Source: Podarcis filfolensis
Taxonomy: Eukaryota
Strand: one strand, 5' to 3'
DNA: 64,000 nucleotides
Assembly: GCA_964270895.1 (NCBI GenBank)
Contig: OZ185438.1
The first letter of the stretch is position 1. Every line of letters starts with the position of its first letter. Shown piece by piece: positions 1-64,000 of the stretch. Made by a program: the position numbers and the translations under genes. The notes below the pieces were generated by a model, which was given only the letters and a program-made list of their open reading frames with translations, was not told where the DNA came from and did no database searches.

Positions 1-582
1 GGGCGGGCGCCACTACCGAGAAGGCCCTCTGCCTGGTTCCCTGTAGCTTTGCTTCTCGCAATGAGGGAACTGCCAGAAGGCCCTCGGTGCTGGACCTCAG
101 CGTCCGGGCAGAACGATGGGGGTGGAGACGCTCCTTCAGGTATACTGGACCAAGGCCATTTAGGGCTTTAAAGGTCAGCACCAACACTTTGAATTGTGCT
201 CGGAAACGTACTGGGAGCCAATGTAGGTCTTTCAAGACCGGTGTTATATGGTCTCGGCGGCCGCCCCCAGTCACCAGTCTAGCTGCCGCATTCTGGATTA
301 GTTGTAGTTTCCGAGTCACCTTCAAAGGTAGCCCCACATGGAGTGCATTGCAGTAGTCTAAGCGGGAGATAACCAGAGCATGCACCACTCTGGCGAGACA
401 GTCCGCAGGCAGATAGGGTCTCAGCCTACGTACCAGATGGAGCTGGTAAACAGTTGCCCTGGACACAGATTTGACCTGTGCCTCCATGGACTGCTGTGAG
501 TCCAAAATGACTCCCAGGCTGCGCACCTGGTCCTTCAGGGGCACAGTTACCCCATTCAGGACCAGGGAATCCTCCACACCTG
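1..582 (-). mobile_element. L2-clade LINE, 3' part of ORF2, truncated by the window edge
   Basis: Minus-strand translation gives LQLIQNAAARLVTG...DHITPVLKDLHWLPVRFRAQFKVLVLTFKAL, typical of the L2 ORF2 C-terminus; near-identical to copies at 860, 2922, 16921 and 19946. Confidence 0.85.
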
Positions 583-771
583 CCGTTTACCTTCCCGCTG
601 GAGCAGTACCTATTTATCTACTTGCACTTTGACGTGCTTTCAAACTGCTAGGTTGGCAGGAGCAGGGACCGAGCAACAGGAGCTCACCCCATCGCGGGGA
701 TTCGAACCGCCGACCTTCTGATCGGCAAGTCCTAGGCTCTGTGGTTTAACCCACAGCGCTACCCGCGTCCC
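583..771 (-). mobile_element. Sauria SINE, 5' half
   Basis: Reverse complement of GGGACGCGGGTAGCGCTGTGGGTTAAACCACAGAGCCTAGGACTTGCCGAT..., matching the full copies at 33295 and 38251. Confidence 0.85.
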
Positions 772-859
772 TTTATATATGTGTTGCATCTGCACTATTC
801 AGATTCGGCCATAATACAGGTGGCTCAGAAGTAGGTATACAGTTGAATCAATGAAATAC

Positions 860-1206
860 TACTACTAATAATAATAATAATTAGTAATAATAATTTATTA
901 TTTCTACCCCGCCCATCTGGCTGGGTTTCCCCAGCCACTCTGGGTGGCTTCCAACAAAAGATTAAAAATACATTAAAACATCAGTCATTAAAAACTTCCC
1001 TAAACAGGGCTGCCTTCAGATGTCTTCTAAACTTCAGATAGTTGTTGATTTCCTTGACATCTGATTGGAGAGCATTCCACAGGGCGGGTGCCACTACCGA
1101 GAAGACCCTCTGCCTGGTTCCCTGTAACCTCGCTTCTCGCAGGGAGGGAACCGCCAGAAGGCCCTCCAAGCTGGACCTCAGTGTCCAGGTTGAACGATGG
1201 GGTGGA
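860..1206 (-). mobile_element. L2-clade LINE 3' end with (TAA)n tail
   Basis: ORF 981..1247 ends RQRVFSVVAPALWNALQSDVKEINNYLKFRRHLKAALFREVFN; shares its 3' UTR with the other copies. Confidence 0.85.
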
Positions 1207-2269
1207 AATTTATCACAACACATTATATGGGTACGCATAACTGACATGCAACAAAGTAGCAGTTAAACTTCAGTTGGAGAGAATAGTGCGGCAGTTGGGG
1301 GAGGAAATACTGGAGTCAGATAAAAGGATTATTTTTCTTTACTGATATTGTGAATGAGGACAGCGAACCTGAGTCAAGAACAAAGAAAGTGGATTCTAAA
1401 GCAGTATACCTAATTTTGGGCCGCCCTGTATGCTTGATCTTTAGCCTCTGAGAGCTTCCATGCTGCTTTTCACAATAAAATACGTAGAATATTTCGCTGA
1501 TGAAGTGTGACTGAGGTGTGCAGCACAGTCTAGGGTGGAGCCAGAGAGAAATTCCACAGGCCAAAAAGTGATGGCAAGGAAAGCAGTGTAGTCCCGACTG
1601 AAAGCATGGGAAGACAATATCCTCCTTTCCACTGTGTTTATTCACCACCAAATGAATTCATCCTTTTTTCCTGTCTTTCATCCTCCTACCAGACTTCCTT
1701 CTTTGTGACCTACCTCCTATTTATTATCTTGATTTCCCCACCAAAACAACCCCAAGAAGTCCAGCAGTGCTACCTGAAATCTTTTCCTAATCTGACTACC
1801 TTAAATCACTCGTGGGGAGAAACCAACGGTCCTCCAACTGTTGTCTCCTGCATGAAAGCCCTAGATTCCCAGCGAGACACACCCAACCTGTAGAACTACT
1901 TGTTCACTCTTATGGGAAGCTCCCATTGCACACTGGAGCAAAATAGCTAGTTTCTTCTGGAAAGACTAGAGCAGTTTCCCCCCTGCTTTCAGAAGATAGT
2001 GTGATTAGCAGCCTGCTTTCACAAATGGGAAATTCCATATTTTGAATTCCTTCAAAATAACTACAGGGGAAAATGTTCTAGGATCACCCGGCTAGCTTCA
2101 TGGGTGAGTGAGGAATTGAACCTATTTCTCCCTGCTCCTAGTCCAGCACTATTTACCTCTTTATCACACGGGCTCCCTAGTTGCAGTAGACTGCCTAACA
2201 CGTCCTGATGCTTAACTATCTTTAAATAAAGAATTGCAACTATTTTTCATATCCTTTTCCCCCATGCAG

Positions 2270-2378
2270 CTTTTTGCTCATATGGAACTACATTGCTATG
2301 AACATGGCATCCCTGAATTCCTGCATTAATCCAATTGCTCTCTATTGGGTGAGCAAAAGATTCAAAAACTGCTTTAAG
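2270..2378 (+). CDS. EDNRB: Endothelin receptor type B, penultimate coding exon (TM7 and helix 8)
   Basis: Acceptor ...ccccatgcag, donor AAG|gtaaga, 109 nt; translates (S)[36 protein letters not shown] with the ETB NSCINP motif; phase 0 joins the next exon. Confidence 0.93.
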
Positions 2379-2921
2379 GTAAGAAGTCTTTGTTGAAATG
2401 TGCTTTTCTAGAAATGAAGCCAGGCAGCATCAGGTTAAGGGAGAAATCCAAACCCAAGACCCACTGGGATGAGACCTTGAGGTGTGTCTGGGATAATGAA
2501 CTGGGCAGGTTTTGTTTCTGCTTAAGGGCGCTGGCAAACGAAATTATCAAGGTGTCTAGTGCAAATTCACCATATAAAAGTGTTCCTTCTTTGCACAGTT
2601 TCCACATGAATCAGCTGCTCTCTAGGGGCATCCCTAAGGACTACAACTGTGGTTGTCCCAATTGATTCCTTAGCACTGTCAACTTACAGCCTAGGAGGAG
2701 GGGACTCCTAACTCAATAGAGAGCACACATTTTCAAAACCTGGGATAAGAAAATTCAGGGAGAAAGAAGAGCCACAGAAGCAATTGGTTCTAGTTCTCCA
2801 GCAAGTCCACCTCCTACTTGGAGGACCAGTGAGGTAGACCATGGACTGGAGAGACTGAAGTGGTGTAGTGGTTAAGGGTGTTGGATGAGAAACTGCGAGA
2901 TCTGAGTTCAGGTCCTCACAA

Positions 2922-3282
2922 CTTGGCCTCAGTCCAGTATATCTGAAGGAGCGTTTCCACCCCCATCGTTCTACCCGGACACTGAGATCCAGCGCCGAGG
3001 GCCTTCTGGGGGTTCCCTCACTGCGAGAAGTCAAGTTACAGGGAACCAGGCAGAGGGCCTTCTTGGTAGTGGCGCCCGCCCTGTGGAACGCCCTCCCACC
3101 AGATGTCAAAAAGAACAACAACTACCAGACTTTTAGAAGACATCTGAAGGCAGCCCTGTTTTGGGAAGCTTTTAATGTTTGATGCATTACAGTATTTTAA
3201 TATTTTGTTGGAAGCCGCCCAGAGTGGCTGGGGAAGCCCAGCCAGATGGGCGGGGTATAAATAATAAATTATTATTATTATT
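2922..3282 (+). mobile_element. L2-clade LINE 3' end with (ATT)n tail, apparently inserted into a tRNA-derived SINE (head about 2845-2921)
   Basis: Same sequence as the 860-1206 copy in the opposite orientation; flanked by tRNA-SINE-like GGTGTAGTGGTTAAG...GAGTTCAGGTCC upstream and GGTGACCTTGGGCC downstream. Confidence 0.8.
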
Positions 3283-3392
3283 GGTGACCTTGGGCCCTGA
3301 GCCTAACTCTCCCTCACTGGGTGGATGCAATAAAATGGAGGAGGGGGGAACCATGCAACTTGGAGAAAAGTTAGGGTAGAAATGTAAACATA

Positions 3393-3651
3393 CCGTATTT
3401 TTTGCTGTATAAGACTCACTTTTTCCCTCCTAAAAAGTAAGGGGAAATGTGTGTGCATCTTATGGAGTGAATGCAGGCTGCGCAGCTATCCCAGAAGCCA
3501 GAACAGCAAGAGGGATTGCTGCTTTCACTGCACAGTGATCCCTCTTGCTGTTCTAGCTTCTGAGATTCAGAATTTTTTTTTTCTTGTTTTCCTCCTCGAA
3601 AAACTAGGTGCGTCTTGTGGTCTGGTGCTTCTTATAGAGCGAAAAATACGG
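3393..3651. mobile_element. Non-autonomous Tc1/mariner-superfamily (Tc2/pogo-like) MITE
   Basis: TA|CCGTATTTTT...AAAAATACGG|TA terminal inverted repeats with TA target duplication; near-identical inverted copy at 18972-19229. Confidence 0.85.
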
Positions 3652-3771
3652 TAAATAAATTGCAACCCTAAAAAATAGTTCTGAGTTTTTGGTCAGAAAT
3701 AGGTAGTAGGCATTCTCTATATTGAAGTGTTGCACCAAGCCTTCTAATAAGGGATTCTGCTCTCTTTCAAG

Positions 3772-3903
3772 TCATGTCTGTGTTGCTGGTGCCATTCGAA
3801 AGATATGCTGTCCCTGGATGAGAAGCAGTCCTGCTTAAAGTTCAGAGCCAATGATCACGGGTATGACAATTTCCGCTCCAGCAACAAGTACAGCTCGTCT
3901 TAA
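3772..3903 (+). CDS. EDNRB: Endothelin receptor type B, last coding exon (palmitoylated Cys cluster and C-terminal tail)
   Basis: Acceptor ctctctttcaag; translates [43 protein letters not shown], recognisably the ETB C-terminus; TAA at 3901-3903. Confidence 0.96.
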
Positions 3904-5189
3904 GAAAGGGAAGTGTACCCTCAGCTCCTGCGACAAAAGACTGTTAACGTTAAAAACAGCAGATTTCTGGGGAGAAACGAGTTTGGAGTTTGCTCGGGAA
4001 TCCAAATTGCCAAACATTGCTTACAGTCTGTACCAGTTGTGATTACGCACGGCGCCCGTAGCTATTTGAACACATAAAAATCACCAGGAGACGCAAAAAA
4101 AGAAAACCCCTTGTTGAAAGCACTTAAACTCTTCGGAATGAGCACTTCCAGATCATCCGCAAATCCTGTGAACGAAACAACTCTGTATTCATTGAACTAG
4201 CCCTGGGAGCCTGAGTAATAATTCTTTGTATATAGTATACCATGGCTATTGTTTGGGACAAAGCCAGCTTTGTCTATAAATTACTGTAATCTTTCTTTCT
4301 TTCTTTCTTTCTTTGGTGGGAGAGATTAAAAGATACAGGCATGTCCAAAACATAATCCCTTATCAAATGTGCAAATTGCATCTTGATGCATTAAGCATGT
4401 CGCATTGTGTCATGGAGTAAAAACCAAACCAAACACCACCACAGCTTTAAAAATATATTGATATTTTACCCACATAGCCAGAAACAAAATTAAAAGAGCA
4501 TAATCAGGCTCAAAACAATCTGCTGTTAAGTAAGAAAAATGCAAGCGTGTCCATATGGGGAGGAGGAGCAGCAGGGAAAAGCAACGCAACTTAATTTTTT
4601 TAAACGCCAGCAGAGTCCTGAAGCCATGAGCATGTCAGCAGGAACTCACCTGCATTCCACTGGTGGAAATGGCAAGTAAAACCAATTTCTCATCAGAGGA
4701 TCCGATCAGGCCTGCACAGCCTCATGATCTACAAAGCTGCATTCACCCCACCAGGCAGGCAGCAAACCCAAGAAGTTTGATCAGGCTCCTGGCGAGTCCG
4801 TTTACATAAGCAGGGATCTGTGTTTGGCCTAGCGAGCCACAAGCTGTAGAGTGATTGAGGTAAGGACGATAGAGGAATTTGCAGGAGCAGAGTGGAATGC
4901 GTCTTTGGAGACTGGTTTTCTTTCCATGGGGAAAATGTATATTCTTCAACAGCTCTGCCTGAGAACAAACAGTAGGAGTGGCTAACTTCTGGTCAGCATC
5001 TGGTACTCCATTTTCTGAACCCTAAGCATTTCAGGGATCAGAGCAGCGCTCTTTGGGCCCATATCGAAGATGCAATTTCTTCTCTTTGCCATAACAACCC
5101 CTGTCTGATGCTGGGTTAACCAGTCATCACTGGTTACGACTCTGGAGCTCTTAAAAAGACACTACCATTATTTCTCCCTCACCAAGTAC

Positions 5190-5430
5190 AGTCGTACCTT
5201 GGATCTCAAACACCTTGCGACTTGAACGTTTTGACTCCCGAACGCCACAAACCCGGAAGCAAGTGTTCTGGTTTGCGGACGTTCTTTGGAAGCTGAACGT
5301 CCAACACGGCTTCCAATTGAGTGCAGGAAACTCCTGCAGCCAATCAGAAGTCGCGCCTTGGTTGTCAAACGTTTTTGGAAGTTGAACAGACTCCCGGGAT
5401 GGATTCCGTTCAACAACCAAGATACGACTG
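5190..5430. mobile_element. Mariner-type MITE (CAGTCGTACC family)
   Basis: TA|CAGTCGTACCTTGG...CCAAGATACGACTG|TA; related copies at 39509 and 56560. Confidence 0.8.
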
Positions 5431-5433
5431 TAT

Positions 5434-5569
5434 CAATGTTTCTCAAACTTGGGTTTCCAGCTGTTGTTGGACTACAACTCCCATCCCTCCTAGCTAGCAG
5501 GAACAATGGTCATGGATGATGGGCGTTGTAGTCCAACAAACAGCTGGAGACCCAAGTTTGAGAAATACC
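5434..5569. mobile_element. Short hAT-like palindromic MITE
   Basis: TTTCTCAAACTTGGG...CCCAAGTTTGAGAAA inverted termini and internal GGACTACAACTCCCATC/GATGGGCGTTGTAGTCC palindrome; same family as 14542, 27433 and 41408. Confidence 0.7.
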
Positions 5570-5842
5570 GGTATATGAACAAACTGCCCCAAGCATGCGG
5601 ACGTTAAGTATGTTCTGTGTTCTGCAATTGCACATGGAAAAGGTACAGAATATGGTAGCAGTCACAGAGTTCATTGTCTTCAGAATGCCAACTTTCTTCT
5701 GAAGATTTGGAGGGTTGGCGTGAGGTTTCAGTGCCTTGCTTACCACTTTGCTCCCTCGCCCAGGACTGGCCAGCCAAAATGGTGCAAAGTAGTAAACATT
5801 ACAGAATAAATTAAAAAAAATAAGGCTATGCAAATTAGCAAA

Positions 5843-5999
5843 TCTGGTTCGCCAGAAGTGGCTTAGTCATGCTGGCCACATGACCTGGAAGCTGTCTGCA
5901 GACAAACGCCAGCTCCCTCGGCCTATAGAGCGAGATGAGCACGCAAACCCAGAGTCATCCGCGACTGAACTTAACTGTCAGTGGTACCTTTACCTTTAC
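5843..5999 (+). mobile_element. Sauria SINE, 3' half
   Basis: CTGGTTCGCCAGAAGTGGCTTAGTCATGCTGGCCACATGAC... ending in an ACCTTT tail. Confidence 0.8.
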
Positions 6000-6336
6000 T
6001 CCCAGCCCTGACTCTATACCGTCTCAGTTTTAGGTGTTTGTCATCTCTGTTATAGAGAAGAGTATAGCTTAACTTGCAAATGATTTCCTGCATTTGAGAG
6101 CTCGCTCTTACTATTTCCATGGCAAAAGAAACTACCCACATATTCACAGAGGTCTAGCACCTATCAGTGTCGAAAATGTTGGATCCCTATCTTTACCTAT
6201 GTTTATCTAAAGAGCGCTCAGTTAGCATTTTATAAATCTCAGACATAACCAAACCTAGAGTAGTAAATAATAAAACATGGGCAGGTCCCATTAATGCCTG
6301 TACGAATGGGGCGCGTGCGAGAGAAAATGTGTTTGT

Positions 6337-6342
6337 AATAAA
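6337..6342 (+). terminator. Candidate EDNRB polyadenylation signal
   Basis: AATAAA about 2.4 kb after the EDNRB stop, followed by a GT-rich downstream element (catgttgtgcattgt); not proven. Confidence 0.3.
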
Positions 6343-6429
6343 CATGTTGTGCATTGTCAGGAGCAGATCACATTTTTTGTGTGCATTGAAAGATAATACT
6401 GCTAGTTAAAATAGGTTTAAAGCTTAGTA

Positions 6430-6634
6430 CAAGGATGAACCTCTACTTACGACCGCCTCTACTTGGGCCCGATCCAAGTCGCGACCGCGGCAAACCCGGA
6501 AGTAAATTCGCGCATGCGCAGAAGCGGCTGCCGCCGTCTGCACATGCGCACAACGGCACTTCTATCAGTGACCTGTTTCGCCTAAAGGATGGGCCACTGG
6601 AATGGATTATGGTGGTAAGTAGAGGTTCCACTGT
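6430..6634. mobile_element. Mariner-type MITE
   Basis: GAACCTCTACTTAC...GTAAGTAGAGGTTCCACTGT inverted termini. Confidence 0.65.
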
Positions 6635-7078
6635 GTTGTTGTTGTTTAGTCGTTTAGTCGTGTCCGACTCTTCGTGACCCCATGGACCAGAGCACGCCAG
6701 GCACTCCTATCTTCCACTGCCTCCTGCAGTTTGGTCAAACTCATGCTGGTAGCTTTGAGAACACTGCCCAACCATCTCGTTCTCTGTCGTCCCCTTCTCC
6801 TTGTGCCCTCCATCTTTCCCAACATCAGGGTCTTTTCCAGGGAGTCTTCTCTTCTCATGAGGTGGCCAAAGTATTGGAGCCTCAGCTTCAGGATCTGTCC
6901 TTCCAGTGAGCACTCACGGCTGATTTCCTTCAGAATGGATAGGTTTGATCTTCTTGCAGTCCATGGGACTCTGAAAAGTCTCCTCCAGGACCATAATTCA
7001 AAAGCATCAATTCTTCGGCGATCAGCCTTCTTTATGGTCCAGCTCTCACTTCCATACATCACTACTGGGAAAACCATA
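6635..7078 (-). mobile_element. Bov-B (RTE) LINE 3' end, 5'-truncated, with (CAA)n tail
   Basis: ORF 6646..7077 MVFPVVMYGSESWTIKKADRRRIDAFELW...LEKTLMLGK...HGVTKSRTRLND is the Bov-B ORF C-terminus. Confidence 0.92.
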
Positions 7079-9056
7079 ATAGAATTTAATAAAATTGTTC
7101 TGGGTTATATATAATCTGAGCTAAAAAAGCAGGCACTGCCAATATGATGCCTGTGAGTAGCCTTCATTGTGTCTGCAAAGGATCTTAGTAAATATCCCCT
7201 CAAAAACCCACATCCTCAATGCTGTTCTTGCTTTCACTGACTTAGCCTGCCCTACACCAGCCCCCACAAACACATAAAGATTGAACACCCACCCATTCAA
7301 AACAGGAGAGGGGCAATGATCTTCTTTCTATGAGCAAGAGCAGGCACTGACTGGGGGGCATGTACACCTTTTCCGCATTTCTGTCTCTTTTCTGCTTCTC
7401 TACATGTGGCAACCATTTTTTTGTTGTTGTTGTTATGCCCTTCACCCTGTGGCAGCTATTTTGTGACTGGTGCCCACCCATGGCACTTTTCCCAAATTCC
7501 AAACATGACCACAGGCCCATAAAAGTTGGCAGCTTCAAGGCTAGTCAGATCCTTGGCCCTGTGGCGAGATCCACTGTTGTTAAAGCATCCCTGGCTGGCC
7601 CTACTAGGAGGTAGAGAGAGACGTTCACCCCAGATAGCAGATTTGAGGCAAGGTTAAAAAGGATGGCAAATTCCTAGAATATGTAATCTTTCCCCCCACA
7701 GGTGAGTTCAGAACATGGGATGTTGTTTCTCAGGCACTAAATGTGCCCCTCTCTGTTGGGGAACATCATTTAGGCAGCAGTTCCTAAACTGTTGAAGAAA
7801 AAAGTAGAGAATAAGCCTCATTGATGGTGGTAGGCAGTAAATATGCATATGAATGGACGACTAAAGGACATTCCACCAGGAAATTTCTCTGCACAAGCAC
7901 CTACTAAAATGAATGAAAGCTGCAAAAAGAATTGTGCACGATGTTGCCAATGTGTTATGGTGTGTCACCATAGATAGGGTTTTTATAAAACTGCCCTCAT
8001 CACTTTGAGCTCATGACAAACTATATTGGAACGTTAAACAGAACTATAATGAAACAATGGTGGGTTGTTTTCTATCATCCTCTGAGGCTGTGTACATTTA
8101 AAGTTCATGGCTTCCGCCAAAGAATCCCGAGAACTGGTTTACCCCTCACAGAGCTACAACTCCTAGCACCCTTAACAAACACTACAGTTCCCATGATTCT
8201 TTGGCAATTAGGGTGAAAGCAGATGCGTAAGAAATCAAAGGTCTTGTGTCCTAGGTCTTAAGAGATTGAATAATTCAACCGTAGTGAATATGCTGTACGC
8301 ACTCTTTATTTCTGGTGAAAAATACCACAGAAAAAGTAAAATTCATGGGTGAATGTCCTAGATATGAAATGTAGTCATGTGCTTTAGTATTAGCCATAAA
8401 CTCTGTGCGCATGTGTGTGCGCACACATACACACACACACACACACTCACTGCTTTCATCTTGCCATGCCCTTTAGCAGTTAGTTTGAGAGAGGCGAAAG
8501 TATTAATGTTGGCATGGTCAATCCAACATTGGTTCTGATCGACTGTTTACCACTGACAGTCGACTAGCACTTTTAACCTCTGAAGTCAATCGGAAACCGA
8601 ATAAATTGTCTATTTGAATCTGCTCAGTATTATTGCTACTGTTTCTAGTATTTCAGTACTGTACGTATATGATATTTGTAATTCTATTTAAAATGTAGTC
8701 TTCATTGTATGATGTATGGGGGTATTTTTCCCTTGATGAGTTTATTTTAATGTGTCTTAGAGCTGTTACACTCGATCCTAAATTCCTCTGTGGAAAGCAC
8801 CTTGGGCAGATCCTGACGTGCAACAAAATCCACATGTGGGTTTTTAACAAATTGCCTTCCGTGCAGGAATTTGGTCACCTGTGGAACATGCATTGGTCAT
8901 ATATTATGGATGCAGAGCATAAATGCTCTCTAATCTTTAGACAATTGTGTATTCTAAATATATTATCCTCACATTTCATTTTGTCCAGTATTTTTGAGAA
9001 TAGTAACCTTTCCAGAAATGGTGGTTTTCTGTACACTGATTGGGGTTGCCAACTTT

Positions 9057-9057
<1 letters not shown>

Positions 9058-9096
<39 letters not shown>
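9058..9096. repeat. (CA)n microsatellite
   Basis: Perfect dinucleotide run; others at about 8425-8446 and 12266-12302. Confidence 0.95.
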
Positions 9097-9099
<3 letters not shown>

Positions 9100-9311
9100 G
9101 GTACCTCTAGTTGCAGACGTGATCTGTTCTGGGGTGCCGTTTGCACCCCCGAAAAGTCCACAACTAGAGCGGCGCTTCTGCGCATGCGCGGAACGCACAG
9201 AACGCTTCTGCGCATTCAGTGAATCCTGGAAGTATACACTTCTGGGTTTGCCTCTGGGTTTGCAAGCTGAAAAGATGCAACAGGAACCTAACGCAACACG
9301 AGGTATGACTG
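9096..9311. mobile_element. Mariner-type MITE
   Basis: CAGTGGTACCTC...GAGGTATGACTG|TA inverted termini. Confidence 0.75.
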
Positions 9312-9829
9312 TACTGATTCCTGATGCTGTGCCTTTAAAAGCAGATTATGCTGCAGACAGTAGCAAGTGATAATGGTTACTTCCATGCTGCCAAAAACGT
9401 CACATGTGAATTTCTGCAGATCAAACTGCTGATTTCTGCAGATCAAACTGCTAACATCTGACCAGGATGTTGTTGTCGTTCTGATCAGCTGGCAACCTTA
9501 AGGCTGATGTGGAAGAGAGGAGCAAGGCAAGCCTAACAGATCTATCTATAAGCTCTTTTTAAAAATGTAGCCAAATAAGGAACTACCTCTACTATACAAA
9601 TATTTTCTGAAGCAATACAAACATAAGATAATTAAACAGACAGGAAAAGGTCCGACTGTTTTTAAATTTCCACTATTTAGACATCCCAATTGGATACAGA
9701 GTTCTTCCCCAACCACTTGGTCTCTTCCTCTCTCTTTGCATCCTTTAACTGAATTGTTTCATGCATTCCATTGCCGCTTGATCCCATGTAAAGTATAAAC
9801 CTGCCAGCTTATGGAAACAACCCTTCATT

Positions 9830-9955
9830 TATCTGACGAAGTGGACTCTAGCCCACAAAATCTTGATGCCTTAATAAATCGGTTAAGTCTTTAAGGTGAC
9901 ATAGAACCATTTGCTGGTTTTGTCGCAACGGATTAACACAAGTAGACCTCTGGAA
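9830..9955 (+). mobile_element. Penelope-like retroelement terminal fragment
   Basis: CTGACGAAGTGGACTCTAGCCCACAAAA...AATAAATCGGTTAAGTCTTTAAGGTG...ATTAACAC resembles reptile Penelope terminal repeats. Confidence 0.55.
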
Positions 9956-11007
9956 ACTGTGAAGATCCTGTGAATTTCTCTGTGCTGGATCATGGCCTAC
10001 ATGTGTAACACAATAAACGCTGGTCATATAAATAGTGTGGTGTACATTGGGTTGTGGCTCTTAATTAAAAGTACAAGAAAACAATATTTCGGCTCTCCAA
10101 TGAATGATGGACGCAAAAGAGGTTTACGTATACAGTATGCCATGTGGTTCTTGGTTCAGGATTGCCCTTCACTGCCATTGAAATGTTTTCCCCTTTTTCT
10201 CAGCAAAACGGGATACATTCACTGAGAGATCTGTACCGCTTTTCCATAGAGTTTTATCTTCCCCTCGCTGGTCATACCAGAGCAGGTGGATTAGGAGAGG
10301 TAAATTAGGCTGCTTGTAGCAGCTAATATTCTTTGTTTTAATATAGTTTTATGAACATGTAAAATATTTGTGGATTTTGCTTTTTATGGATACTTAAAAA
10401 AATCAACTGTTACGGTTACTACAATGTAAGCAAACTGAATTATCAATAAAGATATTTGTACATTGTTTTGTTAGATAAAGTGTTCTTTCTGCCCGCACCT
10501 TTCATTGATTTAGCTGAACTTACCCTTACTTCAGTATCTCAAAAGATAAACTATAGATCTGTTTACAGTCACTGTTTACAGCTGTTTTTTTTAATTAAAT
10601 AACTAAAAAATGGGCTTCATGACCCCTGACAAATGTAAATAATTGGAAGAGTTTTTCCTTTAAAATGATCACTTGCCATCTCTGGCTGCACTTCAAGCGA
10701 CTCGTTTAACAACCTTATATTTTTCATAAAAGCACCAATTCATACCATTTGTGGACTAATACACAGTGATAAGTTTTCAGATATGGACGCATGTGGCAAC
10801 ATCACATGCCCCATGTAGGAAAAGATTTACCGTATATTAGTCTGCAAATCGGGTACATCAGGGTTATGGATTCGAGTCCCATGTTGGGCGTAAAATACCT
10901 TCTTTGCAGTGTACTAGATGATCCTTGTGGTCCCTTCCAACTCTACGATTTGTTTTACTGTGATAAAAAAAACCTGCTCCTTTTCCTTTGTGGGGTATTC
11001 CAGAGCC

Positions 11008-11607
11008 CGTATAGTGTCCTTAAGTGGGTTCCTTGTCAGTAGGAGAAAATAAGAGGCCAACCAGAGTATATTGAGAAACAAAGTGTCTAGTAAGCCTGAT
11101 TTTTATTAAAGGAACAGTTGCAACAGGGTCCCCACTCACCACACGCAGGAGGGAGGAGAACCCTGAACAATGGTGCACAAGCCCTTATATAGACTTTTGA
11201 AATTGCCCACCCTTTAGCCCAAGACCACCACCCCTAAAACATACATACCGGTACATCACAGAAAGAGGTGGTCTACAGCAGAAATCCTGTCTGTCAGGAT
11301 ACCTGATAATGGTCACTGACCGCATTACCTGGGCATTATTTTGTGATGGTTAATACTTTAGTTCCTGAATCCAGGTCACAGGCTCATCCTATTCATACAT
11401 AAATGCGCCCTTAAGACAGGATTTGCAAGCAAAAAGACAATGGGAAGGCTATCCCTATTTGCCTCCCTTACAGCAGAGGAATATTTGAGTCAAAATGGGT
11501 TCAGGATTGCTCTCCCATACTATTTCAGACACGTGGTTCATATATTTAGATATGTGTGCATTTTTTAACATTTATTCTGTATCTAAGACCTTAAAATTCT
11601 TATAACA
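11008..11607 (-). mobile_element. Solo LTR-like element, same family as 26356-27223
   Basis: Reverse complement aligns with 26356-27223 (TGTTAT..GAATTTTAAGGTC...AATAAA..TCAGGCTTACTAG...CTTAAGGAC); starts with TG, has an internal poly(A) signal; no clean TSD seen. Confidence 0.6.
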
Positions 11608-12262
11608 TTATAAATAAACAAACCCACCCCGCTTCTTCTATCATTTCATAATTACTGTAGCACACACCCCAGTGCTCTTCCTATTACCTAAGGGAAACAG
11701 CCTTTGCTTTTTGCTCTGTGCCCAAACATCCTCTCTGCCTTTAGATGAGCAGGACATTGAAAGAGCCACACCTAGAGGCTGGGTCCAAACATTTAGAAGT
11801 TATCAGGACATCCTCAGTGATGCTTTTCCTTCCGCCCAACTCTCGGTTCCGTTGCTACTGCCACATATACACTGGAGTTTCCTTTGATGGCAGATGGTGC
11901 CTTGGAATTACCAGGTTGACGAGAGACCAGTGTATAGTTTACTTAAAAGGGGGGTGGAGAGAATAATGCTGTAGCGGCAACAACATTCAAGCGATACCTT
12001 TCCCTTTAGGCACTTTTGGTCTAGTTCTGAATGAACACGTTGGTCTCAGGTTTGGTCCATGTTGGCAACAGGCATTGGGGACGGAAATCAATTCAGCTCA
12101 AACCTGTTGGAGCAACAGTCTCTGAAACGAGAACTCGAAACACAGCTCTCCTTAAAAATTTGTACTTTTCCGAATTTTGCAATACAGTCCGAATTTTGCA
12201 ATACATTTTGTAATACCATGTATATACAAATGCATCTGCTAGGTGGAAGTTTGCATAAAACT

Positions 12263-12304
<42 letters not shown>

Positions 12305-13623
12305 TATATATAGCGAAAATAACATATGCAAATATATCCTAATCCAGAGAAACTGGATGCAAAAATATGTAGTGGAAGCTGCGTCAAAAAGTGTTTATTA
12401 GGAGAAATTTGCACTAAAATGCTGAGGAGTTTTCATTATGGGTTTGGGGTTTTTTTCGGGGGGGGGAGGGAATCACAAATTACTGCAGAATGTAGAAAAC
12501 AGAATTTTAAGACTGGAAAAATTGGAAATTGAAAGAACCAACATTTATAGATCCTAGCATTAGTTTGGCCAGTTCAAGGAAGAACATACTTTATACTTTA
12601 TAGTATGATCTCCTTGTGTGGAAAAATCAAGAAATTTAAGAGGAAATACTTAATTCCTGACAGAAGAGATTTGAGGTGCAATTATTCTGAAGAGTTTGTC
12701 CCTGATGCTTTTATTTGCTGTTTTTATTCTTCTTCTAAATTGCTGCACATTTTATTGCAGTCTTTAAAAAAACAAACTTTGGTGCATCACTTAGCACTAG
12801 AACCTGTTTTCAGTCGAAGGATTATGTCTTAACACAATAATCAGTGCCTCTGAGCACACACAGAATAATCACAAAGAAACTACGATCAGCATCTGCGCAT
12901 CTGGCACTAAGGACAGGCCTACGTGGCCTCAGGATATGCTTTCCAGATAGCCTTGAGCTCAGACTCTTCTTCTAGAAATGTAAACATTTACACTGAATGT
13001 CATAAACCTAATCTACGTTTAAGAGCCTGTTACTGGGCACTTAAAGTTATTCCAAGTCGGGAAATAATGTTTGAAGAGATGTTGAAAGGGGGCAATTAGG
13101 ATTACAACATCGTGTTTCTGCTTTTCTAATATTTCCAGGACAGACGTGACCATTATAGAGGACGCTGCTTATTTTATGCCCTTCAAGAATACCCTGAACA
13201 CTTCTTAAAATATGTGCCATACTGCTGGTTTAATCCTTGTTCCCATTTCCTCAGCAGCTGTGGTTCTGTGGATGAGGATGAGAATTCCTTACCAGAATTC
13301 TCAGACACCTTGCAAGTGGTCTGAAATGCAAATATAGTAGACTATGTAGCTGAGCTGTGAATCAAAAGTCCTTGGTTTTAGTCTTACCTTTGCTGTGAAC
13401 TCACTAGCTGGCCTTAGGCAAGGAGCTAGTCCTCATCCTCAATCTCAACCTTCTCCCCACCAGCAATCTGGGATTTACTAATACTGCTGATTTCAACTGC
13501 TTAAACAATCAACATTTTCTAAAGCAGGTGTAATGCTGGTATTACTGCAGAGACAAAAATAATGACAACTTATTCTCTTTGTTCTGAATATCGCAGAATA
13601 TACAGAGAGTATCTGATTAAGTA

Positions 13624-14389
13624 CCGTATTTTTCGCCCCATAGGACGCACCGGCCCATAGGACGCATCAAGTTTTTTGGGGGGGAAATAAAGGAAAAAAA
13701 ATTTATTTCCCCCCCAGGCGCTTGTGGTGCCGGCAGCGGGGAGAAGCGCTTTTCTCCCCGCCGCCCGCCTTCAGACCAGGTTCGGGGACAGCGGGGAGAC
13801 GCGCTGCGCCTCCCCGCTGTCCCCGGAGCTTGCGGGGCAGGCAGCGGGGAGAAGCGCTCTTCTCCCTGCCGCCCACCTTCAGACCAGGTCCGGGGACAGC
13901 GGGGAGACGCGCTGCGCCTCCCAGCTGTCCCCGGAGCTTGCGGGACAGGCAGCGGGGAGAAGCGCTCTTCTCCCCGCCGCCCGCCTTTAGATCAGGTCCG
14001 GGGACAGCGGGGAGACGCGCTGCGCCTCCCAGCTGTCCCTGGAGCTTGCGGGGCAGGCAGCAGGGAGAAGCGCTCTTCTCCCCGCTGCCCGCCTTCAGAT
14101 CAGGTCCGGGGACAGCGGGGAGATGCGCTGCGCCTCCCCACTGTCCCCGGAGCTTGCGGGGCTGCCGGCGGGGTCTCCCCGCCGTCAGCCTCCAAACCAC
14201 TTTGGGAGACAGCGGGATGGCGGCGTTCCGCCTCCCTCTGTCCCCCGACCTTGTGGGGCTGGCGCTGGGGCTCTCCCCTCTCACTCTGCAGGCTTCAGCG
14301 AAAGCCTGCATTCGCCCTATAGGACGCACACACATTTCCCCTTCATTTTTGGAGGGGGAAAAGTGCGTCCTATAGAGCGAAAAATACGG
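13624..14389. mobile_element. Tc2/pogo-like MITE with an internal GC-rich minisatellite
   Basis: TA|CCGTATTTTTCG...CGAAAAATACGG|TA termini. Confidence 0.85.
13733..14162. repeat. Minisatellite, 4 x 108 bp
   Basis: Unit starts GCAGC(G/A)GGGAGAAGCGC at 13733, 13841, 13949 and 14057. Confidence 0.9.
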
Positions 14390-14541
14390 TAAGTAAGGCA
14401 ACTCCCATCTCCTAGATAACTGGTCCCTAAAATTATCCAACCTCATTTTTACAGCTGAAGTTGCACAGTATTCTCCAGTATGGTGAGACATTTACTGTAT
14501 TTACAGTAATTACTTCTAAATTTGCATCTATCAGTCTAAAG

Positions 14542-14677
14542 CAGCGTTTTCCAAACTTGGATCTCCAGCTGTTTTTGGACTACAACTCCCATTATCCCTA
14601 GGTAGCAGTACCAATGGTCAGGGATGATGGGAATTGCAGTCCAAAAACAGCAGGCGACGCAAGTTTGGGAAACACTG
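14542..14677. mobile_element. hAT-like palindromic MITE with 8-bp TSD
   Basis: GTCTAAAG at 14534-14541 and 14678-14685; termini CAGCGTTTTCCAAACTTG...CAAGTTTGGGAAACACTG. Confidence 0.85.
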
Positions 14678-15393
14678 GTCTAAAGTAACATATGCAAAAC
14701 TTATGTAAATCAGTGTTCTTTTTTTGTCCTCTAATTCCGGTGATGCTTCCCCCCTTTTTTTGAAATCTGTAAGTGGCCATCCAAATTCAATGGCATAACC
14801 ACACTTCAGCTGACTTGACTATTCATATAAACAAGTGCCAAACGACTGATTCTTCGCTTTTCCTGTAATGTGGATTAGCCCAGCAGACGATGTGGAGAAT
14901 GCTAAATCCCCTTTCCAATGAAACCCCACTAATTTAATTATTCAAGGATCATAGCACCGCATTATTGAGATGCGCTTGGAAAGAGACACGGGTTACCTCC
15001 AAAAGTCATCTATGAGGAATTTCTCGCGCCGCTTCCAGCAATAGAACAATCCAGTGAAATAATGTAATAAATTTATTGCGTGTCACATAAAACCCAAAAC
15101 TCATTCAGGTTTAAATAATTTCATTAGCTTTGCTTTGAGGGAATAATGCAAATTTACTGCTGAAGGAAAATTAGAAGTGGGGGCTGGGGAGATACTGGAG
15201 CAATTAACACAAGAACTTGGAGCAGATCTCTTCTAGTAGTGTGTTCACATTACTGCCTCAGAGTACAGTGAATTTGTTCCCCTACCATCCAGATTTTACA
15301 GTGCTTTCCCCCACCCCACCCCCACCCCACTTGCTCACATCAACTGTCACAAAACCAGCCAGTCCAGCAAATCACAGTTTGAAGTTGGAGTTA

Positions 15394-15854
15394 CCGTATT
15401 TTTTGCTCTATAGGACGCACTGTTTCCCCTCCAAAAATTAAGGGGAAATGTGTGTGCGTCCTATGGAGCAAATGCAGGCTCCTTGGCTTCAGCGACAGCA
15501 ACGCGAAGCCTCCAAAGCGCAGAGGGAGCACGCTCTGGAGGCTTTGTGTTGCTTTCGCTGAAGCCTGGAGAGCGAGAGGGGTCGGTGCACACGAGTTCCT
15601 GCTGCGCTCCACAGGCTTCAGGTTCCTTTTGCTGAAGCCAGGAGAGCAAGATTCTCCTGGCTTCAGCAGAGAGGGAGAGCTGCACAGCGCCCCTTCAGCC
15701 AAGCGGGAGGAGAAATGGAAGGGGCTCCGTTTCTCCTGCCACTTCGCTGAAGGGGTGCTGAGCAGATAGGGGGAGAATTTTTTTTACTTGCTCTCCCCCT
15801 CTAAAACAAGGTGCGTCCTATGGTCGGGTGCGTCCTATAGAGCGAAAAATATGG
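15394..15854. mobile_element. Tc2/pogo-like MITE
   Basis: TA|CCGTATTTTTTG...CGAAAAATATGG|TA termini. Confidence 0.8.
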
Positions 15855-15899
15855 TAATTCTTTATTAGCAAACCCACTATCTCCACAGACTTGGTGGAG

Positions 15900-16702
15900 T
15901 GTCAGGACTAATGAGCACAGCAGCTCATTCCCCATAGGTCTTACTCCATGAAATCAGTTGTCACACTGAAGTCTCCCCACAGCAGTCTCTGTCTCCTCCT
16001 CTCCAGAGCTTTTTCTAAGCAATCGGAGACTACGCCTGTGTATCTGTCTTTGCTCCTCCCGTTTCACGCTGTCAGGAGCCAGAGTCAGGTGAAGGTCCGC
16101 AACGGAAAAACCTGGTGTCAGTAAAGTTAACTCTTTATTCAAAGAAACCAAAACAGTGCAGGCCTAGTGATTCCAGCAACTCTTCCCAGTAGGTCTTGAC
16201 CCCAATGAGGCAGCTGTGAAGGCAGAAGGTCCTCTCCTCTTCAGGGTTCTTTGCAGGCAGGCACAGACTGCGCCTGCACACAACAAATCTCTCCTCTGCT
16301 CTTTTCATTTCACTGTGTGTTCTGGGAGACCACAGGGAAAGGAGCTGGCCGCAACAGGAGGGGGAGACTCCCTGGACTCTTCAGCAGCCAGCCTCATCTC
16401 TGTCTCCTGGCCCTCCTCATCTCCAGCCTCTGAATCAGGACTGCTCTCTGCCCCAGCATCTTCCTGCTCACTAAACTCTGTTGTCTCTTCAGCTTCTGAC
16501 ACTGCCTCTTCCCCATCTTCTCTCTCTGACCACTCATCGTTGTCCCACCACCACTCCCTGGGCTCTGAGCCCTCTTCCTTTGGTGGTTCCCCAGCTGGTT
16601 CCTCCCACTGTTCCACTGTGTCCAACCAGTCCATGACAACAACACAGCTGAATCACTGCCAAGATTCCTTTCTGTTTGTGCATACAACAGGGGCTGCTGA
16701 CA
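15900..16702 (-). mobile_element. Gypsy-like solo LTR(s); TGTCAG...CTGACA termini with a second TGTCAG at 16070
   Basis: Inverted TGTCAG/CTGACA ends; minus-strand AATAAA at about 16133; acidic open frame 16305..16634. Confidence 0.5.
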
Positions 16703-16920
16703 GGTGGCGATATCTTTACCCCATGCGGAAGTGTTCATACCTTGGCTAGAGGTGAATTAGGAATGGCTTAAGGGTGTGAAGCTGCTTAGAGAAGCAAAGC
16801 ATCAACCAGTAGGGCTTTGCAACAAAGTACAGGACACATATGCATTTTGGATAACGTTTTGTGAACACGAATTAAAAACCCAGCACTGAAAATGCAGTGG
16901 GTGCACAGTAAGCATGAAGA

Positions 16921-16968
<48 letters not shown>

Positions 16969-17323
16969 TACTACTACTGCATCCATCTGGCTGGGTTTCC
17001 CCAGCCACTCTGGGTGGCTCCCAACAAATAACAACAACAACAACAACAACAATATACTGATAAAACATCAAACATTAAAAACTTCCCTAAACAGAGCTGC
17101 CTTCAGATATCTTCTAAAAGTCAGATAGTTGTTTATTTCCTTGACATCTGATGGGAGGGTGTTCCACAGGGAGGGCGCCACTACTGAGAAGGCCCTCTGC
17201 CTGGTTCCCTGTAACCTCAGTTCTCGCTGTGAGGGAACCGCCAGAAGGCCCTTGGAGCTGGACCTCAGTGAATGATGGGAGTGGAGATGCTCCTTCAGGT
17301 ATACTGGGCCAAAGCCATTTAGG
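16921..17323 (-). mobile_element. L2-clade LINE 3' end with (AAT)n tail and internal (AAC)n
   Basis: Matches the 860-1206 and 2922-3282 copies. Confidence 0.85.
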
Positions 17324-18971
17324 TTAGGTTGCCCTCAGGCCTAATACAAGGAGGTTTTTCATAGGACATAACACAGCCCTGTTTCCCACCTTCACAGCAT
17401 GTGTGCACGAGGAGATAGTAGAAATTAGCACACACTTTCCACATCCACATCTTGCCCTTCCTTTGGGATCAGGTGAGAGGGAGAGCTGGATGAAGATTTA
17501 TTTATTTATTCCCCGTGGGGAAGCATGCACAGGGTATGGGAAGTGTGCACAGACTTCCTGGTTTCTGAAAAGGCCCATCACACCGCATGTGTGTACGCCA
17601 AGCGGTGGGAGAGGGGAAATCAGGCTCCAATGAGCCCTACTGTAATCCCTCCATGCTGGGTTCTACTCCTATGCTTGCACAGGTCACATGCCAAGTTAAT
17701 GCTGGTCCCAGTAAAAAATATTCACTCAGGTTCTTCCAACTTGACCGTGAATCTAACTTTCAAAAACAAAAAGGGGTCCTGGCTTCACACAGGAGGAGTC
17801 TCACGGTGTCGTATTTGTAATGCAACACAGATGCACATTCATCATTCAACAAGTGCTGACAAACACTATGTATTGCTGTTTCCTGTTTGGACACAGCATG
17901 GCAAATTTTGCCGCCAAGCACAAAATATTAATTAATTTTAACACTTGGTCGTCTTCTTAAAAAAATGTTTTCTTGACACATTCTGAAAAAGCACAGCAGC
18001 GGCACCGTTGAAAAGCTTCCCTCGCTCACAAAGCAAGGTACCGCGCATTGAGATTTTTGGAGAAATGCTTCGTATGTTGTCATTACAATGCTTCCTTTTG
18101 TGAGATGCCCATAAATCTCTGAAAGTCACTGGAAAGTCATCCAAGAAAAGACTTCCTCTCCGCCTCGTGGTCGCTTAGCACGGGGCTCCCTCACTAATTG
18201 AGTATGTATTAAGGAAAGAATGGCTCCTTTCAAGAAGCGTCCCTCCAAGCTCTTTGACAAAAGAACACTGGAGCCTTTTTCGTTGTTAGCTCTTCACACA
18301 TTATTAAGCAAGGGTTAATAAAGGGAAAGGGTCCCCATAAGCCCTTGCCATATCTCTCCTCCTCACCCACTCCACGCACGCACACACTCAATTCATTCAG
18401 AGATTTGTCAAGATCAGATGACAGGGCAGATGAATCAAAACGCTGGAGCCAGAAACAAGAGAGCCTTTCCAAGTTTGGAGAGCAGTTAATTCCGGGAAGG
18501 ATAAATGCAAACTGTTCCTCACAATAAACCAACTCATGCTATCCTACCAAGATGGATCCTCAGGATTTTTTGCAGCAAACCTCCCTGTGACTGGCAAAGA
18601 TATAACTGGAGAAAGCGCCCCCAGAATTCTGTTTTGTTGGAGCAACAACAAAACTCTCTTAGGTAAAGTTTTCCTCAAGCAAGATCAAAGTGAAATGGAA
18701 GGAGACGGGAAGAAGAGTCCATGAAACCATCTCAATTAAAGGCTTCAAGAAAATGCCTGGGAAACAGAACTGGGTTATCCAAAAGGCAAAACAAAGCACA
18801 TGTTTAGGGACACGAAAAAACTAGGGACACGAAAAAAGAGAGAGATTCTGACTTTGATCTTTTTTTAAAAAAAAAGCATTGAAGGACTCATCATGGGGGA
18901 AATCAAAACTTAGTAAGACTTTCCTACAGTCCACAACACACTCTTCCCACATTTTTTGTTCTTTTTTATTA

Positions 18972-19229
18972 CCGTATTTTTCCCTCTATAAGACGCACCA
19001 GACCACAAGACGCACCTAGTTTTTGGAGGAGGAAAACAAGAAAAAAAAATTCTGAATCTCAGAAGCCAGAACAGCAAGAGGGATTGCTGCGCGGTGAAAG
19101 CAGTAATCCCTCTTGCTGTTCTGGCTTCTGGGATAGCTACGCAGCCTACATTCGCTCCATAAGACGCACACACATTTCCCCTTACTATTTAGGAGGGAAA
19201 AAGTGAGTCTTATAGAGCAAAAAATACGG
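18972..19229. mobile_element. Tc2/pogo-like MITE, inverted copy of 3393-3651
   Basis: TA|CCGTATTTTT...AAAAATACGG|TA; internal CCAGAACAGCAAGAGGGATT palindrome shared with 3393. Confidence 0.85.
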
Positions 19230-19945
19230 TATTTATCCCCACGTCAACCAGAGGGCATCCTACTAAAGTGGAGGAAAGCAAATCATATCCTGTCATTCGA
19301 CATAATAAATCTTTCCTTTGTTTTATTGTTGTATTTTAAATTTGAATTTTACATTTTGCTATTGTTTTTATTTTGAACTGCGTATAGGGGGCACTGTAGT
19401 CTTTTCAGTGCTTAGGAGCTCTAAAGGTCTTATTGCATCCCTCTCAACTGCCCCAATTAAATGGGGACATCCCGAAAGATCCCAAAAATGCGAGAGATCG
19501 AGGAGCCCCAAAACACACATTTGGGGACAAAATATACAAGATCGTGACCTCGCATGAGATCACGGAGCTCTGTGATCTTGCACAGATCATGGGACTCACG
19601 CAAGAGTGTGGCTAGGGAGCCATGCATCTCGGTTTTCAGTTTCAACACGTTAGAGGGTGTGATGTCGGGAAACATACAAAACTGATGCCAAACCTCTCTA
19701 CCACTGCATGGTGGCTGGTGAGATGTGGGTGCCTTGTTCACATTTACCACCCTCTTTTGGATTGTGAATTAATCACCTCATGCGGAATCCAGTCTTCAAC
19801 CTCCTCCATCTCTGTCTCTTCCCTTGGACGGGGGGGGGGGGGGGGGAGAGAGATGCTACTGCAGGCCAGCATAAAAACTCTGCCAAAGAACTGCATAGAA
19901 CCTTTTAATAAACCAGTTAAGTCTGCTAGAGCAGAGGAGCCTGAA

Positions 19946-19986
<41 letters not shown>

Positions 19987-20199
19987 TTATTTATACCCCA
20001 CCCATCTGGCTGGGTTTCCCCTGCACTCTGGGCAGCTCCCAACAGAACAAAAAGCACAATAAAACATAAAACATTAAAAACTTCCCTAAACAGGGCTGCA
20101 TTCAGATGTCTTCTAAAAGCCAGATAGTTGTTTATTTCCTTGACATCTGATGAGAGGGCGTTCCACAGGGCGGGTGCCACTACCGAGAAGGCCCTCTGC
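19946..20199 (-). mobile_element. L2-clade LINE 3' end with (GAT)n tail
   Basis: ORF 19983..20180 MAPALWNALSSDVKEINNYLAFRRHLNAALFREVFN. Confidence 0.85.
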
Positions 20200-20813
20200 T
20201 CAATGAGGATTCAACAGTCAACTCCAATTTTCCAATGCAGCAGCCATACGGGCAAGGCCAATTGCACAACTTCCTCTCTTTCCTTCCAGGTTAAAAAAAA
20301 AGCAAGAAATGCATACAGTGCCTTTTCTGATGCTGTAAATAAATACTATGAGTGACTTTTATTGGTTGAAGGAGGACCACAGGCATAGGGAAGGAGCATG
20401 TGGCTTGCGTCCCCTGCTGTGCAAATGTGCAGCGGTAAATGATGACAAATTTAACAATTGCAAATGAAAATTCTAATTGTGCAGGGAGTTAATACCGGAA
20501 ACGTGCTGAATTTGGCAAACCAAGGACAAACGTCTTGTTAGTGTTTAATTAGTGTGATCGGTGGATCCCTAGTTCCCCCACAGGCCTCATCCATGAGTTC
20601 TGAATTTCAGAGGTGATCTGAATATCTACATTGCTGCTACCTTTACTTCTGTTTCCCCCATATAACTTAATTACAATATCTCAGGGTGAAAACTTTGACT
20701 CTGCTAGAAGTTTAAGTACCCACATGGGAATTAATTGTGTGGCTAAAACAGAAAGCTCACGGACAAGCTGCATCTGAGCAGCCGGACACTGCACACAAAG
20801 ATTCATCTTCTTA

Positions 20814-21166
20814 CTGTATTTTTCCGTGTATAACACAACCCCGTGTATAAGACGACCCCTCTTTTTGGGAGCCCTCAACAGTTGTTGAGCTTCTTCCGTA
20901 AGTTTGCTGAGCTGTTGAGCAGCTTTTCGACAATCCCCCGCTCTGGCTGACGGAACTGTTGCCGTAATACACCGTATAATGGCACTCACCAACTCTTCCT
21001 AAGCCGGGAAGGGCAGGTAAGCAGCCTCCTCTCCGATATTTCCCTGCTACCACCACAGCACCAGCCCTCGCTTACTTAGCATATTAACCCGTGTATAAGA
21101 TGACCCTCAATTTATCACAGAAAAAAATTCCGGAAAAAAGGTCGTATTCTACATGGGAAAATACGG
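20814..21166. mobile_element. Tc2/pogo-like MITE
   Basis: CTGTATTTTTCCGTGTATAA...GGGAAAATACGG termini; related to 42104-42502. Confidence 0.7.
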
Positions 21167-21295
21167 CATATGTTTTTAAGGCATTAAAATTATTTTTTCT
21201 TGCAAATACTGCAAGCATATCTTCCAGGCACTTCTTCAGTACTAACCGTGTTGAAGTGAAGGGGATCATTTGGGTCGATGGGAAAACCTGAACTA

Positions 21296-21372
21296 CGGGG
21301 TTGGGATATAGCTCAGTGATCGAGCATCAGTTTTGGAAGCAGAAGATCCCAGATGCAATCCCTGGCGTATTT
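21296..21372 (+). mobile_element. tRNA-derived SINE head (degenerate)
   Basis: GGGATATAGCTCAGTGAT...GATCCCAGATGCAATCCCTGGC with A-box/B-box-like segments; related to 52400-52555. Confidence 0.5.
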
Positions 21373-21460
21373 ATATAGGACAGGTATCAGAGGGATATAT
21401 CGGATTCCTCCTGTCGCCCTTGGGAATGTGCATTGTACAGTCTCCCAGGCCCAACCTCTA

Positions 21461-21702
21461 AAGTGGTACCTTGGGTTACATATGCTTCAGGTTACATATG
21501 CTTCAGGTTACAGACTCCGCTAACCCAGAAATAGTACCTCAGGTTAAGAACTTTGCTTCAGGATGAGAACAGAACTCATGCTCTGGCGGCATGGCAGCAG
21601 CAGGAGGCCCCATTAGCTAAAGTGGTGCTTCAGGTTAAGAACAGTTTCAGGTTAAGAACTGACCTCCGGAACGAATTAAGTACTTAACCCGAGGTACCAC
21701 TG
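21461..21702. mobile_element. Mariner-type MITE
   Basis: TA|AAGTGGTACC...GGTACCACTG|TA; inverted copy at 46539-46753. Confidence 0.85.
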
Positions 21703-21745
21703 TATAAATTACTCATAGACAAGGTGGAAGAACATTTAAAGGACA

Positions 21746-21986
21746 AGGTAAAAGGGTAAAGGGACTCCTGACCATTAGGTCCAGTTGCGGACGACTCTGG
21801 GGTTGCGGCGCTCATCTCGCTTTATTGGCCAAGGGAGCCAGCGTACAGCTTCCGGGTCATGTGGCCAGCATGACTAAGCCGCTTCTGGCGAACCAGAGCA
21901 GCGCACGGAAACGCCGTTTACCTTCCCGCCGGAGCGGGAATTTGCTTGCACTTTGACGTATTTTCGAACTGCTAGGTTGGCAGGAG
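21746..21986 (-). mobile_element. Sauria SINE, 3' two-thirds
   Basis: GGTAAAAGGGTAAAGGGACTCCTGACC tail and conserved body. Confidence 0.85.
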
Positions 21987-24049
21987 TGAAAGGACAAATA
22001 TGCTTATCATGGCACTGACTGGCAAGGTATGTCCTGAGTAAGGAATCAACTCTTTGTTGTCAGATTTTTCTGTGCTGTGTTCAAAAAACAGGGCAATATT
22101 AAGAACCAACAAACACATGCGCATCCGAACAAGAATACAATCTAACCAGCAGCAATACGGTGTCAACAGCAGTGAGAACAACACAAACTCAACTAAGTGT
22201 CATCGTACTCAGAGGCTAAAACCCTGCTTAACCAGTAATATCTTACTAACTCATACAGCCAAAAAAAGTTCTTAGACCCTGCAGATCTCAATAAGTAATG
22301 AACTGCATAATATGGAGCTGAAACACGGAACGTTATTATCAAGGACAATCTAGTCCTACAGAGGCAACACACTCTCTGACATTGAATGACTAGCAAGTCA
22401 CAGATACCACTACCACCCACATGTCAAATGCTTTATGACATTCAATTAGCATTTAATATCCCTGTGTACGTTTTGCTTGAGGCAGCAGCCCCCTTTTAAA
22501 ATTTATTCAACCAAATCTGTACAGCGTTCAGCTGTAAATAAAACCTCTCAGTGTGATTTACACTTTACCCTGCTTACAGTACAGAATCAATCTGCTTGCA
22601 GATTCCCCACAGGCACTAAACTGGCCAGTATGAGAACAGGATACCTAGCTAGATGACCGGCTGGGATGATCCAATCGGCTGCTATGTTCTTACATCCTTC
22701 TAGGCATTGACTGTGGGCTGACTTGTTCAATTCAGGCAAAGATGTGTTATAGCCATGCATTCCTTCACACACCCCAGTAAAGTAATTGGACAACAAACAT
22801 CACTTGCAATGGGTGACTGTACCGCTAAACATAAATCTGAAAACACTCTATTCAGGTTTTAGGGCCGTGCATTATTTTGCAATAAAACAAAATGTTATAA
22901 CCCTTTGAAAAGCACTAAGATTTCCTTTGCAGAAATTGAAACATTTCAGGATTCGCATACAGTTCTTTAGGCATTCAGAATTGTTTTTGCCGGTTTCTCT
23001 TTGCGGTTCTTATTTTTGTGGCACGAGAGCTACATTTCAGAACGATTAGAGAAGTTCCGATTAGGGCAGAACAGCTCCATCTCCACCGGTGACTCAAAGT
23101 AAAAGCCGAAACGGCACTCAGAATACATCTTGAATAAATGTTCAAAAACCATATCCTTGGGGTAATTTCCTGTTTGACTAGCGAAGGTATTTTGTTAGCA
23201 TCTGATAAAGCTGTTTGAACTCTGGAAGCATAATACTGGGAAAGCGTGTCTGATGAACTCTTTGGACATACTGTTTGAAGCACTGAGAGAAATCCACTTT
23301 ACTAGCTGAGCAGTTCCTGCGCTCTGAAAAATTCCCTTTCCCGCTGTGTTCTTCCAGCCTGTTAGTGCCACATACAAGGTGCAAGGATAAGACAGACTCA
23401 ATAGCACAAACTTATGCATGTCCACTCTGAAGGGTGTTCAGCTGAATTTATTCCCACGTAACTGTTCATAGGATTACAGCCTTAAACTGATTTCAGTGTC
23501 AAGGGAAGCGTAGGAATTGCATTTCGGTTAAGAGGGACTACCAAGAACCCCTAATTCTTCCCAGTATCCCCATCAGACTGAAGTTCTCAGAGTTTGTGGT
23601 GGAAGCCATGTTGACAGTTATACAAAACTAGTCGGATGGATCCAGTGCTAGCCTATGCATGCCAACTCAGAAGTAAGTCCTGTTGAGGTCAGTGGAACTT
23701 ATTCCCAGGTTGTTGTGTACACACAGGATTGCAGCCTCGGCCAGCGGAACTTTTTCTGTTGAACGGTTGAAAAGTTAGTCATGCCAAAGAAAATGCACCA
23801 ATGAAATCAATGTGAGCTGAGTTCAACTGACTAAATCCAAACCCATGAATTGCAGCAGCAGAGTTCGACGGAGCTGCCAAGCTGGTACAACCCCCACTAT
23901 GCATGGCAGCCAGGGCAGGAGGTAGGGAGAAAAACATGAGACTCTAAATCTCAGGGTTATGTGGTTCTAGCCCCACATTGAGCAAAAGATTCCTGCAGCT
24001 ATTAAGAGGTCAAACAAATCAAAATTTAATAAAAGAATGGGGTTGTGTG

Positions 24050-24389
24050 AATGACTATATGATAAAACAGTGCTCCGGTACAGAAATATTGATATGTAAA
24101 GAACAAAGTTTGTAAGGGGGAAAGGTTACAAATGCAAGTAAAATCAGAATATTTGTCAAATACAATATAACAACACAACTGTAAAGATAAGTTATAGAAT
24201 TAAGGTCAAGCGACGATGGAAGGAAGTCACATTTTAACTCACATTTCGAGTTATGTCGAACCAATGGTGGGGGGGGTGAAGTGGGGGGATGTTTTGTGTT
24301 ACTAACATGTACATATGTGTAAACCTTTTTTTCTTTCTGTTATTTTGTAGAGATAAAAACTTTAATAAAAATTAAATTTAAAAAAAAGA
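24050..24389 (+). mobile_element. Probable L1-type LINE 3' UTR with poly(A) end
   Basis: A-rich body, G-rich tract, T-rich segment, then AATAAAA and an A tail; no ORF confirmed. Confidence 0.35.
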
Positions 24390-26355
24390 TTTCTGCATTG
24401 TAGGGGGCACAGGAGCCAACTCCTAGTGGACGTGGCGGGCTTCAGCCCCCACAATAAAATATTTGAGGGGGATGGGCCGCCAAAATTGATGGGCATTCCC
24501 ATTCAAATGGTGTGTGTGCACTGCATCATGTGATCAGTTATGCAGGGCAGGGTTTACCTGGGCCCCCACAATAGTTTATTCAAGTTGGCACCCCTGGTAA
24601 GGAGTTGGACCAACTCTACAATTTATGTCAGCAGCAGGGTCCATACAGAATCTAGTAGACCCTTGTGCCCGCTAATCTCTCCCCCTCCCCACAAATGGTT
24701 TCTACCTGTGGGGTAGCAATTGGGTCACTGCTCACCAATGGTGGTGGCCCAGCAGTGAGAGGCCCCCTAATGGTGGGAGATGGCAGAGCTGGGCAGAGAC
24801 ATACAATGGATTTGGGGCTTGGATTGCCACTGAGATGTATACTCAGTTGCTATACAAGGCTGCAGTGAATTCCATTGCCCCAGAACTATGTTTTTCGTGC
24901 CACGTTCTAAGGAGCCTTGTTTCAACTGGGCATCTTCACTGAGAAGGTCAGTAAGACTTGACAGCCTACCCTGAAATTCCAATTTTTTCCTGCATTGCAC
25001 AGCTACTGGATGTGCCAGACACGTGATCAGTTCAGATGCGGCAGCAGTGAAGCCCGGCAGGTGTGACTGCACAGAAGATGCAGTCTTACGTATCTTTTAC
25101 TCTGAAACTACATTCCACGTGAACAGGGTGTGTGCGCTCTAAACACTCCTCAGAATCTTCTATGGCAGAAGTTCCATGGCAAACATGTCGGTGTGGAAAA
25201 GCTTCTCTAAAGATTGGAAAATGGACAGCCGTGGCTCTAGAATACACCCCCATATGCTTTGCAATGTGCAAAGATTCAGTAAAGGATTCACAAAAGTTTC
25301 TCAGCGGGGGGGGGGGGGGGAATTGATACAGAGAGAAAGGCAGGAAGGTTTGAAAATGACTGATGCAGACAAAGATCAGAAACTGCTTATCTCTGCAAAT
25401 GTTAAATTTAGGCACCATAGGATATTTTGTTATTTCTTTGGCATGTTTGGTACAAATAGATACGCTTTTCGCTTTAAAAAAACCCCATACGGTTTCTCTC
25501 CATAGAATTTGGGTGAAGTATTAACTTAAACACACAAGGAGTGCCATCTAGTGTTCTAAAACCGCATCAAACTATTTTATTTTTTTTTAAGTGTGTCTCT
25601 TTTTTGTTGCTGGGAGGGGAGTATTCATACTGAAACTGCTTTTTGTTCATTTATGCAATTCAATTGTCTCACTGTAAAGCTGCAATAAAGCGCAATCAAG
25701 ATCCACAGAGACGCGTCATGAATGGTTTGATTTATGTTCAAAAAGAAGAAGAAGAGGCAAAGGCAAAGCCTTCAACTGGAGCTTTTAGTTGTAATGATAA
25801 ATTACTATTTTGGAGCATCACCTTGAAACCTTAAGTTATTGTTGCTGTTATTTTCTCCTGCCTTGATGTGTGCTCTGACATCAGGCTTCGTCTTCGGCAT
25901 TTATTTGGAACCATTTGCACAAAACTGCAAAAGGCTACACCAGAGTTTCCTGAGCCTGCCCAATACATTTTGGCACCTGAGGCAAACCATAAAATGGCAT
26001 TCCCCACCACAACATTTTTGGACATTTCAACAACATTGAGCACCCATCACCACCAAGCAACTACACACTGCAACCAGAACCACAAGGGGGAAAGACATGT
26101 TTGGTCATTCAACAGCACTGAGCACTTTAAATAAATGAAAATGGGGGCAGGGGAGTTGGTAGTCCCACGGAATTGGGCACCCCTGCCCCCGTCTACTTCT
26201 CTGTGGCACACATGTGTGGTGAAAAGGAGCTGGTGGTTGCTGCTATGCTGCGCACACCCTGGCCATGAAGAATGGGAAGAGCTGGGGATGTCCACTTCAG
26301 CTAAGTTTTTGGTCACTCCAAAATAATATAATGATACTTTCAGGACTAGGTCTTC

Positions 26356-27223
26356 TGTTATAGGAATTTTAAGGTCTCAAATATAGAATAAATATTCATA
26401 AATGCACACATATCTAAATATATGAACCACATGTCTGAAATAGTATGTGAGAGCAATCCTGAAGCCATTTTGAGTCTCCCAATGACCTCAAATATTCCTC
26501 TGCAGTAAGGGAGGCAAATGGGGAAAGCCTTTCCATTGTCTTTTCCACTTATAAACCCTGTCTTATGGTCATATTTGTGTATGAATAGGGTGAGCCTGTG
26601 ACCTGGATTCAGGAACTAAAGTATTTACCATCACGAAAGAATGGCCAGGCTGCCCAGGTAATGCAATCAGCAACTGTCATCAGGTGTCCTGTCAGACAGG
26701 ATTTCTGCTGTACACCTCCTCCTTCTGTGATGTATTTATGATTTTTTGGGGGGAAGGGGTCTTGGGCTACAGGGTGGGCAATTTCAAAAGTCTATATAAG
26801 GGCTTGCGCACCATTGTTCAGGGTTCTCCTCCTTCCTGCTTGTGGTGAGTGGGGACACTTTTGGAACTGTTCCTTTAATAAAAAATCAGGCTTACTAGCC
26901 ACTTTGGATTTGATATCCCACTTTTTCACTACCCGAAGGAGTCTCAAAGCGGCTAACATTCTCCTTTCCCTTCCTCCCCCACAACAAACATTCTGTGAGG
27001 TAATTGGGGCTGAGAGACTTCAAAGAAGTGTGACTAGCCCAAGGTCACCCAGCAGCTGCATGTGGAGGAGCGGGGAAGCGAACCCGGTTCACCAGATTAC
27101 GAGTCCACTGCTCTTAACCACTACACCACACTGGCTTTCACACCACACTTGCTTCTCAATATACTCTGGTTGGCCTCTGTTATTTTCTCCTACCGATAGG
27201 GAACCTACTTAAGGACTCTAACA
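26356..27223 (+). mobile_element. Solo LTR-like element with a nested minus-strand tRNA-derived SINE (about 26910-27135)
   Basis: TG...CA ends; aligns with 11008-11607 on both sides of the nested SINE. Confidence 0.6.
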
Positions 27224-27432
27224 GGCTTCGAAAAGGGAAAGGGAGCAGTTTTTCTTACAACATCTTCTATGAGATGTCACGGCAGCACATCCAACATGAT
27301 GCTTCATTTGGGCAGAAGACACTATCAAGTGTGATGCCTTCATGCCAGTATGTCCGATGTATGTAGAAATGAGCATAAGCTGCCTTATACTGAGTCAGAC
27401 TATTGGTCCATCTACCTCAGTACTGTCTACAA

Positions 27433-27569
27433 CAGGTTTCCTCAACCTTTGGCCCTCCAGATGTTTTGAGACTACAATTCCCATCATCCCAGACCACTGG
27501 TCCTGCTAGCTAGGGATCATGGGAGTTGTAGGCCAAAAACTTCTGGAGGGCCGAGTTTGAGGAAGCCTG
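27433..27569. mobile_element. hAT-like palindromic MITE with 8-bp TSD
   Basis: GTCTACAA at 27425-27432 and 27570-27577. Confidence 0.85.
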
Positions 27570-29001
27570 GTCTACAATGACTGGCAGCAGTTCTCCAGGG
27601 TTCCAGACCTGAACCAGAGACACTCAAGCTTTGTCCTGCAGCCAGCTGCAGTTTGTGATGCGCTCACTGCTACAGCCCCACAGATTTCCTTCTTGCACAC
27701 CTAGACGGCACACGGATGCTGGACTCAAAGCAGCATGGCACCCCTCAATCAATCCAGCACAGCCACTTCCTCTTAAATCCTGGGAACCACTCTTTGCTTC
27801 TTTGGGTTTTCAGCAGTTGATGTGTATGCTCCAACATTTCCCAAGAGGAATTTGGGGCATCCCGCAACACCATCCCACCCCCTGCCACCTCTTGCCTGCT
27901 CACTCCCCCGCCCAACACTGCCACCGCTTGTCCCCGGCACCTTACATTGGGCACCTCTCTCTCTCTCTCTCTCTCCACCACCCTCTGTGGTCTGCAGTTG
28001 CAGGCGGAGGCTGTGGCACAGCAGAGGAGGCAAAGACTTCAGCGCACTGGAGGTGCATCATCGGAAAAGCCAGCAGCCTCAGTCCTAGGCTGCACCACCG
28101 CCTGCAGGGAGGCCATAGCGCAGCAGTGACGGTGTTGGCCAAAACAGGGCATCTAGGATTACTTTCAGAAGCTTCTGTAAACCCAGGATGTCCTGGTAAA
28201 ATCAGGACCATTAGGCGGCATGGTTGTTGATGACACTTTGGGGCAATTTTGCAGTCTGCAACTCTTTCCAGCATCGTCCAATCACTCTCCAACCTCTTCT
28301 GATGACTCTCCAAAACTCCTCCACGACCTTCTCCATCTCCTCCGCAAATCCCTCCAGTCTCCTCCAATGACTCTTCAACCTCCTCCGCAACTCTCCCTGG
28401 GCTCCCCTGCATTTCTCCAAACTCTCTCCGAACATCTCTGATCTCTCTGCAATCTCCTCCGCGCTCTCTCCACATTCCATCGACTCTCCAACCGCACCTA
28501 AACACTTGCCCAATAGCTCATGGGATTGCAGGATGCTTTTTCTTGTTCTGCCACCCTCAACATTTATTTATTTTATGGCAATCTGCACAACGCTGCGACC
28601 ACATAAGTGAAACTTGCATAAGATTAGAAATACATAATCCTTTTGGGAGAAAAACTTTCCCTTGAAAGAAACCATGGTTGTTGTTGTTGTTGTTGTTGTT
28701 TGATTATGGCTTATTTCTTATTAAATTTATATTATTGTATAAGATGTTTAGTATAAAGTTTATACTGTGCTTAGCTGCCTTGTTGTACCGTAAATCCTTT
28801 ATGGAAAGAAAAGCCATATATAAATATTTTAAATAATATTTTTAAAATAATCTCTCCAGGCTTTTTAAAAACAATTTTACAAATGCAATTTTCTTCATAT
28901 GTAAACTATTTGAAGCTAACTACATTAAAGAAGGCTATCGTAATCTCCCCCCCCCCAACACACACACTGTAATTAGATAGCAACAAACCTTTGCAGGCAT
29001 T

Positions 29002-30029
29002 GTTGTTATTGTTTAGTCATTTAGTCGTGTCCGACTCTTCGTGACCCCTTGGACCAGAACACGCCAGGCACTCCTGTCTTCCACTGCCTCCCGCAGTTTG
29101 GTCAAACTGATGCTGGTAGCTTCAAGAACACTATCCAACCATCTCGTCCTCTGTCGTCCCCTTCTCCTTGTGCCCTCCATCTTTCCCAACATCAGGGTCT
29201 TTTCCAGGGAGTCTTTTCTTCTCATGAGGTGGCCAAAGTACTGGAGCCTCAGCTTCACGATCTGTCCTTCCAGTGAGCACTCAGGGCTAATTTCCTTAAG
29301 AATGGATAGGTTTGACCTTCTTGCAGTCCATGGGACTCTCAAGAGTCTCCTCCAGCACCATAATTCAAAAGCCAAAAGAGTGGCGAAAGCTGTACTGGGA
29401 TGCAATCTCAAAAATGATAGAATGATCTCGATATGAATCCAAGGCAGACCTTTTAACATCACAGTAATCCAAGTTTATGCACCAACTACTGGTGCTGAAG
29501 AAACTGAAATTGACCAATTCTATGAAGACTTACAACACCTTCTAGAAATGACACCAAAGAAGGATGTTCTTCTCATTATAAGGGATTGGAATGCTAAAGT
29601 AGGGAATCAAGAGATAAAAGGAACAACTGGCAAGTTTGGCCTTGGAAATAAAAACGAAGCAGGGCAAAGGCTAATAGAATTCTGTCAAGAGAACAAGCTG
29701 GTCATCACAAACACGCTTTTCCAACAACACAAAAGACAACTCTACACATGGACATCACCAGATGGACAGCATCGAAATCAGATTGATTATATTCTCTGCA
29801 GCCAAAGATGGAGAAGCTCTATACAGTCAGCAAAAACAAGACCTGGAGCTGACTGGCTCAGATCATCAGCTTCTTATAGCAAAATTCAAGCTTAAACTGA
29901 AGAAAGTAGGAAAAACCACTGGGCCAGTAAGATATAATCTAAATCAAAACCCTTATGAATACACAGTGGAAGTGAGGAACAGGTTTAAGAATTTAGATTT
30001 GGTGGACAGAGTGCCTGAAAAACTATGGA
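29002..30029. mobile_element. Rearranged Bov-B LINE: minus-strand 3' end (29002-about 29370) joined to a plus-strand endonuclease segment (about 29371-30029); 10-bp TSD
   Basis: FELWCWRRLLRVPW...KSRTRLND on minus; AVLGCNLKNDRMIS...VYAPTT...DWNAKVG...RNQIDYIL on plus; TGCAGGCATT at 28992-29001 and 30030-30039; empty site in unit C at about 32881. Confidence 0.9.
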
Positions 30030-31886
30030 TGCAGGCATTAACACTGTACAAATTGCTCTACAGTAACCATAAAATAGAACTAGTGGATCCAATTCTAGCT
30101 CTTTGTTTCATACAATAAGTAAGTATCAAAAGTGAACAAGGTGTGGCTCCTCAATTATAGTATCAAACAAAGATGATACATATACAGATGGTAATCTTAC
30201 CGAGGTCTTGCTTAGATGATTCATTAATTATGTCAGTGAGAAAGTACGGGGAAGTTTTTGCTTTCTCATGATTGGGCATTACATATAGATGTGAGCCTTA
30301 TAAAGCAGTGAAAAATCCTTGAGACATAGGTGACACAGTGCTAGTTCCATCTATGTCAAAACCAGTTCCATCCTGTTCTGACTGGCAGCAGTTCTCCAGG
30401 GTTCCAGACCTGAACCAGAAACACCCAAGATTTGTCCTGCGGCCGGCTGCAGTTAGTGATGCGCTCGCTGCCACAGCCCCACAAATTTCCTTCTCGCATA
30501 CCTAGATGGCACATGGATGCTAGACTCATTCTGGCCACGTTTATGTGCCACAGTACACAAAGACATGTCACCCCTCAATAAATCCAGCACAGCCACTTCC
30601 TCTTAAATCATGGGGACCACTCTTTGCTTCTTTGGGTTTTCAGCTGTTGATGTGCATGTTCCAACATTTCCCAAGAGGAATTTGGGGCATCCCGCAACAC
30701 CATCCCACCCCCTGCCACCTCTTGCCTGCTCACCCCCCCACCCCAACATTCCACCGCTTGTCCCTGGCACCTTACTTTGGGCACCTCTCTCTCTCTCTCT
30801 CCACCACCCTCTGTGTTCTGCAGCTGCAGGCGGAGGCTGTGGCACAGCAGAGGAGGCAAAGGCTTCAGCGCACCGGAGGTGCATCATTGGAAAAGCCAGC
30901 AGCCTCAGCCCTGGGCTGCGCCACCACCTGCAGGGAGACCATAGCGCAGCAGTGACGGTGTTGGCCAAAACACGACATCTAGGATAACTTTCAGAAGCCA
31001 GGGCGGCTTCTGTAAACCCAGGATATCCCGGTAAAATCAGGAACGTTAGATGGCATGGTTGTTGATGACACTTTGGGGCAATTTTGCAGTCTGCAACTTT
31101 CTCCAGCATCGTCCAATCACTCTCCAACCTCTTCTGATGACTCTCCAAAACTCCTCCACGGCTCTCTCCATCTCCTCCGCAAATCCCTCCAATCTTCTCC
31201 AATGACTCTTCAACCTCCTCCGCAGCTCTCCCTGGGCTCCCCTGCATTTCTCCAAACTCTCTCCGAAGACCTCTGATCTCTCTGCAATCTCCTCCGCGCG
31301 CTCTCCTCATTCCATCGACTCTCCAACCACACCTAAACACTCGCCCAATGGCTGATGGGAATGCAGGGTGCTTTTTCTTGTTCTCCCACCCTCGACATTT
31401 ATTTATTTTATGGCAATCTGCACAACGCTGCGACCACATAAGTGAAATCTGCATAAGATTAGAAATATAGTACATAATCCTTTAGGGAGAAAAATTTTCC
31501 CTTGAAAGAAACCATGTTGTTGTTGTTGTTGTTGTTGATTTTGCTGTTGTTGTTTGATTATGGCTATAAAATGTTTAGTGTTGTTTGATTATTGTATAAA
31601 ATGTTTAGCATAGAGTTTATACTGTGCTTAGCTGCCTTGTTGTAAATCCTTTATGGAAAGAAAAGCCATATATAAATATTTTAAATAATATTTTAAAAAT
31701 AATCTCTCCTGGCTTTTTAAAAATAATTTTACAAATGCAATTTTCTTCATATGTAAAGTATTTGAAGCTAACTACATTAAAGCAGGCTATCGTGATCTTG
31801 TCCCCCCCACACACAGACACTGTGATTAGATAGCAACAGACCTTTACACTGTACAAATTGCTCTACAGTAACCATCAAATAAAATA

Positions 31887-32243
31887 GGGTCATGGGTGGA
31901 GCTGTGGGTTAAACCACAGAGCCTAGGACTTGCCAATCAGAAGGTCGGCAGTTTGAATCCCCACGATGGGGTGAGCTCCCATTGCTCAGTCCCTGCTCCT
32001 GCCAACCTAGCAGTTCGAAAGCATGTCAAAGTGCAAGTAGATAAATAGGTACCGCTCCAGCGGGAAGGTAAACGGCATTTCCGTGCACTGCTCTGGTTCG
32101 CCAGAAGCTGCTTAGTCATGCTGGCCACATGATCTGGAAGCTGTACGCCGGCTCCCTTGGCCAATAAAGCGAGATGAGCGCCGCAACCCCAGAGTCGGCC
32201 ACGACTGGACCTAATGGTCAGGGGTCTCTTTACCTTTATCTTT
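31887..32243 (+). mobile_element. Sauria SINE, full length, in duplication unit B
   Basis: Full consensus-like sequence; flanking TAACCAT(C)AAATA duplication. Confidence 0.9.
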
Positions 32244-33294
32244 AACCATAAAATAGAACTAGAGGATCCAGTTCTAGCTCTTTGTTTCATACAATAAGTA
32301 AGTATCAAAAGTGAACAAGGTGTGGCTCCTCAATTATAGTATCTGATCTCTCTGCAAACACCCTCCACCTCTGAGCTCTCCACATTCCATCGACTCTCTA
32401 ACCGCACCTAAACACTCGGCCAATGGCTGATGGGAATGCAGGATGCTTTTTCTTGTTCTCCCACTCTCGACATTTATTTTATGGCAATCTGCACAAAGCT
32501 GCGACCACATAAGTGAAACCCGCATAAGATTAGAAATACACAATCCTTTAGGGAGAAAAATTTACCCTTGAAAGAAACCATTTTGTTGTTGTTGTTGTTT
32601 GATTATGGCTTGTTTCTTATTAAATTTATATTATTGTATAAAATGTTTAGTATAAAGGTTATACTGTGCTTAGCTGCCTTGTTGTAAATCCTTGATGGAA
32701 AGAAAAGCCATATATAAATATTTTAAATAATATTTTTAAAATAATCTCTCCTGGCTTTTTAAAAAGAATTTTACAAATGCAATTTTCTTCATATGTAAAC
32801 TATTTGAAGCTAACTACATTAAAGAAGGCTATCGTAATCTTGTCGCGCCCCCCCCACTGTGATTAGATAGCAACAGGCCTTTGCAGGCATTAACACTGTA
32901 CAAATTGCTCTACAGTAACCATAAAATAGAGCTAGTGGATCCAGTTTTAGCTCTTTGTTTCATACAATAAGTAAGTATCAAAAGTAAACAAGGTGTGGCT
33001 CCTTTACTGTGCTTAACTGCCTTGTGGTAAATCCTTTATGGAAAGAAAAGCCATATATAAATATTTTAAATAATATTTTTAAAATAATCTCTCCTGGCTT
33101 TTAAAAAAGAATTTTACAAGTGCAATTTTCTTCATATGTAAACTATTTGAAGCTAACTACATTAAAGCAGGCTATCGTAATCTTGTCGTTCTCCCCCCCC
33201 ACACACACACACAGACACTGTGATTAGATAGCCACAGACCTTTGCAGGCATTAACACTATACAAATTGCTCTACAGTAACCATAAAATAAAATA

Positions 33295-33656
33295 GGGACG
33301 TGGGTGGCACTGTGGGTTAAACCACAGAGCCTAGGACTTGCCGATCAGAAGGTCGGCGGTTCAAATCCCCACGACGGGGTGAGCTCCTGTTGCTTGGTCC
33401 CATCCCAGCTCCTGCCAACCTAGCAGTTCAAAAATACGTCAAAGTGCAAGTAGATAAATAGGTACCGCTCCGGCGGGAAGGTAAATGGCATTTCCGTGCA
33501 CTGCTCTGTTTCGCCAGAAGTGGCTTAGTCATGCTGGACACATGACCCGGAAGCTGTACGCCGGCTTCCTCAGCCAGTAAAGCGAGATGAGCGCTGCAAC
33601 CCCAGAGTCGGTCACGACTGGACCTAATGGTCAGGGGTCCCTTTACCTTTACCTTT
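33295..33656 (+). mobile_element. Sauria SINE, full length, at the equivalent site in duplication unit D
   Basis: Same flanks as 31887-32243. Confidence 0.9.
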
Positions 33657-34442
33657 AACCATAAAATAGAACTAGTGGGTGCAGTTCTAGCTTTGTTTCA
33701 TACAATAAATAAGTATCAAAAGTGAACAAGGTGTGGCTCCTCAATTATAGTATGAAACAAAGATGATACATATACAAATGGTAATCTTACCTAGGTCTTG
33801 CCCAGAATCAACAGAGGGCATTGGCTTAGATGATTCATTAATTACGTCAGTGAGAAAAAAAAATTATTTTTTTTTGTTTTGACTATGGCAGACCAACACG
33901 GCTACCTATCTGTCAGTGAGAAAGTACGAGGAAGTTTTTGCTTTCTCATGATTGGGCATTACATATAGATGTGAGCCTTATAAAGCAGTGAAAAATCCTT
34001 GAGACAAAGGTGACACAGTGCTAGTTCCATCCACGTCAAAACTAGTTCCATCTTGTTCTGACATTGAGCACACATTGTACAGCGTCACCTTAACCAGGTA
34101 TTCCTCTCCACAAGTCTCCAGCCCACTCCACCTGAGAAGACACAAGATTGTATCTGCAGTCTCTCCAACTCAAATTGAGGTAATTTTAAATTATCGTTTA
34201 ATTTCTGGAGTTGCAAATGATGATTTCCCCTGCCCCTCCAATGTTTTTTTCAGTTGGATTCTAGTGTTGTCAGTATAGTTCTGCCAGGATCGCTCACTGT
34301 TGATATTGCCATGAAAACCTATTTGGAGAACTGAAAAATTAATCTGAATAACCCATTTGCTTATCATCAGTGAGTCCTGAATCAATTCATGACTGTGGGG
34401 GTGGGAAGGTGAAAGGGAAAGTGTCATAAATGTTCACAGCTG

Positions 34443-35040
34443 TCTTCTTCTTCGGCGATCACTTGTAGCCGAGTAAGATTGTCTTCCAGGAACACGGTTT
34501 TAACAGTGAGTCTGTAAGTGACTGTGGAGGCCGATTCTGGATCCACATGTCCTTTCACAGTGGAGACACTGGTTTCCAGGCGGGGTTGATCATGGTGAGG
34601 GTTTGCCAAATGTGCCTTCCTCTTAGCTCGTTTCTCCCTTTCGTCCTGAGTCTGAGCATCTTCAAAGCCCATGACACTTTTGGTAAAGGCTGTTCTCCAA
34701 CTGGAGCACTCACAGGCCAGTGTTTCCCAGTTGTTGGTGTTTATACTACTTTTAGATTTGTCTTGAGAGAGTCTTTAAACCTCTTTCCATTTTTAAGTTC
34801 AGAATAGAGCAGTTGCTTTGGAAGACGCTAATCAGGCATCCGCACAACATGACCGGTCCAACAAAGTTGATGTTGAAGAATCATTGCTTTGACGCTGGTG
34901 ATCTTTGCTTCTTCCAGTACACTGGCATTAGTTTGCACGTCTTCCCAAGTGATGTGTAAAAATTTCCAGAAATATCCTTGACAGAATATTTTGAGGAGTT
35001 GGAGGTGGTTTTTATAAGTGGTATCCACAGTGCACACACT
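34443..35040 (-). mobile_element. RTE-clade LINE 3' fragment (not Bov-B), degenerate, with (GAA)n tail
   Basis: ITWEDVQTNASVLEEAKITSVKAMILQHQLCWTGHVVRMPD motif typical of the RTE C-terminus. Confidence 0.75.
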
Positions 35041-35978
35041 GAACTGAATATACATTAATAGCAAGCAATTACTCTACTGTGATCATCCTCTCCTCTCTTC
35101 ATTTATTCGCTCTTCCCAAACACTATATATAGTGAGAATACATGTATATTCATGACATGTCCCTAGCAGCTGCTTAAGATCCTCCCTCTATGAGAAGGTA
35201 TCCAGATAGGGAGAGACCAACAGCCTTCATGAGAGAAGCGGCAAGATCTTGACTTGAAATCTCTAGAAGGGGAAAGAGTTAGTTGCTTAACATTACCAGG
35301 GCACATGAAGCCCAAGGCTTAGCTAAGTCTGCCCTTATAGCAAATAAGCTACCAGGGCAGTGAAAAAAAATCTTTAACAATTTTTTAAAATGCCACCAGG
35401 TGGCACTGTGGATAAAGTTCTACTTCTTTATCTCCTGGAAAACCTAAACTGAAAAACATGGCTGTATCTCAAGAGCTGCTTCTAAAAATGTCATCAAAAC
35501 CTGGCTTAAATAATAACGTAAGTGCACATATTTTGGTAAGTTTACATGCGGTGGAATATGTAATGTGTAAATAGTATGGCTGGGGATTCAAGTCTGGAAT
35601 GTGATTTGACCGTCTTCTCAACTTGTTCGCTTGTTTTCTTTTTAGAAGAGCCGACAGAACTTTTATTGTATCTGCTGTCCTCACTCCCAACCAAGCTATT
35701 TATAACGTATTTGTGCATTATTGTTCTGGAAACACAGTTGATGTATTCTAAAATCCATATGACGGCAATTATTTTATTAAGTCAACAAAAATGTCACAGA
35801 ATAGATGGCAAGCTTTAGAGTTCTCCAGAACTCTTAATCAGGCTAGACAGTAATAAACCTGAGTCAAAAAATGGAACATGGGAAAGAGGAGAGGCAGCCA
35901 TCATTCAAAACAGATTTCAGTATGGGGTGCGTGCAGGTTTCAGATTGCACATAAGACTGCTGGACTGAAGAAATATAA

Positions 35979-36018
<40 letters not shown>

Positions 36019-36119
36019 TCATTTATACCTTGCCCACTCTGGGCGGCTTCCAACAAAGAATCAGTCATTAAAAACTTCCCTATACAGGGCTGCCTTCAGA
36101 TGTCTTCTAAACGTCAGAT
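35979..36119 (-). mobile_element. L2 3'-end fragment with (TAC)n tail
   Basis: CCACTCTGGGCGGCTTCCAACAAAG...AAAAACTTCCCT...GGGCTGCCTTCAGATGTCTTCTAAA shared with the other copies. Confidence 0.7.
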
Positions 36120-36275
36120 AGAAATACACAATAGTCCATCCCTCCTTTTAAAAAAAGGTAAAATCCACATTTATCTCCAACCTTAGGCAAAACAAGCGGG
36201 TTCCAAAATAGCACAAATAGCATGGAAGCATTTTGGAAGTGATTGTGTGGCTCTGGTGGGAGTGAGCGCTCAATT

Positions 36276-36307
<32 letters not shown>

Positions 36308-36880
36308 AACAACAACATGGTCTGCACAGACTAAACTAGCCCCACAGATGGCCATAAAAGAGGGTTGTCGTCTCTGCCAGCCAAGCCAATCACATTGCTG
36401 CCATTTATATCCCCCCAACTCCCACTTTCTAATGAGCAAGACACAATTTATATGAATATATTGAAGTTAACACATCTAGCATGTCGCGTGGCAGCGTTTC
36501 TTCTGGTACTCTATAAATTCATTTTGGCTTAATTAAACATTAAGAATTGTGGTTCGAGCAGTACCATTTGAGTCACAAAGAGATACTTTTTAGGGTGGGG
36601 CTGCCTCTGTGCTGCTCTCACTTCCCCAAAAGTCTTCTTCTGTTTGGAAAGATAACCAACAGAGAGGGTAGAAGCAATAGCCGGGACAGCTGGATAACCA
36701 AAGCCAGCTAGAAAAGGATGTGGCTAGTTGAGATCAATTTTACATATACATTTTAATTTTATTTATTATTTAACAAGATGCATATGCAGCTTAATCAACA
36801 AAACCTCCAAGCTGTTTACAGAAAACAATATAGAATCTTCATTTTAAAATGCCCATCAAATCAAACGTTAAAAACATGTA

Positions 36881-37360
36881 CAGTGGTACCTTGGTTCTCA
36901 AACGCCTTGGTACTCAAATGACTTGGAACCCATACACTGCAAACCTGGAAGTGTGTGTTCCGGTTTGTGAACCTTTTTTAGAAGCCGAACATGCTCCGTT
37001 TTGAGTGTTATGCTTTCGATTTGAGTTTTACGCTGAGGTCTGTCTGTATTTGCTATTTATTTTGCGTTTTTGTTTTTGCAGCTCTTTTTGTTTTGTTTTT
37101 GTGACTGTGTGGAACCCAGTTCAGCTACTGATTGTTTGTGTGAATGCAGTACATTGTTTATTGCTATCATTTTATGGATCAATGGTCTCGTTAGTAAAAT
37201 TCATGTTAAATTGTTGTTTAAGGGGTTGTTTTTAAAAGTTTGGAATGGATTAATCCGTTTTGCATTTCTTTCTATTGGAAAGTGCGCCTTGGTTTTGGAA
37301 GGCTTTGGTTTTGGAATGGACTTCTGGAACGGACTAAGTTTGAGAACCAAGGTACCACTG
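36881..37360. mobile_element. Mariner-type MITE, long form
   Basis: TA|CAGTGGTACCTTGGTTCTCAAAC...GTTTGAGAACCAAGGTACCACTG|TA, 23-bp perfect TIR. Confidence 0.9.
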
Positions 37361-37374
37361 TAGACATAAAGCTT

Positions 37375-37732
37375 AGGTAAAGGTAAAGGGACCCCTGACC
37401 ATCAGGTCCAGTTGCGGACAACTCTGGGGTTGCGGTGCTCATCTCGCTTTATTGGCCGAGGGAACTGGCGTACAGCTTCCGGGTCATGTGGCCAGCATGA
37501 CTAAGCCGCTTCTGGCGAAGCAGAGCAGCACACAGAAACACCGTCTACCTTCCCACCGAAGCAGTACCTATTTATCTACTTGCACTTTGACGTGCTTTCG
37601 AACTGCTAGGTTGGCAGGAGTAGAGACCGAGCAACGGGAGCTCACCCTGTCACAGGGATTCAAACCGTGACCTTCTGATTGGCAAGCCCTAGGCTCTGTG
37701 GTTTAATCCACAGCGCCACCCACCCATGTCCC
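37375..37732 (-). mobile_element. Sauria SINE, full length
   Basis: Full body; AGACATAAAG duplicated at 37362-37371 and 37733-37742. Confidence 0.9.
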
Positions 37733-38250
37733 AGACATAAAGGTTATCAAGATATAAATAAAATTGATTTTTAAAACAAATACACAAAACAAAATTACAT
37801 GTCTGAGCAGGCTTGCCTAACAAAACATTTTTAGCTGGCATCCAAAACAATACAGTGAAGGCACCTGTCCAGCACTTTATTATAAAGGACCTCTTACAAT
37901 GTAGCCTTAATCATGTTTACTCAGTAGTAAGTCACTCTTAGTTCAATGGGACTCTCAGGTTAGAATGGGCACTTTGAGTGCAGTCCCAACTCCTGCTACC
38001 TACCGGGGGGATTTGTGGAGCAACAGAGCCACAGTCGCATCGACAACTCTGCCACTCATTGCAATTATGGTGGAAGGTGGTTGGGTGGGACAAGTGGACC
38101 TGAATTGGGGTCCAATGCAGTCCCGCCACAGCTGTGAGACTGGCTCAGCCCTGCCCCTTCCCTGACTTTTGGGGGCTCTCCGCTGGCCCCTGTAAATGGG
38201 GGTACTGTCAGTTGGCCTCTCAACTACCCACACATTTTGAAGGTCACTAA

Positions 38251-38607
38251 GGGACGCGGGTGGCGCTGTGGGTTAAACCACAGAGCCTAAGACTTGCCGA
38301 TCAGAAGGTCAGCGGTTTGAATCCCCGTGAAGGGGTGAGCTCCCGTTCCTCGGTCCCTGCTTCTGCCAATCTAGCAGTTCGAAAGCACGTCAAAGTGCAA
38401 GTAAATAAATAGGTACCACTCCGGCGGGAAGGTATACAGTGTTTTCGTGCGCTGCTCTGGTTCGCCAGAAGCGGCTTAGTCATGCTGGCCACATGACTCG
38501 GAAGCTGTACGCCGGCTCCCTCAGCCAGTAAAGTGAGATGAGCGCCGCAACCCGAGTCGGTCACGACTGGACCTAATGGTCAGGGGTCCCTTTACCTTTA
38601 CCTTTAC
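38251..38607 (+). mobile_element. Sauria SINE, full length, about 115 bp upstream of the deaminase acceptor
   Basis: GGGACGCGGGTGGCGCTGTGGG...TTTACCTTTACCTTTACC. Confidence 0.92.
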
Positions 38608-38722
38608 CAATGAAGAACTAACCCCCCCCCTACCCAGCCATGTGTTGAGGGTGGTGCTTGTAGTTCTGATGGACAAAAGCAGTGATCCATTTCTATTTTA
38701 AATGCCCTTTTTATCTTTACAG

Positions 38723-39302
38723 CCTTTTGAAAGTTTCTGGCTTAGAACTGTCAGAGGAAATGCCCTTCTTCCTCAAAAAACTATGTCCGAAAGAAGGCTT
38801 CCAAGAACATTTTGACAACACAAAATTACGCAAAAAAACATTACTATTGTTTAGTTTTAAAAAGGAAGAAAACCCGATTTGGGAAATATGGGGCCATGCG
38901 TACAATGATCCTGGTGACAAGCATGCTGAAGTTTTAGTTTTAGATTATATTAAAGACCAAATCGCAGAAAACATAACCAAAGGAAAATATGAACTGAACT
39001 TTTTTGTGTCATACACCCCTTGCCATGAATGCAGTGACAGGATAAAGTCTTTTATGGAAAAAAACAGTGGAATATGCATGGAAATAAAAGCTTCGAGGCC
39101 ATATTATTTTAACAGAGAAGGAGAACGAAAAGGTCTACACCTTCTGAAGAGCTCTGGGGTTTCGATTAAAATGATGAACAAATCTGATTATGAAGAATGC
39201 TTTGCTCTATTTGTACACCCATCAGAAAACTTTACACCATGGTCAAATCTGGATGAACAAAGCAAGGAGAATGCAGATGATCTGGACACACTTTTGAAAC
39301 AG
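38723..39302 (+). CDS. AID/APOBEC-family cytidine deaminase, catalytic exon (whole Z domain); in-frame ATG at 38760
   Basis: Acceptor ttttatctttacag, donor CAG|gtaaaa. FQEHFDN, RKKTLLLF, HAE (38922), SYTPCHEC (PC at 39018), EIKASRPYY, GLHLLKSSGVSIKMM..DYEECFALFV and FTPWSNLDEQS match the AID/APOBEC fold in order; no stops or frameshifts. Confidence 0.92.
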
Positions 39303-39508
39303 GTAAAAGGGAGGTGGAGGCATTGCAAAACTTTGACCCAGATCATAAATGATAAAATGATACACAAATTTTGTTGGGTTGTAGAAGGACAGAGGGCCTT
39401 CCAAATGCTCCTTCTAAGGAAAATCCACCAAGTGGACTTCCACTCAGTTCTAAGAATGATAAAAAACCCTTCTCAACCTTTTGGTTCTGCATTGTCCCAG
39501 ATACAGTA

Positions 39509-39758
39509 CAGTCGTACCTTGGTTTTCGAACAGCTTAATTCTTGAACGTTTTGGCTCCCAAATGCCACAAACCTGGAAGTGACTGTTCTAGTTTGCCAAC
39601 TATTTTTGGAAGCCGAACGTCCGACGGGGCGTCCGCGGCTTCTGATTGGCCGCAGGAGCTTCCTGCAGCCAATCAGAAGCAGCGCTTTGGTTTCCAAACA
39701 TTCTGGAAGTCGAACAGACTTGCGGAACAGATTCTGTTCGACTTCCAAGGTATGACTG
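39509..39758. mobile_element. Mariner-type MITE in the deaminase intron
   Basis: TA|CAGTCGTACCTTGG...CCAAGGTATGACTG|TA. Confidence 0.85.
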
Positions 39759-41130
39759 TACAATATTTCCTGTAGGTGCAGATCTATCATTTGCTTTGCA
39801 ACACAATTGGAAGCTTACTAAGTTTATTATTAGTTTGCCTTAAATTTCAACCAGGTTTATATGAAACACACACAAACAGAAAATCTATTTCACTTTGAAT
39901 GTAAATTATTATGTTATCAGTGTTAAACACTGATAAAGTACCTAAAGTTTTCTAAGAACTGGAGAGTGCCATCTATTTATAAATTAAATGCAAGCAGTTC
40001 ATATAAAGTACAGGAAACATTTTGAGAGTGGCACGTTTCCTTGTATACAGTGTTGCTAAAATGATGGCGAATAAGGTTCCTGGGATTAGAGCTGGAAAGG
40101 GAGGGTTCAAATCTGCTAGTTTTACTTTCTCATTTTTCTAAATCTTATCTCAGTTCACCCCATATGTACATCAGCTTGCTTTTAAAGAATTAAAGTCCAC
40201 ACAATATCCATACATTTCCATGTGCGTTTGTTCTATTTTGCCTAATATAAGCATTTTTTGCAAGCCATTTCCCCTAATATAATGCATTTTTGCACTTTAT
40301 TTCTACTAATATATTAATTTGTGTGTATCCCCCCCCTCATGTATGCATTTTCTGTTGGAGAATTGCACTGCAGATTTCAATATGTGGGAATGTTGAAGGA
40401 AATCTACATTTAGGTTTGTGTATCACTTTGGGATGTGCAAAGTGAACCAGATTAATTTCTCCCCCACAATCTGTTTTTCATATGCATGAACAAAACTGGC
40501 CAACCCTAAACTGCATGCATGTTCAGAATTGCATGGACAAATGTTAATATGAACCAGGTCCTACAACATGGATTTTGCCACAGCAAATTTAATGACAGCT
40601 GGAAAAAGAGCTACCACAATTACTGTAATATTATGTTTCAGGAAGTGAGAATTTGATAGATTGGCCTTTAAATGCAAACTGAATAGAATTTCTCTCCCAT
40701 ACCTAGTCAAGGATGATGGGATTTGTAGTTCAAAACATCTGGAGGGTTTCACGTCAGCTAGCCCTGTGCTACAGTCTTGGCTTATTTATGCTTTTATGTG
40801 TGTACTATATCAATCTGTTTAATGTTCAGCAACAAGTCAATTTTATACTGTAAAATTCAGTTGTATGGTAACATACAGAGGAGATTATGGACTCAAAATA
40901 CAGCATTATAAATGTGTTATAACACAGTGACACCAGATGAAATTGCAACTCAATGATATTTTGAATTGTGAGCTTTACAATGGTTTTTTGCAGAGCATGT
41001 AAATAGTGTTTTTTAATAGCTGTGTAGATCTAGCCTATGCTAGCCATATATCTTCACGAATGCTTCAACTTAACCAGTGGTCTCTTTATAGTCCTCTTCC
41101 CCAACTTGTGTTATTGTTTTTTTACCCCAG

Positions 41131-41173
41131 GAGGAAGAAAATGACAAAATGATTGATTCAGACAGCATTTCAG
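41131..41173 (+). CDS. APOBEC-like deaminase, 43-nt internal exon (EEENDKMIDSDSIS)
   Basis: Acceptor gttttttttaccccag, donor CAG|gtaatg; phase 0 in matches the catalytic exon and phase 1 out matches the next exon. Confidence 0.78.
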
Positions 41174-41407
41174 GTAATGTCAACAGTATATTAAATTTAA
41201 TAGAAACTCAGTGTGCTGTATCCAGTGGTGTCCTTAGAGCTGACAACAGTTCTTAGATCCAGTGATGGCTTTCCTCAGAACAATGGGGAGGGTGAGAATT
41301 TTTGCCAGTTTCCCCTCTCTCCCAGACAGCTCCCCCTGACCCTCTTGAGCTCATGTTAGGGGAACATTGGGTGCTGCAGGGAGTTACACTGAGAGAACAC
41401 TCTACTA

Positions 41408-41543
41408 CAGGCATGGCCAAACTTGGACCTTCAGATGTTTTGGGACTACAACTTCCATTATCCCTAGCTAACAGGACCAGTGGTCAGGGATGATAGGAAT
41501 TGTAGTCCCAAAACATCTGGAGGGCCAAGTTTGGCCATGCCTG
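41408..41543. mobile_element. hAT-like palindromic MITE with 8-bp TSD
   Basis: CTCTACTA at 41400-41407 and 41544-41551; CAGGCATGGCCAAACTTGG TIR. Confidence 0.88.
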
Positions 41544-41688
41544 CTCTACTAGATCAAAGAGCTGTCGGTATGGAGGACACCACTGGACACTGGGGTCTGA
41601 TGAAACTTAAAGAATCAAGCCTTCAGAACATTTTATTTCCCAAAGTTCAAAATGTGATTGTAACAAGTTGTTTTAAAAATAATTTTAG

Positions 41689-41879
41689 CTCGTACAACAC
41701 AACTTGGTGCCCAAGAAAATTCCAAACCAGATCTTCCTTTGGATGGTCACTGTCAATCACCAGCAATGAAAAGAAATCAGCTATCAGAACCAGAGACTCC
41801 TCAGAAATTGAACCGTTCTCCTGGAACAAGAGAAGCGGTCTCAGGAATTAAAAGAAAACTTGATTTCCCAGAAGACTAG
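41689..41879 (+). CDS. APOBEC-like deaminase, last coding exon (S/T-P-rich tail ending KRKLDFPED*)
   Basis: Acceptor aataattttag; phase 1 continues open for 62 codons to TAG at 41877-41879: (A)RTTQLGAQENSKPDLPLDGHCQSPAMKRNQLSEPETPQKLNRSPGTREAVSGIKRKLDFPED. Confidence 0.72.
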
Positions 41880-42103
41880 AGACGTGGATGTAAGATTTCC
41901 CTTTCGATATTAGGACCTTTGCACCTTGTTCTAAGAAAAAAAAGTTATAGGAATCTATGTTGGGCATTGCCATCATTTTCCCGAATGTACCTATAATGGA
42001 TGCATGACAGACAAAGGGGTTTAGATTTTCTAGTATTACTGGGCTGAGTGCTGTTTGAATGTTGCCACTGGCAATTGCTATCAATGTTTTTTGTTGTTAT
42101 TTA

Positions 42104-42502
42104 CCATAGTTTTCCGTCTATAGGATGCCATGTATAAGATGCCCCCTATTTTTGGGGACTCCGATTTAAGAAAATGGCGGGAGATAGCACAGAGTAGTTG
42201 TTGAGCTTTTTTTGCGGACGATTGCCCAGAGCTATTGAGCTTTTGGGGGGTGGAATTGCCAAAAATCACTCACCCACCGCTGACAATCAAACCCGCTATT
42301 GACACAGAGGCAGCCAATCGCTAGCAGCCCTTCACACTGCCACTAATCACCTGCCCTGTCGCCGCAGAAAATCTCCTGCTCGCAGCTGCTACCAATTGCC
42401 CAACCGCCCTCTGCACTACCCATGTATAAGACGAGGGCAAATTTTAAAGCTCTTTTTTTAAAAAAGAAAAAAAACACTAGTCTTATAGACGGAAAAACAC
42501 GG
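42104..42502. mobile_element. Tc2/pogo-like MITE
   Basis: TA|CCATAGTTTTCCGTCTATA...TATAGACGGAAAAACACGG|TA. Confidence 0.75.
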
Positions 42503-42542
42503 TATGTTGTCCGGTTTTAAATTATGATTCTTTATGCACTTA

Positions 42543-42991
42543 TAAGAACAGAAGAGATCTGCTGGATCAGATCAAAGGCCCATCCAAGCCCAGCCTTCTG
42601 TTCTCATAGTAGCCAACGAAATGCCTATGGGAAGACCACAAGCAAGACCAAAACGCAACAGCACTTGTGATTCCCAGGAAGCGGTATGGTATTTAGAGGT
42701 ACATGGCATCTATCACTGCAGACAATACATAGCCATTCTTGTGTACTGTGTGGGGAAGAACCTCCTTTTGTCTGCTGAATCTTCCAGAGTCAGCATCATT
42801 GGATATCCCCAGGTACTAGTGTTACTGCAGGGGGGACTTCTATCATCTTTCTGCACACTATGCACAATTCTATATGCCTCTAACACGCCCGTCCTCTCCA
42901 AATATTATAACCTATTCTCATAGGGGAGGTGCTTCAGCCCTTTAATAATAACTTTGGTTACCCTCTTCTGAACCTTTTCCAGCTCTACAAT
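42543..42991 (-). mobile_element. CR1 LINE 3' fragment, degenerate
   Basis: TAAGAACAGAAGAGATCTGCTGGATCAGATCAAAGGCCCATC is the reverse complement of a squamate CR1 3' end. Confidence 0.6.
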
Positions 42992-43190
42992 TCATATATC
43001 AAATTTTAAATACATGAACAGAAAGTGATGGTTATACTTTATATTTGGCTTTGATGTAGAAAAAATAGGGGTGGTTGGCTTTTGCTGCCCAACTCCCCAA
43101 GTCCCCTAAGGTGCCCACACTTTTTTCAAAGTGGGCCAGATTTGATGAAGTGAGGGCCAACCAAAGTTGTTGAGCTTTTTTTAGGATTTT

Positions 43191-43506
43191 AGGTAAAGGG
43201 ACCCGTGACCGACTCTGGGGTTGCAGCACTCATCTCACTTTATTGGACAAGGGAGCCAGCGTACAGCTTCCGGGTCATGTGGCCAGCATGACAAAGCCGC
43301 TTCTGGCAAACCAGAGCAGCGCACAGAAACGCCATTTATCTTCCCGCCAGAGCGGTACCTATTTATCTACTTGCACTTTGATGTGCTTTCGAACTGCTAG
43401 GTGGGCGGAAGCAGGGACCGAGCACCGGAAGCTCACCCCGTCACAGGAATTCGAACCGCCGACCTTCTGATCAGCAAGCCCTAGGCTCTGTGGTTTAACC
43501 CAGCCC
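43191..43506 (-). mobile_element. Sauria SINE with internal deletion
   Basis: Conserved body and GGTAAAGGGACC tail. Confidence 0.85.
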
Positions 43507-43899
43507 AGGACATATACTGCATACTACCACAGGGGCTGGATTAAATCGACTGGCGGGTCGGATTAGGCCCCCAAAACGGACTTTGGACATGCCTGCCCTA
43601 AGTCCATGATCGGTCAGAAATGAATGGATGGAGGCAGGATGCAGTGAAAGCAAGGCAGATCTTTATTTTCCTGTTGCAACAGAGTTCCCTCCCCTCCTTG
43701 CAAGGAAGCAAGAGAGACCCCGAACCAAGAAGAAACATCTCTTTTTAAGGATTTGCATTTTGGCTTGCAGAAGGACACCCCCCCACACACACACACAAAC
43801 AGCCAGAAATTGCATCACACATAAGGTGGGGTTACTGTGCCTCAGGCAGGCCAAGGCGTGATACTCCTGAGGATTTAGCAAGTTTTACATAGTTCCAGA

Positions 43900-44246
43900 C
43901 AGTTTACAAAAAACATTAACATTTGATAAGATAATCAGGACGCCCATCAGGCATCCCTCAATGCAGAGCATCTGGGCAGGCAATGACAATTAATACAAAG
44001 GAGGTTCATAGATATAGGAGAGGAATCCCTTCAGGAACTTCCCCTGATTGCTATCTGCCTACCTGGTCTCAGGCAAGGGGGATTAAGGAGGCAGAGGAAA
44101 TACCTTATTTAGAATCTTTAGGAGAACCAAAATGGCTTTTGGATTGCTCCCCTGTACAGTATGTGGTTTATATACTTAGGTATGTGTGTTTACCTTGTGC
44201 AATTATCAACATTTGTTCTATATTTAAGACCTTAGAATTCCTATAA
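43900..44246 (-). mobile_element. Diverged fragment of the LTR family seen at 11008 and 26356
   Basis: TTTAAGACCTTAGAATTCCTATAACA and GGATTGCTC...GTGGTTTATATACTTAGGTATGTGTG match the LTR 5' end. Confidence 0.5.
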
Positions 44247-46538
44247 CAGCTTTATAATACCCTCATATTTTTCTTTGTATGCCTGTATTTTGATATATAT
44301 TGTAATTTTTGAAAACTTGGGTTTGGAGGAATAAAGCAATTCTGATGGATTTCTTTGTTTTGTAGCAAGACCCAGCTCCTCACCATGTTATCTGTGCTTG
44401 TGCATTCATCATAGATTTCTCTGATTATTTTTTATAAAATATTTATCATGTGCTTGATATTTGAAATTAACAAATGAGACCTGGAACTAATTGGTACTGT
44501 CTGGAGAGATGCCGCTCAGGAATAATGCCAACCAGCATTTTTCCATGGCTGCTGGGCATTATTCTCCTGCACTGTTTTTTTCCAGCAGTCCGTCAGCATT
44601 CTATATCCACTCAGTCCTCAGTTTGCCTTTTTGTGGGGGGCGGGGAGTCCCTCCTTAGGACTTTCCCCCTAAATATATATTTGTACTTCTGCAAACCTTG
44701 GGGTTCTCTCAGGCTTGCTAACCCAAATAATATTGAAGGTGCCAAAACATTTCTCCACTTCTTCTTGCCAATTTTCATGGAATTACGAAGCCGGTACCAT
44801 TCCATTTCAAACAAGTGTGCAGGTTTTATCTTTGACTTTCCCCCCTTTAACCTGATACCTGAGTAGCAGCTATCATGGTAGAAAAAACTTTTTAAAAAAA
44901 TACAAAGAAGCCAAAGGTAGAGTTGGAGCAGAATATCTCCAGGGCTAGTTACAAATCTCCTCACAAGGCTTTTTTTCAATGAGAACTTGGGCAGCATTGC
45001 CATTATAAGAGAACAAGGAAGGCGTTCATGGCAAGTTCCGGCACCTCTTTTTCTAGAATAATAGCACTGGAGGTCTTACAGATATGTCACTCTCACTAGC
45101 AACAGCAACATGATCAATCTTTACTGCATTTCCAATCATAGGGGTTAACAGGACTGAAAAACCTGTCACCATTGTGACAAAGTGGTGATGCAATAATTAT
45201 GATGATGCACCTCATGTTTAACCCTTAATAAGACAGCCATGGAATAACCTTGATTTTTGAAAACAAAATTTGAACAGCGTTTAGAATAGTTGGGAGGGGA
45301 TAGGGAATTACATGGAGACAGCAACTCTAGATTCAGTGTAACTGGCTAAAGGCTGCAAGCCTACACACACACATACATCCCTGGGAGTAGGTTCCATTTA
45401 ATTCTATGGCACTTACGCTGGAGTAGACAAGCAAAGGACAGTAATGAAAGGCTTGCTATCTTACACATGGGAAAAAGTTGTTTTGATGGCTCAAAAGAAA
45501 GTAAAAACTACTTTTGCCATAGAAGTGCTCTAAGATTACTTGCACTAGTCTAGGACACAACCATACTGTCATCATATGAAATCATGTACTGTGATTTAAT
45601 TGACCATGAAATGCTAAGACTAGATCACATAATTTCCATAAAACTCTCAGAACTCTATATTCAATAATGGTCTGGGACTCTACAAAGTTTTGTGGGATAC
45701 CAATCTTTCTGCGTTCACCAATGTGCATTTCACAGATTATAAAAATAAGGATATTTGTGCAATCATACCAAGTATGTTCTCTGTGGTGTATAATTTTCCT
45801 CCTACACACACAAATACCCAGTTGCAGAAGGATTTTCTTCATCCGTTATATGTAGCATTCATTTGCCTTATCTTTCATGGGTGAGAAGCTGACTGCAACG
45901 ACTTCCTTGGAGCAAAAACCTTAAGCATGCTTAACCACACAACAGAACTACTTGACACACATTCGGCCACATTCTCTATCTGGCAAGATGGTTATGGGCA
46001 GTAAGGAAGGCAGTTTTGACAGCTGTGTCATCATTTAGAGCGAGAGCATAGCAAGATGACATGCAGCAACCTATAATCAAAAAATCACAGTGCAGTCCTA
46101 CAGATGTCTACTCAGAAGTCCCATTATGTGCAATGGGAGTTACTCTCGGGCACACAGAGGTGCCAACCAGAATAAAATACTGGAGGGCCCAGGTACATAA
46201 TCAATCACGAGACACGGCACACATACATCATGTGAATGGCAATGCCCATCAACTGGGGGGGGCCTGGGCCTCTCACATATTTTGGGGGGGGAGGGTCAAT
46301 GGGACCTTGGTGCTGGCTCCTATGCAAGCATGTATGATATGTGAACCATAGTGTTGAAAGTCGAAATGTGGAATCTGCCGCCTTCCAGACATCCCTCATC
46401 ATTCCTGACTATCGGCTACTCTAGCTGGCGCTTACAGGAGTCCCACAAAAATCACAGGGTCCACAAATCAAGATGATGGGAAAACATACCTATTGATCTT
46501 AATAATATTAATGCCATTTATATATATGATGACCTATA

Positions 46539-46753
46539 CAGTGGTACCTCGGGTTAAGTACTTAATTCGTTCCGGAGGTCTGTTCTTAACCTGAAACTGT
46601 TCTTAACCTGAGGTACCACTTTAGCTAATGGGGCCTCCCGCTGCCGCCGCACAATTTCTATTCTCATCCTGAGGTAAAGTTCTTAACCCAAGGTACTATT
46701 TCTGGGTTAGCGGAGTATGTAACCTGAAGCGTATGTAACCTGAGGTACCACTG
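46539..46753. mobile_element. Mariner-type MITE, inverted copy of 21461-21702
   Basis: TA|CAGTGGTACCTC...GAGGTACCACTG|TA. Confidence 0.88.
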
Positions 46754-47099
46754 TAAATAGGCAAAACGGGCACTTTACCAGCACAGGGTCCCCAAAATGG
46801 GTCAAAATTCTTTCTCACCCCCAGTCAGGGGCTGCTTACATACCCTGCAACATTTCTCTGATGAAAATAGGAATGATAATAATTTTTACTATTTATACCC
46901 CACCCATCTGACTGGGTGGCCCTAGCCATTCTTGGCGGCTTCCAACATATATAAAACCGTAATATTAGAAACCTTCAGATGTCTGCTAAAGGCTAGGGGA
47001 GGTCGCATAACTCGCATACATTTCTCCGATGAAAATAGGGAATATAGGGACGTCCTACCACATCCTCCAGCATCTCTCCGATGAAAACAGGGACGTCCT

Positions 47100-48200
47100 A
47101 AGGAAAAGCGGGGCAGATCAGAAACCGCGACGGTTTCTGGAAAAATAGGGGCACTTGGAGGGTCTGTGCTTATAGGACACAGTATTTCCTACTCGGGGCG
47201 GTAAGGTCACAACACAAAGCCGACGCGCTCGCTTCGCACAACGAAGATCAGGAGCAACGCGCCGGCCTTTTCCCGCCGGCCAAGTCCCCTCACACTCTCC
47301 CGCCTTTTTCCTACTCTGTCCCCCGCCCCCCACTCCCTCCTTATTGGCCGCCCGACTGTTTTCCCGCCCAGTCAGAGAACCTCTGTCAGGGCCTCCCGCC
47401 AATGGGCGCCCAGCTCGATGAAGCAAACCGCTTCCCTCCTCCCGCCCCTCCCGCAAGGGAGGGGGAGAGAGAGGGAAACGGACTAAGGGAGGCGAGAGGG
47501 AAGTGACTTCACAATGGCGCTCTCCCCCCCAATCACAAAGGCGGCTGGGCCGCGGCCCAATGGGAGCAAGGCCGCGTTTCGCCCTGCACCCAATGGGAGC
47601 GCCGCAGCAGCAGCCCGGCGTCGGCAGGAGGCGGGCGGTAGGGGGGGCGTCTGTGTTGCCGGCAGGGGCGGGGAGAAGTTCACCAGAAGCGCGGCGGCGG
47701 CGGCGGCTCCGCCTCCCTGTGGTCGGTGCGCGGCCTGGAGACCCCGCCTCCTGCCTCCCTCCTCCCTCCTCCCTGCCCGGCTGGCCTCTCTCTCTCTCTC
47801 AGGCAGCCATGGCGGCGGCGGAGCAGGAGCAGCAGCAGTTCTACCTTCTCCTAGGCAACCTGCTCAGCCCGGACAATGTCGTCCGGAAACAGGCCGAGGT
47901 GACTGGCGGCTTCGCGTTGTTTCGCCCCCCCCCCCGGTTCCCCGCTCTCCCTTTCCCGCCGGCTCCAGCCTCGGCCGACCGCGCTCTCCGGACCCGGCCT
48001 TGCCCTGTCAGCCTCCCAGCGCCGTGTGTGTGTGTGTGTCTCGGCGTGCGCGCCGGGGCGGCCCTGGCGGGGCCCACGTGCTCCGGCCGGAATCTCCACA
48101 GACGGGGCCGGCGGCCGTTAAAGCCGTTGGCCGGGGGGCGTTTCGGCCACCAACCGCCCTTCCCCCCCCCCACACACAAAGCCCCCCCCCCCCGGCGGCA
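47100..48200 (+). promoter_or_regulatory. CpG island and IPO5 promoter with CCAAT boxes, GC boxes and an ETS site
   Basis: High GC and CpG; ATTGG 47343; CCAAT 47399, 47529, 47557, 47590; GGAAGTG 47499; several GGGCGG/CCGCCC. Confidence 0.85.
47809..47898 (+). CDS. IPO5: Importin-5, first coding exon
   Basis: GCAGCCATGG Kozak; [30 protein letters not shown]; donor GAG|gtgact. Confidence 0.96.
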
Positions 48201-51200
48201 CCTCCGCCTCGCACCGTTTTCTCCTCTTTCAGCTTGGGAAATCCGGCCCCCGTGTTCCCTCTCTCTAAACGTGGGCCTTTCAGAGGATCCTCCCCATCCC
48301 ATCCACCCTGACCTTTTCCCCTTCCACGTCCCCTGATTTTTATTTTCTTTTTAATGCGAGATCCCACGTTTCTAGTGCTGGCCACGATTTCTCAGTATTC
48401 TCCTTTTTTTCTCTCCCCCCCCCCACAATTCTATTTTCTATTTCCTTTTCCTCGTTCTCCACCTCAAACCTGACCCTGGTCGTGGAGATAAGCGCCCGAG
48501 GCTGGAGCCACCATGGCCTCCTCGATCAAGCCCTAATATTATTAGGATGGAACTGTTGGGAAGGGACCACGAGGATCATCCATTCCGACCCCCTGCAATG
48601 CAGGAGTCTTTTCACCCACCTTGGGGGGCTATCACAAGGAATAGAGCTGTAGCATTGTAGGGTTGGAAAGGGGTTCCCAAGGGCCATCTAGTTCCACCCC
48701 CTGCAGTGCACGAATCCTGCCCACACTCGTCCCTGGGTGGAAAGGGGTTGGGGGGTCGCAGTTCCCTTTTCTATAGGGACGGGCTCAGGAGGTGCAACCC
48801 TCCCATTAGATTTACAGGGGAGGGTCAGATGAGGGGTAGTTGGCTGTACCTGAGTAGTTTGTGGTAAGTTGGGCAACATTATATAGCAAACTAATCGGTA
48901 GACACAGTAGCTTCAAATACTGCTTATGCTGGCAACAAAAATGACCTCAGCTGCAATGTTCCTGTGTTGTTCTAAGTTTTGTCATTCGTTTGTTTACATA
49001 GGCATGCGCCATTCTGGGCTGTGCTGGAGCACCTGGGGGAGATGGGTCTGTTCTGATTGCCATCTCTTTCCAAGACACTGGGCAGGGATGGGGCCACCCT
49101 TGAAGAAGAATGAGTCTTATGTCCACAGTCAGCTAATTTGCTGTGTGGTAATCAAGGAGGGATTCTTAAAATAAGTGTCATGTGTGCTTTCCCTTCCCCC
49201 AAATTACTGTGGCCGGAGGGATGTAGATCTCTTGAAAACTTAGCAGAGCTTGTGCGAACCGTGAGATAATGAACCTGTCTCTTCAGCTTTGTGTTTTCTA
49301 ATCTGTGAAGTGGCTTCAGTGTTCAATAGGGTACTGAATGAAGCTTTCCCCCTTTTCTGTTGTATGTGTCTTATTATTAGAGAAAACTCTGAACTACAGG
49401 ATTTCTCTGTAATTAGTAAATCAGGATAGTGCTTTATTTCCACCCACAGGAGTGCTTTACATCCTTTATTGTAAAGCCTAGTGGGGAATCTCTGTTCCAT
49501 TGAAATAAATACCGGCGTCTGGCTTAGCATTTTCTCATTGGATGGCTGTGCTGGGGCTTTTATCATTTACATCACTGGAGCGGTCAGTAGAGTTCAGCAC
49601 ATTCTTTCATTGGGAACAATAGGGTAAAAAAATCTGTTCTTAGTACCCTAATGTAAAACAGATCAGTCTGATTATTTTTCAACATTGTACATACCAACAC
49701 AAGCAATTTAAATATTGTGAAGCTGCTTGGCATACATGTATGTTTTCTGAAACATAGATGAAAGAAGAGGCAAATGGTGTATTTGAGCAAAAATAAATTC
49801 TCTTGTGCTGCTCATAATGTGACCAGTTTGTAAGGACCATGTGAGAGGAAAACCTTTTGCCTCTGGACATAGACGGTGGTGGTGTGTGGTCCCTGGAAGG
49901 TTACCCAGGATGAAATGCTGAAAAAAGTTAACCCAACCCCTGCTGGAAAGCCAACCAGTTGAGGAGAGCTCTTTAAGTGGAAGTCCACATGGGTTAGGGT
50001 CCTGAAAGTAGTCTGAACAGCAACAGCCAGTGTGTCAGGTAGGTGAAGCTGCTGGTAGACAGTGTATGGGAGCAGAAAAGGGAACTCCTGCTCTTCTTGG
50101 CACTGGGAGATGGGAGTAGGGTGCCGCGTTCATCACCAGGTATTTGCATATTGAAGGATGTGTCACTGTCTACCAGCACAAAAAGTGTAAGGAAAGGAAA
50201 TCACTCTCAGCCCTTTGTCAGAGTGCATGGCAGTTTTTCATGGCGAGTCACCATACCAGCCACTACTGAGTATGAATGAGAATGATGTCACCAAATTAGA
50301 AGAGAGGATTGAGATCACTAGTTTTTGGAGTAGGTTTGCATACGGAAATAGGCAGTCCTTAGTCTTGATTTCTTTTACTTCTCCACTGTGCTTACTTTGG
50401 AGAGTTAGCAGGATCTAGGCTGAAGAGTTCCATTTTTCTTTTAAAATGTCCACAACGCTACATTGAACCTTTTTTGTGTTTGTTTTCTGGAATCTATGCA
50501 AGAGGGATGTCTTGAAGCTCTTTGCATTTTGAATATGCAGTGTGAATACACACAACTTGCTTAGCAGTCGCACTGGGGGGGGTCTGCCTAAAGTCGAAAC
50601 CATGCATGACCATCGCTACCTTTTTGAAGCCAGTGTGAGAAGTGGGCTTTGTCCGCCTTCCTTACTGGGCTCTGGGAGGGTCTTGCATGGGCTCTGAGAA
50701 GCTCCAGCGAGATCCAGAGCCCATCTGAGACTTTCCCTGAGGCCGGTAAACAAGCCTGAGAGCTTAAAAGCTCTCTCCACACCAAAAGAACTTTTAAGCT
50801 TTCCACTTTGTGTGCATTTAATTAATGCTCTGTCGGTTGACCTGCCATCAAGTTTGTAAAACTGCAATAATGCAAATTGCAAGTCAACTGTATACTTAAA
50901 TACCTGAAGCAAAGAATATTGGGAATTGTTCATTCCAGCCAATTCCACAAAATCCCATTTCTCAGTCATTCTAATGTTAAAAACGGAAAGCACTGACTGT
51001 CTCACAGGGCAAATCAAAGTAAAAGTAAAGAGCTAGATAGAATAATAAGCAGTACTTCATAGGCTAAAGTAACTAGCGCTATTTGGCAGAACAGAGTTAA
51101 GAACACAGCAAGCACTAATCTCTTTAGAGATGTTGATAGATGTTAGTCTTGCTTTCTAAAGGAAATGATAAAGTTAATTTTCAAGGTTTTAGTTTAGAAT

Positions 51201-51381
51201 TATACCTTTGTTCAATAGAACTGGTGGATCAAACTTATTCAAATTGAAAGTTAATCTCAACATAGGTGCTTCTGTGATATGCTTTCTAGTAAATTTAAAA
51301 ATTGAACTTATTGGAGCATATCTGAGGGTCAAATTAATGCCCCATGGTTTTTGTTTTTAATGATTCTCTTTTCTTTCGTAG

Positions 51382-51462
51382 GAAACATATGAGAACATAC
51401 CAGGCCAATCTAAAATTACATTCCTTCTACAAGCTGTCAGAAATACTACGGTTGCTGAAGAG
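51382..51462 (+). CDS. IPO5: Importin-5, coding exon 2
   Basis: [27 protein letters not shown]; AG/GT boundaries, phase 0-0. Confidence 0.96.
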
Positions 51463-52399
51463 GTATTTTCTAAGAAGTAGTCCCTACAAAACATTTATAA
51501 TGGCATAATTGAAGCATTGTTTCATGTTGTGGTAAAATGAATTAGCATTGTATTTAATGTTATCAGCTGTAATAGGCACCTGAAAAGAAATATATTGCTA
51601 TCAATGTCAGTAAGTTAAAGAAGAATTATTGGAAACTTGTCTCAGTAGCAAACACTACTGCAGTAATGCTAAACCACAGTTCGGTTTTATGGGAAGAAGC
51701 AAGCATGATCATACAGTTCCTTCCTGTCTTTGCCCCATAGATTGGAAGCTTCAGTTCCCATTTTAGTGGCAAACCATTGGTTTTTTCAATGGTTTGATAA
51801 ACCCATTGGCTTGGATCCTAAATTCCCTTCTGTACACGAGTTAAGGCATTCTCCCTTTCCCTTTGACTCCTGGTGCCGTCTGAAATTCTGTTTTCTGAAA
51901 GCAGCCTATCTAATATGCACCTCTGGGCTCATAATGTCTTGGAATCTACTCCTTATTGCATTGCTCCTTAACTTATTTGCTGCCCAAACCTATTATTGCT
52001 TGTGCATTAGGTTTTAATTTCACTTATTGACTTAACAACTGTTGTTGTAGAAGCATTTGGAATCAGTAAGTCATGGCAGCTGAAAATGCTATGTGTATAA
52101 GATGCACGTGTGTTGCTATACTATGCAAAATTAAGACCAAATATATCAATATTGCAATAAATCACAGTGAGTATTCTGGCATGTACGCTGGTGGAACCAT
52201 CACATCTGACATACATCAAGAGATCTGTACAATGCCTGTGTTGCCTGACACTGCCATAGATGTTCCCACACAACACAAATAGAAGTGGTTCAGTCTTCCA
52301 CACATTCTATTTCTGTTGTCCTTAGCATACTTGTCCACTACAATGTGGCTGCTCATTTGGTAGGATTGCATGTTCGCTGTCTCCCTATTCCCTACAGAA

Positions 52400-52555
52400 G
52401 GGCTGTAGCTCAATAGTAGAACATCAGCTTTGCATTTAGACGTTCCCATGTTCAATCCCCAACATCTCCAGGTCGGGCTGTGAATATCCTGCCTGAAACC
52501 CTGGAGGGGACCTGCTAAGCTAGATGAAGCACTGGTCTGACTTTATATAAGGCAA
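52400..52555 (+). mobile_element. tRNA-derived SINE (degenerate)
   Basis: GGGCTGTAGCTCAATAGTAGAAC...GTTCAATCCCC A/B boxes followed by CCTGAAACCCTGGAG...GGTCTGACT...ATAAGGCA. Confidence 0.55.
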
Positions 52556-53222
52556 AATGCTGTGGTCCTTTGTCAGTCATCACAGTATTTCAAGTAGAAC
52601 ATGCCACCAATTTTGATTCAAATGCCTTGTACTAATTAACTGTCAATATCTGAGCTGAAATAACTGATAATTCATATTACTGTGGTTAGTGTATACCCAT
52701 TGACCCCCTTCTGAGGAACTTATTCTGGAATTTTTCTGGTTTGGAGTTTGCAGTTATAACTTGCTTGAAAGAATGAATACTTAAGTATTCAAAGTAACAT
52801 TTGAATTAATATTTTTCAATAGAGTCTTTAATATATACCTAATCTGTACACAATTCACTTTATTCTTTCATGTTAACACTAAGTTAACTGTTAACAAATG
52901 ATGTTTCCGTATAAATGTTAATATATGGTAGAAAACATTTGATTTAATTTTCTGAAACTATTTACTAAATGCCTCTTAAGTTCTTCTAACATAGAGTCAG
53001 TCACCTAGTTTAGTTCTTATACCAACTGTGACATGAAATAGTTGAGTAAAAAATAGCTATGTGACTAAAGATGCCAAAAATAGGTGCGGCAGAGTCAGCA
53101 CTTTGGCTGAACTTCTAGGTGTTTTGTTTATGCTTTGTAGGAAAACAACAGCAAAGAACAGAAGTGGAATATATTGTGTTGAAATTAATTCTCCCTCATA
53201 CAATGTATATCTGTCTTAATAG

Positions 53223-53415
53223 GCTAGACAAATGGCTGCTGTGCTTCTCCGAAGACTTTTGTCAGCTTCTTTTGAGGAAGTTTATCCAACGTTACCCCCT
53301 GAAGTTCAAACTGCTATCAAAAGTGAATTGCTGTTGATTATTCAGCTCGAAACACAATCCAGTATGAGGAGAAAAATATGTGATATCGTAGCTGAGCTGG
53401 CCAGGAATCTAATAG
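53223..53415 (+). CDS. IPO5: Importin-5, coding exon 3
   Basis: [64 protein letters not shown]; phase 0-1. Confidence 0.96.
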
Positions 53416-53972
53416 GTATATTATAATATTATCATTTATTTGTATTTCTGTGATGCTGGCTGTGTCTGAGAACATTTAAAGGCAATGTAAACTTAAATGA
53501 AAAATACAGTAAATCAAACAGGCACTAATAATAATTTTAAAGGGTGAACAGCTAGCAGAATCATCATAGGCTAGAAACATGACCATGTTTGACCAGACAG
53601 CATCATCCGTTCATAGATGTTTTCCTAAATAGAAATGTTGTCACTTTCTAGAAAAAATCAAGTGAAGGAAGTAGGCAAGTGGGTTATTCTAGAGTGTGGG
53701 TGCAATTACAGAGACGGCCTATTTAGCATCTTCTCTAATCTTCCACTGTGCCTGAGCTTTCCCATCTCTCCTCCAAGTGTTGTGGGGCTTTAGAAAATAC
53801 TCCTGGCAACCATGCAAGAATATAATGTCCTCACAGTTCACAGCCTATAAGGAAATGCTATGCAATTTTGGCAGTTTTTCCCTTTAAGAGAATGAAACAA
53901 ATTATTACTTTTTGGTTAACTATTGTGGTTTCAAAAATTCCTGTCTTCATGTTTGTATTCTATCTGTTTTAG

Positions 53973-54075
53973 ATGAGGATGGCAATAACCAATGGCCTGA
54001 AGGGCTGAAGTTTTTGTTTGACTCTGTCAGCTCTCAAAATGTGGGACTGCGTGAAGCTGCACTGCACATCTTCTG
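53973..54075 (+). CDS. IPO5: Importin-5, coding exon 4
   Basis: (D)[33 protein letters not shown](W); phase 1-2. Confidence 0.96.
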
Positions 54076-54457
54076 GTATACTATTATTTGCAGACAAGTG
54101 CATGGTCATGCAAGATTGTCAGGTTGTTTAACATTTCTGTTAGGAACCGCATCTTCAAACATGGCTTTCTGACTGGGTTGCAAGGTTCCTAGAAGCAATT
54201 GGATAATGGTGGGTGATCATCCGCAGGGAAGTTATTGAGTGTATTCTGGTGCATGTTCCAATTCACTTGGGGCAACAGTGAGACTTAACTGGCCTTACCA
54301 TTGCTCTGTGTGAGCTGTGTATGAACTTTAGATCTTGCATCAGAGCTCTGACTTAACTCAGAAGAACTTTGTGGCAGACAGTTTGATGTGTGGTGCTCTG
54401 CATAAAGTTTTTAAGGCCTCAGGGATGCTTAAATGCACATTTGTATTGTCCCTTTAG

Positions 54458-54554
54458 GAACTTTCCTGGTATTTTTGGAAATCAGCAGCAACATTATTTG
54501 GATGTCATCAAACGGATGTTGGTGCAATGTATGCAAGATCAGGAGAATCCCACG
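54458..54554 (+). CDS. IPO5: Importin-5, coding exon 5
   Basis: [32 protein letters not shown]; phase 2-0. Confidence 0.96.
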
Positions 54555-55049
54555 GTAATTCAAAACTCATTTCCTCTTTCGTTTGAAAAACGTTGTTAGT
54601 CTTGGAATGTTTTCTACTCTAAAAAAGCAAATGCCCGAAATGAAAACATGCCGCCTTTGTTGAACTGTTGAAATCATTGCAGAAGGATAGACTACCTGGT
54701 TGGGATAAACTTGGAAGCATTGTTTTACAGTAGTTTTTGTTCTCCTTGGGATTGTGGTTCTGGCATTTTCTTGTAGTTGTCTTGGTTGTTGGCCTGTGGA
54801 GCCCTTTGGGGTCCCATCTTGTGTATCATGCTTACATGAAACCATTGGACGTGGACACCTGAGTTTTTGGGGAGTCACAATGTGCTGATGATGCCCAGCT
54901 CTGTCTCTCCTTTGCATCTAAATTCAAGGATTGTGTTCAAAGTCTGAATTAGTGTCCAACACTGGTAATGGGTGAGATGAGAGAGAACAAATGGAAGCTT
55001 AATTTCAGCAAAACAGACGTGTTCCTGATCAAATTAGAGAGATTTTGCC

Positions 55050-55640
55050 TGCTTTTGATAGAGATGCACTTATCTTTAAAAGTTGGATTTGTGACTTGGA
55101 TATTTTTCCCAACTCAGCCCTGAACCTGAATGCTCAGATTTTTGCAATGGCCAAGAATTATTTTGCACAGCTAATGCTAGTGTGCCAACTTCAGCAAAGT
55201 ATCAGATCTGGCCAAGGTGATACATGCTTAGGTTTCATCTTAATTATATCTTATAGTACTGCAACATTATTTTTATGTGGCTGCCTTTGGGGAGAGCATT
55301 AGGAAACTGGTTCAGAATGCTGTAGCCAGACTGACTTGGGACACTTATAAGGAGCATGTGACTCCTATCTTCATAACACCTTCATTGGCTACCATTGTTT
55401 CTGGACACAATTCAGAGTACTGGTTGTGACCTACAAGCCCTTACACAGCTAGAGACCAAACTGCCTTAATTACCATATTTTCCCATATGAGATGTTTCTG
55501 AGAGACCCTTCTTTTTATCCTGCCTACATCTGAAGCCTGTTTGGCAAGAACTAAAGAGAGAATCTTTCTAACTAGCTACACTTAGTCTCTGAGGAACCTG
55601 TTCAGCCCCTTCACCTTACACCACAGGCAAGTACATTTTT
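55050..55640 (+). mobile_element. Old, degenerate L2-clade LINE fragment in an IPO5 intron
   Basis: Residual VQNAVARL...HVTPI...HWLP...FRVLVVTYK-like motifs with frameshifts. Confidence 0.55.
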
Positions 55641-56029
55641 ATTCAGACAGGCCTTTGACCGAATAGGCTGGTGTATTATAACCACTAAATAAGTTGCATT
55701 TGTCCAACATAATTGGACTTAACTGCATCATCTCAACCTGATATAAGACGAAGGAAGCTCAGGATGAGCATATCCTTTCTTCTGAGGATGTTTTCTAGTT
55801 TACTGCTTTAGGAGGACACAGTGTCTTGCTTTTTGAGCATAAAGTTTTAGTACTGATACTATGTATTGGATCTCTGTACGCATACCTGTGGCATGAACAA
55901 ATAAATATCTGATGAGGAGGGAGTGGGTGTGAGTGCAAAAGTTATGAGTACCTTTGATGTACAAGTATGAATTTAAAAGTTTGAGGAACGCTGTATGTTA
56001 CTGATGTTGATATTTTATATTCCTTCTAG

Positions 56030-56134
56030 ATCAGGACACTGTCGGCTAGGGCTGCGGCTGCATTTGTTCTTGCTAATGAGCAAAATCTTCCTCTTCTAAA
56101 ACATTTTGCAGACTTACTTCCAGGAATCCTGCAG
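56030..56134 (+). CDS. IPO5: Importin-5, coding exon 6
   Basis: [35 protein letters not shown]; phase 0-0. Confidence 0.96.
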
Positions 56135-56559
56135 GTAAAAACTCATCCATCAAGTTGACCGAAGTATGTTACCTCCTATAGGCTCTGGCTTGTATTTTAA
56201 GAGTGTTGCTGTTTCCATGTCAATAATACATGAATTCTAGTGTAAGCATCAAGTACACTAGGTGTCAGTAGCAAAAGTTTAAATACAAGGCATAGCCTAA
56301 TAAATAATACACTGTAAATGCCTAAAATACACATTACGTGCTTCCTGCATTTGAGCTTTACCAGAATGTGTGCAAGGGCAGCTACTATATCTAAACACTA
56401 TAAGCGTTAATATTTGTAACAGGGAAGTTGGGATTCTGTGGTATAGGAGAACAGAAGAATTAAGTTCCTCATGTGACTCTGTGATCCTCCGTTGCCATAT
56501 CAGCATTTTTTTCTTAAGCTTCAAATCTGAAAATTTTAATGTTGAAATTAATCTCTATA

Positions 56560-56801
56560 CAGTCGTACCTTGGTTGTCAAACTTAATCCGTTCCGGGAGC
56601 CAATTCGACTCCCAAAATGGTTCAGAAACCAAAGCACAATTTCCAATTGGCTGCAGGAGCTTCCTGGACTCAAGCAGAAGCCACGCTGCACGTTTGGCTT
56701 CCAAAAAGCATTCACAAACCGGAACACTCACTCCTGGCTCTGCGCAGCTCAGGAGCCAAAATGTCTGGGTACCAAGGCATTTGACAACCAAGGTACGCCT
56801 G
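56560..56801. mobile_element. Mariner-type MITE
   Basis: TA|CAGTCGTACCTTGGTTGTCAAA...TTTGACAACCAAGGTACGCCTG|TA. Confidence 0.88.
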
Positions 56802-58082
56802 TAATTGGACCTTTGTTTTTATTGAGAGAGTCCTAACTGAAACAATTATTGCCTTTTTGCTTCACATATATCACAAAATATATGGTCCTATGCCAAAGAG
56901 ATATTTTGATAAGAATTTTCACAAGGGGGAAATATAATATATCTACAGTCTATCTTCTTGTTTATTGCTAACCTCACAATATGTAATGTAACCCTTAAGA
57001 ATTCCAGTCAAACATAATAATGTATAGCAATGATAGCCAACCCGGTGCCCTATAGATATTTTTTTAATTGCAAAAGCCATTCACCCCAATCAGTCCACAA
57101 TATCTGGAAGACCCCACATTGGCTCTTCATGGTGTATAGTGTCTGCAAATATAAAAGATTGTTACCAGTGTGGAATGGAGGATTTTGAAATATTATATGA
57201 TTGGCTTTCTTTTGACGCCTGTTAAAACCCTTGCTATTCTTCCAAGCTTTTAGTGGGTACTGATGGGTGATATTTTGTACCTGCTTTGGCCATGTCAGGG
57301 AACGTTTTCCTATATGTCAGTCAGCTTTTATGGCATTGTAACATGCAAGATGGAAACAATAATCTGAGGTCCTGAAGCAATATGACCTAGTGCTAAGTCG
57401 AAAATGAAGTAGATAGCCCTGGCCTAGGTTTTAAAAAAGAAAATAGACTATAGAATAGATCTGCAATACTATCCTATGCATCTCTACTCAGACGTAAGTC
57501 CTATTCAGTTCAGTGGGGTTCCATCCAGATAACTGAGTAAAGGATGTTGGTCTTAATAGTTACAGCAGATGTAAAAACAATATACATTACGTTTCACACA
57601 AAAAATCCTAGTTATTGCAAGCAAAAAACAGGAAGTGCATATCTTTTTATTAAGGTGCTATGATTTCTTTAGACCTTTAGCCCCAAGGGATATCTGAAAA
57701 TGGAGACAAATTAGTATTGCTATTATTATTACACCAATTTGTAGGCGGGAGGTGAGAGAGCTAAGGAGCACCCTGTAGGCTTTTAGTCTCCTAATCATAG
57801 TTAAGGGATCAGGCGGTATTGCATCTTCACTAGGCAGGAGATTGAGAGGGAGAAGAGCAATGTGAGCAAATAAAACATGCCTTAGTAGGTGAAATTATTT
57901 GAAATAACTCGGTGAGACAAGATACATTTTCTACCTTTTGAGCTCTCCAGTATGTCCTCTAGTCTTTGGTTCTGTGTTTTGGTTGCAGTATGTTGAAGCA
58001 CTGAATGGTGTCTTCCTAACACAGTGCTTGGATTTGAATGTGAATTACAGGTGAAAAAGATATTAACTGAATTCTCTTTTAG

Positions 58083-58205
58083 GCGGTAAATGACTCCTGT
58101 TACCAAAATGATGATTCAGTATTGAAGTCCCTTGTAGAGATTGCAGATACGGTTCCAAAGTATCTACGGCCACACTTAGAACCTACATTGCAACTAAGTT
58201 TGAAG
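58083..58205 (+). CDS. IPO5: Importin-5, coding exon 7
   Basis: [41 protein letters not shown]; donor AAG|gtaagt. Confidence 0.96.
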
Positions 58206-58297
58206 GTAAGTTGACTGTCCCATCCCAATTCATGTTTTGGTTGATTAGATAGGTGGCCCGATTTTTAGTACTATACTTCAATATCTTTCTTTTTCAG

Positions 58298-58418
58298 TTG
58301 TGTGCAGATACTAATCTCAGCAACATGCAACGCCAACTGGCTCTTGAAGTAATAGTTACATTATCTGAGACCGCAGCTGCTATGCTTAGAAGGCATATCA
58401 ATATTGTTGCACAAGCTA
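58298..58418 (+). CDS. IPO5: Importin-5, coding exon 8
   Basis: [40 protein letters not shown]; phase 0-1. Confidence 0.96.
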
Positions 58419-59255
58419 GTAAGTAAATTTATTGTCTTTTATTATATTTTTTTCTCAGTTAGAATTAAAACAGTTAATGTGGCATAGGTTTGTAGATTAG
58501 GTAAAAGACACATACCCTGGTCTTACACAGTAGTCACAGAGCTGTTTTTTAGAAGCCTACTCTAGTCCGCTACCCAAACAACCAGAAGGACGGTGTTTTG
58601 CCTTTTTTATAAGACTCTGTCAAGTATGCAGCCCTGACTGTTGAATCTAAAATGGGGCCAGCATGAAGCAAAAATAAAACACTCATTAACTTTATTAATA
58701 TGGGCACCACATGCTTATTAAGAAGGTATTCTCAGTGCTGCCTGTGAGCTGTTTTTTGTGACCCAAGAGTGGCTTAATAGGTTGTTCTTGATTTTGTTTT
58801 TATTATGTGTTTTGTATTTTTGTATTGTGGTTTTATGTTATGAATTTCCCTGAGATCTGCTGGTATAGGGTGGTATACAAATTTAAATATTAATACTAAT
58901 AATATTAATAATATATTAAGCTAGTGTATATTGAGTCAGTTGAACGGTCCATCTAGCCCACTTCCTACCTTGCAACCATTTTTAGGTAGAAATGCCAGGG
59001 ATTTGGCTTGTCGCCTTCTGCACGCAAAGCATGTGATATAATAATCCTTCCCTGTGGGGCCATTGCACAGATATAATTCGGAACTGGTGCCTCACAATCC
59101 AAAATTACTCTGTTGGTACACGTTGTGGCAGAGTGAAATATGGACAAGTGCCACATTGCTTCATGAATTCTACTGGGATGTGAGGTGGCTGTTCATGAGC
59201 AGTCAGATCTCTGTTAAACCTTTTTCTGTAGATTGAGCAATGTTAATTTCCTTAG

Positions 59256-59343
59256 TTCCTCAGATGTTAACAATGATGGTTGACCTAGAAGAAGATGAAG
59301 ACTGGGCAAATTCTGATGAGTTAGAAGACGATGACTTTGACAG
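59256..59343 (+). CDS. IPO5: Importin-5, coding exon 9 (gene continues beyond the window)
   Basis: (I)[28 protein letters not shown](S); phase 1-2; next exon not found before 64000. Confidence 0.96.
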
Positions 59344-59425
59344 GTAAACAAGTTGTTTTTAAAAAAGGAAAAAAATCATATGGTTTGCCATTCTCAAGGG
59401 CTCCCTTTCATTGCAAGCTTTTCTT

Positions 59426-59877
59426 TGGTACCTACTCAGGTACCCAATCAGAACCGGGGGGGTAGAGTCAGAGGGACTATAAAACCAGCTCTGGGAGGGG
59501 CGAAAGAGGAGTTCGGTGGGAGTTGGGTGGTTGGTTGGAGTGGGAGTGAATTGAGATAGAGTCTGGGGGTAGGTTGAGTTAGTGTAGCGAAATAAGCTGA
59601 GTCAGGAACAGTTAGGAGCTAGGAAGACAAGTAAATATCTGAGAGGTGGTGTTATAGGTCTGGATAGGCACCCTATGATTGTAATTGACCGATACCGTTT
59701 ATGAAACCACACGCTTGTTAAACTGCAATAAATAAACAGAAGTTTATGTTTCAGTTTAAACCTGACTGGACTCAGTATTGTACCAGGTAGGGCCTGGGTG
59801 GTGGCAGCGAGAAATAAAGTGGTGGCACAGGGATCAATAGACGATGAAATGTCTGGGGACCCTGTGTGATCGCCACA
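59426..59877 (+). mobile_element. Probable solo LTR (3' part) in an IPO5 intron
   Basis: CCAAT (59446) and TATAAAA (about 59479) followed by AATAAA signals and a ...GATCGCCACA end. Confidence 0.45.
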
Positions 59878-62289
59878 CCTACTGCTGGCTTGCATGCCCT
59901 TACCTGTGTATGCAACATCCCCACGTTGAGCTGCCAGGTTTTAAATGTCACCTTCATGCAAAGGTGTTCAAATGGGAGCTAACGTGATACATAATTAGCC
60001 CTTAGGTTGATGCGGGTAAGAAAATAAAGGTGCTTAACTTTTCTCACCTTAAAAACCCCAGATTTTTGCAAAAGAGAATCCTTTCTTACAAAACACACTT
60101 TGCTGAGAACAAGTACTGAGGAAGAACTCTCCTACCTGTCTGTAGAGAAGATCTCATATCCTGTAGGGGCCGTAGTGGAGGGGGGAACAAAGGCCCCAGT
60201 TGTACATGCTATTCTTAAATCCAAGGCAATGTTGATTACATCTTATAACAGCAATCTGTCTGTCTTACTAGATGCTTCTATAAAAATCATTTGTTATGTG
60301 ATTTCTAGAAGCAAGCATGGTCCTTCTCAATCATTCTTTTTATTGAAATCAGAGTTTTCAGAAGCATAGAATTTAGTTGTAAAGGGATAACTCTCAGAAT
60401 ACATTAAGGGAGATCGGTGTGTTGATGCATATCAGTAATTTGTTTCATGTTTCCGATTTGTACATCAGCTTTTTATTTAAGTGATTTATTCACATTTATT
60501 GATATAGCCATTAAAGTATAGTTTACAACGTGCCAGGAGCGCTCTGCTATATTTAGAACATATCTTTTGCTTTCTTGGCAACTACTTAGTAAATTATGTG
60601 TATGCCAGAAACCAAAAATAAATGGCATATTTACTAGAGCAGTTTGTTCCCATGCTGGAGTGTACTCAAGCTTACTTAAAGACTGTAACTGTAAATTTAT
60701 GTTGAGATTTCAACCATTTAGAATTTGTATAGGAGCAGGAAACTAAATAAAAGATACTTCGTAGGACTGGTTACTTCATGAATACAACAGTCTTTGCAAA
60801 CAGTAAGACATGGACTGTGTTTGATCTCCTATTAAAGGGCTCAACGTTTGTTTAAGTATCATGTGTAACAAAGAAAAAGATTTTTTGAAGGGCAGAAAAA
60901 TAATGCACTAACAATATACTGTCAGTATTCAAAGGCCATTAGTATTTCCCTCTAAAATGAAACATAACTCAATATAAACCCTCCAGATGTTCAAATAGCT
61001 ATCTGCATGAAATTGGCACTGATTTAAAATACGTTCAAATGTAGCAAGGGCCTTGTAAGTTCTCAGACCGTTGCACAATGGACAGTGAGCATTTATCCTT
61101 CCAGGATCAAGGTGTATGTCTCTTGACAACCATAAGTGCTCACAATATCCACTTATTGTCCTGCTATTAACGTGCATACCATAGGAATATAGTTTAAAAA
61201 TACAGCACCTGCAGTAAAAAACAGTAAAAAAAACCACCTGCAGATTGATTTTGCCAGTACAAAATTTATATGAAATTTAGCTTTAGACTAAAAAGAATAT
61301 ATCACTGAGGTCTTTCAGCATTGCACCTCCAACATCTAGCTGTATTAGACAGTGCCTTCCTCTACAAATGTTGTGGAATCTAATATACCTGAAACAACAT
61401 TTTTGCTGCATCCACCTCGGTTATAAATCTAAAGAAACATTCTGTATAGATTCTGAAGCAATTTCCATTGTCTGGGTTTTGTTTATCTATCTATATCATT
61501 ACATTTTATATCCCACTTTTCCTCCAAGGAGATCAAAATGGCACATATCCTCTCCCCCTCCCCATATTATCCCAGCAACGACCCTGTGGTGTAGGTTAGA
61601 CTGAGACTCCAAAGTTTCTGAGCATCTACTTTACAAAGGTCCAATAAGCAACTATAAATAGTAGTCGTGGATTTAACTTTCTGAGAAGATCCAGTAATTC
61701 CTTCCAACAATTTAGGAGGTGCCAAAGCACTCAAAGCAGTTGGTTTATAAATAGACACCAACAGGTGTTGTAATTGAAGATATTGTCTCCCATTTGAACC
61801 TTTCAACTGTATAAATTCCTCAGTCAACCTATTTCTTCCACAAAAAAGACTGCCACTATCTTAAAATTAGAATTACCCCATAATTTGTCACGTGCATATG
61901 GGTCAAATTGTAACTGACAAGGCAATGTATGTTATGTCTCTTTAGTTGCTAAATTTTTAGGTGCTGTAGGTCTTTTTCTTCTTTAATCCTTAGATCCCAC
62001 AATTAGCCACATCCTGAGAATTCTTAAAATGGCCACTAGCACACAGTCCCCTAAACCAAAAGATAAGCTTTAAGTTTTTTGAGTTTAGAGGGCACCTGTT
62101 CTCTTTTTTTAGGATAACCGAAGTCCTTCACATTCCATGTGCAAATTTAAAGTCATATGATGGTTACATTACTAGTATTATATTTGTCACAAATATGTTT
62201 GGAACACTTATTACTCTTCCCCACCACAACATCTGTAAAATCTCCTAATGCTCAGGCATGTAACACTACTAAAAATCCATAGTAGTGTT

Positions 62290-62355
62290 TCCTGCTTGGC
62301 AGGGGGTTGGACTCGATGGCCCTTGTGGTCTCTTCCAACTCTATGATTCTATGAT
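62290..62355 (+). mobile_element. SINE/CR1-type 3' tail fragment
   Basis: GGGGGTTGGACTCGATGGCC...TCTTCCAACTCTATGATTCTATGAT; similar fragments at about 10850-10950 (+) and 48530-48720 (-). Confidence 0.6.
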
Positions 62356-64000
62356 ATAAATCACAAAGACAGTGTATTTGTTGATAAGCTAGGAGGATAC
62401 TTTCTAGGCATCTATATTACAGTGTAGAAACCACAAGAGCCTTATAACGTAAATATCTATAGTATGTATCCATGCTGAGCAAACAGATTAAACATGCAAT
62501 TTATGTAAACGTTGACATAACACCATCTATAAAAACTTGCAAGGCCAGAGGGCAGGGGAAGAAGAAGAATGAATATCCAAAAACCAAGAAAGGGAGGACA
62601 AAAAAACCCACTACAACTTTCATATTCAATAACAGCATACCTCATTCACCGCCTCCGCCTCCCATCCCATTGTCTCCTTAGATTTTTCACACACAAAAAT
62701 AGAACACACTGGAATCCAATACTGCGATAAAAGTATGGGTTGACTACAGACATAATATGCAAACCACTAACAATTTTTCTATTAGTCAGTGCTTGTTTGA
62801 CCATATCGCAGGGCTGCTGATGGAAGGAGTCCTTAGGTTTTTCTTCAAATATTGGTTCAATAAAGTAATGCTCTCATTTCTGAGAAACTGACTCCTAAAT
62901 TGAGGGTATCTCAGGGTGCAGCTTAACCTATGCATTTGCTGCTCATTTGACAGGCCAATCAGAGTGATGGAAGCCCTGAGGAGATATGGCTTTATTTGGT
63001 ATTCATAACATTTGTTCTGTATTTTTTCTGTATCAGGTCGGTTTTTGTTGTAGCATCTAATTCATTCTGTAATCTGAGAATATACTTTGTTTTGAGATAA
63101 TGGCAGTGAACCTTTTCTTTGTTTACCCAATTTTTTCTCTTATTTATTTTATTTCATAATAAAGTATCATTTTTAAAAAAGGAATGCAAACATTAATAAT
63201 ATGTAACAATCTGTAAGAGCATAATAAAAAGGCCACAGTTCTAAGTTGGAGGAACGTCCTCAGTCACATCACGATTTAATGCCACGTACGCCTTCGCAAT
63301 GAAGATAAGCCGTAATCACTTCAAATTAGTATCCGCAGTCCAGCAGAGATAGCAGAAGAGAAGGCCTTAAAGCACTGGAACATTTCACTCTGCATCCAAT
63401 GTTGGATTTATTCCAAGGATGTGTTGTTCCTCTGCTTTGTACTGGGATGAAAAATGAATGTTGCTGATCACCTATACAAAAGCAAAAAGTAGCAGGGAAA
63501 CTTAACGAGTAAATAATTTCCTGTTGCCATGCTTCATTAAAAATCTCTGTTGATTAGAGTCTCTTTTGTGCAATCTGCAAATAGCATAATATTATGCTGT
63601 TCCATTCCTCACCGAAGTTCCCCCTTTCTGGCACATTGCAGCAGAAACTCTCTAACTTAAAATGTAAAAAAATTAAAAATCAATAAATTGGCAATGTTTA
63701 TCTGTAACTTGTAAAGAGAGGGCTGATATCTGGTGAGCCTGATCTCTACCAAGTTGATAATATTCAGGTAATGCCAATATCTTTCATAAAATATTTTCAA
63801 TGAACTTAACAGGCTGATCTTACTTTTGGCCAGATTGCCAAGAATCCATATTGCATTTTTGTGTGCAGTTTTCAAGTTGAAGCATTCTAGCCATCATCGC
63901 ATAAGTAGATTTTGGTAGTGCCACCATTGATGTGTCATTTGCAGCTGCACTGTTGTCCAATTTAGACATTCTGGATTCTGCTTGATCAAGCCTAGCTGCA

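What the first reader, a model, noticed from the sequence alone, without database searches (positions are those of the whole stretch)
38723..41879. Intact, divergent AID/APOBEC-family deaminase gene at a non-canonical locus
Seen: three phase-consistent exons (580, 43 and 191 nt) encode about 258 aa from ATG 38760, with H-A-E-x29-P-C-H-E-C and all flanking fold motifs intact. Substrate-loop motifs are atypical: SYTPC instead of SWSPC, ASRPYY instead of ARLY, and a short loop 1 (FDNTKLRKKT). The whole domain is on one exon, as in APOBEC2/4 and unlike AID. Knowledge: AID/APOBEC1, APOBEC2, APOBEC3 (CBX6-CBX7) and APOBEC4 do not lie next to EDNRB or IPO5 in mammals. Non-mammalian clades (APOBEC5, NAD1/NAD2, SNADs) are described but functionally little studied. 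No signal peptide is apparent, arguing against SNAD, and NAD1-like is my best guess. Inference: a reptile DNA/RNA editor, potentially restricting viruses or retroelements, with new sequence preference and possible base-editor value.
Basis: partly seen in the sequence, partly recalled or inferred. Interest (0 to 1): 0.85.

Follow-up and report, generated by a model that had tools for sequence, protein, structure and literature searches.

The report
Lizard APOBEC5 with cyclin-docking tail
This is the wall-lizard copy of APOBEC5, a known but little-studied DNA-mutating enzyme, and its tail carries a conserved pair of motifs that likely puts it under control of the cell-division kinases, much as with the antiviral protein SAMHD1.

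Summary
The three exons and the 258-aa protein are real. Contigs of two runs from relatives join the exons with exactly the expected 44 letters between the laid pieces. The gene is the lacertid orthologue of NAD1, which is the same gene as APOBEC5/UA2: one Tasmanian-devil accession defines both names. Its 'atypical' loops are normal for this clade; devil A5, a DNA mutator in a 2025 preprint, has SYSPC and ARPYYF. So the gene is not new. Two things go beyond the papers I could read. (1) The unexplained tail motifs read as a CDK site (TPQK) and a cyclin-docking RxL motif (IKRKLDF). Both occur in 26 of 30 clade proteins tested, 17-19 residues apart in 24. A model docks the tail on the cyclin A2 patch (0.87, best control 0.05), possibly from memory of solved peptides. 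(2) The domain evolves fast: 81% identity to Lacerta against 97% for APOBEC2, with loop 1 most variable. Positive selection is not shown. Activity, target and regulation of the lizard enzyme are untested.

The parts
38723..39302 (+). Exon with 37 nt before ATG 38760 and the whole deaminase domain (181 codons)
   Evidence: covered by contigs
38814..38840 (+). Loop 1 (D19-T27); 7 of 9 positions vary among 6 lacertid sequences
38922..39032 (+). Zinc site: H55, catalytic E57, C88, C91
   Evidence: invariant in 28 of 28 rows of A2
39096..39110 (+). End of strand 4 and loop 7, RPYYF; R113 and Y115 correspond to A3A R128 and Y130 (by alignment); same five residues in devil A5
41131..41173 (+). 43-nt exon, acidic linker
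   Evidence: 44-letter gap in two contigs
41689..41879 (+). Last coding exon, tail to TAG; 3' UTR runs on to at least 42150 on the same contig
41796..41807 (+). T232-P-Q-K, full CDK consensus site (phosphorylation inferred)
41847..41867 (+). I249-K-R-K-L-D-F255, RxL cyclin-docking consensus (binding predicted)
2270..3903 (+). Last two exons of the upstream neighbour, an EDNRB-type gene (context only)
47809..47898 (+). First coding exon of the downstream neighbour IPO5 (context only)

Best explanation
This is the spliced, open-framed lacertid orthologue of APOBEC5/NAD1, likely a zinc-dependent C-to-U deaminase of single-stranded DNA that likely acts against retroelements and is predicted to be switched by cyclin-CDK through its tail. 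Shown: gene structure, intact zinc site, fold, orthology, conserved tail motifs, fast protein evolution. Inferred step 1 (about 0.8): H55/C88/C91 hold zinc, E57 shuttles the proton, and N49, R113 and Y115 hold the target C, as in APOBEC3A; marsupial orthologues mutate E. coli DNA. Inferred step 2 (about 0.6): IKRKLDF docks on the hydrophobic patch of cyclin A/E/B, and CDK1/2 phosphorylates T232 nineteen residues upstream, which changes activity, stability or location through the cell cycle. Inferred step 3 (about 0.5): the natural substrate is reverse-transcribed DNA of retroviruses or LINEs, and the switch spares host DNA in S phase. Likely preference is purine-C, as for AID (about 0.4).
For: Orthology: Pogona proteins of the same cluster as hit P0008 (P0016, P0017) stand in Krishnan's Fig. 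S7 NAD1; devil XP_003765824 is in that figure and is the A5 preprint's query. Tree: window nests with Pogona (98/89), and 26 NAD1/A5 rows form one side at 96/93 among 62 rows; grouping the lizards with APOBEC2 is rejected, p-AU 0.00025. 37 of 39 capital letters of the S7 80% consensus are met. Activity: opossum A5 10.3-fold rifampicin mutation; both marsupial A5 cut HIV-dVif infectivity about 40%. Tail: both motifs in 26 of 30 proteins, spacing 17-19 in 24; shuffled tails 0.015-0.07%; 1 of 167 control AID/APOBEC tails, and that one looks like a fish NAD1 fragment. Of the 26: P-4 V/I/A in 25, P-3 K/R in 26, P-1 K/R in 24, the residues cyclins prefer in PMC12356897. SAMHD1's site is 592TPQK595. 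Model: score 0.87, best of 3 controls 0.05; runs agree in at least 78% of contacts; partner pLDDT at least 52; L253 and F255 touch cyclin residues 199-206 (MRAILVDW); the mark was reached by 51 of 78 solved and 2 of 108 mismatched microbial pairs, on eukaryotes by 71 of 105 and 2 of 126. Rate: A5 146 of 181 identical to Lacerta agilis against 97% for APOBEC2; to Varanus 56% against 91%.
Against: No reptile A5 assay was found in the held library. Marsupial restriction is modest, absent for MLV, not shown to need deamination, and comes from a preprint. Fewer than 15% of strict-consensus RxL peptides bound a cyclin in PMC12356897. RxL peptide-cyclin A2 complexes are solved, so the model may pass from memory; peptides and disordered chains are outside its calibration; it used P. 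muralis proteins (P0010, P0229), not the window's. The 30 tail sequences are related and partly near-copies. Opossum A5 has APQK at the main site. Lizard APOBEC1, present here too, already explains L1 editing in lizards. A rough whole-exon dN/dS is about 0.5 (22 of 33 changes, assuming X1 encodes a P0002-like protein), not above 1. Domain versus tail variability p = 0.08; substrate loops versus other loops p = 0.11.
Confidence: 0.6

Rival explanations
1. Active A5 deaminase whose KRKL is a nuclear import signal and whose TPxK is incidental; no cyclin docking.
For: KRKL is basic, and marsupial A5 is both nuclear and cytoplasmic. A bipartite pattern fits 7 of 25 tails.
Against: The monopartite pattern K(K/R)x(K/R) (recalled consensus) fits 0 of 25. 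The invariant tail columns are K235, R251 and L253, F follows in 26 of 26, and P-1 can be T or M. The two roles can overlap.
Confidence: 0.15
2. A5 acts on host nucleic acid (mRNA editing, gut or cell-cycle function) or without catalysis, like APOBEC2/4; fast change reflects relaxed constraint.
For: Highest opossum expression is in colon; weak restriction; single copy here; dN/dS estimate below 1; UA2 under purifying selection.
Against: Marsupial A5 mutates DNA. The domain differs more than its own tail in all 3 lacertid pairs (19/181 vs 3/77, 21/181 vs 2/77, 33/181 vs 8/77), which relaxed constraint would not predict. Krishnan lists NAD1 among high-entropy clades.
Confidence: 0.2
3. A different clade (APOBEC2 paralogue, NAD2 or SNAD), or a decaying pseudogene.
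For: Pfam's best score is APOBEC2 (149.6 vs NAD1 138.9). The strand-1 Cys listed for NAD1 is absent.
Against: These two Pfam models cross-score: gar, Pogona and coelacanth NAD1 also score best on APOBEC2. Tree test. True APOBEC2 lies on C6. Helices 5 and 6 are present and there is no hydrophobic N-terminus. Frame open in all lizard hits; spliced contigs. No SNAD or NAD2 rows were in the tree.
Confidence: 0.03

Closest known systems
APOBEC5 / NAD1 (Krishnan 2018) / UA2 (Ito 2020), e.g. devil XP_003765824, Pogona XP_020666510, Anolis XP_008105138
   Same: Single Z domain, MP[LF]xL start, short loop 1, W-x2-W-G-x-x-[YF]-N, S[YF][ST]PC, RPYYF (devil), long tail with PxK and KRKL; 87 of 181 domain identity to devil, 100 of 181 to Pogona.
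   Different: Lizard traits: no strand-1 Cys, T for S before PC, two residues shorter between helix 2 and strand 3; FDN/YND for FNN/YNN. Not assayed in any paper found.
APOBEC3 and AID
   Same: Fold (TM 0.80-0.89), HxE/PCxxC, loop-7 aromatic; database names call the Podarcis protein 'APOBEC-3G/3H-like'.
   Different: Separate clade, 22-29% identity in the fold search, single-exon domain, other locus, tail absent from those held.
SAMHD1 C-terminus and E2F1-type RxL motifs (works-like comparison only)
   Same: TPQK CDK site followed by a C-terminal cyclin A2 docking motif in a restriction factor; E2F1 VKRRLDL against IKRKLDF.
   Different: Unrelated proteins; SAMHD1's motif is an atypical VxLF; regulation is shown for SAMHD1 and only predicted here.
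Lizard APOBEC1
   Same: Reptile DNA mutator with anti-LINE activity, also present in this genome.
   Different: Other clade and contig (C17).

Membership tests
AID/APOBEC | HxE...PCxxC zinc site on the five-strand, six-helix fold | tested here: met
AID/APOBEC | Loop-3 Asn, basic residue ending strand 4, loop-7 aromatic | tested here: met
   N49, R113, Y115
AID/APOBEC | C-to-U deamination of single-stranded nucleic acid | not testable with these tools
   shown only for marsupial orthologues
NAD1/APOBEC5 | Groups with the sequences that define the clade | tested here: met
   26 rows at 96/93; with Pogona at 98/89; 97/50 when APOBEC4 was included
NAD1/APOBEC5 | 80% consensus of Krishnan Fig. S7 | tested here: met
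   37 of 39 capitals, placed by eye; misses L40I and V249I
NAD1/APOBEC5 | Extended tail with PxK and KRKL; Cx2C; Cys in helix 5 | tested here: met
   77-aa tail, PQK, KRKL, C147
NAD1/APOBEC5 | FNN and YNN motifs (Table S1) | tested here: inconclusive
   FDN and YND here; the figure's own members vary (devil FCN, Anolis YND) and its consensus reads FsN, aNp
NAD1/APOBEC5 | Cys in strand 1 (listed in Table S1; not treated as defining here) | tested here: not met
   L30 here. The authors' own Pogona and Anolis members lack it and the 80% consensus has 'h' there, so it cannot exclude lizards
NAD1/APOBEC5 | Preprint Z-domain consensus (>80%) | tested here: inconclusive
   All letters met except S to T before PC; first spacer 22 not 24 (devil itself 23)
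NAD1/APOBEC5 | Shared synteny with marsupial or fish A5 | not testable with these tools
   no relatives' genomes are held; no paper found with IPO5
SNAD1/2 | Signal peptide; strands 6-7 instead of helices 5-6; C-CxxC-C cluster | tested here: not met
   the upstream exon was not located
NAD2 | HY in loop 1, HLTNT in loop 3, amphibians only | tested here: not met
APOBEC2 | Clade membership | tested here: not met
   p-AU 0.00025; own APOBEC2 on C6
RxL cyclin-docking motif | Strict consensus and preferred flanks | tested here: met
   window matches; 17 of 30 match the strict form, others end at or just after F
RxL cyclin-docking motif | Measured cyclin binding and CDK phosphorylation | not testable with these tools
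   model only

The most novel reading that the evidence does not exclude
APOBEC5/NAD1 is a cell-cycle-gated DNA mutator: a CDK site and a cyclin-docking RxL motif, kept at fixed spacing from fish to lizards and marsupials, let cyclin-CDK switch it, a layout reached independently by SAMHD1. In lacertids it is the working counterpart of APOBEC3, with loop 1 under arms-race or balancing selection.
Probability: 0.4. Interest if true: 0.72.

Novelty: new member of a known kind. Interest (0 to 1): 0.45.

Why it matters
The gene itself is ordinary for a lizard. The value lies in making an open question testable: the A5 preprint calls its two tail motifs critical and unexplained, and names no cyclin, CDK or RxL; nor does Krishnan's main text. 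Three point mutants in the existing marsupial constructs would test the idea, and it would fit the cell-to-cell changes in location reported there. If true, an AID/APOBEC enzyme has a built-in cyclin-CDK switch, which bears on how a nuclear DNA mutator is kept off replicating DNA. Joining the names NAD1, APOBEC5 and UA2 also joins two literatures; I found no held paper that does so.

Tried and rejected
Pfam top hit as a clade call: rejected, the APOBEC2 and NAD1 models cross-score on 9 of 9 test proteins. Upstream coding exon: the 50-aa extension of P0009/P0007 is frameshifted here; a search for the Zootoca MHRF exon found nothing; the 5' exon stays unlocated. The 'unique stretch' list was spoiled by loci of the gene itself and not used. 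Expression: no RNA holder is listed on record as RNA; tissue and level are unknown. Codon-level selection: no relative's DNA was available, only a rough estimate; the p-values are uncorrected, partly post hoc, on related sequences. X1 exon 1 differs at 33 of 574 letters against 13 of 463 in exon 3 plus UTR (p = 0.023); X10 37 of 487 against 21 of 373 (p = 0.27). Trees: 63 rows picked by me from 197 domains; APOBEC4 dropped as a long branch; outgroup labels A1, A3, AID and CDA are my reading of motifs, only APOBEC2 was checked by name. Severi 2011 is not held. Paper searches with no relevant hit; one search listed 20 of 417, none on A5 by title, none read. Earlier findings: none. Supplements of the A5 preprint are closed and could hold lizard sequences, motifs or synteny; Krishnan's supplement was cut and I read 4 of 50 parts.

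Full report
1. Observation. Skipping exon 2 shifts the frame. Database proteins of Podarcis and Zootoca have the same length and tail. Laid contigs of two runs guessed to be RNA, from two organisms and studies, pass from 39299 to 41687 with 44 letters between, the number exon 2 predicts. One carries 32 further letters 5' of 38726, so a first exon probably lies upstream; I did not find it. M1 is the first residue in most lizard, frog, salamander and marsupial relatives. The genome holds one strong copy, plus separate AID, APOBEC1, APOBEC2 and APOBEC4 loci (AID, A1 and A4 named from recalled motifs).

2. Identity. Pfam cannot decide between APOBEC2 and NAD1. The papers can. Krishnan et al. 2018 (PMC5889660; main text parts 1-4 of 8, supplement parts 1, 22, 23, 24 of 50) list Pogona XP_020666510 and XP_020666509, Anolis, devil XP_003765824, opossum, frogs, gar and coelacanth in Fig. 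S7, NAD1. The Pogona proteins are in the cluster of my hit P0008. The APOBEC5 preprint (10.1101/2025.05.21.655229; parts 1-6 of 8, supplements closed) uses that same devil accession as its query, and its residue numbers fit P0022. Ito et al. (PMC6955324, three passages) equate UA2 with APOBEC5. So NAD1, APOBEC5 and UA2 are one gene. In a tree of 62 rows the window nests among lizards with Pogona (98/89), inside 26 NAD1/A5 rows (96/93); with APOBEC4 included that branch read 97/50. Joining the lizards to APOBEC2 is rejected. SNAD and NAD2 fail on features, not on the tree.

3. The 'atypical' loops are clade traits. Devil A5 has SYSPC, ARPYYF and a loop 1 of the same length. The preprint reports that opossum A5 raises rifampicin resistance 10.3-fold, that devil A5 has a hotspot at rpoB C1576 shared with AID, that both cut Vif-less HIV by about 40% and hardly affect MLV, and that opossum gammaretroviral fossils carry a GY-context signature of unknown authorship. 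With N49, R113 and Y115 in place, I infer an active ssDNA deaminase, perhaps preferring purine-C.

4. The tail. The preprint notes two conserved, unexplained motifs, PxK and KRKL. Read wider, they are [ST]-P-x-[KR] and [VIA]-K-R-K-L-x(0,1)-F. Both occur in 26 of 30 clade proteins tested; the four misses end in sequence unlike the last exon. T-to-R spacing is 17-19 in 24 of the 26 and 33 in two bichir-group fish. Shuffled tails give the pair in 0.015-0.07% (six tails, 20,000 shuffles each). Among 167 other AID/APOBEC proteins held, one has it, and it resembles the Gnathonemus NAD1 row. In Fig. S7, 16 of 19 rows show TPxK before the final motif by my reading. PMC12356897 (passages) gives the RxL consensus and measured preferences: A/V/I/C at P-4, K/R at P-3, R at P-2, R/K/Q at P-1, F last, acidic flank; the lizard motif fits every position and resembles E2F1's VKRRLDL. 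The same paper warns that under 15% of strict matches bind. PMC5993806 (passages) gives SAMHD1's CDK site as TPQK, phosphorylation of which turns off HIV restriction. That a docking motif works best some way C-terminal of the site is recalled, not checked. A model of P. muralis cyclin A2 (163-421) with the P. muralis tail (224-258) scored 0.87 against 0.05 for the best of 3 controls, with L253 and F255 on the MRAILVDW patch; runs agree in at least 78% of contacts, partner pLDDT at least 52. Such complexes are solved, so this shows likeness, not binding. A classical monopartite import signal fits 0 of 25 tails, a bipartite one 7 of 25. I found this reading in neither defining paper's main text nor in the four listings.

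5. Rate. Against Lacerta agilis the A5 domain is 81% identical and APOBEC2 97%; against Varanus 56% and 91%. Among six lacertid sequences 50 of 181 domain columns vary against 13 of 77 tail columns (p = 0.08); loop 1 varies at 7 of 9; substrate loops 13 of 25 against 37 of 156 for the rest (p = 0.007) but 9 of 30 for other loops (p = 0.11). Two database versions of the P. muralis protein differ at 7 sites, 3 in loops 1 and 3. One DNA run holds two contigs over 38651-38945 with 9 and 25 differences, at depths that sum to single-locus depth. A rough dN/dS is about 0.5. This is fast evolution, in line with Krishnan's high entropy for NAD1, and does not prove positive selection. Lizard APOBEC1 is a rival author of retroelement editing (PMC3880073, passages; PMC4866542, passages). 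PMC8201067 (passages) calls NAD1 uncharacterised as of 2021.

6. Locus. The gene lies between an EDNRB-type gene and IPO5. On the same contig SLAIN (+) and RAP2A (-) sit together 10.4 Mb away. Against the human order SLAIN1-EDNRB...RAP2A-IPO5 (recalled) this suggests an inversion with one end near the gene. Whether this is A5's usual place I could not test; the ball-python EDNRB preprint had no hit for the terms tried.

7. Verdict. A real, ordinary orthologue of a known clade whose marsupial members have been assayed once. The tail module is a specific, cheap-to-test idea for the whole clade and lifts the score to 0.45.

Noticed in passing
window 2270-3903 and 47809-47898; G000:C4:10.58-10.69 Mb: EDNRB-type gene sits next to A5 and IPO5, while SLAIN and RAP2A sit together 10.4 Mb away: likely an inversion relative to the recalled human order, with a breakpoint between 3903 and 47809.
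   Followed up: partly
window 2270-2378: The EDNRB-type exon reads WNYIAM and LYWVS where the human receptor is recalled to have LDYIGI and LYLVS; possibly altered ligand contact. Three endothelin receptor loci exist (C4, C9, C20).
   Followed up: no
window 38651-38945 (run X21): Two contigs with 9 and 25 differences from the window cover the 5' part of the domain exon: possibly deeply diverged alleles, or a paralogue.
   Followed up: partly
Pfam PF18772 and PF18778: The APOBEC2 and NAD1 models cross-score; known NAD1 proteins often score best on APOBEC2, and true APOBEC2 scores 175-195 bits on NAD1.
   Followed up: yes
P0020 (coelacanth): Two tandem NAD1 domains in one protein model, like double-domain APOBEC3.
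   Followed up: no
P0029, P0037, P0023: Unnamed, tail-less, divergent NAD1-like proteins at the base of the clade or beside lizards; P0037 lacks the WxxWG strand motif.
   Followed up: no
window 37966-38080: Source of the 50-aa N-terminal extension in Podarcis models P0009/P0007; frameshifted here, so probably a misprediction.
   Followed up: yes
window 13621-14491: GC-rich tandem array with open frames on both strands; CpG-rich.
   Followed up: no
window 27600-28700 and 30500-31550; 29000-30100; 1-590: Two similar copies of a ~1 kb segment flanking a broken LINE-like endonuclease fragment; a reverse-transcriptase-like fragment at the window start.
   Followed up: no
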